The position numbers and the translations under genes were made by a program. A DNA stretch of 63,613 bases, the filler included, from Reclinomonas americana ATCC 50394 (Eukaryota): assembly GCA_048213135.1 (NCBI GenBank). It is 22 parts of 22 records of this genome, joined end to end, with 100 filler letters (N's around TTAATTAATTAA, not from the genome) between each part and the next. Parts side by side here need not be neighbours in the genome. Positions count along the whole stretch, not along the records: positions 1 to 1,969 come from AFZH01018557.1; positions 2,070 to 3,801 come from AFZH01018558.1; positions 3,902 to 5,914 come from AFZH01018559.1; 19 more parts are not named here. The stretch is one strand, 5' to 3'. Under the pieces are notes generated by a model. It was not told the DNA's origin, ran no database searches, and saw only the letters and a program-made list of their open reading frames with translations. Shown piece by piece: positions 1-63,613 of the stretch. The stretch's first letter is position 1. The number at the start of each line of letters is the position of its first letter.

Positions 1-377
1 GAAGACAAAATGTGTGTGAAAGAGAAACAGAAGAAGATGATAGTGGAATTGGGATAAGAACGCGAGAGTGGAGAAACAATGCACGAGAGGAAGGCTGACG
101 AAAAATGAAGAAAGGAGGAACACATGGAAAGTGAGAGAAGAAAGAGTGTGTTTGAAATGGAAGGAGGGAGGGGGAGGAAAGGGGGAATACAGGGAAAGTG
201 GGGGGAGAAAGAGTGCGCTTGAAAGGGAAGAAGGGAGAATACGACCATGTTTTGCTTCCCTTCATCTTGACGTCGTTCTTTCTTCTACTCTCTCTCCCTC
301 CCTCGCTCCTTTCCTTCTCTTCCCACTTTTCCTCTCCTCTCCTCTCCATCTCACCACCCTCCTCGCTCCCCCCACAG

Positions 378-3300
378 TACGAGGGCGAATTCCGCTTCGG
401 CAAGCCTGACGGGTGAGCATCCACACACGTCCCACTTCTTATTACTTTCCTCACTCTCCTACCATCCACCTCCACACACCCCAACAGCTACGGAGTGGTA
501 CGTGACGTCATGTTTCCCTCCCATCACCTCAATCCACGCCTCATAATATCTTCGTGCTGCTGCAGTACACTTGGCCATCTGGCAGGTGCGTCTCTCCGCC
601 AGAATTGCTCTCGTTCACGATTGTAATCCCCCTTGCTTCATCTCCGCAGCCGGTACGAGGGCGAGTGGCGAGAGGGACAGCTCAGCGGCAAAGTTGAGTT
701 TATTCTTTCCCCCTCTCGTGACCTGTGCATTGCTCATTCTTGTGCACGTGCAGGGTATGAGCCGCCACGATGAATCTGTCAGCATGTCTTTTACTCACTT
801 GGCGTGCTCGTGTTCATTCGTACGCAGGAATCGTTGCGTGTTTATTGCAGCCTCTCATTCCTGTCAGAATATCCTGCTGAACCATACACACGTACAGCAA
901 TCATACAGCGACGGATCTCGTTACGAGATAGGTATTCGTGCTATCCCACTCGTCTCCTGACATTGTGTGCTTATCTCGCATCCTTCTTTCGTGCCAACAC
1001 GCGACGTATTCGAACGACAAGAGGAATGGCTGGGGTGTCGTTGCGTCTTTTCTGGCACTCTCTCCCGTTCCTGTCCCACATTGTCTCATCCTGTGCGTCG
1101 CAGTGTTGCGTTGCTGTCGTCTTCGCTCTTGCATTCCTCACACCACGCTGATGTGCGAGCTCTGGTAGATTTTGGAGCCGAGGGCGACGTCTACGAGTTT
1201 CGTCCGATAGTCATGTCACTTTCTTCGTTTCCTTTTCGCTCACTTGATTCGCAGAGGCGAGTGGGTCGATGATTCGCGCGAAGGACACGGAAAGTCGCGT
1301 CATCACTTCACATCGCAGCTTCGGTCGAATCATGTACTAACGGCGATGGTTTGTGCAGGCACACGTGGCCATCTGGAGCGTACTACGACGGCGAGTGGAA
1401 AGCCAATGTGCGCCACGGCAAGTTGAGTGACGGAGACGCACAGGGATGCTTCTTTTCCTTTCTCTCTCTCACGCTTCTATTTTGCCTCCCCTCTCCTCTC
1501 CCTCTGCAGCGGCGTTCAAGTCATGGCCGACGGCACCAAATTCGTCTGCGAGTTCCGCAGCGACATGCGTGAGGGTTTCGGCACCATGTACATGCCGAAT
1601 GGCGACATTTACGAGGGAGAATGGCACAGTTCTGTTGGTGAACGAGTACGCACCTCACCTTGATCAATCTCACTATTCCGCAGATGACAAGAAGCACGGC
1701 TTTGGTGTGTACATTGCCGCCAATCAGTACCGCTTCGAGGGCAGGTGGGTGAATGGCCGGCGCGAGGGCAAAGGCGTTATGATTGCCGCCGACGGCCGCA
1801 CGTACTCGTGTGGTGAGTGAGGACATGGAGCTACTCGTCGCACCTCCCTTTCTTCATCACTTAATCCCACTCGCGTGCAGAGTACAAGGATGACATGCGT
1901 GAAGGTGGGCGAGAGTTGCTGATATCGCTCTATGAGGTCGCTCGTCGATTCTCATCGCTGTACACGCTCNNNNNNNNNNNNNNNNNNNNNNNNNNNNNNN
2001 NNNNNNNNNNNNNTTAATTAATTAANNNNNNNNNNNNNNNNNNNNNNNNNNNNNNNNNNNNNNNNNNNNCCTTCCCCTTAACCACCTTCCCCCCCTCCCC
2101 TTCCCCTCTCCCCTCTCCCGCCTCCCTTCCCCTCTCCCCTCTCCCCTTTACCCCTTCCCTTCCCCTCTCCCCTTCCCCTTTACCCCTTCCCCTTTACCTC
2201 CTTCCCCTTTACCCCTTCCCCTTAACCACCTTCCCCTTTACCCACTGTGTTTATCCCATTCAGGCTACGGCACGTATCGAGGACCTGACGGTTAGTCAAC
2301 AGCGCAGCAAGTCGACTGTGGGTGAGCTGCTCTGCTGACCCTCGTTTGTCACACAGGAGAGACATTTGAAGGGCACTTTGTCAACGATCTGCGGCAAGGT
2401 GTGATGAAATCACCCAGACCTGCATCCTCTTTCTCTCTTCTCATCTTTTGGTAGGATACGGCACGTACCGCGATCCGCGCGTGTCCACCTACGAGGGTGA
2501 ATGGCTGGCGAACAAGCGGCATGGTGCGTCAGCGCCGCTCTCTCAGATGCCTCTCATACCACACATTCACTATCTCTCCGCGCAGGTCAAGGGACCGAGC
2601 GCTGGGTCGACGGTCGTGTCTACCAAGGTGTGTCTTTCTGTCTCTCTGATGTAATCGAACTGTGACCTGAAATGTTGATTGTATGGAACAGGCACCTTCC
2701 GACAAGACAAGGCAGACGGGGGCGGCAAGTACACAGCTCCCAATGGTGTGCTGCTCACTCATTGATACGCACGCACGCCCTTCACTTGCACTGATGTGTG
2801 CATACAAATCAGGCGACGTGTACGACGGCCTGTGGAAGAACGGTCTGCAACACGGTCCCGGAATCTTCCAGTGGGGCAATGGCGAGAAGTACTCGGTTCG
2901 TCGTTTCTGGCCAACTCTTCCGGCGCTGGTGTTACTCGTGGCTCACTTGCTCTCTTTTGCACAGGGTGTTGCGTTGCACTCAACTTGTTGATCCACGTCG
3001 GGTGTCATTCTGTTCAAATATGTTGCGGTGCAGGAATGGGCCAACGGCAAGTTCTCTGGCTACGGAAGGTCGGTTGGCATTGTCGTCAGTCTCTTTCCCC
3101 AAACATGGACTGATGTGCATACCATGCAGACACGAGTACGCCAATGGCGACGTGTACGAGGGCGACTGGAAGGATGGGCGAGAGCACGGACAGTTGCGTG
3201 AAGTGGTTACTAGTTGTAGCACAATGAATGTGCTGACGTGTGATGCAGGGGCACGTACACGTTTGCCGACGGTCGCAAGTATGTTGGCGAGTACGTGGAC

Positions 3301-3532
3301 GGTGTGCGCCACGGATCGGGATCGTTGCGTGCTGCAGGCTGGAGTTGTCGTTATGCGAGTGTTTTTCTCACATCCTTTATCGTGGTGCAGATGTGCGTGC
3401 TTCTCATGTGTGTTTGCGAGTTTGTGAGCGTTGACTGACGCGTGTCTGTGTGTGTCTGTGCGTGTCGTGATTCTATGTGCATGGATATTGGTGCCTGTTC
3501 ATTTTCATGTGCTCCTTGGTGTTTGTAATCGC

Positions 3533-3602
<70 letters not shown>

Positions 3603-3713
3603 GTATTTCGTGTGTTCTCTGTGGATGCCTTCGGTGTCGTTATTCTGTGCATTGATTTTGATGGCTGTTCTTTTGCATGCGCGTCTTGGTGTATGTATTC
3701 GCGCATGTGTGTG

Positions 3714-3786
<73 letters not shown>

Positions 3787-5874
3787 TCTGTGTGTGTGTG
3801 TNNNNNNNNNNNNNNNNNNNNNNNNNNNNNNNNNNNNNNNNNNNNTTAATTAATTAANNNNNNNNNNNNNNNNNNNNNNNNNNNNNNNNNNNNNNNNNNN
3901 NTGTGTGTGTGTGTGTGCTTGTGTATTCTCTGTGGTGTCGTTGGTTGTGCACTTGTGTGCGATATGCTGCGTAATCGCGGCCACACTTTGGTTTCCTTTC
4001 CCTATCTGCGCTTCTCTCCTTGCCATGTCTATCGGCTCTCTTTCTGCTCCCTCCAACAGACGCTTGGCCGAATGGTGCGCTGCGACACATCGTGCGCCCA
4101 CGCCCTTGTGTGTATCTCTCTCTCACACCTACCATCAACAGGAAACGAGTACTCTGGTGGCTGGGTCAATGGCGTGCGCGAGGGACTGGGCACGGTGAGT
4201 GGCGTTGTAAATGTCGAGCATGTCTGTCATGTGCTCACTCATGTGGCTCCACAGTTCCGCTGGGCCTCCGGTGCGCTTTTCTTGGACTCCTCGTTCGGAC
4301 GTTGCTCGTATTTCTCATTGTAGCTTCACAGGCGACGTGTACGAGGGTGGCTGGGTGCAGGGCATGAAGTGCGGTCGCGGAGAGGTGATTCTTGCGTGTC
4401 GGCCTCCCATGCGTAGAAAACCTGCTGACTTGCTTTCGCACTCGCAGCAAGTATACGCCTCTGGCGAAACTTACATTGTACGTCACTGTTTAGATCTACC
4501 ATGGTTGCCTGTTGATGTCATTGTTTCTCACTTTGTACTGTGAATTGCAGGGTGTGAATATGACCTCTAAATACGCTCCTTGCATTGTGTCACTCACTCG
4601 TTGATCGTCTGTGCAGGGTTTGACTGCTCTCATCTGCATGTTCTAACTTTCATCTATTCTAACAATCTCTTCTTGTTGCAGCGAACATTTTAATGACAAG
4701 CGCGAAGGTGTGTTGGTCGATGCGTGCGTGCTCCCCCGCGTTCCGTTTCACTCATCAAGCGTTTGCAGGAAAGGGAGTGTGCGTAGTTTGTCAGTCTTTG
4801 CACACAAGTGGTAGCTTTCAACTCACATCTGCATGCTTTCCTGCTGTGCCTGCTACGGAAACTGCAGCTGTGAGTTGTCTTCTGCACTGTACCTATGCAT
4901 GCCAATCATGTCGCTCATGAGTACCTCTCCTCCCCTCGCAGATGTGAGTTTGTTGGCATTCGCCTCTCTCCTGTTGTTGCTACTCACACCTATTCGTGCA
5001 CTTGGATAGACTTGGGCCAATGGCGCTTGGTTGCGTTTCTGAGATTCGCTTCGTTGCTCGCCGCCCACCTGCTCACTGCGTCTGTTTCAATCTGCAGGTA
5101 CGACGGCGAGTGGAAGGTCTGTTGACGCCGCATTCGTTACATTTCGATGTGATATCCTGTCCTCACTGATCTGTCTCTTTGCGCAGGCTGGCATGCAACA
5201 TGGGTGCGTGATGCACGGTGTTTCATTGTGACTCGCGTAATCTAATCTCTGCCGTGACGAGCAGCAAGGGCACTCGACGATATGCCGATGGCTCGCGGTA
5301 CGTGTGGATTGCTCGCTTCCTTTTTCTGTATCTCTGCTTGCTCTGACCATTCATGGTGCACGCAGATACCAGGGTGAGTCATCGTGGTGGAAAGGGCTGA
5401 CTTGCTTGTTGTGTTTCCGACACCCCTTTTCCTCAGGCGAGTTCGTGGCGGATCGCAAGGAGGGCTTTGGCGAGTACGTGTGGCCGAACGGCAACTCGTA
5501 CATGGTTTGCGTTGGATTCTGAATCCGGTCCATTGACTCCCTCTCACAAATGTGATTGTGAACAACAGGGCGAGTGGCTGGATGACATGCGAAATGGAGG
5601 TGCGTGTGCTTGAGTGTCTACGCGTGTGTTGCGCATGCATCATGAGTGCCTGCGAGTGCATTTCTGGCTTCTTGTTTGTCTGCTTCATATTCTGCCGTTG
5701 CTGATACTGACGTTCTCTGTTGTGTGCTTGCACAGAGGGAACATTCATCTGGTAACGCGCGCCCTCCAAGCTGAGTACTCTCTGGCCGTGTCGCTTAATT
5801 TGTGTTTCTCCACAGGGCCGAAACCGGCGAAACGTACAGCGGTTTGTGGAGAAATGACAAGAAGGAGGGCTATG
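378..5874 (+). CDS. MORN-repeat protein, partial at both ends; about 46 exons, about 520 aa, about 22 repeats
   Basis: Manual splicing gives continuous MORN repeats: YEGEFRFGKPDGYGVYTWPSGSRYEGEWREGQLSGKGIQSYSDGSRYEATYSNDKRNGWGVYFGAEGDVYEGEWVDDSREGHGKHTWPSGAYYDGEW ... ETGETYSGLWRNDKKEGYG. Phase is kept across the spacers at 1970 and 3802. Microexons are at 754, 828-832, 1104, 2965-2967, 3391-3392, 4551, 4617, 4868-4869, 4942-4943 and 5366-5373. Confidence 0.93.
1970..2069. other. Artificial scaffold spacer (44 N + TTAATTAATTAA + 44 N); first of 21
   Basis: Identical 100-nt spacers start at 1970, 3802, 5915, 13549, 18828, 20276, 21688, 22987, 27113, 28917, 32504, 35995, 38886, 41476, 43488, 45360, 50528, 52349, 57396, 59416 and 60632. 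The 12-mer gives stops in all six frames. Many spacers abut microsatellites. Confidence 0.98.
3533..3801. repeat. Intronic (TTG)n and (TG)n microsatellites
   Basis: (TTG)n at about 3533-3601 and (TG)n at about 3706-3801, inside a MORN intron. They produce the spurious polyQ/L/C ORFs. Confidence 0.95.
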
Positions 5875-6018
5875 GTGCGTGCGTGTGTGTGCTTCCTCGT
5901 GCATTAATGCATTCNNNNNNNNNNNNNNNNNNNNNNNNNNNNNNNNNNNNNNNNNNNNTTAATTAATTAANNNNNNNNNNNNNNNNNNNNNNNNNNNNNN
6001 NNNNNNNNNNNNNNACAG

Positions 6019-9000
6019 GCGAAGCTTCGGCTCGATGATAGTGCACTGGGTGATAGTGCATATAACAGCGCCAGCCAGGAGGTGAGGGTGTGATAGACAT
6101 GAGTGAGTGTCTGTCTCCCTCTGAAATCGGATTGCTCAAACAACAACGGTCACGCGCAGGTGTTGCGATTCGCGCAGAGCGATGGTGGCAACAGCACCCG
6201 CATTCTTCTCGTGGAGGGTCCGCGGGGGAGTGGCAAGACTTCTTTACTGCGCGAGTGCGCCTCGACATTGGCGCAGTATGTGCTGGACGGCACCGACTAT
6301 ATGCTGCCACTGTACGTCAACTTGACTGACACACTGCTGCACCGCGAGTCGGCAAGTTACGACTTGGTGGTGCACCTGGTGCAGCAGTTGCATCCTGGAA
6401 TTTCTGAGCTCGGCTTGATCCAAGTTCTTCGACATATGCGCATTGCTCTGTTCATTGACGGACTGGATAGCAGTGCTGCATATCAGCTTCAAGCCCCGCT
6501 GGTTGACCGCTTTCAGGTTCGTCTGACGCCGTGCATGCTTGCGCCCGGCCTCTCTGGCCTCACGAACCATTCTTTGCAGCTCGCCCACTACCACAACTTG
6601 CGCTTGATCATTGCGACGCGGCATGAGGTCCTCCAGCTCATGCATGTCAGCGGCGAACGTGTCGCGTACACGCGTTTGCTGGCGCCCTTCGACCTGGCGA
6701 GCAACTCGTACCAGCCGCAAAACATCCAAGTGCAACACCTTTTGCCGCCATCACTGCCCTCGATTGAGGCCTACCTTGGCGAGGAGCTGTACCAGGCGGC
6801 CGTGAAACGGCATGACGTGCATCTGCTGCGCTCGCTCTCCATCTTGCACCTGCTGCGACTGCTGGGTCCGTTGTGCGTCGCGCACCTCTCATCCGTGGAA
6901 TTGTTGCGAATGTGGCTGCTCTACTGCTCGGCCACGGAACCATCCGACCGTCTTGCACTTGGTTTGCGCTGTGTGCAGCGACTGGCGAGAGGATATAGAG
7001 CGCAAGGCGTGGTTTGCGGCGACCTTGGCGTGGTCGACCTGTTGATTGCTCACGGTGACGATGTTGATGACGAACCTGATGAGGCGGAGACGGAGGTCGA
7101 GCTCACCACCCTCGACGGCTTGCGCTTGGCGGTCATGCACATGCCCCTCCTGTCAAATCTGGTGGATACTCATGGCCAGGCGCTGCCTCAATGGGGCTTC
7201 CCTTCTCTCCATTGCGTGGAAATGGCCGCGGACCCGCTTCTCTGTGCGGATTTCAATAGGCAAGTCCGCGCTACCACTGCCGTCATCTTGTTTGGTGATC
7301 TGATTCTGGGTGGTGTACGCACATGCTTTCAGAGACCTCGTGTCGCTGGAGCATCAGCGCAGTCAGGATGCCGCCAGTTGGTACCTCATGTCACGGTTTG
7401 TTTCGCAACTGGCCGTTCATGCGTATGAAATTTGCTGACTAGAGCATCTTGTGCCTTGGTCGCAGGGGCTCGGCTGAGATTGTTACCTTGCGCGCGGCCT
7501 TGAATGCAGGACTGCGACCGGCGCTGGTTGCACTCCTGCGCAAGGAGATGCGCCGCTTCAAAGCAGCTGTGCAAGAACGCTGTGCTTCCACCGGCGAGCC
7601 AGACTTTGATGCGCGGAAAGCATGTTTCCTTGGTGGTGTGTGTGTAGACACTTTCAACGCGAAAGCACTTGATACAGCAACAAAGACTGCAATTGAGCGC
7701 GCGGAAGCCGAAGGAGTTTCTTTTCCCCTTGTGGAGCAAGTTGACCTCGATGCGTGGAGGTTCGCGTATGGAATTGGTGTGAGTGTCTCTTGTGCTCGCT
7801 GCGCTGACTTGCAGGTGATGCAGATATTGCTGGTATTCTCCAGGCAGCCAAGCTAAGCGCGGAAAACCGCCACGCGAGAGTTTCCTTGGCAACTGCGCCT
7901 CAGCGACTGCCTGTCGCACTCTCTGCTGTTTGTACGAGAACCCAGACGATGAGGACACTGTGGTGTCGTTCGACTCGGGCAAGATTATCAGCATCTTGGA
8001 ATTCGTAGCATACCGGTGCAGCATCAACCCTGCCGATGTCGCTGCTGCGGAGGTGTGGTCGCTGTCAACAGCACTGCCCCCTGACCGAGCGAAAGTTTTT
8101 TGGGATGCCGAAAACAGCAAGGATCGATACGCCATTCCGCTGTGCGACGACCGCGGGTTGTTGGTTGCGTTTCCGTTCCTCTGTTCTCTTTGCTGTCCCT
8201 GCGTAGGTTGTCTCACGTTGTTTGCTCGCAACAGGAGCTGCTGAAAAGAATCCGCGCTGTGAAGAACGACGTGGTCCACCGCGGAGCTGCTGGAACAGAG
8301 GAGGCCGTGTTTGCTCAGGCTATTGCTGAAATGCGGCTGGCGATGGACGCTGTCACTCGCCGACTTCGCGATGTGTACAACATGTCGGAGTCCATGTGTG
8401 CGGCTCTGCAGATTGACTTTGATACGCTCAGTGTGCCAGGTGTGTGAATATTTGGCGTTTGCATGTCAAGGGTGCATCTGTTGACCTGACCATCCTTGCA
8501 GCCGGTGGCGATGGTATGGAGGTGGTCGACGATCGCGCCACGTTGCTACGATCAGTCGCCACTCAGTGCGCCATGTACGAAGCGTTTGTGCCGTCGATTG
8601 TCGTCCCGCTCGACTGCACCCCGCAGCCGAATACGTCGGCAGTCAAACCGCAACCGGTACAGCAACAGGTGTGTGAAGAAAGAGTATTCCCTGGTGCTTG
8701 TCCCTGTCGCAGCGAACTCACTCGTTAACCAGATTCTCGACTTTTGTGCAACGCGACGTATCGGTGCAGGCGCAACACAGGTCGTGTTTGTGGTGGGACC
8801 CGTCGGCAGCGGCAAGACCTGCGCCATGGTGGATCTCGCGCTGAACTACAGCGCAGCCGCAGTCAACAGCACGGTGCAACCACTGCCTCTCCTCATCAAT
8901 CTGGCCGGCGTGCGTATCAAGCATCTCCGCGACCTCACTGTCGAAGGCCTTGTGCGCCTGTGGTTCCAGCAGCTTTCGGTGTCGACCATGGCCACTGCCA

Positions 9001-12000
9001 GTGCAGTCGCACGACTGTGTCGCCGCCCTCTGTTGCTTATGCTGGACGGTTTGCACGTACTAGCCGATGTGTCTGAAGCAAAGTTCTCTTCTCGCCTCGT
9101 TGCGTGTCCGTCTCGCCAGCAGTTAAAATGTGGTCGTCCGCTGTTTTGCTCATTGACATGCAGGTGCGAGACTTGGGCAATTACCCCAAGACTAATGTCG
9201 TCGTGTGCGTGCGCTCCGAGGCTCTGCGACCCGTGTCGAAGGTGCTCCTGGGCACGGATAGTCCCACAGCCGGTGGCGCCGCTGTTCTCGCCCTCACCGG
9301 CTTCAGTGACTCCGCGATTCACTTCTTCATCGAGCGATTTGTCAGCGAGTTGGCTGACGAAGCGCGCTCATACTCGACAGCCATGCAGATTGCCGCGTCA
9401 CAGGTAGCTGATATAGACCGGCCAATCGCGACGCTGCAGCCACGATTGCGCGACCTCATCGAAGCGCTGGGCTTGGATGCAGTGGACGGCATGGGACCTG
9501 ACGACGAGACGTGCCGCCGAGTGCGTGAAGAGGTGTGGGACAGCGCTCAGCGAGTGCCTGCCCTCCGTGAGCTAGCGCGTGTCCCGTCGTTCCTGCCACT
9601 GCTGTGGACGTGGCCACAAGTCGCTCAGCGAATCGCCGAATTGAACCAAAAAGGTGGGCGGCAGCTTTACACATTGGCGGCAACGCTGGCCAAGGTGCTG
9701 CGCGAGCGCTCGCTGGGAGTGCGTGATGTTGCGCACAACCGCGATGACGGTTATTATGACCACCTTGCGGGATGGATGCGTGAGGCCGATCAGATCCGTG
9801 TGCTGGAACGACTGGCCGTGGAGGCCTATCTTGCACAGAGTGACAGCATCAACGTGGCGGGGGAGAGTTGGCAGTTCGCCGTGGACATTCTGCAGCGGAG
9901 CGCTCCCACTGTGCTGTTGAGCGATGACTTTTCGAGCGCGCGCTTTGCTCATGTGCTTCTGCGTGATCACTACTTGGCGCGACAATTGCAGCGGTTGGTC
10001 GCAGTGCCGGTAGGGGATGAGCGCGAGCTGGAGACAGCACTGCGTGGCCACTTCCTCGGCACGTGCTACTTGTCTGAGCGCAACGACCACACGTTGCTGG
10101 AGATGCTGGCGGCCGCCGCTCGCTCAGACGCCAGAGTGCTGGACTGCCTGCTGAATCGTGTGTTGCGACTGCATCACGCAGTGCATGAGTGGGACGCGGC
10201 AGATGGTGTGCCAACGAGCAGTCGGCCGTGGGTGAACTGTGCCACCTCGAATGCTGCCACGATTCTCTGCCATGCTGGCGTGTCGTTCTCGGGTCTCGAC
10301 TTGCGCTCTGCTCACTTGGCGTACGCCGACTTGACCAATGTTGCGTGTTTGTCAGCTGCACCTGTGCGTACACTCTTTTTCACTCACTCTTTGCGTGTAC
10401 GCGTGTGTGCAGGTTGTGATGCACGGTACACTGCTGGATGGCGCGAATATGACGGGGGCGAGGTTGCACGGTGCCTTTATCGACGGGGCGTCGTTGCGCG
10501 AAACGATGATGTTCAGCGTTTCGTTTGGCGCACCTCCGACCCAACAGGAAACTGCGGCCAAGCAAGCTGCGCCTGACAACCGCCAGGCCGGACCGCAAGT
10601 ACAACTGGAACTCCTCGATCCCGTGATGAACACGGTCGCCACATCGCGCAATGGACTGCTGTACTCTGTTGGCTGCATGGACGGTTCGCTGGTTATGGTG
10701 GAGGATCGGGGTGCGCGACGGACGCGGTACAATCACATGGCCTTGTCGCCAGTCATGTCGATCACCGTCTCTGCCGACTCGCGTCGCATCTGTTGCGGCA
10801 ACCTCAATGGCACGCTGACGATTGTCGACTACGACGAGGGCAGCGGCGCGTGGCGTCGCTCGTCAACCATTTCTGTCTCGGACCATTGCATTCCGGCTGT
10901 CGCCTTCCTGAACGACGGCGGGGAGGAGCAGTCGGTGGTGGCGGGAACTTGGGATGGGCGCGTGTGTGAGTGGCCGGTGCATCCACCTGCAGATGCGGTG
11001 ATGCGGGACGGTGCTGCCGTCGTGCAACCAATCGATGTGTTGCTGGAGCGGCAGCCGACGTTGCTGCTGCCAGAGTTCTTCCGCACCGTGGATGAGCAGC
11101 CGCCTGGTCGGATTGAAGACTCGATCCTGACGGTGGTGAAACGTGTGCGCGGTTTCACGCCACACCGCTCTGCCGTGTTGACGCTCACGGCGCGTCGTGT
11201 CCGCACGCCGTCGACAAACTACGAAGAAGTTGTCGCCTGCACGCGTGAAGACAATGTGTACTTTTTCCAGCGGCAATACAGCGATGACCAGCAAGTACGA
11301 CTGCCGTGGACTGCGCGACGCCTCATGCCACGACTGTACGGATTGAGTACCGAGCCGCCACACCTGGCGCGTGTGTACGACACGCAGAGCGTGGCTCTGT
11401 CGCCCAACGGTTGCTGGCTGGCCACCGGCCTCGCCTCGGCCACCATTCAGTTGGTGAACATGGCGGCGGGGCGTGGAACGCTGACGCGCAACTTGGTCGG
11501 ACATCGTGCGCCGGTGCGCTGCCTGGTTTTCTCGCACGACAGCAAGTTTTTGGCGAGTGGCGGCGATGACTTGAGCATTTTGGTGTGGGCTGTCGACGCC
11601 GACGCCGAGGTGCCGGTGGCGACGGTGATCCACCGTGTGGAGCGGGCGCACGAATTCCCCATCTCGACCCTGTGCTTTGTGCAGGGCGAGTGTGCGGTGC
11701 TGTCGCTCTCACGTGAGGAGGCTCACCCGCGGCTGCAGCGGTGGACGTTCCAGCCCGACGAACGTCTGGTTCGCGGTCAGTTCCTCGGCCAGTCGGCGTC
11801 ATCCATGGGGGCAAGTCCGCATGTCATGACGCCGCGATTCGTGGCCATTGGTGGTGTTGCAGGCGCAACAGTGCGCGTGGTAACTGGCGGCGACGACGGT
11901 ACAGTCGTGCTGTGGGAGAGAGAGTTGGGTGGACCGGCGGCCGCCTTGCCAACCATTCGTGCCACCTTTACGCCACCTGCAACTCGTTTCGGTGGTCGCA

Positions 12001-24982: not shown

Positions 24983-25981
24983 ATGGCATTCCTGTTTGCC
25001 GAAGCCCGCCGGCTTTTCAATGCCGGCGACTACACTGCGGCCGCCCCACTGCTCTCCCAATGCATCCGCGACCTTATCAAACTCAACAAGAATGGCGAGG
25101 AAGGAGGAGGAGGAGTGCGCGTACTCGAGGCCGCGCACGCCCTCGCCGCCTGCATGGCCAACACCAACGATCACGAGCGTGCTCTCCAGCTCCTCTCCGA
25201 GGTCCTTGCGCGTCGCCGGCTGCTGCTTGGCGACCACCATCGCGACACGTTGCTGTCGGCCTCCAGTGTCGGCGCCACTCTACGCGCACTTGGTCGCGCG
25301 ACAGAGGCCGTTGCGGTGCTGCAGGAGACGCTGGAGAGGCAGAGGAGGGAGTTGTCGGCGGACGACGAGCAGACGTTGCGGACGCAGCAGTGCTTGGCGG
25401 TGGCGTTGAGTGAGTGTGGAGAGGTGGAGGAGGCGGTGCGAGTGGGACGGGATCTGCTGCCGCGGCATCGGCGTGTGCTGGGCGAGGATCACGCGCATAC
25501 GCTAATGAGTGCGGTGAATCTGGCGGGGTGTGTGGCGAGGGTGGGTGAGGTGGTGGAGGCGCAGGCAATGTATGAGGAGGCGCTGATGAGGGGCAGGCGT
25601 GTGCTCGGTGAGGGGCATGAGTGGACGCGGCGCACTGTGTTGCTGGAGAATGGTGAGTTGTCTTGCTGGTTGCGCTCTCCTGTGTGTCGCTCACCACGTG
25701 TGTTGGCAGTGAGGACAGTGTCGTCGAGTGTCGCGGTGCAGACGGAGGAGGAGGAGCGAGAGGAGCGGGAGGATGTGACGCAGGTGCTGCTTCGCACGCA
25801 GCGTGAGCTGGAGGAGCAGCGGGCGAGGACGCACGAGTGGCAGCAGAGGGCGACGCAGCATGCGCAGGAGTTGGAGGCGCACCGTCGATTGCGGCACGAG
25901 AGCACGCCGGCGGGGGAGGAGGAGGAGCCGCAGCAGAGGCCGCGTAGTGATCGGCAGCGACTGGAGGCGGCGTATGCGTAG
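24983..25981 (+). CDS. TPR protein (kinesin-light-chain/TPR_12-like 42-aa repeats) with a coiled-coil tail
   Basis: Repeats RRLLLGDHHRDTLLSASSVG, RRELSADDEQTLRTQQCLA, RRVLGEDHAHTLMSAVNLA and RRVLGEGHEWT. Likely in-frame intron at 25653-25709. Confidence 0.85.
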   Translation: MAFLFAEARRLFNAGDYTAAAPLLSQCIRDLIKLNKNGEEGGGGVRVLEAAHALAACMANTNDHERALQLLSEVLARRRLLLGDHHRDTLLSASSVGATLRALGRATEAVAVLQETLERQRRELSADDEQTLRTQQCLAVALSECGEVEEAVRVGRDLLPRHRRVLGEDHAHTLMSAVNLAGCVARVGEVVEAQAMYEEALMRGRRVLGEGHEWTRRTVLLENGELSCWLRSPVCRSPRVLAVRTVSSSVAVQTEEEEREEREDVTQVLLRTQRELEEQRARTHEWQQRATQHAQELEAHRRLRHESTPAGEEEEPQQRPRSDRQRLEAAYA

Positions 25982-26459
25982 ACGCGCGAGGTGCGACAGC
26001 AGCAGAGAGATGTGGTGGCCACCGCGCCGACTGCAACTCGGCAAGCACGCCGCGGACGGATTGAGTTCCTCCGCCAGGCGGAGAAGAACAGCGACGACTG
26101 CGCCTTGATTGGAGTGAAGAGATGCTCTTCACATGATCACTTGTACCCTCGCCTCTGCCAGACATCTGCAGTCGAGGATCCGCATCGATCCCGTCGGCTT
26201 GTCCCGAGCTGGCAGAGCCATCGCCAAGGACCGCTGCGGGGAGTCGGCGATGCCAGACCGCTCGGGCAGATCCAACACCAACTGCGCCGATCGTCGCGAT
26301 CAGCAGCAGCTGAAACTGCTGTCATTCTTCCGAAACCGCCACTCTACGAGTTCTGCACCAACACAGCACGAGTTCGAAGCAACAGAGCACGTGTCGTCGC
26401 TTTGGACTCGCGTTCAGACGCCTTGCACTCTCCACAGTCTTCTCAGCCAGCAGCCAGGT

Positions 26460-27000
26460 CGCTGCGACGACTTGTTCGAAATTCGAAGCGCGGATGGCAA
26501 TCGAATCCCAACGTCTGCAGCTCGCATTGTTGACCAAAACTGCACATGCCCACGCTCCGGACGCCGGTGCAGACACAGGGAATGTACTTCTTTGCCTTCA
26601 TAGAACGCATCGGCGACTTGTTGGAAGCTCCGAATTCGAAATCGAAGTCGAAATCGAAAGTCCGACCTCAAGCAGGAGCGACTACAGCTCGACTTCTTGA
26701 ACAAAGCTGCTCATGCCCTCGCTCTGGACGCGGTTGCAGGCAAGGTATGCACTTCCTTGCCTTCATAGAACGCAGTGATGAACAACGCGTGTTCGGAAAA
26801 TCAAACGTCGCGTTCGAGCGACAAATCTTGATCAAACCTGCACATGCCCACGCTCCGGAAGCAGGCGTAGACGCAGGGAATGCACTTCCTTGCCTTCATA
26901 GAACGCAGTGACGATGTGTTCGAATTCGAATTCGGAAGTCAATCGTCTGAGCTCAAGCGACAAATCCTTGATCAATTCTACACGTGCCATCGTTCCGGAC
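26460..27000. repeat. Degenerate tandem repeat, about 3.5 copies of 130-170 nt
   Basis: Core (CA/CT)CATGCCC(A/T)CGCTC(C/T)GGA...CTTC(C/T)TTGCCTTCATAGAACGCA at about 26543, 26710 and 26841, with related TTCGAA-rich linkers. Confidence 0.8.
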
Positions 27001-27251
27001 GCGACTACAACAATACAGCGCACTTGCTCGTCACCAACGAGAAATCCAACAACCCAACAAAGAGCCCGTCCTACACACGTCCCGCAAATCAACTTTTGTG
27101 TCAATGCCACGCNNNNNNNNNNNNNNNNNNNNNNNNNNNNNNNNNNNNNNNNNNNNTTAATTAATTAANNNNNNNNNNNNNNNNNNNNNNNNNNNNNNNN
27201 NNNNNNNNNNNNTTCTATTGTGTACGTAGTACTAACTTTACCTTCGTCAGT

Positions 27252-27293
<42 letters not shown>

Positions 27294-27366
27294 TCCTTCG
27301 CTTTCCCCCTCTTATCTCCTTCGTGCCTGTCTTCTTTTATCTCACCCTTCCCTATTCTATCTGCAG

Positions 27367-28916
27367 AGATCCAAGGCCTCGACCCCGAGCAAATCTCCCG
27401 CTTTGTCGACTCTGGCGGCAACGTGCTCGTCATCACCGACGACACCGCCTCGGAGTACCTGCGTGAGGTGCGTCCCATTCCCCTCTGCCTCCCCTTCCCC
27501 CCGTCATTCCACTCACTCCCTCCCCCATCCCTCTACGCAGCTGGTGGGCGAGTGCGCTGGCGCGGAGCTCGACGACGCCGGCTACCGCGTCATTGACCAC
27601 GTGAACGCCTACACGGGCTTTGATGACGCGACAGGCGGCTCGGGGGCCAAGAAGGGCCGCAGGAAGGACGCCGAGCACCAGATTGTGCTCGCGCACGTCA
27701 TCAACGAGCTGAGCACGCTGGTGCCGGCGTCGTCGGCCCCGGTGGTGTACCGCGGCACAGCCATTGATGTGGATCGCAGCAACACGCTGGTGTCGGTGCT
27801 GTTGCGCGGCAGCGAGTTCTCCTACACGGGCTCGCCCGGCAAGGCCAAGCGTGTCGGTACCTCGTCCGGCATCGAGTTCGACACGCACCTGCGCAGCTCG
27901 GGCGACATGGCGCTGGCCATTAGCTTGCAGGCGCGCAATGGAGCGCGTGTGGTGGTCATGGCGTCGGTCGATGCCGTGTCGGATAAGTTTATGGATGCCA
28001 AGTTGGAGGAGTTGCGAATAGAGGGAAAGGCGGGGTGAGAGGGGAAAGGGAGGGCAACGGAGGGAGAAGGGTGGGCAACAGAGAGCAAGTCGTTACTTTT
28101 CCTGGCTTCGAGTCATGGTTCGCCGCCTCGATCTCTCGGTCTGTTGGTAGAGCTTGTTTGTGCGGACGCAAATCACTCCATCTCGACGTCTTGCTGTTTC
28201 TCTCTTTGATCATTTTGCGTCTCTTGATGCTTGCATCGTGTAGAGTGGAGAGCAGAGAGCAAGAGCTGCAACGGTTGACAGAGCTTGTTTGTGTGGACGC
28301 GCATTTGCGACATCTCGACCTCTTGTGTCATTGTTCTGTGACCTAGCTTCTCTCTTGAACATCGTACAACTGCGTTGGTTTTTGCATGGTTACAGAGTGG
28401 AGAGCATGAGTAAGGCATGAGGCCTTTCCTCACGTAGTCGCGTCATCTCGACCTCTTGCCCCTCTCGTTGCTCTCCCTCCGCTCTGCTCCTCTTGTTGCA
28501 CGTTCTCCGCTCTGCTCCTCTTTTTGCACATTATCTGCTCTGCTCCTCTCGTTGCGCTCCCTCCGCTCTGCTCCTCTCGTTGCACTCCCTCCGCTGTGCT
28601 CCTCTCGTGGTGATACGCTTCTCTTTCTGGTTCTCATCCCAAGGCGGCTCATATCTTCAGTACTGAGAGCGAGCGCCTTCCGCATTCCTTTCTCCGCTCT
28701 CTCTTCTCCCTTGTTTTCCTTCTCCCTTCTATACCTTCTCCCTTAATCTCACCCTTCCCCCTCCTCATCGCGCAGTGGCCGCGACGCCGGCAACCGCGCC
28801 TTCACCGAGAACCTCATCGACTGGTCCTTCCGCCAACGCGGTGTGCTGCGCATTGCGCGCGTGCACCACCAGCTCGTCGGCAAGGATCGCGCCCCGGAGG
28901 ACGGCTACCGCATTGG
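27367..28916 (+). CDS. WBP1: Oligosaccharyltransferase 48-kDa subunit (OST48/DDOST/Wbp1), partial
   Basis: ISRFVDSGGNVLV, RVIDHVN, LAISLQARNGARVVVMASVDAVSDKF and GNRAFTENLIDWSFRQRGVLRIARVHH. Exons at 27367-27467, 27541-about 28034 and 28776-28916. Confidence 0.93.
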
Positions 28917-29250
28917 NNNNNNNNNNNNNNNNNNNNNNNNNNNNNNNNNNNNNNNNNNNNTTAATTAATTAANNNNNNNNNNNNNNNNNNNNNNNNNNNN
29001 NNNNNNNNNNNNNNNNTTGTGTCAGAGGTGAGTGCAAAGAGAGAGAGAGGGAGGGAGGGAGTGTGTGTTTTGTCGGGGAAATGGCCGACTGTGACAGAGA
29101 GAGACGCGCGTGTGTTTGTGTGAGAGAGAGTGTGTGAGAGTGTGAGTGTGTGTGTGAGAGAGAGAGAGCTGCAGTCTGCACACGCACGCACAGTTGTGCG
29201 TCTTGCATAAAGTCAGACACATACAGTATGTGAATGTGTGTATGTATGTA

Positions 29251-29287
<37 letters not shown>

Positions 29288-29506
29288 CTGCAGTCTGCGC
29301 GTACTTGCGCTCACTCTTGCATCTTGCATAAAGTCAGACACAGTGTGAATGAATGTGAGTGAGTGAGTGAGACGAGTGCATGCGAGGAGAGACATCCGAA
29401 TTCCAAGAGATCACCGTCGTCTGCATGATAATATCTTGCCCCCTATCTCCCTTTCCCTTCCCCTTCCCCTCACTTCTCCTCCCCCGCTCTCTCTCCCCAC
29501 TTCTCT

Positions 29507-29537
<31 letters not shown>

Positions 29538-29640
29538 TCCCACTTGAGGGAGGCGATCGCACGTCTGCATGAAACCATCAATTCTCTCCCTCCCTTTCCT
29601 CCCTTCTCCTCACCCCCTTTCCCCTTCTCCCTCCTCGCAG

Positions 29641-31886
29641 TTCGTGGTCCCCACCGTATCGGGCACCTTTGGCCGCTACGAGTCCTTTGACGTACTGCAA
29701 TCATCGCCGCCCTTTTTCTTCACCTTTGCCTTGCCGCCCATGCGTCAGTCGGCGGCCGACGAAAGCGGCGCCACGTCGGAGGTGACGCAAGGACCGCGGG
29801 AGATGTACGGCTACACGATTGTGTTTACGTTGCACCGAGAGGGTGGCAGCGGCGGTGGCGGTAGTGGCGAGGATGACGGATCGGACTGCACGGGCTCATT
29901 TGCGCTGTGCATGGTCTCCGAGTCGCCGTTCTACAGTCTGTACAAGCGTGTGCACGAGAAGGCCATGGAGAAGATTATTGCGGACGTGGGTGCGTGCGGC
30001 ACGTTCTCGTGGGATGCGCTGGTGGGCATTGCGGAGGCGGTCGACGCTGGCGTGCGACAGTGGCGCGGACCCGACCCGTCGGTGTTGCTCGAGAGGGGAT
30101 ATGTTGCGCGCACATTTTTGGCGAATTAGAGTTTCATTCTTATCTCGCTCACTCACACACTCTTTCCCTATCTGGCAGCTGTTCCCTGTCCATCTGCTCT
30201 TCCTGCGCCTGTCGGCCGAGCAGATTGTCAAGGTGCTGGGCGAGTGCTTGAGCGAGCGCACGGTGATTTTGTGCTCGCGCGATCGTGCGTCGGCCGCCAT
30301 TGCCGTCCACGCGCTCCGGTCGCTGCTGCAGCCGTTTGGCTGGCCTCATGTCGTTGCGTTGGAAGGGCGGAGAGGGAAGGAGAAGGGAATGGGAGAGGGG
30401 GGTGAGGGGAAGAGAGTGAGAGAGGACTTTTTCTTCTCCGTCACACCTTTCACTCTCTCTCTCTCTCGCACAATCACTCTCTCAGCATGCATATCGTCAC
30501 TGACTGTAATCAACGAACACTGAGAGCTGCGTCTCCCTCCACTTTTCCTTGCCATCCTTCCCCCCTTCCCCCTTCACCCTCTGTTCTCCTTTTCCTCACC
30601 CCCTTTCCCTCCACAGTTCTTCCCCTGCCTCCCCGCCTCGATGGTCGACGTGTTCCGCGGCCTCAGCCCAGTGCTGTGCGGCTGCGACTTTGACGTGCTG
30701 GCCGCCCTGCCGAAGCAGCAACGCCCGCTGGTGTTTGTCAACCTGGACGACTCACAAATCTTCCGCATCGATGTGTCGGGCCCGAAGATTGTCATTCAGG
30801 GCGAGTTCACCTCATGCTTGCCGCAGCAGTACGCTGCCGAGCTGGCGTCCGAGTTGCGCGCGGCCCTGCAACAGGACCTCGCCTCATGCCACCCGGTCAG
30901 TAGCTGTGGCGCACAGGCTGTTTGTTGTTGTCACAGATGTGCATCTCACCTCTTCTCCTTTTGCAGGCCGTTCAGCAGCGCGGAATCGACGAGGGCAATG
31001 TGACGATTCACTTTGATGGTGCGTCGGTGTGGGAAGAGAGATAATAGATGCGCGTGACTGTGCGCTCACCTGCGTGTCACAGTGCCGTCGCATCAAGTGT
31101 TTACGGTGGCACGCAAGAGACTGGAACTCCTCGGCCAGGCCATGGTCGATCAGTACGATGCCACGGCGCGCAGCCTCCGCTCTGGCATTCTGCCTGTGGA
31201 TGTGCGTGTGGTGTGCACTCTCCATGGGCAATCGCGGCAATCAATCCTCACTCTCTCGTCTGTTTGTGTGTTGCAGGAGTTTACCACCAATTTTGTGACC
31301 TCGACATTGTATCGCGTCTTTGTGATGCAGCGCCAGTACGAGGATGCCAACCCGCCGCACCACGATTCCGGTGAGTGCTCCGCACACGGGAAGGCACTGT
31401 GGATTTCAAGTCTTGCTCACTCCCTTTTTCCACGTTCGCAGCCATGCTGGAGATCGACTGGAACGACAGTCTGCGCAGTGTGGTGGATCGCCGTGTTCCC
31501 GATCACATGCTGGAGCCGGACGAGGCGTTTATCACCAGCGTCAACCAGGCGTCGAGTCCACTCGGTCACGTTGTGCAGAGCTCGTCTGCCAATGGGTCGC
31601 CGCCGTCGGCCACCAGTCCAGGTACGTCGCGAGGATACCTCTTAGTTTCGTGACTGTATTTTATGTTGCTTACTTTATTATTGTGCTTTCGGCAGGCCAA
31701 GAGCAGTCGGACGAGATGAAGCGCATCGAGGCGCAGTTTGCCGACCTCAACTTGGGCGCCATCAGCTCCTCGTTTGGCACTCGCTCGCACGGTGTGACAG
31801 TGGTGCGACGCACCACAAATCGCGACGCCACCATCTACGATCACCTGCATCGCTACACGTACACGGGACTCTCGCAGCCGGCGTCG
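29641..31886 (+). CDS. DENN-domain protein (Rab GEF family), partial
   Basis: FFFTFAL...MYGYTIVF...ALCMVSESPFYSLY; LFLRLSAEQIVKVLGECLSERTVILCSRD...ALRSLLQPFGWPHV|FFPCLPASMVDVF...LVFVNLD; dDENN-like FTTNFVTSTLYRVFV. Confidence 0.88.
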
Positions 31887-32604
31887 GTGAGTGGTGGCAG
31901 AGGGAGAGAAATGGGAAAGGAAAGGGGTGCAAAGGGAAGGCGACAGAGAATGGGAAGGGAGGTCGGGGGTGAAGAGTAGGGAAGCGAAGGAAAGAAACAG
32001 AGAAATGGGAAGGGAGGTGGGGGAGGGAATAGTGGGGAAGCGACTGAGAAATGGGAGGAAATGGTGAAAAACGTGAGATGGAAATGTATCGACACAGAGA
32101 GAAGCGACTTTTGGGAGCATGTGTGTGTCATAGTGTATCTGTGTGCAAGAGAGTGTGTGAGCGTGTGAGGTGTGCATGATGCTGTGCGTTCTTCGCAGCT
32201 CCCTCCGTCTCTCTGTCCCCCCCCCCCGTTCTCTCTTTTCTTCTTTCCTTCTTTCAATGTTTGAAATGTCTCCCATTCTCCTTTCTGTCTCTCTCTATCC
32301 TCTCCTCCTTTCCCACTTTCCCCCCTCCTCTTTCCTTCTTTCAGTGTTTGAAATGTCTCCCGTTCTCTTTTCTGTCTCTCTATCCTCTCCTCGTCTCCCC
32401 CTTTCTACCCCTTTCTACCCCTTTCTCCCCCTTCCCCTTCTCCTCTCCTCCTTTCCCACTTTCCCCTTCCCCTTCCCCTTCTCCTCTCCTCCTTTCCCAC
32501 TTTNNNNNNNNNNNNNNNNNNNNNNNNNNNNNNNNNNNNNNNNNNNNTTAATTAATTAANNNNNNNNNNNNNNNNNNNNNNNNNNNNNNNNNNNNNNNNN
32601 NNNT

Positions 32605-35501
32605 GGTGCCGCGGCGTCGGCACCAGTCCGCGCCTTCTCGCCCGCTCGCATCTCCGAGTACAAGAGGCACCGCGATGCGCGTGAGGGCCGCTCGCACACG
32701 CCGACCAAGGCCGAGATGGAGGAGGAGGTGCAGGCCATGCAGCGCATGTACCTGGAGACACTCGGTCGCCTGCAGGACACCAACCGCGACGTGAAGAAGC
32801 TGAAGCTGATTGCCAGCCGCCAGGATCAGCTGGTGTCGGAGCTGAAGGAGAAGATTGAGCGCATCGAGTTCCAGGACGAGAAGGAGCGCCTGAACGAACT
32901 GGCCGGCCGCTCCGAACTCAAGCTGATCTCGGCGCGTCTGCGTGAGATTGACGAGCTGGTGCAGCGGGCGCAAATCAACTTTGAGGCCGAGCGTCAGGGG
33001 CGAATGGTGGCCATTGAGAGGTGAGGAGTTGAAGGGAAGGGATGGGAGGATGGAGAGGGCTCTGTTATTGATTGTTGCGCAGCATGCAAACGGAGCAAAA
33101 GCGCGACCGACAGGCCGCCAAGCGCCAGACCGACCTGCACGACAAGGAACTCGCCTGGCATCGCGTGGTGGAGCGCGAGTACGAGCGTCGCCTGTTTGAG
33201 AAGGAGGCGGAGCTGAGGGTGACGGGCGAGGAGCTCGATCACTTGCGCGACGAGGAGGTGTATCTGGAGGCGGAACTGCGCGAGCAGGAGCAGGATGCCT
33301 CGAAGATGTTTGGCGACGGCAGTGCGCCGAGCACCGGCACCTCAAAATTGCACGCGGCGCGCATTCTCATCACCAAGATTGCCTGTTGCGTGCAAGAAAG
33401 AGCGGGGCTATGCACGATTCCAGTACTCACTTTGTTGTTTCTTCTCCAACACCAGTCCGAGAGACCTCGCTGATGCGAACCAAGCAGCGTGCGGAGAAGA
33501 TGGAGCAGATTCTGCGCAACGCGTGCAAGGTGCTCGAATCCAAGATCGAGTGCCCGGCCAACACCTCGGAGGAGCTGTTGGGTGCTCTCGACCAGTTCCA
33601 CAACAAGAAGCTGCAGGTGGATCGTTTGCTCAGCGAGGCCTTGCGCCAGTACTTGCAATTCTTCGACTACGCCGCCGCCAACAAGGGCAAGAACGCGTAC
33701 ATTGTGTCGCGCGCGCAGCGTGTGAGCGAGTTTGTCGAGGAGCAGTCGCAAGTGCATCGCAAGCTGGCGGGCCAGCAGCTGCCGGCGCAGTTTGCCGGCT
33801 GCATGCGTCTCCTCACGGTGCTGTCGCAACAAGTCGACAGTCGAACACTGAGTGGCTCGGCATTGTCGAACTCGCGAATGGATGATTTTGACATGGGTGC
33901 GTGACGCGAGGCACAGTGCATGTTTCATCGCCACTGCGCTGACTCTTCTTATGTGTGTGTGTGTTTACAGATGTGGAGAGCTTTGTCAGTGGTGACACAC
34001 TGCCGTCGGCAAGAAATGCGTCGTATGCGAAGAGTCCGACGGCGGAGCAGGATCCGGCGGAGGCGGTGGCGAGGGCGCTGGTGACGGGGGGAGTCATGGT
34101 GTGTGAGGGGGATAAGTGGCAAAGGGAGGATGAGGGTGAAGGGATGAAGATGAAGGAAAGGGTGGATGAAGATGAAGAGAGGATGAAGGAGGTAGGTGGG
34201 CATGAACGAGAAGAGAGGATGAAGGTGAAGGGAGACAAGGAAGGAACGCGGAGGAGAAGACGAGGGAAGAGAGTTTCGGAAGACACAAGTAGACAGAGAA
34301 AGTGAGAGAAGAGAGAATTGAAGGGAGAAGCAATGCGGAGGAGAAAACGAGGGAAAAGTGGTTCGGAGGACATGCGCAGTCAAGCATGAACGAGAAGAGA
34401 GAATTGAAGGGAGAAGCAAGGAGACAAGGGAGGAATGCGGAGGAGAAGACGAGGGAAAAGTGGTTCGGAGGACATACGCAGTCAGAGTAAGTGAGAGAGT
34501 GATTTGAGAAAGTTGCGAGTTGCAAATTGCTGTAACGTTGGGTTTGTTGTAATCTGAGTAAGCAGAGAGCGTATGCGGTGCGGTGCATTTGTGTTTGCAG
34601 TGAGACTGTCTTCGGGCTCGAGCAAAGAGGTCGGCCTGATGTAAGCCTGACGGTGTTTGAGACAGTGGAGATTGAGAAGCTGCGATTGTTTGTGTGTTTG
34701 TGTGCCTGAAGGACTGTTGTTTACGGGCTTAAACACTTAGTTCATTGCTGTGAGTGTTCAGTGCTAGGCTCAAGAATGAGGCTGATGAGTGGAGGGAGAT
34801 TGGCAGATATGAGAAGCTTGATTCGTGGTGTATTTTTTGTTTGTCGTCGGGTTGGCTGTTTTGGGCTTTGTATTCGATGCTAGACTGTGGTTGTGAACAG
34901 AGTTTGCCATGATGGAAAGCCGTGATTGGTGTATCTGTGTTTGAAAGACTGTGTTGTATTCGTGCATGTTCAGAGAGCGTTGGTGCCGAGAGGCCGTGAT
35001 TGGTGTATTTAGAGCAGTAGTGCTTGATGTTCTATCTTGAGGCGTGAGCAGAGAATGCCAGAAATGAGAAGTTGTGATGTGTAGGTGTGTTTATAGTGAG
35101 TTTGTTTGTCTTAGTTTCTTTACCGACAGTGGTCACTATTCCGAAACAGAACGAACACAGTGCTGTTCTCTTTGCGCTCCTCTGGCGATCTCACTCGCTT
35201 GCTTCCCCCCACCTCGCAGCCCGCACACTCCCGCTCGAGATCATCGAGCTCGGTCTCACCCACCGGACACTTGCTGCCTGGCGCCGGCGCCACTCGGTCA
35301 CGCTCTGGCAGTGGCGCGTCGCCTGTGTCGTCGCTGGCGCAGCACCTGGGCGGTGCTGACACGCCGGCGGCTGCGGCTGGTGCGGAGAATCCGCTGGATT
35401 CACCCGGTCGTCAGTCACTGTCTCCGCGCTCGTCGCCGAAGGACATGGCGCGGACCAGGGCAAGGACGCGATCGGAGTACTCGTGGGCCGCGTGGTTCTG
35501 A
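32605..35501 (+). CDS. Coiled-coil and Ser-rich coding exons; possibly the C-terminus of the DENN protein
   Basis: E/K/R/Q-rich heptad exons at about 32605-33020, 33083-33330 and 33455-33897, with a Ser-rich last exon ending in TGA at 35501. Same strand as the open-ended DENN gene. Confidence 0.65.
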
Positions 35502-35673
35502 GTGCCGAAAAGAAGGGAGAAAACACGCAAATCCGCAACACTTTTTTATTGAGAGAAGAGGGTGATTTTTGTTTCTTGTCTTTCTGCTGCTGCTGCTGCG
35601 TCGCGTCGCGTGTGTACGTAATACAAGTTGGAGGTGGAGAAAATGAGCGCAAGAGGTAGTGTTTGATTGTTCA

Positions 35674-38050
35674 CTATGAGGCGGAAGCAGGCAGTGCGGC
35701 TCCGCGCCACAAATCTGAGGTGGTGCAAGTTGGAAGTGGAGAAAATGAGCGCAAGAGGCATCGCTCCTCATCCACCTCTAGTGACATCTCAATCACCTCC
35801 CACAACCTCGTTTGCAACGCGGGAGACCGTCGCACCACCTCGGCCATCTGCTCCACCAACGATGGTCGATCGTTCAGCAATCGCACTACCAACACGTGTT
35901 GCTGCACATCTTGCAGCGTCAACTTCCTCTCCTCATCCCACGTCTCCCACGCAAATACATGCTGTGCCACAAGGCAGTGTTTGATTGATCACTTNNNNNN
36001 NNNNNNNNNNNNNNNNNNNNNNNNNNNNNNNNNNNNNNTTAATTAATTAANNNNNNNNNNNNNNNNNNNNNNNNNNNNNNNNNNNNNNNNNNNNCTGTGG
36101 CAGCAGTCGAGCACGAGAAGGAATGGCGTCGTGAGTGGCATGTCGAGCTGCAGGAGAGGGAGGGGGAAGAAAGTGAGCACACGGCGATGATCATGTGGGG
36201 AACAGAGAGTGGGAAAGTGAAGAAGAGAGAGAGAGAGAGAGAGAGAGAGCAAGCCTTGGTCGTCGTCATCGTATCACCTGCTCCAACACGATCGCCAGAG
36301 GCTGCGGGTCATCGTCATCAGCAATCGATACCGACTGCGCAAGGCACAGCTGAGGTCCGTAGGAGGCGGATGAGGCAGGGGATGCCTTGCCGTGGCCGCT
36401 CCAGTAGAAGAATCCCAGCTGTCCTTGGCGGAATGGAGAAAGGGCGGAGTGCATCTGAAGGGGGGAGAAGGGGGAAGGGGGGAGATGAGATGAGAGGAGA
36501 AGGGGGAAGGGGGAAGGGGAGAAGGGAGGAGATGAGATGAGAGGAGAAGGGGGAAGGGAGAAGGAGAGAAGGGGGGAGATGAAAAGGAAATAGACGACAG
36601 GAGAAGGGTGACAAGAGTGGAAAGAGGGAAGTGAGCAGCTTCCTAGTGCTGGACTAAAGCATTAGTCACAGAGGAGAAGAGTGGACGCTTGCCATGTTTT
36701 CCTCTTCTCTAAAGAAGAGAGCGATGAATGCAGAGTTGTCTCCTGGCTGTTTCCTCCTGTCTCCCATTGCCCTCTTCACTCCCCTCACCTCTCACGACAC
36801 TGGAAACACGAAAGAAGAGGACGGGAGAAGAGAAGATGAACGATGAAAGAATAGGAGAACGAACAAGAGTGTGGTCTTTGGCGTTCTTCTTCTCCCTTTC
36901 TCGTCTCCCTGCCTTCTCTCCCTCCTCCTCCTACGACACTCATGTATTCCAGTCGAAGAAGAAGAAAAGATGAGCACAAGACGAGAAGAAAAGAAGACGG
37001 CAAACAGAATGAAGAAGATTGTGGTCTTTCGGCGTTCTTCTTCTCTCTTTCCCGTCTTCCTGCCTTCACTTCCTCTTCCTCAACCGACACTCAAACATGC
37101 ATTCCAATCAAAGAAGAGGCAAAAGGAGAAGAGAGGATGAAAGAAGACAGCAAGCAGAACGAAGAAGAGTGGTGTTTCCTGGCGTTCTTCTTCTCCCTTT
37201 CTCGTCTCCCTGCATTTTACTTCCTCGGAGGAAAGAAGAATAAAGAGAGAAAGGATACGGGGACAAGAGAATGCTGAGTCGTCTTCTCCTCCCCTCCTTC
37301 CCCCTCTCCTTTCCCTCCTCCTCCTACGACACTCAAAATATGAATGAAGAGGACGGGGAGAAGAGAAGATGAAAGAAAGGCAAAGCAGAATGAACAAGAG
37401 TGTGGTCTCTGGCGTCCTTCTTCTCCCTTTCCCGTCTCCCTGCCTTCACTTCCTCCTCCTCCTCCTCCTCCTCCTCCTCCTACACTCAAACACGCATTCC
37501 AAGCAAAGAAGAGGAAACAAGAAACGAGCGCTGAGTCGTCTCCTCCTTTCTCTTCCCCCTCCTCCTCCTCCTCCTCCTACCCTCCTTCCCCCTTTCCCCA
37601 TCCCCCTCCCTCCCCTCCTTTCCCTCCTCCTCCTCCTCCCCACCTGTTGCAACGACGCATGCCCGCACACAACAATCACATGCCGCGGATCATCCTGCAG
37701 AAGCAGTCTCTCGCGCAACCACAATCCCATCTGACTCGCATCGGCGTGTGCATTCAGCAGCGAGTGTCGCACTTGAGCTTCTCCCCTTCCTCCTCCTTCG
37801 CCCACCTCGCTCTCAAATCGCGCAAGAAACTCACTGCAAGCAGTGCGAATGCTCAGTCCGGGCGTCAGTGCACCAGTAAAGGAGGCGCACAGAGCAACAG
37901 TCAGTGGTGAGGATGATGATGTGTGGTGAGGAGGTGGAGGAGGAGTTGCGAGGAGGTGACGCAGGAGGGCGCGCACTCGGCGCATGCAACGCTTCGAGGG
38001 ACAACTGATTGATGGAACAACGTCGAGGTCCTCTTCTTTGTTCCTTTCAT
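35674..38050 (-). CDS. Caspase-like cysteine protease (peptidase C14, metacaspase/orthocaspase-like), interrupted by a spacer
   Basis: In-phase exons 37644-37730 (MGLWLRERLL...HVIVVCGHASLQQ), 36278-36454 (MHSALSPFRQGQLGFFYWSGHG...) and 36095-36147 (PFLLVLDCCH) carry the His (SGHG) and Cys (DCCH) catalytic motifs. The start (38050) and last exon (35674-about 35965) are tentative. Confidence 0.78.
36790..37510. repeat. Degenerate intronic tandem repeat in the caspase-like gene
   Basis: GTGGT...GGCGT(T/C)CTTCTTCTC(C/T)CTTT...CGTCT(C/T)CCTGC recurs at about 36872, 37021, 37169 and 37402. Confidence 0.75.
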
Positions 38051-38199
38051 TCACAGGCGATTGGAAGGACCAGAGGGGAGAGAGACTGCTTGAATGCTTA
38101 TGCCAGACGACAGCAGTAATGAGAACAGAGAAAGAGAAAGCAATAAAGAAGACTGCTGCATGTGTTTCCGAACGGTATCGACGATGAATGCAAAAGAGA

Positions 38200-38885
38200 C
38201 CAGCTTCACCATCATCGGCCAGACATCGACGTATCACAGCTTCGCGCTCCTCGACGATAAAGCAAAGCGGGAACAAAATGCAAAGAGAGAAAAAATCAGA
38301 CTGCATACAGCAGCCTGTATCAGCATAACAATGTAGCGCGGGTTCCGGGCTCAACGACGAAGCCAGCCTCACCAATAACTCACGGATGCAGTGCGAGACC
38401 CGCAGGGCATCACGGGCTCCTCTACGACAAGGCAAGCCGAAAGAACAAAATACACGCAGAGAAACATGCAGACTCCAACAGCACCACCTCCAGAAGCAGA
38501 CCGACATCGGAGAGGCATCAACATTTTACAACAACCTCGGGCATGAAGCAAACCGAATGCAAGGACGGAAAAAACGACTCCACCAGCACCACCTTCTAAT
38601 AGGTGCTGTGCGGGATCTGCAAGACTGCGGTACACCAACGTTGGCCTCCGCAACGACGAAGCGAGACAGAATACAAGAAGTACCAGCCTCGCCACCGGCA
38701 GAGCGGCCAGACATCGACGAGTCACAACCTCGAGCTCATCAAGCAAAGAAACAGGCAGACTCGAACAGCAGCACTTGCTCACGGATGCGGTAAACCACCA
38801 ACGTTGGCCTCCCCAACTATGAAGCAAGGCAGAATACAAGAAGTGCCAGCCTCACCACCAGCCGGCATACATCGACGAGTCACAA
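38200..38885 (-). repeat. Tandem decayed copies of the WD40-family C-terminal tail motif
   Basis: Minus-strand fragments in different frames (CFIVEEREAVIRRCLAD, RFVVAEANVGV, CFIVGEANVGG, LLDELEVVTRRCLA) resemble the WD40 tail CFIVEEAEVVVHRCFVD. Confidence 0.55.
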
Positions 38886-38985
38886 NNNNNNNNNNNNNNN
38901 NNNNNNNNNNNNNNNNNNNNNNNNNNNNNTTAATTAATTAANNNNNNNNNNNNNNNNNNNNNNNNNNNNNNNNNNNNNNNNNNNN

Positions 38986-39358
38986 CCTGACCCTGTGCGC
39001 ACACGCAGCTCGGTGGACCTGCGATTGCAGCTGTCTGAGAGTCAGTCGCAGGCCGGCAGGTGGCGACAGGAGGCGGAGCATGCGACGGAGAAGCTGGCGA
39101 GGGAACGTGCGCGTGTGGCGCATCTGAAGCAGGTGTTGTCTTGCGTGAATGCCTCTTGTTTCCGTTTCGTCTCGCGAACTGACGATGATGGCGATGCAGC
39201 GTGTGGAGCAACTGGAGGCCGATGCGCGCGATGCGTCGTTGTGTGGTGCTGTCAGGACTGCGCACACGACGGCCACTGCGGCTGGTGGGCTCATGGTGTC
39301 GGCGTCGGAACCGGCGCCATTACCACCACCACCACCACCACGGGCTCATCGTCGATGA
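38986..39358 (+). CDS. 3' fragment of a coiled-coil protein
   Basis: DLRLQLSESQSQAGRWRQEAEHATEKLARERARVAHLKQ followed by a GT donor, then RVEQLEADARD...PPPPPPRAHRR-stop. Confidence 0.4.
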
Positions 39359-39521
39359 AGCAAACCGAGAACAAATCCAGGAGAGCAATCAACGCGGTAC
39401 CTTACAGATGCAGAGCGGGAGCGGTACACCACAATCTCGCGCTCCTCTAAGGCAGACTTCAAGAGAGGCCAGCGTCACCACCAGCTGGTCACAATCTCGG
39501 GCTCCTCGTGCCACCACCACC

Positions 39522-40598
39522 TCACAGATGCAATTCACGATCGACGAAACAGCGGTGCACCACAACCTCGGCCTCCTCGACGATGAAGCAGCGCAGCACC
39601 AATTCTGGCAGGCATCGCGACTCCGACTCTTCCTCCTCCTGTCGCTGCATCTCTTGCACAGCGTGCATGGCCTCACGTGCGCAGTCGAGCTCGCATCGCG
39701 CCAGAACGCAAGGCGTGTACAACACGTAAATCGTCTCCAGGCCGCCGCAGACAATGCACTGACCGTCGGGCGTGATGGCGACACAGTGCACCTCTTCATC
39801 GTGCAACACCAACTGCCGCACTTCTTTCCCACTGGCCAGTGACCACACACGTATTGTCGAGTCGCCACTGGCACTGACAATGTGCTGACCATCGGGAGTG
39901 ACAGCAACAGACGTCACTCTATGGGCGTGTCCCTCCAATCGGCGCACCTCCTCACCACTCTCGATCGACCACACTCGCACTGTGCAGTCAGCTCCTCCGC
40001 TCACAATGTGCTGGCCATCGGGAGTGACGGCGACGGACCACACCACGTCCTGGTGCCCGTTCAACTGCAGCACATCTTCTCCACTCACCACGTACCACAC
40101 GCGCACGGTGCAATTGTCACCTCCACTGACGACGTGCTGACCATCGGGCGTGAGGGCGACGCATCGCACCCAGTTGGTGTGTCCCCCGTAGCGCAGCGCA
40201 TCCTTGCCGGTCTTGAGCGCCCGCACACGCACCGTCCTGTCGTTGCTTCCGCTCACAACGTAGTGCCCGTCGGGAGTGATGGCGACAGATGACACTGCCC
40301 AGGTGTGCCCGTCCACGCGGCGCACCTGCTCTCCACTCGCCATTGACCATACGCGCACTGTCTTGTCCCAGCTGCCACTGACTATGTGCCGGCAGTCGGG
40401 AGTGAAGGCCACAGACTCCACTCTCGCCGAGTGGCCCTGCAACTGGAGCACTTCGCGCCCACTCGCCAGTGACCACACGCGAACTGTTTTGTCCACACTG
40501 CCACTCACGATGTGGCGGCCGTCGGGGGAGATGGCCACTGAAAGGATCAAGCCGGTGTGGCCAGTCAAGAGGGTGGTGAGGAAGAGAGTGTGTGACAT
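39522..40598 (-). CDS. Intronless WD40 protein, 7 highly similar repeats plus a conserved tail of about 60 aa (358 aa)
   Basis: ATG at 40598 (MSHTLFLTTLLTGHTG...). Repeat consensus GHxxxVxSVAxTPDGxHIVSGSxDxTVRVWSLASG. Tail LARCELDCAREAM...SRCLPELVLRCFIVEEAEVVVHRC...LHL. Confidence 0.93.
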   Translation of the reverse strand: MSHTLFLTTLLTGHTGLILSVAISPDGRHIVSGSVDKTVRVWSLASGREVLQLQGHSARVESVAFTPDCRHIVSGSWDKTVRVWSMASGEQVRRVDGHTWAVSSVAITPDGHYVVSGSNDRTVRVRALKTGKDALRYGGHTNWVRCVALTPDGQHVVSGGDNCTVRVWYVVSGEDVLQLNGHQDVVWSVAVTPDGQHIVSGGADCTVRVWSIESGEEVRRLEGHAHRVTSVAVTPDGQHIVSASGDSTIRVWSLASGKEVRQLVLHDEEVHCVAITPDGQCIVCGGLETIYVLYTPCVLARCELDCAREAMHAVQEMQRQEEEESESRCLPELVLRCFIVEEAEVVVHRCFVDRELHL

Positions 40599-41418
40599 GG
40601 GGGAAAGGGGGAAGGGGGGGAAAAGAGGGGAAGGGGGAGAGAGGGGGAGGGGGGAGAGGGGGGAGGGTGGGAGAGAGGGGAGAGCGGGAGGGAGAGAGGG
40701 AGAGAGGGAGGGTGAGAGGCGAGGAGAGCGGGGGAACACAGGGCGAGAGAGAAAGAAAGACAGAGAGCGACGCGAGAGGGATAGAGGGGGAATAGCAACA
40801 AATTGGTTGGAGGACGCAGTGTCAACGTCGTGCAGCGACCAGAGTGCAAGGCACAGCTAATGTAGGGTGTGATGTGCACTAGAGACGGGCGCGACCAGGT
40901 CAAGAAAAGGCTCGGTGTTGCTGCCAATCTCTTGATCGCGATCGGACTTGGTGAACCTGAAGGCTTTGTGCGCAGCCAGCACCACTCTTCGCGCCCAACT
41001 CAATGCAGCGCAAGTACAACGTTCGCGTCTGCAATCATGCAGCTGCGTTGCTCGCGCTGTGTGGATCGACAGGAGAATTGAGTTTGTTGTTACATCGTCG
41101 AAGGCACCATTGTTGTCGTTGTTTTTGTTGGCATGAGCGGACTTGTCACTGCATTCCGCGGGGGAAGGAAGTAAAAAAAGGGAGGGCGACGCTGAGCTGC
41201 CTCCTGACCACTGGTTGGGAGGTCAACGAACCAATGTACATCAACGAGAAGGGGCCCTCATCACTCACTTTCTCTTTGTCCCCTTCCTCTCTCACTTTCT
41301 TTCTCTCCTTTCCACCCTTTTATCTCACTCTTCCGTCACACTCTTCCGCCACTCTCTCTCTCTCTCTCTCACTCACTCACTCACTCACTCACTCACTCAC
41401 TCACTCACTCACTCACTC

Positions 41419-41472
<54 letters not shown>

Positions 41473-41583
41473 CTCNNNNNNNNNNNNNNNNNNNNNNNNN
41501 NNNNNNNNNNNNNNNNNNNTTAATTAATTAANNNNNNNNNNNNNNNNNNNNNNNNNNNNNNNNNNNNNNNNNNNNCGTCGTCG

Positions 41584-41681
<98 letters not shown>

Positions 41682-41739
41682 GTGTGTGTATGTGTGTGTG
41701 TGTGTGTGTGCTCTTGTTTTTCCGACTTTGCCTCGGCAG

Positions 41740-42262
41740 GCAAACTTTGAGATCGCTCGACGATTGGGCTCTCTAGGTGCGTTCTTTGAAGGGAGTCGTG
41801 TGTGTGAAAGAGAGAGAGAGAATATGTGTGTGCATGCCGATGAGTTGCACAGTGATCGCGTCCGCCTGTCAACAATCGTGTTTTTCCTCCTCCTCTCCTC
41901 CTCTTCACTCCCTCCCTCCCTTCCTCCCCGCCTTCTCCCTCACTCTCTCTCTCTCATACCTCTTCCGAACTCGACCAGGCGCGGTCACCGCAACTCTCCT
42001 TTTCGGCGTTCCACTCGCGGTGCAAGCATGCAGAGGAATGAGAATTGAGGGCTTTGGCTTGCAAGCCAAGGCCAACATTGCAGTCGGGTCGGTTGTTGTC
42101 GGAACTTCGTCTCTCGTGGGATACGTTGCGGGATTCGTTGGCGGAGGAGCTGTGGCTTCGATATACAACCTGCGTACGTGGAGCGACGAGGAGGCCTTTG
42201 GTCGAGTTATCTCATGGTTCTTCCAAGTCGCACGAGTTGTTGCGCCTTGCGACGTCGACTGA
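41740..42262 (+). CDS. Small Gly-rich membrane protein A, copy 1 (5' partial)
   Basis: ANFEIARRLGSL|GAVTATLLFGVPLAV...SLVGYVAGFVGGGAVASIYNLRTWSDEEAF. Hydrophobic GxxxG segments, conserved with copy 2. Confidence 0.6.
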
Positions 42263-42271
42263 ACAGTTGCA

Positions 42272-42809
42272 ATGAGTGAGCGCAGGGATCACGATCCAGA
42301 TCAAGCCTTCGCCCTCAAAGGCGCCGTTATAGGTTTTTTACCCCGTGCATGTGCATGTCGTGAGGGCGCCGGCGTGCGCTAAATACTCTCTCTCTCTCCC
42401 TCTCTCTCTCTCCCTCTCTCTCCCTCTCTCACCGGTCACTGATGTCCGTCTCATTCTCCATGTGTCTTTCGTGGTGATGCAGGTGGTGTGGTGGGCTTTG
42501 CAGTGGGCACATGCATTGCCATGTGGACGCACAAGCTTGCAGGCGAATATGCCAAACTGCAGATGTATGGTGGTGCCATCGTTGGTGTCGGACTGGGAGG
42601 TAAGTATGCGGCGAAGCGTGCAGCTCTATCCACCACGTGAATGCGCACGCATATCGCTGACCAAGAGCGCAGAGTTGATGTGCCGAGGTTTGAAATGGGA
42701 CGCGTGGTTCGCTTATAAGCCTGTGGATCCGGAGATTCTCGCGCGAGAGCATCCGCGTCGACGAGTGCCTGAGAAGGTAACCTCGGAGCCCTTCAAGATA
42801 TCACTGTAA
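42272..42809 (+). CDS. Small glycine-zipper membrane protein B, copy 1 (3 exons)
   Basis: MSERRDHDPDQAFALKGAVIG|GVVGFAVGTCIAMWTHKLAGEYAKLQMYGGAIVGVGLGE|LMCRGLKWDAWF...PFKISL-stop. Differences from copy 2 in exon 1 are largely at third codon positions. Confidence 0.75.
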
Positions 42810-43176
42810 TGCGTTGCGGTGACCATTGCAATACATGGCCAGCAGCACGAGAGCAACGCCGTGTGCTGTTGAGTACTTTAATGGACAGTTGTCGCATTAT
42901 TCTAATGTGGTGTATGACAAGTTGCTGCAGGCAAGAGATTTGTGGACCTTTGTGTTTAAGATCGCGATCGTGCACGTGAATTGGAAGTACGTCGACGTTG
43001 ATATCGATCACACTCACGCAGCGGTTCAAGGGTGAATGGTAGAGGAAGACACTGATTTCACGTGACAACAAGGCTACGTGCATGATGCATGCCGCACTCC
43101 GCAGTGTGTGATAATGAATCGCATTGCCCACTCATGATCTAATCGTCCCGTCAACGACGCGTTCGGCAAGACGATC

Positions 43177-44172
43177 ATGCTGTTCTGGAATCTCGCCACG
43201 TTCAGCGACCACCCTTTCTTTGTGGTGAGTGCACTCCCCGCGTCACCTCCGCACTCGCGCTCGCGTGCGTTTTGTTCCGACGCGTGTGCGCATACCTTGC
43301 AGGTGAACTTTTGAGATCGCTCGACGTTTGGGCTCTCTCGGTGCGTTCGTTGAGAGAGTCGTGTGTATGTGTGTGTGAGAGAGAGAGAGCAGTCCCTAGA
43401 GATCATAATCGCTGTCCGCCTCATTATCATGCCCCTTGTATTCAATAAGCACGTTGATCCTCCTCCTCCTCCTCCTCCTCCTCCTCCNNNNNNNNNNNNN
43501 NNNNNNNNNNNNNNNNNNNNNNNNNNNNNNNTTAATTAATTAANNNNNNNNNNNNNNNNNNNNNNNNNNNNNNNNNNNNNNNNNNNNTCCTCCTCCTCCT
43601 CCTCCTCCTCCTCCTCCTCCTCCTCCTCCTCCTCCTCCTCCTCCTCCTCCTCCTCCTCCTCCTCCTCCTCCTCCTCCTCCTCCTCCTCCTCCTCCTCCTC
43701 CTCCTCCTCCTCCTCCTCCTCCTCCTCCTCCTCCTCCTCCTCCTCCTCCTCCTCCTCCTCCTCCTCCTCCTCCTCCTCCTCCTCCTCCTCCTCCTCCCCC
43801 CTCCCCTGTCCCTTCCTTCCTTCCTCTCCCACTCATCCTGTCCCCTCACGACGTCGACCAGGCGCGCTCGCTGGCATTTTTTACGGCATTCCGCTCGCAG
43901 TGGGGACATACGGAGATCAATGTCCATCCCGGCCATGGAGACGTCCGTGGCTGCAGCCTCAACAGCAAACCGCGCTCGACAACGCTATCGCGCCAAGTAT
44001 TGTCGGATTGTTTTCTCTCGCTGGATTCTGTGCGGGATTCGTTGGCTTGGGAGCTGTGGCTTCGATCTACAACCTGTGCACGTGGAGCGACGAGGAGGCC
44101 TTTAATCGAGCTGTCTCTTGGTGTGTGTGGTCGCGCGAGTTGTTGCGCCTTGCGACGTCCACTGAACAATGA
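43177..44172 (+). CDS. Small Gly-rich membrane protein A, copy 2 (one extra T at 43309-43312: frameshift or sequencing error)
   Basis: MLFWNLATFSDHPFFV|VNF(+T)EIARRLGSL|GALAGIFYGIPLAVG...AGFCAGFVGLGAVASIYNLCTWSDEEAF. The second intron spans a (TCC)n tract and a spacer. Confidence 0.55.
43459..43795. repeat. (TCC)n microsatellite spanning a spacer
   Basis: Pure TCC run on both sides of the gap; source of the polyE/R/G ORFs. Confidence 0.95.
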
Positions 44173-44693
44173 GTGAGCGTAGGAGCCACGATCCTGATCA
44201 AGCGTTTGCTATCAAAGGCGCCCTTATTGGTTTGTTGAGCGCATGCGCCTCATCCTCTTCCGGATCCACTCTTCTTTTCCTTCCGCTCACTGTCCTTCGG
44301 TCACTTGGTTGCTTGTAAATGTGTCCGCATGCGCAGGTGGTGTAGTTGGGTTTGCAGTGGGCGCAGGCATTGCCATATGGGCACACAAGCTTGCAGGCGT
44401 CGGCGAATATGTGCATGCCAAAGTGCAGCTGCTTGGCGGCGGCGCAGTCCTTGGCGCCGGACTGGGAGGTACGGCGAAGTGTGCACATGTTGTTTGTGAC
44501 TTGAGTTTTGATCGGAGAAAGCGCCCTCCGTGTAGAGTTGATGTGTCGAGGTGTGAATAGTAGCGCGTGGTTCGCTTCCAAGCCTGTGCATCAGGAGATT
44601 CTCGCGCGGGAGCGTCCGCGTCGACGAGTGCCTGAGAAGGCGACGCCGCAGCCAGTAGACGAAACCTCGGAGCCCTTCAAGATATCACTGTAA
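44169..44693 (+). CDS. Small glycine-zipper membrane protein B, copy 2 (3 exons)
   Basis: MSERRSHDPDQAFAIKGALIG|GVVGFAVGAGIAIWAHKLAGVGEYVHAKVQLLGGGAVLGAGLGE|LMCRG...PFKISL-stop. Same intron positions as copy 1. Confidence 0.75.
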
Positions 44694-45236
44694 GGTGTTG
44701 CGGTGACCATTGCAATCCATGGCCAGCAGCACGAGAGAATTGCCGTGTGCTGTTGAGTACTTTAATGGACAGTTGTCGCATTATTGCAATGTGGTGAATG
44801 AAGTGTTTTGTTGGTGTTTTTTGGCAAATATTGATGTCAGGATTCGGGAGCTTCTCCTCCCGCCATCATCGACAGCCCTCCTTTACGTCGCAGCAGGAGA
44901 CGAATACCCGCTTACAGGACGATTTCAGACGCTGTCATATCACATCGATGTGGTGGACGCGCACGCACCCGCTTTCCTCTGCTGGCCGCCACCACCGCCG
45001 CTGGATTGTTACCGCCGAGGTGAACACGGTTGCGCAGAGTGGCATCTTCGCTGACGCGGTCAAACTGCGCAAGTTTATCTTGGAGGGTGGGGTACCTGGG
45101 GCGGTGATTGTGGGCGACGATGAGGCGCGTGGACGTGGTGTGCCGGTACGTGTGTATCGCGTGTGAGGAGAGAAAGAGAGAGAGAGAGAGAGAGTGAGAG
45201 ATAGATAGAGAGAGAGGAGGGAGGAGAGAGAGACGT

Positions 45237-45329
<93 letters not shown>

Positions 45330-45459
45330 CGTAGTACGAGAGAGAGGAGAGGAGAGAAGNNNNNNNNNNNNNNNNNNNNNNNNNNNNNNNNNNNNNNNNN
45401 NNNTTAATTAATTAANNNNNNNNNNNNNNNNNNNNNNNNNNNNNNNNNNNNNNNNNNNN

Positions 45460-45567
<108 letters not shown>

Positions 45568-45762
45568 CCTCCTCCTCCTCCCTCCTCCCTCCTCCTCTCC
45601 TCCTCCTCCTCCTCCTCCCTCCTCCTCCCTCCTCCCTCCTCCTCCTCCTCCCTCCTCCTCCTCCTCCTCCTCCCTCCTCCTCCTCCTCCCTCCCTCCCCT
45701 CCTCCTCCTTCCTCCTCCTCCTCCCCCCTCCTCCTCCTCCTTGTCATTCATTGCCCGTGCAG

Positions 45763-48700
45763 ATCACTCGCAGTCCACAATCCATCGAAACCTCCCTTCC
45801 GCCGAGTATTCAAACGGTGTTTCGCGATCACGGTCTCGCCGTCAGCACCCGCGGTTTCGTGGAGCTGCAGATCCCCCTGCTGAGAAGGGACGAGCCGCAG
45901 ACCATTGTGTTCAAGTTGATGGAAGCCTGGACAACTGGGCGAGCGGATTGGAACCGTTGTCCAGTGCCTGCGTTTCTGGGCACGGCTGGTGTCGGTAAGA
46001 CACTGCAGATGACGTTGGCTGCGACGAAAGTGGAGCAGATGCTGGAAAAGGGTGCGTTGATATCACATTTGCACAGCATGAATCTGCTGCTGTTTATTTA
46101 TGTGCACACACACCCAGCGCATGAGGAATATGCAGAACACTCGAGAGATGCACACAAGAAGAGTTGAAGAATGATGGTGTGTGGATATAGTCACATACCA
46201 GCGTGCTTGATGAAGGAATCCTTCCGGAGATGCACTTGAGAAGAGGTACGTGCACTGCAGATCTAGAAGCGAGTTAAATACTAGCACGTGGTGTTTCTCT
46301 GATCGCACTTCATGTTCATACACGCAGCCAAAGCAACGAAAGAACAGAGAAGAGTGAGAGTGGTGTGCGGAAGCAAATCTTTGCATTCTTAGAACCTACA
46401 GCCAGACTAGATGGTACTTGTAGCCTCAGATGCAGTCGCCATAGTTGTGGACGTCGTGTGTGTGTGTGTTGCTCTGTGCGTGGGCTTATCGTTACCCGTT
46501 GTAGAAAACTTCTACGTCCACCGACTGGGCCTGGCGTACGGCAATGCATTCAATGTTGGCGGAGTTGCAGACTGCGAAATACCCAAGGCGGCGGGCAGTG
46601 AGGGTCAACTGGCCTTCTCGCTCGCTGTTAGAGCGGCCACCGCCTGGCGACTGCTGCTGGCGCACTTCTGCAAGGAGAACACTGCCAGTGTGGGCCTGCT
46701 CGACACCGTTGCCCGTGCATATCCCGAGACGTGGAAGGCGTTGTCTACACAGGTTGCTGTCGAGTGCATCCGTTTGGATCTTGTTGAGGCCAGAAAGCTG
46801 AAACCAGATTTCAGGTGTGCACTGGGCAGACGACTGCCCGTATTTCAGACGCGTCTTAATGGACTCTCGCTTCTTTGCAGATTGGCTGTGCTATGCCTGA
46901 TGGACGACGTTCAAAGGTATCAGTTTTCCATCAGCGAGGCAGAGACCATGGGAGCCTCGATGTCAGACACAGAAGTCAGTTGGTGTGTGTGCGTTTGCGC
47001 TTTCACACATCGGCAAGACCTGACAGGTGCTTTTGTCGTATTTTGGTGGCAGAGCTGCCGACGACAGCGCCTGAAGTATGCGTTGTGTGCAATCGCGGAC
47101 TCTCGTCTGAGCGGCAACCTTGTTGTGCCGATGCTTGCCGGCGTCGTCACCGAAGATGCCAGGATGGTGTCTGAGATTTCAGGCTTCACCGTCCATCGTG
47201 TTCCCGGCATCCCGCTTCTGTCGGTGGATACAGACGAGTTGATGCGTCGGATATTCGAGACGATTGACACAGGTTACGTATGCATGGTGCACTGATCAGT
47301 GAGCAAGTGCACCGCGATATCCACCACGTAGTGGATGCAAGACTGGCAGCCAGAAAGAGCGAACGCGCAATGGTGCGACCGGAGTGAGGCAAAGGCATTG
47401 TCAGTGGAAGAATTAGTCGATAAGACTGACAGACGGGGAGAGAGAGAGAGAGAGAGAGAGAGAGCAAGAGAGTAGACACTGTGCATTACAGTGTCTCGGC
47501 ACGCAAGCTGCTGTGAGCGAGCATCTGCTAAATGTTGAATCCTCACAGGGTCGAGCACAACAGCTGCCGGCATCCCGGCAACGATCCGCGTGGCCTGGCG
47601 GACGAGTCGAGCACTACGGACCATGCTCGACAGTCGTTCTTCCCTGACGCGAGCGCAGATTACCGTGGTGGCAGCTGCCTTGCGTTTCGTCGGTATCATG
47701 GCTCTGTTCTGCGTATGTTGTGCTGATTCCGTGAGCATCCTTTTGCAGAGAGCTTGAAAATTGAGAGCAATGCCGGGATCGCTCGTTTCGTGTGCTGTAC
47801 TTGTCGACTCTTATCGTTGTGTGCTCCGCAAAACTGATAGCTCGCTGCCGACTCAGAAGATGTAACGCTAACAGTCGATGACGCTGAGCTGGAAACGCAT
47901 ACCATGGCGTTATCCACTTCAGAGAAACCTGTCGCCGAGGATGTTCTGCTTGCTGCAATCGACTCCACTACCGTTGAGCCAACGTTCATCGAGCAGGCCG
48001 AGTCGGATGGGTATGCCATTCTCCGTACGGTTTGTGTCTCTAATTCACACAAAAGTATCCGTCTGTGTGTAGTGTGTAACATTCATGACGGTGGCGCAGT
48101 CGAGTGACAAGAAAACCAGGGTGTACGTGCCGTCGGCGTTCATCATGAAGGCCAAGGGCACTGTTGGTCTACTGGCCGCACTGGTCGCCAATTTGAGTCT
48201 TGGATTGGAAGGCAGCAAACTGCAGCCCGCTGCCGTGTTTGAATTGTGGCGCACAGCGTATGTCGCCATGCAATTTCATCGAGGCATGGCAATTGCCGCT
48301 GTGGCGACAGCCCCGATGCAGTTGTTCGACATTTATCGTTTGACGGATGCGAAAGGTCTGCTCTCACTGCCGGTTTCTTGTGCACATGGTACCTTCGTTG
48401 TTTACTCACCGAACTCCATGGCCGCGCACCAGTGTCCACAAGAGCCTCCAGTCGTCACAAGTTGTGGTACAGTGTTGTGGACATGACAAACTGGAGAGAG
48501 TGGAAAGTGCCGGACGCCGATCGCATCCTTGACAATCGCTGGTCGCCTGCTTGGTTGACGAAGGACCGAATCGCCGAGGTGCTGTTGCATACGTGCTCTT
48601 GCCCTCGCCATTCATTTGGTGGACTGACTTTCGAGGCGGCAGGCATTGCCAACCGTGCCGGTGGAGAAAGTCCGTAGATTACATGAGACAATGCCGATTG

Positions 48701-49828
48701 TGCGTCTGACTAGCGAGGGTGCCTTTGGATGCGACATCATGACGGTGGTTGAGACGCTGGACAAGAACGTGATTGTGGTTCTCGAGCAGTGCAAATTGGT
48801 GTACGGCGACAACAGTGATGTTGCTCGCGCGATGCAGAACTTGTGCAAGGTGCGTCATGTCAGCAACAATGTATGTGCGTGTGTGTGTGTGTATGTTGCT
48901 GAAATTGGCGCTGACAGATTGGGCGTTATCTTGAGAAACATTGCTCGGTGTCGTGGCTCGCCATTCTTTCGTCGCCGCACACTATTCCTGACGTGGGTGC
49001 TGATTACTGGCAAACGGTGAGGAAGAGCAAGCGCCCTACGGACGATGAGCTCCTCCGATTCGTCGTCATCGACAAGACGGTGGCGTCGGTGTACTATGGA
49101 CCGACGTTTTGTGAAATGCCTCTGCGGACGAGTTGCGTCTTGTCGGCGAGAGGGGGGAGGTTGAAGATAGAAGGGGGGAAACGGGGGAGAGGTGAGTGGG
49201 CGAGAGGGGGGATGGGCATTGTTTACCAGGTGGAGAGACTTGTCCGTCTCTGTGACGTCGCCCGATGCTATATATACGGTGTGCATGTGCGCCCTTTTGG
49301 GAGAGGGAGCGCGGGTGTGCAAAGGAGAAGGAGAGTAAGCGAGTGAGTGTGTGAGTGCAGTGAGTGAGTGAGTGCAGTGAGTGAGTGAGTGCAGTGAGTG
49401 TGTAGTGTGCGTGCGTGCGTGCGATCCGTTCCAGTTACCTTTATACCCAGATAGTGTGCGACTACAATACCAGTACGCACATCAATGGTTACCTAACTCT
49501 GTGGCCTCCAATAGGTCAATTGCTAATCAACGCGCCACACCCAGCAATCCAGTACAACTTTGACGCATCATCGGCGTTGACTGGTGCCCTTCAGAGCGCT
49601 TTGGGTGACAAGAAGGCGGCGGAATTCAAGAAGGATGTGATTGCGCTGGCCAATGCAATCAGGAGTCGCATGCCGGTGACTGGTTACGTGTCGGCAGAGC
49701 ATCTATGTCGCGAAGTGGGCAACGACGCCTACAGTTGTCGCATTGATGATGAGCTGCGACGAAGCACCGGCGGGAGTGGTGGAGTGAGCGACTTGCGTTC
49801 TCTGTTCGACCTTGTCTTTCGATTCTAG
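45763..49828 (+). CDS. Crinkler/RHS (CR)-type effector: P-loop NTPase, PD-(D/E)xK-like nuclease and HhH-like tail (multi-exon; may start at 44719)
   Basis: Walker A GTAGVGKT (45979-46002); AWRLLL; Walker B LAVLCLMDDVQ; VVPMLAG; IPLLS; AGIPA; nuclease-like GAFGCDI...VVLEQCK (48718-48795); FVVID...YYGPTF; tail INAP...ANAIRSRMPVTGYVSAEHL. Confidence 0.7.
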
Positions 49829-49957
49829 CAGCCGCACAGTGAAGCAGCTTGTCGACCGAGGAAGCTCCGTCTTACCAACGTAGTGCTTCGTTGTTTCATG
49901 GTCGTCCTGCGCAGCCTGCACTTGTCCCTCGTCACTTTATTTTGATCTTTATTTTCA

Positions 49958-52287
49958 ATGCTGTACCTCCGCCACCGCCTGTGGCCACTGCTCACCCTGA
50001 GCAGTCTCGGTGGCATCGTCCTTGGCGCCACTCTCAGCGGCAACACCATCATCATCCCTGCCTCCTCGGAAGAACCTGCAGATGAAAAGCGCACTGCAGC
50101 AGCAACAGGAGGAGAACAGCATGAAAAAGCATCATCTTTGTTGTCAGTGATGAGACCATCGCTGTCGGAGAGTGATTTGCGCGAGGATGCGTTTGGGGCG
50201 TCGCGAGTGTCGTTGTTGATGGGATCACCATCGGCGGCGTCGGCGTCGCGATGGAAGCGGATGCATGCGGATCATCGGTTCTTTGGGGCCACTGTTGTTG
50301 TTGAGTGGGGATAAGAGGGAGGGGAGAGGGAAGGGAGAGATGAGGGAGAAGGGAAGGGAAAGGAAGGGAGGGAGGGAGAGAGCGAGAGAGAGAGGGAGGG
50401 AAGGGAGGGAGGAAGAGAGAGAGAGAGAGAGAGTGAGAGAGAAGAGAGAGGAGAGGAGTGCAGGGGGCACTGGGCAGCCTCTTGCTTGAGCTGACTTGGG
50501 GCGTTAAGCGGCGAGTGAGAGGGAGAGNNNNNNNNNNNNNNNNNNNNNNNNNNNNNNNNNNNNNNNNNNNNTTAATTAATTAANNNNNNNNNNNNNNNNN
50601 NNNNNNNNNNNNNNNNNNNNNNNNNNNCGAGAGAGAGAGAGAGAAAGAGAGACGAGGCATGGGGCACCTGGCAGCTGCTTGCTTGAACTGACTACGGGCA
50701 GTAAACGGCGAGTGAGAGGGAGAGGTGAAAAGAGAGGGAGGGAGAGAGAGAGGAGCAAGGACTGCAAGGGGCACTTGACTGTCGCTTTCTTGCAGGCATT
50801 AAATGGCGAGTGCACGAGAGAGAGTGAGAGAGAGTGAGAGAGAGAGAGAGAGAGAGAGCAAGGGGCACTTGGTAGTCGCTGCTTGCAGGCATTGAACGGC
50901 GAGTGCAGGTGTGAGAGAGAGAAAGTCGCTTCTTCGGAGATGGCCTTTGAGGCATTAGAGGGGGAGAGAGAGAGGGAAAACGCGACAGGAAGGCGTGTTT
51001 GTTGAGGGCTACAGTAGAGGAGTGATTGGCTCTTCGCAGTCGCTTCAGTGGGGAGGCTGTGGAACGGAGAGTCCATGAGAGGGAGAGAGAAAGAGAGCGT
51101 GATAGGTAGAGTCATGCAGTTGCTTCTTTGGAGACGGACTGAGAGGCTGTGTGGAGGAGGGATGGAGAGAACATGAGAAAGAGTAAGAGAGCGTGATAGA
51201 GCTGTACCAGGAGCGCGAGTTGCCTTCGCGGTCGCTCTTTTGGAGACGGACTGAGAGGCTGCTTGAAGGAGGAACGGAGAGTGCATTGAGAAAGGGCGAT
51301 AGAGGAAGGCATGTTTGTGGAGGGATGCAGCAAGAGTGTGATCTTTGGGGACGGACCTTGATGCTGTGGAACGGAGAGTGCATGAGGCTCACTCTCCCCT
51401 CCCTTCTCTCTCATTCCCTCCTTCCCTTCTCCCTCATCGCAGGTCACCTGCGCCGCGAGCCCCATCGGCCGCTCCACTGCACTCCGCCTCGCCGCCGAAG
51501 GAGCCCGAGTGGTTTGTCACTCTTCACCCTCCTCCTCCTCCTCCTCCTCCGCCCCATAACTCCTCTGTGTTCGCAGGTCGTTGCCGACGCACAACTGGAG
51601 CCTCTGGAGCTGCTGGTGCGCGAGTGCGCCATTTTGTCGAGCCACGGCCGCGCACTCCCGGTGGTGGTCGACATGCGCAAGGAAACCGACGTGAAGGTGA
51701 GTGCAGGGGAAAAGGGTTGAGAGTAGAGGGAAGGGAGGGAGGGGTAAGCTGATGGAGGGTAAGTGAATGGGAGATTGGTGGATGTAGGGGAAAGGAGTGA
51801 GAGACAAGCAGATGCCGAGAGAGGGAGGGCAATGGGAGATGAGTGAGCACTGGGGAAGGGAGGGATGAGAAAGTGGATGCAGGGAAAGAGAGCAAAATGT
51901 GAGTAGTTGCAGGGGAAGAGTGACGGGTCAGAGGATACTTTCCCCTGCATCCACTTTGACTCTCGCTCCTTCCCCTTGTGTCAGCTTATCAGTTCACTTC
52001 GTTACACTGTATCCACTCACCCCGTCATCTCTTCCCTCCCTCACCCGTTCCCCACGAGTGAGAGACAATCGAGTACAGGGCAAGGGAGGGAGAGATGAGC
52101 GGGTAATTAGGAAGAGAACAAGACAAGTGGATGCAGGCGAGGCTGCACACCCCTGCTCGACAGTGCTTGATACATCTACTCGCCTTCATCCCTTTTAGTA
52201 TCCCATCACCCCTCCCTTCTCTTCTCTGCATCCACTTTTCCTCCCTCCCTCCTTCTCCATGAGTGAGAGACAATTGAATACAGGGTA

Positions 52288-52322
<35 letters not shown>

Positions 52323-52481
52323 TAGAGACGGACGGAGGAGGAGTAGTGNNNNNNNNNNNNNNNNNNNNNNNNNNNNNNNNNNNNNNNNNNNNTTAATTAA
52401 TTAANNNNNNNNNNNNNNNNNNNNNNNNNNNNNNNNNNNNNNNNNNNNCTACGCCGTACGTACTCTACTACTACTCTACTC

Positions 52482-52534
<53 letters not shown>

Positions 52535-52550
52535 CTCCTACGTACGTACG

Positions 52551-52610
<60 letters not shown>

Positions 52611-53563
52611 AGTGGACAACGGGGCAGGGAGAGTTGGTGGCACGTGGCGTCACCCCTATTCGACAGTTCCTTCCCCTGTATCCACTTTTCTCTCCCTTCT
52701 CACTTATCCAATCGCCCCCGCCCCCCTTGCCCTGTTGGCACTCACCCCGTGCCCCTTTTGTGTAGCGCTCTCTCTCTTCCTTCCCCTCCACCTGTTTCCC
52801 CCTCCATGCAATTATAATAATAGAAACGTCACTGGACATACACAACAGTGAGCATCAATGAGCATCTACCAGTGATCGCCAATTCTCACATGCCGGTCAC
52901 AGGAACTTTTCGCCACCGCCTTGCACGCATTCAAACGAGTCGACGCTGTGTTCATTAATGCAGGTGCGTTTGATTCTTGAAAGGTTGGGGATAAACGAAG
53001 CTGATATGTTGCTGCGCGTAGTGCTTGACACCCCCGTCACCCCCGCCGTCCAGCCAACACTACCCGCCGAAGAACCACAGAGCCCCCTTCCCCCTCCAGT
53101 CGACGACGACAGCACTCTCGGCCTGCACCTCGTCATGCGAGCCGCCGAGCGCATGTTTCAGGAGCAAGGCATCGGTGGCGCCATTGTGAACTGCATTTCC
53201 GTGGGAATAGCAGATCCAGCACATGCGCATGCAGCGCACGCAGCTGTCGCCGACATGACGCGTCAGTCGGCCCGGGAGCTGGCGGCGGCGAATGTGCGCG
53301 TGAATTGCGTGAGCCCAGTGGTGAGAGCGTGCCCATTCATCTCCTGCGTTGCTTCGCATCCCACTCACTCCTTCCTCGGGCACCCCAGGCGAGCATCCAT
53401 GGCGAACCCGCCGATGTTGCGTGTATTCCCCTCTTCCAGCAACCATCTCTCGTCTCACCCCACACTCCACGTGCAGGTGGCCGCCGTCGTAACATTCTTG
53501 CTCAGCGCCGACGCCAGCATGGTCTCCGGAGTCGACATTCCCATCACGGGCGGCGGCGCCTAA
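49958..53563 (+). CDS. Short-chain dehydrogenase/reductase-like protein with N-terminal hydrophobic extension and degenerate catalytic motifs
   Basis: Spliced product: FFGATVV|VTCAASPIGRSTALRLAAEGARV|VVAD...VVVDMRKETDVK|ELFATALHAFKRVDAVFINA|...GGAIVNCISV...MTRQSARELAAANVRVNCVSPV|ASIHGEPAD|VAAVVTFLLSADASMVSGVDIPITGG. Confidence 0.88.
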
Positions 53564-53636
53564 TTGGTTTTCTTTAGATAAACAATTAAAACACACATTC
53601 ATTAGGTCGTGTGTGTGCTCTTTGTGTGTGGATGAC

Positions 53637-55514
53637 TTAAACAGCGCCGCTGTCGGCGTCGGACAGCGGAGGCGGAGACGACGGCTCCTCCACTTGCCCC
53701 GGTAATTCGGAGGAGGAAAGCGGTGAGGTGGGTGCTGCAGCCGGCGATTGCGAGGCCACAAACGATCGTGATGGTGCGTGCCCATCATCACGATTCGCGG
53801 CTCGTGCGAAACGAGCCGATTGTGGAGAGACGGCGGAAGCCGATGGGCCAGCGGGGGGCGACGGCAGCAGTGTGGTCTCCACGGCGGAGGGGGAGAGGGG
53901 GGTGGCCAGGGGTGGGGGGGCTGGTGGGGGAGGGGAAGGGGGAAGGAGAGGGAGAGGCAGTTAAAGAGAGAGAGAGAGAGAGAGAGCACGAAGGGAGGAG
54001 CACAAGTTTTCACAACTGCAGATGCACTCGCAGGGAGGAGAGGAAGAAACAAGTGCATGAAAGAGAGACATAAATCAACAACCACAATGCACTCGAAAGG
54101 AAGAGTACCAGCACGAGTGTGTACAAAGGAGGCACGAAAGTCCACAGCAACCAACGTACTCGCAGTGAGTAGACAGAGGGTTGTTGGCATGAGCATGCAC
54201 TCGAAGGAAGGAAAACATGCCCACGCAGGGAGGAGAGAAATAGAGCATTGGCATGAACAGTGCCTGAATGGAACTCAAAACTCGAAGAACGGAGCAGCTT
54301 TCCAAGGCACAAGAAAGTGCGCGAAACGCGGAACACAGAATACGCAACCACAGATGCACTCGCAGTGAGGAGACAGAAGGGAGCATGCGCTCGAAGGAAG
54401 GAACGCATTCCCTTGCAGAGAGGAGAGAAATAGAGCGTTGGCATGAACAAGTGCCTGAAAGGATCGCGGTTAACAGGAGAATGGCACAAGAATGTGCATG
54501 GAAGGAGGAACAGCAGCTCACAATGCCAAACTGTTGTCACAAGGTGGAGAGAGAGAGGAAGGTTGCTGGAAAAGCACCTGCATGCGCAAATGCAGTCGCA
54601 CGGAGGAGACACGAAGATTAATGACACGAGTACGTGCACGAAACGAGGAACACGAAGTCCATAACTACAAATGTACTCGAATTGAGAAACAATAACCATT
54701 GCACAGAGAGAGAAGACAACAATAGCCACGGAAACAGCAAAACGACAAACAGACAATCGCCAAGTATGCATCCCATACCCAGGTGATACACTAATACACA
54801 CACGCTCTCTCTCTCTCTCTGTCTCACACACACACACGCACAGCGGCCACATTTTTCCCGTCTTCTTCTTCTTCTTCTTCTTCTCTCTCCCTCCCCCTCT
54901 CCCCCCTTTCCCCCTTCCCACACTCACCTGCCTCCCGACCACTCCTCTGCGGCGACAATGGCAACGACGGTAATCTCGGCGCCGGCGACGCCGCGACGGG
55001 TAATGACGCACCCACGCCACGCCCGCTGTCCTCACCCGCGGCATCCGCCGCTGCAGAGGGCGACCCGGAGGCCGACGCCGCCGAGGCAGCAGCCAGAGCC
55101 TTCTGATCTTTCCACCTCGCAATGGCGGCGTCAAAGTGTGTTGGCTGCACCAGTTTCATGTGCACGTAGTTGTCCGGTACCTTGTCGCGGAAAAACTGCA
55201 ATAGCGGGAGGCAGGGAATTGAGTGTGGAAGGGGGATGGAGAGCACAGGAGCCAAGCAGAGACGGACCAATGCACGGCCTGGTTGATCTTCCAGGTCGTC
55301 CTGGATGAATAATCGCACATCGAAGGCTGGGGGAGGGATGGAGTGGAACATTTCTCTGCGGTGGTGAAGGGCAAAGAGCCAGGATCAACGAGGGGACCGG
55401 AACAGCGCAAATGCAAGACGAGAAGAGTAGAGCGCAAGAGCAGAGAACCAAAGCAAGAACGCGATCCGGTGTTGGCCCGAGAGGAAGAGAAAGCAAGAAA
55501 GAGAGAGGGGAGGG

Positions 55515-55551
<37 letters not shown>

Positions 55552-55923
55552 GGAGGAGAGAGAGAGAAGAGAGAGAGAAGAGAGAGAAAGATAGAAAGAG
55601 AGAAAGAGAGACACACACCGAAGCTCTGTTTTCAAAAGCATTCGAGCCACTTGTGATTAGCACGCGCTTGGCGTAATGAGTGGCAGAGGAGAACAAGAAA
55701 GGCAGGCAATAGACAACTGAAGTACTGTTGCAACCAGCACGCAAGAGAGAGAGAGAGAAGAGCAAGCGAAGAGACCGAGAAAGAGAGAAAGATAGAAAGA
55801 GACCGAAGCCCAGTTTCTAATGCAGCCCAACCATTCGCGATCAGCACGCGCTTAGCGTAGTGAGTGGCAGAGGAGAACAAGAAGGGCAGGCAATAGACAA
55901 CTGGAGAGCTGTTGCTATCATCA

Positions 55924-55966
<43 letters not shown>

Positions 55967-57005
55967 AAAGAGAGAGAGACAGAGAGAGAAATACGTATAA
56001 AGAATGGAGAGAGAAAGAGAATCGTAACTGGACGAGAGCGAAGGAGACAAAGAGGACCGTGGAAGAGTAGAACGAGCATCATACACATGCTTCTCTCTCG
56101 TCTCTTTCTTGTGCTGTGCTCTTTGCGACAACATAAACAGCACACAAACACTCTGCGGGAATGAAGGAGAAGGGAGGGATGGGCGATGTACCACCCCCAC
56201 CCCGCTCTCTTTTCCCTCTCCCTCAACTTACCTTGCATGCTGCATGGCCTCCAGCGCCTCACGTTGCCTCTCGCGCTCCCACAAATCGTGCCTGCTGTCG
56301 CGCTCACTCCGCAGAGCCGCCTTGCGGTCCCTCACCGCCAAGCACACGCCACACCACGCTTGCTTGCAGGAGTAGCCGATGCAGAGGCAGCAGCAGCGAC
56401 AGCAGTCGCGCAGCTTGTGCCCAATGACTCTACAGCAGTTCTCTGCGGGTGTGGGAGGAAGGGATGTGGTCAATGAAGGGAAAGGGGGAGAAGAGAGGAG
56501 GCTGAAGGGAGCAGACACAGACAATCAACTCGACTTTCTTCTGCAACCAGCCGTCTGCAACGCAAGGTTCTCTTTCTTCTCCCTGTCCTTCTCTCCTTCT
56601 GCACTTTCCCTCCTTTTCCGTGTTCAATATGTGTGGGTGCGTGTGTGTGGAATGCAGCACAGTCTCCCAACGCCTCTGCTTTTTCTCCTCATGCTCTCTG
56701 CACCAACCAGATTGCAACTATTCGAGCGAAAAGTTGCCACGCAACAAGCACCTCTCGCTCCAGCGTGCTAGTGCCTGCTCAACGAGCAAGCTTTCTCTAT
56801 CCCCATGCTCTCTGCTGTCTGCAACCTAATGTCCGCGGCCGGAATGCCTCACCTCCACTCACTCTGTCTTTCTCGTTCTCATAGTCTCACTACAACCTCT
56901 ACAGTGCTCCCCGGTGCGTCTCTTCCTCCTCGCCTCCTCTGCCTATCTTAGTTTCTCTCTGTGCAGCACGCCCTCTCCCCCCACTCACTCACTGTGTAGC
57001 GTCTG

Positions 57006-57041
<36 letters not shown>

Positions 57042-57353
57042 GTCCCCCGCTTCCTGCAGTCTGCAATCTCTGTAACGTGTCTTGGTGCTTGCTCTCCCTC
57101 CTCGCTATCTCTCACTCTCTGTCTCTCTCCTCCTCACCTCCTCTGTTTATCTTTCGTTTCTCTCCCTTCCTACTGTCTGCAACCTCTGCAGCACTCCTTG
57201 TCTCCTCCTTGCCTCTCTCTCCCAGTCTCTCTTCTCTGTCTGATTGCTCGTCTGCCACCTTTTCTCCCTCTCTCCTTCTCTCTCCCTCCAGCTGTCTGTC
57301 TCTCTTGCTGCATTCTGCAAGCTCTGCAGCTCACCCTGTTGCATCGCCTCCAT

Positions 57354-57395
<42 letters not shown>

Positions 57396-57587
57396 NNNNN
57401 NNNNNNNNNNNNNNNNNNNNNNNNNNNNNNNNNNNNNNNTTAATTAATTAANNNNNNNNNNNNNNNNNNNNNNNNNNNNNNNNNNNNNNNNNNNNTTCTC
57501 TCTCCTCCTCGCTCGTCTCGTCTCTCTTCGTCTCGTCACTTCTTCGTCAACGACTCTCGTCACGCTCTACCCTCGTTCGTCCTCGTC

Positions 57588-57645
<58 letters not shown>

Positions 57646-58125
57646 CAGCTGTCTGTATCTCTGACTGATTTCACATCTTTCTCTTCCTGCATTCCTGCAT
57701 TCTGCAACCTCTGCAGCACTCCCTGTTGCCTCCCATCTCTCTCTTCTCCTCCTCCCTCCCTCTCTCTCTCTCTCTCTCTCTTTCTCGCAATCTGTTGTCC
57801 GCCCTCTCCCTTTCCCTTTCCCTTTCCCTTTCTCCCCTTTTCCCTCTCCACACTCACCTCCATCACAACAACAATCACTGATCATCTCCACCGGAATCAC
57901 CCACAAGAGCGTAAACGCGATCTTGCACACAATCAACAATGGGTAAATGAACACATAGAATGCAGCCAACACAATAATCCTAATCAATCCCTCTGAGAGA
58001 GAGTAAGTGAGTGAGTGAGTGAGAGAGCACTCTCTTCTCAAGTCACGTCCATGCAGCTGCAGCACCTTCCCCAAAGAGACATTCGCACACATCTCCGCAG
58101 AATTCGAGGATCTTGCCTGCGACAT
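53637..58125 (-). CDS. Hypothetical Cys-rich membrane protein with low-complexity C-terminus (multi-exon, tentative joining)
   Basis: Exon-like blocks LIRIIVLAAFYVFIYPLLIVCKIAFTLLWVIPVEMISDCCCD (about 57858-57992), NCCRVIGHKLRDCCRCCCLC... (56228-56440), FFRDKVPDNYVHMKLV... (54928-55196) and a last exon ending at 53637. Confidence 0.5.
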
Positions 58126-58631
58126 GTGTGCAGGCAAATGAATTTCTGTGTTCTTCCTCTGTTTTGTTTGAGGGTTGCAGTGACGCAACGGCACATGACT
58201 GTGTGCACCACAGCACGGGGTGCTGCGATGGGCCCTCAGAGAGAGGGGGAGGGATTGGCGGATTGGAGCGGTTGTGCAGGACGGGTGGACGTTAGCACAC
58301 GTCAACGTTGACATGCCAGAGACGAGAAGTGATATGGTGAGGATTGGTTTTGATCTGCTACTTTGCGGTCCTGTTCGCCATGGGATTATACGCCATGCGA
58401 CATCCTCTGCTCTGCAATTGACCCCCCACACACAAGGAACCTGCTGCTGCCTCAACTGCATCCGACCCTTTCATGACCCTTGCATCCTTGATCCTGCGAG
58501 CTAATCAGCAACTGCGGCACGCCAGTCGACTGCCATGCTGAACACAGGGTTATTTGCCAATTGAATGAGGCTGCTGGTAACCCTAGACATCTGTGTCCTC
58601 ACCCCTGGCAGCCTACAACAACACATACGAT

Positions 58632-59179
58632 TCATGGTGGTCTCGTAGTGGTGGTCGTCGTCGTCGTGGTCGTCGTAGTGGTGGAGGAGGAGGACGACGA
58701 CGGAGGAGCACCAAACGGATGCGGTGGCGCGCTGCCGACCGTCGGCGACATGTGCTCGCGAGCCTGGTGCAGCATTTGCGCCTGCAGGCGCTGCAGTTCC
58801 TCGACCGGCAGCGTCGGCTTCTTCTTCGGTTTGGAGGCCTTGGACTGCGCGAGGACAAGGAGAGAGGATAAGCTCATGTGGAAGATCCGTCAAGCATAAG
58901 ACGATCTCCCACTCAAGCCTGGCACCAACTGCTTCTCACTTTCTCTCGTGCCCGTTCAACTTCGTGACTCAGCAACAGTCTCCCTTGAGCTCTCATCCCT
59001 TCTTCTCACACATCACGCAACATCGCGGCACTCCTTGACCACGTCACGCACAGCGGCATCGTACTGCGTAAACTCGAGTTTATGCAACGCACGGAGAATG
59101 TGGTCGGGGTTGATGGTCTGCATGTTGTCGTCGCGCGTGGATATCTCATTCGCCTCGTCGGTGAGCATGCGGATGAACT
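58632..59179 (-). CDS. DR1: Negative cofactor 2 beta subunit (Dr1/Ncb2), histone fold, 5' partial
   Basis: EFIRMLTDEANEISTRDDNMQTINPDHILRALHKLEFTQYDAAVRDVVKECRD (59022-59179) splices to SKASK...LPVEELQRLQAQMLHQARE (58632-58844), matching the NC2-beta core and its EELxxxQxxL helix. Confidence 0.87.
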
Positions 59180-59516
59180 CTGAGAAACGGGAGAAGGGGG
59201 ACAGGGGGGAAGTCAGAAAAGAACGGTCTGTCAGTCGGTCTCTGATCTCGTCGCTCACAGCGCCCTCTGAATGCACCAAAGCTTGATCTCTCGTGAAACA
59301 GCTGTCTCCCTCCCTCCCTCTCTCTCTCTCTCTCTTCCCCTCTTTCTCTCTCTCCTCTCTCTCATCTCCTCTTCCTCTCTCCCCCTCCCTCCTTTCCCTC
59401 TCTCTCTCCTCTCACNNNNNNNNNNNNNNNNNNNNNNNNNNNNNNNNNNNNNNNNNNNNTTAATTAATTAANNNNNNNNNNNNNNNNNNNNNNNNNNNNN
59501 NNNNNNNNNNNNNNNG

Positions 59517-60110
59517 GTGCGGGTGTGGTCACTGGCGAGTGGCGAGGAGGTGCATCAGCTGCGTGGACACGACGGATGGGTGTGCTGTGTCGCCGTCTCT
59601 GCTGACGGACAGCACGTTGTGAGTGGGGGTATGGACAAGACCGTGCGAGTGTGGTCGCGGGCGACTGGGGAGGAGGTGCGCCGGCTGGAGGGAGACATCG
59701 ACATGAGGGAGGTGAACTCAGTCGCCGTCACTCCCGACGGGCAGCACATTGTGAGCGGCAGCTGGGACAACATAGTGCGCTTGTGGTCACTGGCGACTGG
59801 GGAGGAGCTGCAACGGTTGGCGGGACACACTGGCTGGGCATACTCTGTCGCCTTTACTTCCGACGGGCAGCACATAGTGAGTGGCAGTGACGACAAGACT
59901 ATTCGTGTGTGGTCCACCGCGTGTGGTCTCGCTCGCCTCGAGCTCAACGTAGCACGCGAGGCCATGCAGGCTGTGCAGGAGATGCAGCAGCGCGGCGAAG
60001 GCGAGCCGGATTCGCGATGCTTGCCGGAGATGGTGCTGCGGTGCTTTACGGTTGAGGAGGCTGAGGTTATCGCGTATCGATGCCTCGCCGATGCCGCGTT
60101 GCATCTTTGA
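59517..60110 (+). CDS. Intronless WD40 family paralog, tandem copy 1 (5' end in gap)
   Basis: Same repeat consensus and tail (SRCLPEMVLRCFTVEEAEV...LHL) as the gene at 39522-40598. Confidence 0.9.
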   Translation: MRVWSLASGEEVHQLRGHDGWVCCVAVSADGQHVVSGGMDKTVRVWSRATGEEVRRLEGDIDMREVNSVAVTPDGQHIVSGSWDNIVRLWSLATGEELQRLAGHTGWAYSVAFTSDGQHIVSGSDDKTIRVWSTACGLARLELNVAREAMQAVQEMQQRGEGEPDSRCLPEMVLRCFTVEEAEVIAYRCLADAALHL

Positions 60111-60553
60111 GGCCGTGACGCGGAGACAAGCGCCTCTTGCAGCTGTTTTTTAAATGTTGCTGCAAGGGGCGAGATATGCAGTCTCTCTCTCTCTCGTTCA
60201 ATCTTCCCTCCTCTTCTGGCTGCCAGTCATTCCTCGGGGTCCTGTGTTACTTTTCGTTTCAATGGGGCGTTGCTGCCTCTGCACAAACGTTCCCTTTTCC
60301 CTCTCCTTTCTTCCTCCCTCGACCACGTCGAATCGGGGCCTTTTCGTGTCTCCGGAATAAACAAGTGTACGTCGCGTTTGCGGTCTTGCTTTGCAGCTCT
60401 GTAGAGCACTCAGTGATGACGCGCGCCGCCTGCCCTGCTCCACGGTCAACGGGATCGCGACACGAGAACCCCAGTCTTTGAAGTCCGTCCTCGTCCTCCT
60501 CTCCTCCCTCCCTTCGTTCCCTTCCCCTTTCCTCCCCCCCCCCCTCTCATCAA

Positions 60554-61329
60554 ATGTCTCACCCCACTCCCCGCTTCCTCTGCAAGTCCATTCGTGGACA
60601 CACTGGCTTCGTGCTCTCCGTCGCCATCACTNNNNNNNNNNNNNNNNNNNNNNNNNNNNNNNNNNNNNNNNNNNNTTAATTAATTAANNNNNNNNNNNNN
60701 NNNNNNNNNNNNNNNNNNNNNNNNNNNNNNNTGTGCGAGTGTGGTCACTGGCGAGTGGCGAGGAGGTGCATCGGCTGCGTGGACACAACGGGTGGGTGTG
60801 CTGTGTCGCCGTCTCTGCTGACGGACAGCACATTGTGAGCGGCAGCTGGGATAACACAGTGCGCGTGTGGTCGCGGGCGACTGGGGAAGAGGTGCGCCGG
60901 TTGACGGGAGACTTCGACATGAGGGAGGTGAACTCAGTCGCCGTCACTCCCGACGGGCAACACATTGTGAGCGGCAGCTGTGATAACGTAGTGCGCGTGT
61001 GGTCGCTGGCGACGGGGAAGAAGGTGCGGCGGTTGGCGGGACACACTGGCTGGGCATACTCTGTCGCCGTCACTTCCGATGGCCAGCGCATAGTGAGTGG
61101 CAGTGACGACAAGACTATTTGTGTGTGGTCCACCGCGTGTGGTCTCGCCGGCTCCGAGCTCAACGCCGCACGCTCGGCCATGCAGGCTGTGCAGGAGATG
61201 CAGCAGCGCGGCGAGGACGAGCAAACGGATTCTCGATGCTTGCCGGAGATGGTGCTGCGGTGCTTTATGGTTGAGGAGGCTGAGGCCGTGGTGTATCGAT
61301 GCCGTGCGGATCCCGCGTTGCATCTGTGA
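60554..61329 (+). CDS. Intronless WD40 family paralog, tandem copy 2 (internal gap)
   Basis: ATG at 60554 (MSHPTPRFLCKSIRGHTGFVLSVAIT), spacer, then three repeats and the tail. Very close to copy 1, sharing GD(I/F)DMREVNSV. Confidence 0.88.
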
Positions 61330-61736
61330 AGCGGTGAAGCGGAAACAAGCTCCGTCTTGCAGCTGTCATTTCATTAGTGTTGCTGCAAGTGTGGAGCGCA
61401 GTTATTTCTCTCGCTGTCTCTCTCCATCTCCACTTTATACTGCTAAGTATCTGACGTTTCTTCTTTTCGATTGCTTGGGGTGTTGCTCCCTCTGACGAGA
61501 CTTGATCTAACGGCGCACATACGTTCTTCCACCACTTCGAATCGGGGCCGCCAACATCGGAATAAACCAGTGTACTCAGCGTCACCGCCTGTCTCTTCTT
61601 GCTTTGTAGCTCTGTAGAACACTCAGTAATGACAAGCTCCGCCTGCCCTGCTCCACGGCCAACGGGATCGCGACACGAGAGCACTGCAGTCCGCGAAGTT
61701 CGTCCTCCGATTGCCTTCTCCTTCTCCCTTCCGCCC

Positions 61737-62856
61737 ATGTCTCACCCCGCCACCCCTCTCCTCTCCAATTGCCTGCGGGGTCACTCCGGCTACGTCTTCT
61801 CTCTCGCCGTCACCCCCGACGGCCGGCAGTGTGTGAGCGCGAGCGGTGACAAGACTGTGCGAGTGTGGTCGCTGGCGAGTGGGCAAGAGATGCATCGACT
61901 GGAGGGGCACACAAGCGAGGTGACAACTGTGGCCATCACCCCCGATGGTCAGCACATCGTGAGCGGGAGTCGTGACACCACAATACGAGTGTGGTCGCTG
62001 GCGAGTGGCGAGGAGGTGCGACAGTTGAAGAGTCACACTGGCTGGGTGCACTCTGTCGCCATCACTCCCGACGGTCGGCATGTGGTGAGCGGGAACGCTG
62101 ACAAGACAGTGCGCGTGTGGTCGACGTCGCTGGAGAGTGGCAAGTACGTTCGACGCTGCGGTGTGAGGGGCACTCTGGCGCTGTGCGCTCTGTCGCTGTT
62201 ACTACCGACAGTGAGCACATTGTCAGTGGCAGCACGGACAAGTCGGTGCGTGTGTGGTCACTGGCGACAGGGAAGCGGGAAGCAGGTGCGACGGTTGCGC
62301 GCGCGGTCACACGGATTGGGTGAACGCTGTCGCCGTCACTTCCGATGGGCGCCTTGTTGTCAGTGGGAGTATGGATGCAACTGTGCGAGTGTGGTCACTG
62401 GCAAGTGGCAAGGAGGTGCGTCGATTGGAGGGGCACACGCACTACGTGTTGTCCGTTGCCGTCACCCCCTCTTGTCAGCACATTGTAAGCGGCAGCGAGG
62501 ATTACACAGTGCGCTTGTGGTCACTGGCGAGTGGCGAGGAGGTGCGACGGCTGGAGGAGCATGCGGGTGGCGTGCTTTCTCTGGCCGTCACTGCCGACGG
62601 TCAGAACATTATGGGTGGCAGTCTTGATAGAACGGTGCGAGTGTGGTCCACGCCCCTCGGTCTCGCCCGCCTGGAGCTCGACAAAGCTCGCGAGGCCTTG
62701 CGTGTTGGGCGAGAGATGCAGCGACGCGAGCGCGGCAGGGGCGAGAAGGATTCGCGATGCTTGCCGGAGATGGTGCTGCGGTGCTTCATTGTCGAGGAGG
62801 CTGAAGTTGTGGTGTACCGATGCCGAGTCGATCCAGCATTGTATCTGTGTTCATGA
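61737..62856 (+). pseudogene. WD40 family paralog, tandem copy 3, frameshifted as assembled
   Basis: ATG at 61737 (MSHPATPLLSNCLRGHSG). Four small insertions (6, 5, 7 and 4 nt) in 62124-62304 give a net +1 shift. Repeats and tail are intact on both sides. Confidence 0.75.
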
Positions 62857-63244
62857 TGCGGTGGTGCAGGAGACTGCAGCTCTGTTTCTTCTCCTTTCCA
62901 GCGTGATCTTCCTCTCTCCACTGTGCAGTGCTGCGTGCTTCATTGTTGACGAGATTGAGCTTGTGGTGCATCAAATCTCTTCCCACAGTGTACGTGCGAA
63001 GTATAGTAGCGGAAAAGGAGGCTACAACCCCGTTTATTTGAAATGAACGTCGCGTTTCTGCTGTGTGTACATAGCTCTGTAGAGAACCAGGTGACGATGC
63101 GCACCGCCACCACATTGCAGTTTGTGTCATGGTCAAAGGAAGTCAAGGAACTGTGACGCAGCGAAGCGTCCTCCCATCTCCTCTATTCTCAAGTTGCGAG
63201 CGCATTCCCCCTTCTCCCCCCTCTCTCCCTTCTCCCTTGCACGC

Positions 63245-63613
63245 ATGTCACACCCCGCTCCCTCTTTCCTGTGTAAGCGCCTGTGGGGCCACTACGGCTA
63301 CGTGTTCTCTGTCGCCTTCACTCCCGACGGTCGTCACCTTGTCAGTGCAGGTAACGATCACGAGGTGCGAGTGTGGTCACTGGTGAGTGGCGAAGAGGTG
63401 CGACAGTTGAAAGGCCACCTTGCTTCGGTGCACTCTGTCGCCATCACTCCCGATGGCGAGCATGTCGTGAGTGGCAGCAGTGACAACACAGTGCGAGTGT
63501 GGTCTCTGACTCGTGGCGGCCAAGTGCGGGTGATGAAGGGACACACTGACATTGTGCGGACTGTCGCCGTCACACCCGACGGGCTGCACGTCGTCAGTGG
63601 GAGTCAGGACAGG
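63245..63613 (+). CDS. WD40 family paralog, tandem copy 4 (runs off the window; absent from the ORF track)
   Basis: MSHPAPSFLCKRLWGHYGYVFSVAFTPDGRHLVSAGNDHEVRVWSLVSGEEVRQLKGHLASVHSVAITPDG..., open to the window end. Confidence 0.9.
   Translation, partial: MSHPAPSFLCKRLWGHYGYVFSVAFTPDGRHLVSAGNDHEVRVWSLVSGEEVRQLKGHLASVHSVAITPDGEHVVSGSSDNTVRVWSLTRGGQVRVMKGHTDIVRTVAVTPDGLHVVSGSQDR

Follow-up and report, generated by a model that had tools for sequence, protein, structure and literature searches.

Exons of a single nucleotide are known from Arabidopsis, Fusarium and Coprinopsis. In the recursive splice sites (ratchet points) of Drosophila, which lie in very long introns, an acceptor is followed directly by a donor, so that the exon has a length of zero nucleotides. 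RT-PCR, RNA-seq and reporter constructs established the 1-nt microexons of the plant genes APC11 and VPS55, which the cited accounts describe as conserved across land plants and as occurring once per gene (PMC4674806, PMC8831610). For the 1-nt exon of the Fusarium gene CYP621A, which has the motif AG-G-GT, the evidence described comprises 20 orthologues, an intronless paralogue and SRA reads, and the interval containing it measures 139 nt, about twice the median intron length of 56 nt (PMC12940212). A long-read annotation of Coprinopsis cinerea is reported to contain 13 exons of 1 nt, 57 of 2 nt and 27 of 3 nt, the exons of ≤3 nt being spread over 89 gene models (PMC12230235). In fungal stwintrons, as they are described, a splice signal of one intron is split by a second intron nested within it, and no base is left between the two (PMC5587772).

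Here we analyse a 63,613-nt stretch of joined records from Reclinomonas americana ATCC 50394 (GCA_048213135.1; hereafter, the window), in which a gene coding for MORN repeats would represent an unusually dense case of such exons, with splicing that we infer. As in APC11 and VPS55, single bases are found between an AG and a GT, their omission breaks the frame, and exons of this kind are missed by annotation pipelines; unlike those genes, with one such exon each in the published descriptions, the MORN gene would contain four exons of 1 nt and three of 2–3 nt, some of them consecutive, as read from sequence alone. The predicted exon at 754 shares with that reported for CYP621A the AG-G-GT motif, its place in a conserved Gly codon and an argument built on frame and motif, and is known here only from the genomic sequence. 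The short introns and recurring exons of 1–3 nt resemble those reported for C. cinerea and would fit intron definition without a lower limit on exon size, whereas the seven tiny exons predicted here fall in one gene, with 1572 coding nucleotides, instead of in the 89 gene models of that annotation. The likeness to ratchet points lies in the proposed stepwise removal, in which the upstream ligation would provide the sequence context for the 5′ splice site that follows; unlike at ratchet points, AG and GT are not juxtaposed at the tiny exons, one to three bases between them are kept according to the frame, and the introns are of ~65 nt. Finally, neighbouring short introns would be spliced consecutively, as described for stwintrons, and their positions one nucleotide apart recall the fungal one-nucleotide intron shift, in which such positions are seen in related sequences; unlike in the stwintrons described, the frame requires a retained base, and whichever intron is removed, what remains is an ordinary intron together with that base, and no split signal is restored.

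Results

An intron-dense MORN-repeat gene

The window is a chain of contigs of 1–5 kb, in which base-level errors are possible, and the MORN coding region is split across three of them (378–1905, 2266–3336 and 4062–5877; Table 1). A gene model of the locus based only on codon usage gave nonsense, the codon bias being weak. A spliced aligner guided by an external MORN profile, which was derived from 33 repeats of three unrelated proteins, none of them from this gene, restored ~23 near-perfect repeats of 23 residues. In the resulting model, 1572 nt of coding sequence are interrupted by 42 introns, of which 41 are GT-AG and one is AT-AC, or one intron per 37 coding nucleotides; their median length is ~65 nt, and 39 of them measure 55–75 nt. 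One intron of 136 nt (5600–5735) was judged genuine; a split at a 1-nt exon at 5657 was rejected, as it involves a GC-AG intron, a poor acceptor and a worse repeat, and would need a strong length prior. Because 33 of the 42 introns have a length that is not a multiple of three and 22 contain in-frame stops, the frame is kept only through their precise removal, and the reading over the 1572 nt contains neither a stop nor an unexplained shift. In addition, three of four uninterrupted exons pass the gathering cut-off of the Pfam MORN model PF02493 (22.5 bits), with 26.2, 41.6 and 30.2 bits.

Within the repeat unit, intron positions gather in four hot zones. An introner-like or tandem-duplication origin of neighbouring introns was rejected, since the similarity between introns of the gene is no better than that of shuffles (15 for the best real pair, 16 for the best shuffled one, 6–9 for the pairs flanking tiny exons). 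Regarding related sequences, exon 1686–1811 retrieved from the protein database only distant MORN proteins, with 38–57% identity, an exact 40-nt stretch of MORN exon had no match among metagenome contigs, and no near-identical protein or related locus corresponding to an intronless version was found in the protein database or the metagenome contigs. No paralogue of the gene was found within the window. An OST48-like ORF (N included) had no match in the protein database; a NACHT ORF had none among the longer proteins of that database, and its 596 pattern matches in metagenome contigs yielded no confirmed case. Rfam gave no match over the whole window.

Table 1. Features of the MORN-repeat locus, in window coordinates; exons of 1–3 nt are predictions of the spliced alignment, and acceptor percentiles refer to unused AG sites.
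Feature	Position	Strand	Length (nt)	Sequence or ends	Basis and remarks
MORN-repeat coding region	378–5877	+			~23 repeats of 23 aa; profile-guided spliced alignment
Exon	650–692	+		ends AAA	sequence
Intron	693–753	+	61	GTTGAG...GTGCAG	CTCAT branch-like motif 17 nt from 3′ end; acceptor 100th percentile
Predicted exon	754	+	1	G	first base of invariant Gly, column 13; spliced alignment; between CAG 751–753 and GTATGA
Intron	755–827	+	73	GTATGA...ACGCAG	CTCAC motif; acceptor 99th percentile
Exon	828–832	+	5	GAATC	sequence, spliced alignment
Intron	833–897	+	65	starts GTTGCGT	sequence
Exon	898–927	+			upstream partner of AT-AC intron
AT-AC intron	928–1000	+	73	ATAGGT...CAACAC	joins 898–927 to 1001–1039 in frame
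Exon	1001–1039	+		ends GTC	sequence
Intron	1040–1103	+	64	GTTGCGT...TCGCAG	CTCAT motif 15 nt from 3′ end; acceptor 93rd percentile
Predicted exon	1104	+	1	T	first base of Tyr, variable column 15; spliced alignment; between CAG 1101–1103 and GTTGCG
Intron	1105–1168	+	64	GTTGCGT...TGGTAG	CTGAT motif; weak acceptor, 67th percentile
Exon	from 1169	+		starts ATTTT	sequence
Intron	2896–2964	+	69		
Predicted exon	2965–2967	+	3	GGT	Gly, column 2; 38/45 parameter sets; alternative 5.0 nats worse
Intron	2968–3033	+	66	GTTGCGT	
Intron	4478–4550	+	73		
Predicted exon	4551	+	1	G	Gly codon base 1, column 2; 40/45 sets; alternative 6.6 nats worse
Intron	4552–4616	+	65		
Predicted exon	4617	+	1	G	base 2 of same Gly codon; 35/45 sets; alternative 7.3 nats worse
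Intron	4618–4681	+	64		
Intron	4779–4867	+	89		
Predicted exon	4868–4869	+	2	CT	29/45 sets; 2-nt exon 4875–4876, same residues, only 0.6 nats worse
Intron	4870–4941	+	72		
Predicted exon	4942–4943	+	2	AT	30/45 sets
Intron	4944–5009	+	66		

Two single-base exon candidates

A first-pass annotation had proposed that G754 and T1104 are single-nucleotide exons. Each base lies exactly as it was described, between a YAG acceptor and a GT donor, with flanking introns of 61, 73, 64 and 64 nt. At the first site, the translation including the G reads K-G-I, and this base was picked by the external-profile alignment with GT-AG introns alone. The call was made in 29 of 45 parameter sets, and the best alternative, 3.0 nats worse, needs a GC-AG intron. 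It had also been claimed that both bases are needed to maintain the frame. The MORN register indeed requires both, but the frame alone is insufficient: between 686 and 904, 146 of the 674 GT-AG combinations are in frame and free of stops, and the 1-nt model at 754 is thus selected by the register. The accompanying claim, that the repeat consensus predicts Gly and Tyr at these places, is sound for Gly, found at column 13 in 23/23 repeats here and in 33/33 external ones, and overstated for Tyr, which is the commonest residue at column 15 in this gene (9/23, including two built from tiny exons) and rare among the external repeats (2/33).

The translation including T1104 reads V-Y-F. This exon was chosen by the aligner once non-canonical boundary pairs were permitted, even with all 256 pairs open; it was called in 34 of 45 parameter sets, with a single-site support of 3.6 nats, and the T stays a 1-nt exon in the next-best parse if one or the other flanking intron is disallowed. 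As previously argued, it is not obtainable by junction sliding. Upstream, the model requires an AT-AC intron (928–1000) that the first-pass annotation did not include, and in the spliced alignment the repeat over this interval was not restorable with GT-AG introns only. U12-type AT-AC introns begin with ATATCCTT and have, near the 3′ end, a branch site resembling TCCTTAAC. Intron 928–1000 starts with ATAGGTATT and has no such branch, and therefore resembles a U2-type intron with A...C ends. The position of this intron just upstream of the T1104 repeat and the TGGTAG acceptor, at the 67th percentile, are points that weigh against the 1-nt model.

Five further predicted exons of one to three nucleotides

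The MORN model needs seven exons of ≤3 nt in all, the two already flagged and five more, all directly between a 3′ AG and a 5′ GT. Two consecutive pairs are predicted, G4551 with G4617 and CT (4868–4869) with AT (4942–4943), and in the first pair a single Gly codon would be spread over three exons (4551, 4617 and 4682). The introns flanking the tiny exons are 61–89 nt long. If merged, they would measure 135, 129, 138, 204 and 231 nt; given that 39 of the 42 introns are of 55–75 nt, lengths of 135 and 129 nt would be exceptional for single introns, which would moreover have an AG-N-GT at their midpoint by chance. Of the 13 introns flanking exons of ≤5 nt, 12 have a CTNAY branch-like motif, and in 11 the acceptor ranks no lower than the 93rd percentile among unused AG sites, the weak ones being those of 1105–1168 and 4944–5009, both ending in TAG. 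The donor signal is barely informative, with a leave-one-out mean of 0.46 versus 0.91 below zero for background GT sites. GTTGCGT is a frequent intron start.

If exons shorter than 4 nt are forbidden, the three contigs lose 7.1, 5.0 and 19.3 nats, and the parses have to resort to GC-AG or odd AT-AC introns and to repeats of 22 or 24 residues. Among 75 decoy genes with 1050 introns, which reuse the inferred coding sequence and have their introns placed at least 6 nt apart, two false exons of ≤3 nt were called, both in one decoy. The tiny-exon calls were stable in 29–40 of the 45 parameter sets. A scan of both strands of the whole window for two intron-like units separated by 1–3 nt, using a matrix whose training set included contested introns, found only 754, 4551 and 4617, all in the MORN gene. 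On account of that training, of the coding sequence reused in the decoys and of an aligner built to favour MORN-like products, these controls are not fully independent. Taken site by site, the evidence that dropping a tiny exon would break frame or motif is moderate; taken jointly, it is strong. The five additional exons strengthen the first-pass reading, in which both bases are best seen as putative 1-nt exons between complete short introns. Its suggestion that such exons are used routinely is supported only within this gene, with its seven exons of ≤3 nt; the stringent scan found no further site in the remaining ~58 kb.

Discussion

We consider it probable that the single bases G754 and T1104 are each a genuine exon of an intron-dense, protein-coding MORN gene with ~65-nt introns of the U2 type. 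Both bases are required by frame and register together, and the introns on either side of them have a normal appearance; the presence of the tiny bases in the mRNA and the order of intron removal are what we infer from this arrangement. Introns 1–3 nt apart, two or three in a row, would be excised, and the bases left between them would be the exons. Each intron would be recognized across itself (intron definition) by its 5′ GT, by a CTNAY branch ~20 nt before the 3′ end, by CAG with its C/T-rich tract and by a length within tight bounds, and exon length would be irrelevant because introns would be defined from within. We propose that two neighbouring introns would be removed one after the other, as the footprint of the downstream 5′ splice site would overlap the upstream AG. 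After removal of the first intron, the lone base would be joined to a normal exon, and what is left to remove would be an ordinary intron. A recursive splice site follows the same logic, except that here one base is retained.

A different reading of the same sites is that each intron pair is one intron of ~130 nt with a non-canonical, shifted junction, the internal AG-N-GT being a coincidence or a leftover. At the first site this intron, 693–827, would be TT-AG or GT-CA and at the second, 1040–1168, it would be TT-AG or GT-TA, with Asp in place of Tyr. Splicing outside the GT-AG rule is conceivable in a gene with an AT-AC intron, an intron of 136 nt is present in it, and, as bases 693 and 827 are both G, a 134-nt single intron with a shifted junction would yield an mRNA identical to that with G754. 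We nevertheless regard it as unlikely: it requires five outlier introns of 129–231 nt, against 39 of 42 at 55–75 nt, each half has a branch-like motif of its own and mostly a strong acceptor, and the aligner still preferred two introns with all boundary pairs open. Moreover, sliding one junction yields neither the 3-nt exon GGT at 2965 nor the 2-nt exons CT and AT at 4868 and 4942, and Asp occupies column 15 in 0 of 56 repeats.

A slightly smaller probability is given to exons that are short but longer than one base, namely 754–760 (7 nt), followed by a GC-AG intron at 761–827, and 1104–1109 (6 nt), between GT-AG introns at 1035–1103 and 1110–1168. These are the best parses when exons of <4 nt are forbidden, at a joint cost of only 7.1 nats, but the same escape is far costlier in the third contig (19.3 nats). 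The 7-nt version depends on a donor, GCCGCCA, at the 1st percentile, and no other GC-AG intron exists among the 42; the 6-nt version uses GT-AG introns only, with donors that score at least as well as in the 1-nt model, at the expense of the invariant second Gly of G-x-G and of a repeat of 24 residues. Equally improbable, in our judgement, is that the locus as assembled does not work, either as a pseudogene or owing to single-base assembly errors, so that the tiny exons would be artefacts of a forced frame. The fragmented assembly, the homologue searches, with their distant MORN proteins only, and the bias of the aligner toward MORN-like output all speak for it. Set against this are the 1572 nt of ~23 repeats, read across 42 introns without stops or unexplained shifts even though 33 of these introns are not multiples of three and 22 carry in-frame stops, and the ready-made AG-N(1–3)-GT found at intron spacing wherever a rescue was needed, which the decoys lack.

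Single-base exons between complete introns remain our preferred explanation, for which plants and short-intron fungi offer precedents confirmed by RNA. A broader reading, advanced tentatively and at a little short of even chances, is that this spliceosome accepts exons of any size, however small, and that introns are set from within by a weak GT, CTNAY, CAG and a length ruler of ~65 nt. Exons of ≤3 nt would then occur at or above the frequency of random placement, and seven are seen versus 3.4 expected under random intron placement. The gathering of positions in four hot zones suggests, under this no-limit reading, that new introns may have been gained beside old ones, thereby creating 1-nt exons. 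Such exons, first taken to be very rare, are less so than assumed, considering APC11, VPS55, CYP621A and the 13 reported in C. cinerea. Our literature search found no earlier report of consecutive 1-nt exons. Automatic annotation of intron-dense protists can be expected to overlook or misrepresent genes of this type, since a generic codon-usage model failed here. If RNA confirms the predicted exons, the MORN gene would contain exons of ≤3 nt in the densest cluster known, together with the first case found of two consecutive single-base exons within one codon, and would argue that exon length is irrelevant to the pairing of splice sites under short-intron intron definition.

Structure of the MORN-repeat gene

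The 22 contigs of the window form a chain of 1–5 kb pieces separated by stop-codon linkers (N-TTAATTAATTAA-N), and a single plus-strand MORN-repeat gene spans the first three of them (1–1969, 2070–3801 and 3902–5914). The Pfam MORN cut-off was exceeded by three of the four uninterrupted exons tested, and no further MORN-like stretches were found elsewhere in the window. Two bases of this gene, G754 and T1104, had been proposed as single-nucleotide exons in a first-pass annotation, whose coordinates for both bases and their flanking introns are exact when read from the raw sequence. The same annotation held both exons to be required by the reading frame, an argument that is insufficient when frame is taken by itself: of the 674 ways of combining GT-AG introns between 686 and 904, 146 preserve the downstream frame without a stop. 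Codon bias is too weak for a gene model based only on codon usage, which yielded nonsense. An alignment guided by a MORN profile was therefore used, and its parse does pick G754 and T1104.

The 23-column profile, built from 33 repeats that came from three unrelated proteins retrieved by protein database search, was aligned cyclically to the DNA, with introns of 40–200 nt and partial codons carried across them. When only GT-AG introns were permitted, G754 was used in the best solution and the following repeat was not rebuilt. With all boundary pairs open at a penalty, the best parse of 898–1293 comprised an AT-AC intron (928–1000) and T1104 as a 1-nt exon. The final model contains 42 introns, 41 GT-AG and one AT-AC, in 1572 nt of coding sequence, that is, one intron per 37.4 nt. 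Their median length is about 65 nt, with 39 of the 42 at 55–75 nt and outliers of 88, 89 and 136 nt; 33 are not a multiple of three in length, and 22 contain in-frame stops. The product has about 23 repeats, with glycine at column 13 in 23/23 and at column 2 in 20/23. The intact reading frame and repeat register across the 42 introns suggest that the mRNA would carry the bases of the tiny exons.

Predicted short exons of the MORN-repeat gene and layout of the two flagged sites
Feature	Position	Strand	Parameter sets calling the exon (n = 45)	Remarks
Exon end AAA	692	+		first flagged site
Intron	693–753	+		61 nt
Exon G	754	+	29	1 nt
Intron	755–827	+		73 nt
Exon GAATC	828–832	+
Intron	833–897	+
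Exon end GTC	1039	+		second flagged site
Intron	1040–1103	+		64 nt
Exon T	1104	+	34	1 nt
Intron	1105–1168	+		64 nt
Exon start ATTTT	1169	+
Exon GGT	2965–2967	+	38	model; checked against raw sequence
Exon G	4551	+	40	1 nt, consecutive with G4617; model; checked against raw sequence
Exon G	4617	+	35	1 nt; with G4551 and C4682 forms one Gly codon; model; checked against raw sequence
Exon CT	4868–4869	+	29	2 nt, consecutive with AT; model; checked against raw sequence
Exon AT	4942–4943	+	30	2 nt; model; checked against raw sequence

Nearby ORFs contain NACHT, WD40, TPR, LRR, DENN and OST48-like domains, and the source is therefore a eukaryote. Against 1.84 billion representative proteins, the OST48-like ORF (27214–28038) gave 23 matches at E ≤ 0.001 and none at E ≤ 1e-10, with a best identity of 44–45% and named matches in Picozoa and Cyanophora. 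The source lineage is thus poorly sampled, apparently without a sampled close relative. The contig at 6016–13548 carries NACHT and WD40 parts on the same strand as the MORN part, in ORFs of 0.4–2.9 kb with few introns, its intron density being far below that of the MORN part. Long C/T-rich repeats lie beside a contig end at 2070–2250; the microsatellites at 3530–3800, of (GTT)n and (GT)n type, precede a gap.

Controls on the predicted tiny exons

With a minimum exon length of 4 nt, the three contigs lost 7.1, 5.0 and 19.3 nats of alignment score, in order, and the substitute parses without shorter exons contained GC-AG or odd AT-AC introns and repeats of 22 or 24 residues. The gap to the best alternative at each site was 3.0 nats for G754, 3.6 for T1104, 5.0 for GGT, 6.6 for G4551, 7.3 for G4617 and 0.6 for each of CT and AT. 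The best alternative at T1104 retains the T as a 1-nt exon, and that for CT is a different 2-nt exon with unchanged residues, so that the presence of tiny exons is more secure than the particular exon chosen at 4868. In 75 decoy genes, made by re-inserting the real introns at least 6 nt apart into the inferred coding sequence, 1026 of 1050 introns came back with exact boundaries and two false exons of ≤3 nt appeared, both in one decoy; since the coding sequence of the decoys is itself the inferred one, these counts gauge the tendency of the method to invent tiny exons and not the model itself. A scan of both strands of the whole window for two intron-like units 1–3 nt apart matched 754, 4551 and 4617 only.

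Splice signals

The training set for the splice signals consisted of the 28 introns without a neighbouring exon of ≤5 nt. The donor signal in this gene is nearly uninformative and the acceptor signal is strong, with C at −3 in 27/28. Among the 13 introns flanking exons of ≤5 nt, 11 have an acceptor that ranks at the 93rd percentile or higher among unused AG sites, the weaker ones being two TAGs at 1168 (67th percentile) and 5009 (84th percentile); a CTNAY motif is found in 12/13 of them, versus 25/28 of the training introns. The AT-AC intron (ATAGGT...CAACAC, 73 nt) is needed for the frame and shows no U12-type motifs; it resembles one of the gene's ordinary introns in which A has replaced the first G and C the last G.

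The heptamer GTTGCGT is enriched in the window, with 23 sites (833, 1040, 1105, 2968, 3193, 3324, 5030, 8164, 9099 and 10340 among them) versus 9.35 expected and 0/100 shuffles reaching 23. It begins 6 of the 42 modelled introns, and a good acceptor lies 50–94 nt downstream of 13/23 sites, versus 3/23, 6/12 and 4/14 for control heptamers. By these counts, GTTGCGT is an unusual, frequent form of predicted 5′ splice site. An AT at 3391–3392, between an intron at 3324–3390 (67 nt, GTTGCGT start) and GTGCGT, may be a further candidate 2-nt exon; the sequence beyond runs into (GTT)n/(GT)n repeats and the gap.

Origin and placement of the introns

The best real intron pair reached a similarity score of 15 and the best shuffled pair 16, with scores of 6–9 for neighbours around tiny exons; similarity being no higher than in shuffles, the introns are not recent duplicates and form no recognisable introner family. 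Their positions within the 69-nt repeat unit are non-random: the 42 introns occupy 22 distinct offsets versus 31.6 ± 2.1 expected (0/20000 simulations as low), and four zones (offsets 5–10, 34–40, 44–48 and 61–68), covering 26/69 positions, contain 39/42. The same or adjoining positions recur across many MORN repeats, and tiny exons occur where, in a single repeat, introns fill two or three adjoining positions of one zone. The model has seven exons of ≤3 nt versus 3.4 under random placement of 42 introns (P(≥7) = 0.040) and four 1-nt exons versus 1.16 (P(≥4) = 0.027). Tiny exons are thus not depleted but mildly enriched, which would fit an exon size free of selection together with hot spots of intron gain.

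Discussion

Single-nucleotide exons are the best explanation of the structure at G754 and T1104, and a probable one; the five further tiny-exon sites strengthen this reading, although the argument that the repeat consensus calls for tyrosine at T1104 is weaker than had been claimed. No transcript-derived or annotated protein of the source organism was present in the protein collections searched, and no related locus in the metagenome contigs searched.

The narrow range of intron lengths, together with a weak donor and with branch and acceptor signals inside the intron, suggests recognition across the intron. Where two introns are 1 nt apart, the footprint of the second donor would overlap the AG that ends the first intron, and sequential removal would therefore be needed, the lone base becoming part of a normal exon once the first intron is excised. 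At 754, upstream splicing would turn the donor context AGG/GT into AAG/GT, a slightly better fit to the usual exon-end consensus.

The sources cited here describe, with RNA evidence, 1-nt exons in Arabidopsis APC11 (PMC4674806), in APC11 and VPS55 across land plants (PMC8831610) and in Fusarium CYP621A, as AG-G-GT within an interval of 139 nt, against a median intron of 56 nt (PMC12940212); in Coprinopsis cinerea, long reads yielded 13 1-nt, 57 2-nt and 27 3-nt exons (PMC12230235). The MORN gene as predicted has the same kind of structure and differs in lineage, in density (seven tiny exons per 1572 coding nt) and in its consecutive 1-nt and consecutive 2-nt exons. No report of adjacent exons of such size was found in the literature searched, and the supplements of the cited papers may hold cases. 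The routine splicing of 1-nt exons that had been ascribed to the organism is supported for the MORN gene only. In its predicted form, this gene is an extreme new case of an already documented structure.

Follow-up and report, generated by a model that had tools for sequence, protein, structure and literature searches.

Predicted exons of one to five nucleotides in an intron-dense MORN-repeat array of Reclinomonas americana

Introduction

How small can a coding exon become when it lies between two canonical introns, and can two such exons follow one another directly? A locus of Reclinomonas americana ATCC 50394 raises this question. It lies in a window of 63,613 nt, made up of 22 parts of 22 records of assembly GCA_048213135.1 joined end to end, in which single letters, pairs and triplets stand between apparent splice acceptors and donors and must be counted as coding if the protein is to be read. 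A first-pass annotation of the same DNA proposed that such tiny exons supply conserved Gly and Tyr codons in a gene of extreme intron density, and this proposal is backed by every in-silico test run here.

A MORN Array with 46 Predicted Exons

Positions 378–5874 (+ strand) can be read as 46 exons and 45 introns encoding 22 exact MORN repeats of 23 residues, within a coding region that runs on past both ends of the span. The exon list was drawn up independently and comprises 46 exons with 1561 nt of coding sequence (mean exon 33.9 nt; ~29 introns per kb coding sequence), in agreement with the ~46 exons and ~1.55 kb claimed before. With the microexons included, the translation has 520 codons and 0 stops, and the Y-x-G-x-W anchors are spaced at exact multiples of 23 residues across all 22 repeats. 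Six single-exon translations were scored against the Pfam MORN profile (PF02493, curated cut-off 22.5 bits); five lie above the cut-off (26.2–41.6 bits) and the remaining one reaches 17.5 bits. The exon list also includes an 8-nt exon (5366–5373, + strand) and two 10-nt exons (488–497 and 4769–4778, + strand).

The array probably forms the N-terminal portion of a STAND NTPase with a MORN-NACHT-WD40 architecture. Downstream on the + strand lies a NACHT, NACHT and WD40 coding region (6019–13180) with Pfam NACHT and WD40 matches, readable as an open frame with just 7 GT...RCAG introns of 55–89 nt. It probably belongs to the same gene, the junction being masked by a gap (5915–6014). Introns are far sparser in this downstream part than in the MORN array, to which the high density is confined. 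Protein searches yielded neither the protein itself nor a close one, and metagenome contigs yielded no relative.

Nine Predicted Microexons in Six Compound Regions

The model contains nine predicted microexons of 1–5 nt (four of 1 nt, three of 2 nt, one of 3 nt and one of 5 nt), all on the + strand and grouped in six compound regions (1+5, 1, 3, 2, 1+1, and 2+2 nt). All nine lie directly 3′ of RCAG and 5′ of GT. Four of them, GGT, CT and two AT exons, had been proposed earlier and were recovered at the same coordinates, each between RCAG and GT; joining the exons by coordinates reproduces the peptides G-V-Y-T-W, G-S-Y-A-W, and Y-S-G-E-W. The other five (G 754, GAATC 828–832, T 1104, G 4551, and G 4617) are additional.

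In repeat 1, the single G at 754, between introns 693–753 (61 nt) and 755–827 (73 nt), begins the codon of the second, invariant Gly in G-x-G, and GAATC (828–832) finishes Gly and encodes Ile before an intron of 65 nt (833–897). The single T at 1104 is the first base of a Tyr codon and is flanked by introns of 64 nt each (1040–1103 and 1105–1168). In repeat 13, the 3-nt exon GGT (2965–2967), located between ...gcacag and gttgcgt, encodes the Gly of Y-S-G-E-W, with introns 2896–2964 (69 nt) and 2968–3033 (66 nt) on its two sides. The 2-nt exon AT (3391–3392), between ...ggtgcag and gtgcgtg, spans the Ser and Tyr codons of G-S-G-S-Y; its upstream intron (3324–3390) measures 67 nt and its downstream intron (3393–4059) 667 nt as assembled, a length that contains microsatellites and a gap.

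Two regions hold microexons back to back. The 1-nt exons G 4551 and G 4617 provide the first and second bases of the Gly in Y-I-G-E-H, separated by introns 4478–4550 (73 nt), 4552–4616 (65 nt) and 4618–4681 (64 nt) from each other and from the enclosing exons (4448–4477 and 4682–4707). The 2-nt exon CT (4868–4869, between ...actgcag and gtgagtt) carries the last base of Val and the first of Tyr, and the 2-nt exon AT (4942–4943, between ...ctcgcag and gtgagtt) completes the Tyr of G-K-G-V-Y-T-W. The introns of this pair are 4779–4867 (89 nt), 4870–4941 (72 nt) and 4944–5009 (66 nt), and the enclosing exons are 4769–4778 and 5010–5029.

Placement of the Microexons

A placement was considered valid if exons of 1–5 nt lay between AG and GT, the frame was kept and every sub-intron measured 55–90 nt. 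Each of the five gap-free compound introns admits exactly one such placement. In dinucleotide-preserving shuffles, any valid solution arose in 74, 200, 74, 43 (region 4478–4681), and 217 of 3000 cases, and the product of the five fractions is ~4e-8; the shuffling routine mixes incompletely, so that these counts are conservative rather than exact. The unique placements exceed chance. The sixth region (3324–4059), which contains the gap, has two 2-nt candidates between AG and GT. TT at 3345 was rejected, as its upstream intron would be 21 nt, against 67 nt for AT 3391–3392, the sole candidate with an upstream intron of normal length.

The compound regions might instead be spliced mostly as single long introns, with canonical sites at their outer ends or nearby, while the AG...GT pairs inside them go unused or serve a minority of transcripts; the protein would then lose 1–8 residues per place, or many transcripts would be out of frame and degraded. 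A canonical GT-AG alternative that preserves the frame does exist for all six regions, and one undoubted long intron (5600–5735, 136 nt) occurs in the same array. Moreover, skipping of GGT or of G+GAATC leaves the frame intact, and frame alone is therefore no proof of inclusion at these two places. However, such splicing deletes the invariant Gly or breaks the 23-residue period. With an external HMM based on 35 MORN units taken from three unrelated proteins, the microexon model scores 318.6 bits and the best canonical in-frame rival per region 303.3–315.6 bits, so that the microexons are preferred at 6/6 regions by margins of 3.0–15.3 bits. Loss of GGT 2965–2967 costs 4.8 bits, and the rival splice at AT 3391–3392 is 15.3 bits worse.

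Intron Lengths and Splice Signals

Splicing across whole compound regions would also require introns of 134–758 nt, whereas 40 of the 43 measurable introns fall within 55–75 nt (median 65). The measurable sub-introns adjoining microexons all lie between 61 and 89 nt (14/14), and five of the regions, if merged, would measure 129, 138, 204, 205, and 231 nt, close to two or three times the modal intron length.

Acceptors in the array read RCAG, with C at −3 in 42/45 introns. With a PWM derived from 28 other introns (mean 6.2 and sd 3.1 under leave-one-out), the nine microexon acceptors score 2.7–10.0, whereas the mean for 25 internal decoy AGs is −2.2 and no microexon acceptor is reached by more than 2/25 of them. 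No decoy reaches G 754 (10.0), G 4617 (9.1), GAATC 828–832 (8.0) or AT 4942–4943 (7.9), and 2/25 reach T 1104 (2.7). AG is depleted within the introns (47 observed, 81.4 expected in 2523 nt), which makes it unlikely that an internal RCAG is ignored. This general avoidance of internal AG, together with the resemblance of the internal acceptors to true ones, argues against the use of outer sites, and we consider single long introns an unlikely account of the compound regions.

A CTNAC/T motif occurs ≤60 nt from the 3′ end in 14 of the 15 introns flanking microexons. The two strongest donors (GTGAGT) are among those that follow microexons not ending in G: the donor of CT 4868–4869, GTGAGTTG, scores 8.8 and that of AT 4942–4943 8.3, each reached by 0/208 decoy GTs. 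For six of the nine microexons, the donor score does not exceed that of decoy GTs within the GT-rich introns.

One of the 45 junctions, a 73-nt candidate AT-AC intron (928–1000, + strand), is without GT-AG. No AG occurs within 932–1019, and 928–1000 is the only 73-nt in-frame excision with a known terminal pair. Its ends fit the local donor and acceptor pattern save for the first and last base, and it falls on a recurrent position of the repeat (nt 6). An assembly indel would account for this junction equally well. The candidate donor is, we assume, unlike a U12-type donor.

Could the whole array be a decaying pseudogene or a mis-assembly, with microexons as artefacts of fitting splice sites to the frame? 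Three points would suit this explanation: the gene model was fitted by eye to the MORN pattern, one junction is non-canonical, and the assembly is in many fragments, with 21 linkers in 63.6 kb. It is nevertheless very unlikely, given 520 stop-free codons, 22 repeats in exact register, a single solution per region with low shuffle probabilities, and the agreement of an independent HMM; adjacent sub-introns are without common sequence and are therefore not duplicated pieces of the assembly. Another reading treats the tandem introns as nested or recursive units, akin to stwintrons or ratchet sites, whose intervening letters are splice signal and not kept. An AG followed by GT after 1–3 nt does resemble the recursive-splice sites and donor-disrupted twin introns described in the accessible portions of PMC9024468, PMC8469720, and PMC5126111. 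This reading is most improbable, since removal of the letters destroys the frame at 4/6 regions and, at the remaining two, a conserved Gly, and AG and GT directly abut at 0/9 sites.

Judged from sequence, the MORN array is thus likely to be a functional gene segment, with short, ordinary introns of U2 type breaking its coding sequence at intervals of about 35 nt and with the predicted microexons retained in the mRNA.

Intron Positions and Origin

The repeat unit offers 69 nucleotide positions, of which the 45 introns occupy 22, a number so low that it was reached in 0/20000 random placements. These positions fall into four zones, near the conserved Gly codons and near the Tyr that follows G-x-G-x. 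Eight of them recur, each in 2–5 repeats, and 18/45 introns are inserted at G|G, compared with 11.9% G|G in the coding sequence.

The first-pass annotation attributed the differing intron positions to independent gain rather than exon duplication, and this holds in part. In its favor, repeat pairs with a common intron position are no more alike than others (1874/5000 permutations reach the observed difference) and the introns are without shared sequence: in an all-against-all blastn of the 43 gap-free introns the longest exact match is 12 nt and no match exceeds 14 nt. Against full independence, the positions are clustered and adjacent repeats share an intron position in 7/21 cases (reached by 161/5000 permutations), which fits some spread via local duplication or conversion. 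In-register boundary repeats of 1–4 nt are distributed as in mismatched 5′/3′ pairs, giving no sign of target-site duplication. With neither mutual intron similarity nor target-site duplication, introners or introner-like elements were rejected for this locus.

These observations are better explained by introns that were inserted or retained repeatedly at protosplice-like hot spots, and old duplication of intron-bearing repeats is possible. On this view, a few protosplice-like G|G sites within the repeat would have gained or kept introns many times, and some introns would have spread locally from one repeat to its neighbor; recent copying of one mobile intron would have played no part.

Proposed Splicing of the Array

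From the observed gene model, splice signals, length regularity and statistics, we infer how the array is actually spliced and in what order. In six places, two or three side-by-side introns would leave microexons that must stay in the mRNA, which would depend on them for its reading frame, for the period of 23 residues and for conserved Gly and Tyr codons. Splicing would proceed by intron definition, each ~65-nt unit being recognized singly through a GT donor, an interior poor in AG and a CTNAC-like branch site lying 12–25 nt upstream of the first RCAG. An exon of 1–3 nt has no room for the factors of both adjoining splice sites, the 3′ site before it and the 5′ site after it, at once, and neighboring introns would therefore be removed sequentially. 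Once the first intron is gone, the tiny exon would become the end of an exon of normal size.

A wider proposal, that the spliceosome of this organism routinely removes arrays of minimal introns 1–2 nt apart in a forced order, and that site-directed gain, distinct from introner transposition, repeatedly places new introns at the G|G of conserved Gly codons, within 1–3 nt of those already present, is tentative and rather unlikely. If correct, no intron array would be denser, and this would be the first gene to carry several exons of a single nucleotide. If the four 1-nt exons, the back-to-back pairs and the 45 introns in 1.56 kb of coding sequence are real, intron-defined splicing requires essentially no exon and can be chained, intron gain can accumulate within a few nucleotides, and the MORN array becomes a natural substrate for studying the order in which neighboring spliceosomes act. 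Nine pieces of 1–5 nt in one gene would be a record if RNA data confirm them. The array would also serve as a hard test case for gene finders and RNA-seq aligners, neither of which can place such exons. Should the microexons prove to be skipped, the locus would still be a clear example of misleading perfect splice signals.

Comparison with Known Systems

The comparisons below draw on the accessible portions of the cited reports. Dinoflagellates, with some twenty introns per gene, have been called the apex of intron fragmentation of genes (bioRxiv 10.1101/2020.10.14.339549). As in introner-driven gain (bioRxiv 10.1101/2020.10.14.339549; PMC3879977), the very high local intron number suggests bursts of gain; unlike there, the introns of the MORN array lack mutual similarity >14 nt and boundary repeats beyond chance, and are dense in this array only.

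Stwintrons are fungal spliceosomal twin introns (PMC9024468, PMC8469720, PMC5587772). As in these and in recursive splicing (PMC5126111), two reactions would take place in sequence at nearly one spot, with geometry forcing their order. However, in those systems, as far as these portions describe them, either the inner intron splits a splice signal or the exon has zero length, and nothing is kept, whereas in the MORN array 1–5 nt must stay.

A rice transcript contains adjacent exons of 5 and 12 nt (PMC8831610), and the dinoflagellate Amphidinium carterae has exons of 3 nt (PMC12584245). These cases share with the MORN array very short coding exons, sometimes neighboring, in intron-rich genes; the predicted exons of the present locus are shorter still, at 1+1 and 2+2 nt, and belong to a repeat array with ~29 introns per kb of coding sequence.

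One-nucleotide exons have been regarded as curiosities. Constitutive single-nucleotide exons are established experimentally in Arabidopsis APC11 (PMC4674806), plant VPS55 (PMC8831610), and Fusarium CYP621A, where the exon is the central base of a Gly codon (PMC12940212). In the portions consulted, each of these genes has one microexon, confirmed by RNA-seq, RT-PCR or reporter assays. Among the matches listed in our literature search, no report described several 1-nt exons in one gene or back-to-back pairs. The MORN array resembles APC11, VPS55, and CYP621A in that a single nucleotide, enclosed by two canonical introns, is required for both the frame and a conserved codon and escapes annotation pipelines. 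In contrast to these genes, the MORN array has nine predicted microexons, including back-to-back 1-nt and 2-nt pairs. Single 1-nt exons are thus already known, and the new element of this locus would be the predicted presence of several in one gene together with back-to-back pairs.

Gene Model and Predicted Microexons

On the + strand, positions 378-5874 carry MORN repeats (Y-x-G-x-W ... G-x-G ... G) divided among very small exons. The exon list of this MORN array was drawn by eye from the three-frame translation and then verified by script; the resulting model comprises 46 exons with 1561 nt of coding sequence and a mean exon length of 33.9 nt, matching the values of about 46, 1.55 kb and 34 nt in the first-pass annotation. 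No stop interrupts the reading over 520 codons, and five of six single exons tried exceed the Pfam MORN cut-off (PF02493). The Y-x-G-x-W anchors lie at 0, 23, 46 ... 483, and then at 507: 22 repeats stand in exact 23-residue register and one 24-residue unit closes the array. The repeats, whose mutual identity averages 49% (maximum 65%), are old, and the eighteenth is cut by eight introns. Upstream of the first MORN exon lies a purine-rich 67-nt tandem duplication (110-237), and the intron after the first gap holds a C/T-rich 14-nt tandem array of about 12 copies (2070-2243).

Nine of the predicted exons are microexons of 1-5 nt. Four of them, GGT (2965-2967), AT (3391-3392), CT (4868-4869) and AT (4942-4943), had been proposed in the first-pass annotation; their coordinates are right, each stands between an RCAG and a GT, and the peptides ascribed to them are reproduced. 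Five more of the same kind occur, likewise on the + strand. G (754) and GAATC (828-832) jointly give the second Gly of G-x-G plus Ile, T (1104) opens a Tyr codon, and two back-to-back 1-nt exons, G (4551) and G (4617), contribute bases one and two of the Gly codon in Y-I-G-E-H. The CT and AT exons at 4868-4869 and 4942-4943 are also back to back. The earlier observation is borne out and extended, and its interpretation is in part supported. Judged from sequence, these microexons are probably truly spliced into functional mRNA.

Intron Lengths and Enumeration

The predicted arrangement is more than chance along five lines of sequence evidence: lengths, unique solutions, acceptors, profile scores and the unlikeness of the sub-introns. 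The 43 introns free of an assembly gap have a median length of 65 nt; 40 of them measure 55-75 nt and the other three 88, 89 and 136 nt. The microexons fall in six compound regions, where two or three introns adjoin with microexons between them. All 14 measurable sub-introns adjoining microexons are 61-89 nt long, and ignoring the microexons would yield merged introns of 129, 138, 204, 205 and 231 nt, roughly double or triple the usual size. The sub-introns are not duplicated assembly pieces, because neighbours have no common sequence.

Enumeration allowed one or two exons of 1-5 nt, each bounded by AG and GT, with the frame kept and every sub-intron at 55-90 nt. For all five compound regions that lack a gap it returns exactly one solution apiece, the listed one. 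After dinucleotide-preserving shuffles of the interiors, any solution at all appears in 74, 200, 74, 43 and 217 of 3000 trials for the five regions; the product of these fractions, about 4e-8, is conservative, since the shuffles preserve the numbers of AG and GT and do not mix fully. In the sixth region (3324-4059), which contains a gap, AT 3391-3392 is the sole 2-nt candidate with a normal upstream intron. Scanned for loosely, the pattern "intron, 1-5 nt, intron" turns up on either strand at a rate of about one match per kb, and is therefore useless without coding context.

Two introns are much longer than usual. The one at 5600-5735 measures 136 nt, roughly double the norm, and conceals no microexon, as GT nowhere follows an AG in its interior. 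The intron at 3393-4059 spans at least 667 nt in a gene of 65-nt introns; it contains an assembly gap as well as two microsatellites, a perfect (TTG)23 at 3533-3602 and (TG)48 at 3706-3801.

Splice Signals and Rival Splicing

Acceptors of the array follow RCAG: 42 of 45 have C at -3, and as many have a purine at -4. Intron-internal AG is depleted (47 observed vs 81.4 expected). A matrix trained on the 28 introns that touch no microexon scores the nine microexon acceptors at 2.7-10.0, compared with a leave-one-out training mean of 6.2 and a mean of -2.2 for 25 internal decoy AGs; at most two of the 25 decoys match the score of any given microexon acceptor. Donor scores separate poorly in these GT-rich introns. 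The sole microexon donors to stand out are those after CT, AT 4942 and AT 3391, equalled by 0, 0 and 12 of 208 decoys.

The rival to retaining the microexons is splicing of each compound region as one in-frame, canonical GT-AG intron. Such alternatives are present at all six regions; they entail introns 134-758 nt long and the loss of conserved residues. Three unrelated proteins matched by exon 1686-1811 supplied 35 MORN units for an external HMM. With it, the product retaining all nine microexons scores 318.6 bits vs 303.3-315.6 bits for the six rivals, and is preferred in every comparison by a margin of 3.0-15.3 bits.

The donors show peculiarities of their own. The word GTTGCGT occurs in seven of 45 (starts 833, 1040, 1105, 2968, 3193, 3324 and 5030), and 16 donors follow a base other than G, 11 of which lack any match to the textbook positions +3 to +6. 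Donors of the GTTGCGT type resemble the common GTGCGT or GTGAGT lengthened by one T, and are perhaps read in a shifted or bulged U1 register.

A single junction of the MORN gene departs from GT-AG. Over 88 nt between the exons ending near 927 and beginning near 1001 there is no AG, and of the 73-nt excisions that keep the frame, AT...AC at 928-1000 alone has a known terminal pair. This candidate fits the local donor and acceptor pattern except at its first and last base, and falls on a recurrent repeat position, nt 6. A U2-type AT-AC intron is one possible reading, an assembly indel the other. A 7-nt direct repeat lies at 932-938 and 1006-1012, 74 nt apart and out of register with the frame.

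Intron Positions and Origin

When the 45 introns are projected onto the repeat unit of 69 nt, they occupy just 22 positions, a number so low that none of 20000 random placements reaches it, and an arc of 15 nt is intron-free (P 0.0017). The clusters lie at nt 5-10, 34-40, 44-48 and 61-68, zones that correspond to the conserved Gly codons of Y-x-G, of G-x-G and of the later Gly, and to the boundary before a frequent Tyr. A site between two G residues holds 18 of 45 introns, vs 11.9% G|G across the coding sequence. Every tandem set is confined to one cluster zone, the positions being 39, 40, 45; 45, 46; 6, 9; 44, 46; 6, 7, 8; and 44, 46, 48. Adjacent repeats have a position in common in seven of 21 cases, as many as in 161 of 5000 permutations, and sequence similarity is no higher in repeat pairs that share a position than in other pairs (a difference as large as the observed one arises in 1874 of 5000 permutations). 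Among the introns of the array no similarity extends beyond 12-14 nt, and direct repeats at their boundaries do not exceed chance.

Because positions are clustered, the repeats old, the introns unlike and the boundary repeats at chance level, the picture is one of introns gained or retained repeatedly at a small number of protosplice-like spots, perhaps with an old local spread of introns between repeats in addition. The independent gain favored in the first-pass annotation is partly right: it agrees with the dissimilarity of the introns, less so with their restriction to 22 of 69 positions and with the sharing between adjacent repeats; free scatter is rejected by this clustering. A recent introner burst is rejected both by the lack of similarity and by boundary repeats at chance level, the latter comparison also disposing of transposon-type insertion with target-site duplication. 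Tandem duplication of an intron is rejected in turn, neighbouring introns being dissimilar. Descent of the introns from decayed 69-nt MORN units fails because the downstream NACHT part has the same 55-89-nt introns, and no intron translates to MORN.

Downstream Part and Surroundings

Pfam matches place a NACHT domain, a second P-loop NTPase and WD40 repeats at 6019-13180, readable as an open frame with just seven GT...RCAG introns of 55-89 nt. Intron density is thus 45 per 1.56 kb in the MORN array vs at least seven per about 7 kb downstream; since intron size is the same, size is a property of the genome and the high density is special to the array. The two parts are likely one gene, and the array apparently supplies the N-terminal portion of a predicted MORN-NACHT-NACHT-WD40 protein. 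A good donor closes the last MORN exon, and an RCAG acceptor precedes the first exon past the gap; their phases do not fit directly, the link being concealed by the gap at 5915-6014. All 21 linkers between the contigs of 1-5 kb that make up this eukaryotic scaffold are identical, 100 nt long and composed of N44, a 12-nt all-frame stop motif and N44; the literature covered has nothing relevant on this motif. Three of them interrupt the MORN gene, which continues on the far side; the linkers hence mark scaffold gaps rather than arbitrary joins.

The window is rich in NLR-like parts (NACHT, WD40, TPR_10/TPR_12, LRR), located at 6019-13180, 14-16.6 kb, 20.6-21.7 kb (-), 24.9-26 kb, 39.5-40.9 kb (-) and 59.5-63.6 kb. 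It holds no second MORN array as a paralogue and no Rfam match. For the NACHT ORF, a word-based protein search gave no match at E<=0.001 among 8000 scored candidates. A protein atlas gave bacterial NACHT clusters with no informative taxa. Against longer proteins, exon 1686-1811 finds just MORN proteins at 38-57% identity (three of six candidates); 441 pattern matches in metagenome contigs include no relative. An ORF for an OST48 N-terminal domain lies at 27214-28035 (+) (Pfam 1.3e-17). It too had no match at E<=0.001 among 8000 scored candidates; a full HMMER scan of 1.84 billion representative proteins gave 23, the best 44% identical, and of six looked up the two with names are picozoan and Cyanophora, at 36% identity each. 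The source organism seems to be without a close relative in protein collections and to have no proteome of its own in them.

Comparison with Known Systems

In the parts of the literature covered, proof of single 1-nt exons exists for Arabidopsis APC11 (PMC4674806) and plant VPS55 (PMC8831610), and one is reported in Fusarium CYP621A (PMC12940212). Rice has neighbouring exons of 5 and 12 nt (PMC8831610) and one dinoflagellate has 3-nt exons (PMC12584245); dinoflagellates, with some twenty introns per gene, have been called the apex of intron-driven gene fragmentation (bioRxiv 10.1101/2020.10.14.339549). Within those parts, only single-microexon genes are described and none with several or back-to-back 1-2-nt exons. 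In contrast to the single 1-nt exons of APC11, VPS55 and CYP621A, the MORN array would contain several, some back to back, as predicted from its sequence. Such an array merits an RNA test.

Splicing most likely involves intron definition of units of about 65 nt together with sequential removal, both of which we infer. In the tandem sets, the sites flanking a 1-3-nt exon would overlap physically, and because of this overlap the introns would have to be removed one after the other. This forced order of removal resembles recursive splicing and stwintrons. Unlike in those systems, the letters between the introns are here predicted to stay in the mRNA.

Follow-up and report, generated by a model that had tools for sequence, protein, structure and literature searches.

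Two putative consecutive one-nucleotide exons within a single glycine codon of a MORN-repeat gene from Reclinomonas americana

INTRODUCTION

How is a conserved glycine codon put together when removal of the outermost canonical intron across it shifts the reading frame? This question is raised by a MORN-repeat gene of Reclinomonas americana ATCC 50394 (GCA_048213135.1), which is spread over three contigs (positions 1–1969, 2070–3801 and 3902–5914) of the 63,613-nt stretch of joined genome records analysed here, hereafter the window. An initial annotation had proposed that, at 4478–4681, the codon is assembled from three exons, two of which consist of one base each. All features of the gene are on the plus strand of the window.

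Exons of one nucleotide have been described before. They include an exon of Arabidopsis APC11, for which RNA evidence was given (PMC4674806), exons of plant APC11 and VPS55 (PMC8831610), one in Vps55 of Zygnema (PMC11096116) and one in Fusarium CYP621A, which lies in an AGGGT context and supplies the middle base of a glycine codon (PMC12940212). In Coprinopsis cinerea, 13 one-nucleotide and 57 two-nucleotide exons have been listed (PMC12230235). The one-nucleotide exons of Arabidopsis, other plants, Fusarium and Coprinopsis are reported to be backed by RNA.

RESULTS

Layout of the glycine codon

Upstream of the interval lies a 30-nt exon (4448–4477) that covers repeat positions 16–23 of one MORN unit and the Tyr-Ile of the next, ending in TAC ATT. 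The sequence then accommodates a 73-nt intron of phase 0 (intron 1, 4478–4550, GTACGT...TGCAG), a candidate exon consisting of G4551, a 65-nt intron of phase 1 (intron 2, 4552–4616, GTGTGA...TGCAG), a second candidate exon consisting of G4617, and a 64-nt intron of phase 2 (intron 3, 4618–4681, GTTTGA...TGCAG). The next exon (4682–4707, 26 nt, assigned from the sequence and from the parser described below) begins with a C and continues with GAA CAT TTT. Both one-base exons were assigned from the sequence, from an enumeration of splice solutions and from the parser, and provide bases 1 and 2 of the glycine codon; with C4682 as base 3, the codon reads GGC, as confirmed by script. The layout of the initial annotation (ATT, 73 nt, G, 65 nt, G, 64 nt, CGAA) thus matches the sequence exactly. 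So does its mention of branch motifs: CTCAC occurs in introns 1 and 2 (candidate branch adenines A4530 and A4596) and CTAAC in intron 3 (A4662), with the adenine 20, 20 and 19 nt from the respective 3′ ends. Each of the three segments starts with GT and ends with AG, and at both 4551 and 4617 one base separates a GCAG 3′ site from a GT 5′ site (GCAG|G|GT).

The predicted mRNA, ...TAC ATT GGC GAA CAT..., would encode the Tyr-Ile-Gly-Glu-His of a 23-residue MORN repeat. Scripted translation showed that removal of 4478–4681 as one piece causes a frameshift followed by a TAA stop. The frame is lost when both G4551 and G4617 are dropped, and both bases are needed for the frame and for the conserved MORN glycine.

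The host gene

That the product is a MORN protein is borne out by Pfam PF02493, which matched translations of single exons of the gene with 26.2, 41.6 and 26.4 bits (cut-off 22.5); the fourth exon searched, 2455–2523, gave no match to this family. The complete repeat units of the three contig models, which partly assume the period, measure 23 residues in 21 of 22 cases and 24 residues in the remaining one. Position 3 of the repeat is glycine in 14 of the 15 units untouched by disputed exons. With both G bases included, the unit that spans the GGC codon also has 23 residues. Since a 24-residue unit does exist in the protein, length by itself leaves room for an alternative that is longer by one residue. 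A profile HMM built from the 15 undisputed units discriminated poorly, as its scores for the 40 alternative products differed by no more than about 1 bit.

The gene is densely interrupted. In all, 42 introns were modelled in 1,571 nt of coding sequence, at a density of roughly one per 25–55 nt, and their positions cluster at glycine codons. Exons measure 1–129 nt and occur in any phase; introns are about 64 nt long. The segment on contig 3902–5914 (4060–5876) comprises 20 exons, which add up to 482 nt of coding sequence and are separated by 19 introns (one per 25 nt), while 15 exons were modelled on contig 1–1969 (378–1915) and 10 on contig 2070–3801 (2263–3321). Other very small exons are predicted. 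On the first contig, the candidate one-nucleotide exons G754 and T1104 are needed for the repeat register, which is kept by G754 together with a 5-nt exon (828–832); a probable AT-AC intron (928–1000) also belongs to this gene model. On the second contig, a candidate 3-nt exon, GGT (2965–2967), again encodes the glycine of repeat position 3 and is needed for the register. Finally, two consecutive 2-nt exons may lie on the third contig, CT (4868–4869) and AT (4942–4943), separated by a 72-nt GTGAGT intron. This last assignment is ambiguous, as a single 227-nt GT-AG intron (4783–5009) keeps the register too. More generally, canonical solutions that stay in frame also exist for these other micro-exons, which are then skipped or give way to one long intron; they are therefore weaker parallels to the pair at 4551 and 4617.

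Homology searches covered the gene and its surroundings. No match was found among protein homologues for the read-through translation of 4334–4477 or for a NACHT ORF at 6103–7425. A cluster search with the latter led to generic bacterial STAND clusters, and one with a DENN ORF to eukaryotic clusters, most common in haptophytes for three among the six listed, a weak tendency. A metagenome scan with one MORN exon returned four loci with 37–54% identity; they were rejected as orthologues, being unrelated MORN genes, one of which is AT-rich, lacks introns and belongs to an unrelated organism. Neither Rfam nor tRNA models matched anywhere in the window.

Alternative splice solutions and the role of chance

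All solutions with up to three introns of at least 40 nt that left the sequence in frame and free of stops were enumerated. According to the initial annotation, the frame is restored by no GT-AG solution except the proposed one. This proved incorrect, as the enumeration gave 21 GT-AG solutions in all, and 43 when GC donors are permitted. In either set, however, the model with the two G exons is the only one that keeps both the 23-residue register and the glycine at position 3.

The frequency with which such a pattern arises by chance was estimated from 200,000 dinucleotide-preserving shuffles of the interior of the interval. Some GT-AG solution leaving 2 nt was present in 31,462 shuffles, a solution leaving GG by any canonical route in 303, and two one-nucleotide exons in 619; two one-nucleotide G exons were obtained once. 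It is very unlikely that the two-G-exon pattern is a chance product. In a scan of the window for AG-N(1–3)-GT sites flanked by introns of modal length (575 + 445 candidates on the two strands), a strict filter passed only 754, 4551 and 4617, although the scoring matrices had included those introns and the result is hence not independent.

Intron and splice-site features

The 28 undisputed introns of the MORN gene served as a reference set. They have a median length of 64 nt, with 26 falling between 55 and 75 nt, a range that includes introns 1–3. A CTNAY motif with its branch adenine 11–26 nt upstream of the 3′ end is found in 20 of the 28, as compared with 28 of 193 decoy AGs. Combined with GCAG, the same motif marks 12 of the 28 true acceptors versus 2 of the 193 decoys, and it is present at all three acceptors of the interval (4550, 4616 and 4681). 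Similarly, G at −1 together with G at +5 characterizes 20 of the 28 true donors versus 13 of 437 decoy GTs and is found at donors 4552 and 4618; donor 4478 has G at +5 but T instead of G at −1. The intronic positions +3 to +8 of donors 4552 and 4618 are not separated from decoys by a position-weight matrix, since the fraction of decoys that score at least as high is 0.57 for GTGTGA and 0.46 for GTTTGA. The base composition of the interval is intron-like, with 39% T as compared with 17% in exons.

Local alignments among introns 1–3 scored 16, 15 and 10, against a mean of 12.2 (sd 2.5) for shuffled sequences, and no copies of these introns were found elsewhere in the window. Because the three introns are dissimilar and without copies in the window, an origin by recent tandem duplication or from a young introner family is not supported.

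Prediction by an independent parser

A spliced-ORF dynamic programme without any knowledge of the period of the repeat took its training data, 15 introns and 333 codons, from the first two contigs only, the gene models of which were partly hand-curated. Applied to the third contig, it returned the model with G4551 and G4617 at six of six penalty settings. When introns of up to 300 nt were allowed, both G exons were kept at four of the six settings, and G4551 was dropped only at settings that also dropped undisputed exons.

DISCUSSION

Taken together, the repeat register and glycine, the parser, the intron features and the shuffled null support the proposal of three separate GT-AG introns, and two back-to-back one-nucleotide exons within one glycine codon are well supported by sequence analysis. 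We consider it probable that 4478–4681 contains three short U2-type GT-AG introns and that each of the two bases G4551 and G4617 makes up an exon of its own.

One rival reading is a single non-canonical intron of 202 nt with TA..CA termini (4479–4680), removed in one step. The codon would then take its two G from positions 4478 and 4681, and the AG-G-GT sites inside the intron would be coincidental. As the initial annotation had noted, this excision yields the same mRNA, and hence the same protein, as the three-intron model. The retained bases equal the flanking bases, so that the two paths are indistinguishable in spliced reads and junction reads by themselves cannot separate them; any preference for the three-intron path would have to come from the splice signals. 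The probable AT-AC intron in the same gene suggests that the organism is not strictly canonical. Nevertheless, TA..CA is, to our knowledge, not among the known spliceosomal terminal pairs, and a single 202-nt excision could be placed in 16 ways, none of them with a known pair at its ends. Such an intron would rank first in length among the 43 considered, the median for the gene being 64 nt. Moreover, the internal AG-G-GT pair at modal spacing would have to be due to chance, at a frequency of one in 200,000 shuffles, even though sites 4551 and 4617 carry acceptor features seen at 1% and donor features seen at 3% of decoys. We therefore regard a single TA..CA intron as extremely improbable. Slightly more room may be left for a reading with only one of the two tiny exons, in which the upstream exon gains 4 nt through the use of donor 4482 (GTCACT), followed by a long intron of 130 or 135 nt, to give Tyr-Ile-Val-Arg-Glu-His-Phe and a 24-residue unit. 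Among the GT-AG solutions besides the two-G model, only those with this donor stay within one residue of the register, 24 residues also occur in one undisputed unit, and a parser trained on the third contig itself opted, at its harshest penalty, for the version that includes exon G4617. The parser trained on the first two contigs, in contrast, never selects donor 4482, which has C at both −1 and +5 and thus fails both donor features. The product would be without the position-3 glycine of nearly all undisputed units, the intron would be 130–135 nt long, and a one-nucleotide exon would be retained anyway, all of which makes this reading highly unlikely.

Two further possibilities would dispense with the tiny exons altogether. 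The outer pair 4478/4681 is itself canonical GT-AG, and its use, with the ensuing frameshift and early stop, might reflect a decaying copy or an unproductive isoform; alternatively, two exon nucleotides might have been lost from the assembly, which is fragmented into contigs of 1–7.5 kb with breaks at microsatellites. A decaying copy would hardly be expected to show a clean MORN frame and consensus in at least 13 exons downstream and four upstream on the same contig, and the internal splice signals would again be coincidental, so that an unproductive locus appears very unlikely, if somewhat less so than the readings above. Part of the interval could also be coding, for example if a single intron at 4504–4681 or 4540–4681 were to add 9–20 non-MORN residues. 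In-frame, stop-free GT-AG solutions of this kind do exist, but they disrupt the 23-residue register, their introns measure 142–178 nt, their donors lack the −1 G and +5 G features, and the parser never selects them. Together with the T content of the interval, which speaks against coding sequence, this renders read-through barely credible. Three other interpretations were rejected. The only stwintron reading, with an internal intron at 4554–4616 and a donor re-formed from 4552, would retain a single nucleotide and hence leave the sequence out of frame. Removal of the interval in one step, compensated by a +1 shift of the ribosome, would lose the glycine and has no supporting signal. A zero-nucleotide ratchet point does not agree with the base kept at each site or with segments of 64–73 nt.

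Under the three-intron model, a single glycine codon would be interrupted in phase 0 by an intron of 73 nt, in phase 1 by one of 65 nt and in phase 2 by one of 64 nt, with splice sites presumably paired across each short intron by intron definition. At each downstream donor, the site bound by U1 would overlap the AG of the upstream intron, which suggests that the three introns are removed one after another. Such stepwise removal would resemble recursive splicing, except that one base would be left at each step. The tiny exons themselves may be mostly a by-product of extreme local intron density, with introns clustered at the glycine codons of the repeat.

Several known systems share elements of this arrangement. 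Published one-nucleotide exons also consist of one base between a 3′ AG and a 5′ GT (with the AGGGT context in common with Fusarium), are required for the frame and for a conserved residue, lie between short introns, which makes the apparent single intron about twice as long as the modal one, and have been overlooked by automatic annotation and aligners. They differ in that here two such exons are predicted to be adjacent, so that three exons would contribute to one codon and introns would occupy each of its phases; the host gene also has several further candidate exons of 1–5 nt. In the literature surveyed, which for Coprinopsis comprised the numbers of its smallest exons, we found no consecutive pair of one-nucleotide exons. 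The novelty claimed by the initial annotation hence may hold for the back-to-back arrangement only, as single one-nucleotide exons are already known in plants and fungi.

At the zero-nucleotide ratchet points of recursive splicing in Drosophila (bioRxiv 10.1101/006163), a 3′ site likewise abuts a 5′ site and removal is stepwise, the next donor being used after the previous step. Ratchet points, however, leave 0 nt and split very long introns, whereas here 1 nt would be kept between minimal introns of about 64 nt, and the stepwise order at 4478–4681 is a predicted one. Fungal stwintrons, which have been linked to one-nucleotide shifts of intron position, are similar in that U2-type introns abut or are nested and are spliced out one after another (PMC5587772, PMC9024468, PMC12403724). 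In a stwintron, a donor, branch or acceptor signal of the external intron is split by the internal intron with no exon base in between, while one base would lie between the introns here. The small exons of the host gene also have a parallel in schistosomes. The coding sequence of schistosome micro-exon genes consists mostly of very small exons, of 6–36 nt and in multiples of three, with long introns; the coding sequence of the MORN gene likewise consists mainly of tiny exons, which here range from 1 to 129 nt in any phase, with introns of about 64 nt.

It is tempting to speculate further, although we consider the following idea unlikely, that the spliceosome of this organism needs no exon between introns and removes nests of minimal introns 1–3 nt apart in a fixed order. 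Such nests might have arisen if introns were gained preferentially next to existing G|G junctions, through reverse splicing, for instance, or another kind of junction-targeted insertion, and this could saturate one codon in all three phases, giving the most intron-dense coding sequence described, with about one intron per 25 nt.

If confirmed in RNA, the locus would mark the limit of how small exons can be and how closely introns can be packed, with three introns of phases 0, 1 and 2 in one codon. It would imply that a spliceosome working by intron definition handles abutting minimal introns with one base between them, and would offer a natural substrate to study the order in which abutting introns are removed. 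There are also consequences for annotation: aligners would call a single TA..CA intron, the gene would be split up by gene finders, and back-to-back one-nucleotide exons would thus be systematically missed. The MORN gene of R. americana, with its introns clustered at glycine codons, appears promising for studying intron accumulation.

A probable split glycine codon at 4551–4682

The initial annotation assembled one Gly codon of a MORN gene from three exons, two of them a single nucleotide long. Judged on the sequence, this arrangement of three introns and two 1-nt G exons is the best explanation of the locus and probably correct, and four lines (repeat register, an independent parser, splice-site anatomy and chance) agree on the putative two-exon solution. 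The layout itself is real and lies far above chance.

The upstream exon ends in TAC ATT, with its last base at 4477. The three proposed introns follow at 4478–4550 (73 nt, GTACGT..TGCAG), 4552–4616 (65 nt, GTGTGA..TGCAG) and 4618–4681 (64 nt, GTTTGA..TGCAG), leaving between them the 1-nt exons G4551 and G4617 before the next exon begins with C4682. The annotated coordinates of the introns and of these three bases proved right, as did the branch-like CTCAC/CTAAC motif in each intron, whose A precedes the 3′ end by 20, 20 and 19 nt, respectively. Excising 4478–4681 in one step shifts the frame into TAA. The claim that no other GT–AG solution restores the frame does not hold. When no more than three introns were allowed, each 40 nt or longer, we counted 21 in-frame, stop-free GT–AG solutions, or 43 if GC donors are admitted. 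Only one of the counted solutions keeps the repeat register, the 23-residue MORN unit.

The host gene and its contigs

The window (63.6 kb) comprises 22 contigs of 1.1–7.5 kb separated by 100-nt spacers (44 N + TTAATTAATTAA + 44 N; 1970–2069, 3802–3901, 5915–6014 and 18 more), and adjoining contigs are not necessarily contiguous in the genome. Microsatellites, (TG)n or similar, often stand at contig ends, for example at 3720–3801. MORN units span contigs 1–3 (1–1969, 2070–3801 and 3902–5914). Single-exon translations match Pfam MORN at 26.2, 41.6 and 26.4 bits (cut-off 22.5), a fourth exon translation gave no Pfam MORN match, and two protein searches returned no relative. Contig 2 closes with a partial unit of 14 residues, which together with the 7-residue lead on contig 3 nearly makes up one MORN unit; this fit in the register suggests that the two contigs are genuine neighbours.

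The gene models, obtained by parser and hand curation, total 45 exons and 42 introns for 1,571 nt of coding sequence, or one intron per 37 nt; contig 3, which carries the split codon, has 19 introns in 482 coding nt, one per 25 nt. Complete units number 22, of which 21 have 23 residues and one has 24. Candidate introns reach 4.6, 5.2 and 8.9 per kb on the three MORN contigs, against at most 1.5 on the other 19. In sharp contrast with the MORN contigs, others carry NACHT, WD40, TPR_10/TPR_12 and LRR domains in long intron-poor ORFs (6103–13184, 15311–16594, 39525–40856, 61566–63613, 24941–25978 and 20596–21664); a NACHT-WD40 gene lies directly downstream of the MORN array, which may form its N-terminal part. 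On contig 2 the modelled exons are followed by a long non-coding stretch, with about 20 GTT triplets in a row at 3540–3600 (poly-Val in one frame).

Evidence for two single-nucleotide exons

With G4551 and G4617 included, the unit reads Tyr-Ile-Gly-Glu-His-Phe... and has 23 residues; Gly occupies repeat position 3 (Gly-3) in 14 of the 15 units that contain no disputed exon. The parser is a spliced-ORF dynamic programme that scores codons by log-odds and splice sites by donor and acceptor matrices, at a flat penalty per intron. It permits codons split across any number of exons, is blind to the repeat period and was trained on contigs 1 and 2 only (15 introns, 333 codons). On contig 3, each of the six penalties tried (−6 to −16 bits) gave the model with exons of 1, 1, 2 and 2 nt. 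When introns of up to 300 nt were allowed, both G exons were retained at −6, −10, −14 and −18; at −22 and −26, G4551 was lost together with undisputed exons and G4617 was still used.

The 28 undisputed introns have a median length of 64 nt, with 26 in the range 55–75 and outliers of 88 and 136. GCAG with a branch A 11–26 nt upstream occurs at 12 of their 28 acceptors as compared with 2 of 193 decoy AGs, and is present at 4550, 4616 and 4681. Similarly, 20 of the 28 true donors carry G at both −1 and +5, compared with 13 of 437 decoy GTs, and donors 4552 and 4618 have this combination. On the other side, these two donors do not stand apart from decoys when scored by the intronic donor matrix alone. 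Among 200,000 dinucleotide shuffles of the 4478–4681 interior, some canonical route retained 2 nt in 31,462 and GG in 303; two 1-nt exons arose in 619, and two 1-nt G exons in a single shuffle.

Removal of 4479–4680 as one TA..CA intron, an alternative that the initial annotation had itself noted, was confirmed to yield an mRNA identical to that of the three-intron model. It is nonetheless highly improbable: it would exceed the median intron length threefold, the splice signals inside it would be coincidences, and a known terminal pair is lacking from all 16 possible 202-nt excisions. The nearest canonical alternative, which joins donor 4482 to a 130–135-nt intron and gives Tyr-Ile-Val-Arg-Glu..., is very unlikely, as this donor has C at −1 and at +5 and the product loses the Gly while still containing a 1-nt exon. 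A decaying gene copy, or the loss of 2 nt in assembly, is hard to square with surrounding exons whose frame and consensus are clean.

Other candidate small exons and a probable AT–AC intron

Further very small exons are required for the register. These are G754 followed by a 5-nt exon at 828–832 (window 693–897; introns of 61, 73 and 65 nt), T1104 (1040–1168; two 64-nt introns, both beginning GTTGCG) and GGT at 2965–2967, corresponding to Gly-3 (2896–3033; introns of 69 and 66 nt). Both register-exact GT–AG solutions around G754 include that base, but skipping it and 828–832 in one 205-nt intron stays in frame with a unit two residues shorter. In place of T1104, the sequence also allows a 6-nt exon between introns of 69 and 59 nt, as well as one 134-nt intron that again shortens the unit by two residues. 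The parser uses GGT at its mildest penalty only, and otherwise one 138-nt intron. Since canonical in-frame products arise by skipping, or through the 6-nt exon for T1104, these candidates are weaker than G4551 and G4617.

The apparent consecutive 2-nt exons CT 4868–4869 and AT 4942–4943 (4769–5029; introns of 89, 72 and 66 nt) complete Val-Tyr of the MORN unit that holds the split Gly codon, and two of the introns have strong GTGAGT donors. Their reading is ambiguous, because a single 227-nt GT–AG intron (4783–5009), or a GC–AG intron (4781–4941) with AT, would also keep the register. Small exons of 8, 10 and 10 nt (5366–5373, 488–497 and 4769–4778) were all recovered by the parsers. Finally, the 73-nt intron 928–1000 (ATAGGT...CAACAC), the sole route found that joins two clear MORN exons in register, is probably AT–AC; it lacks the U12-type donor consensus and is thus probably U2-type.

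Origin, probable mechanism and relation to known micro-exons

Across the three contigs (378–5876), the 42 introns fall on 22 distinct sites of the register, with ten inside or beside the Gly-3 codon and other clusters at repeat positions 12–14, 15–16 and 21. Random placement of 19 introns in 482 nt gives 0.71 expected one-nt exons, and two consecutive ones in 2.4% of trials; with 42 introns in 1,571 nt, at least four occur in 2.2%. The tiny exons therefore follow largely from extreme intron density and hot spots, and extra clustering is modest. The three introns at 4478–4681 resemble neither one another nor the rest of the window, which leaves both recent duplication and a young mobile family unsupported as their origin.

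On general principles of splice-site recognition, introns of about 64 nt would be recognized across the intron. Where an exon is 1 nt long, the footprint of U1 on the donor behind it would overlap the AG in front, so that removal would necessarily be sequential, with one base left per step. This is formally akin to recursive splicing, except that one base remains at each step. Its nearest relatives in mechanism are zero-nucleotide ratchet points (bioRxiv 10.1101/006163) and stwintrons (PMC5587772 and others).

RNA-supported single 1-nt exons are described for plant APC11 and VPS55 (PMC8831610; PMC4674806), Zygnema (PMC11096116) and Fusarium CYP621A (PMC12940212). The Fusarium exon, with AGGGT as its context, supplies the central base of a Gly codon, and the apparent intron around it measures 139 nt against a median of 56. 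Coprinopsis has 13 one-nt and 57 two-nt exons with RNA support (PMC12230235), and the adjacent micro-exons published measure 5 + 12 nt (PMC11096116, PMC8831610). Literature searches on single-base exons, three-exon codons, introners with micro-exons, and recursive splicing, which for Coprinopsis covered passages of the article text, turned up no pair of back-to-back 1-nt spliceosomal exons. Ultra-small exons are already known as a kind, and the present case is a variant of them; the intron density of the host gene is remarkable in itself.
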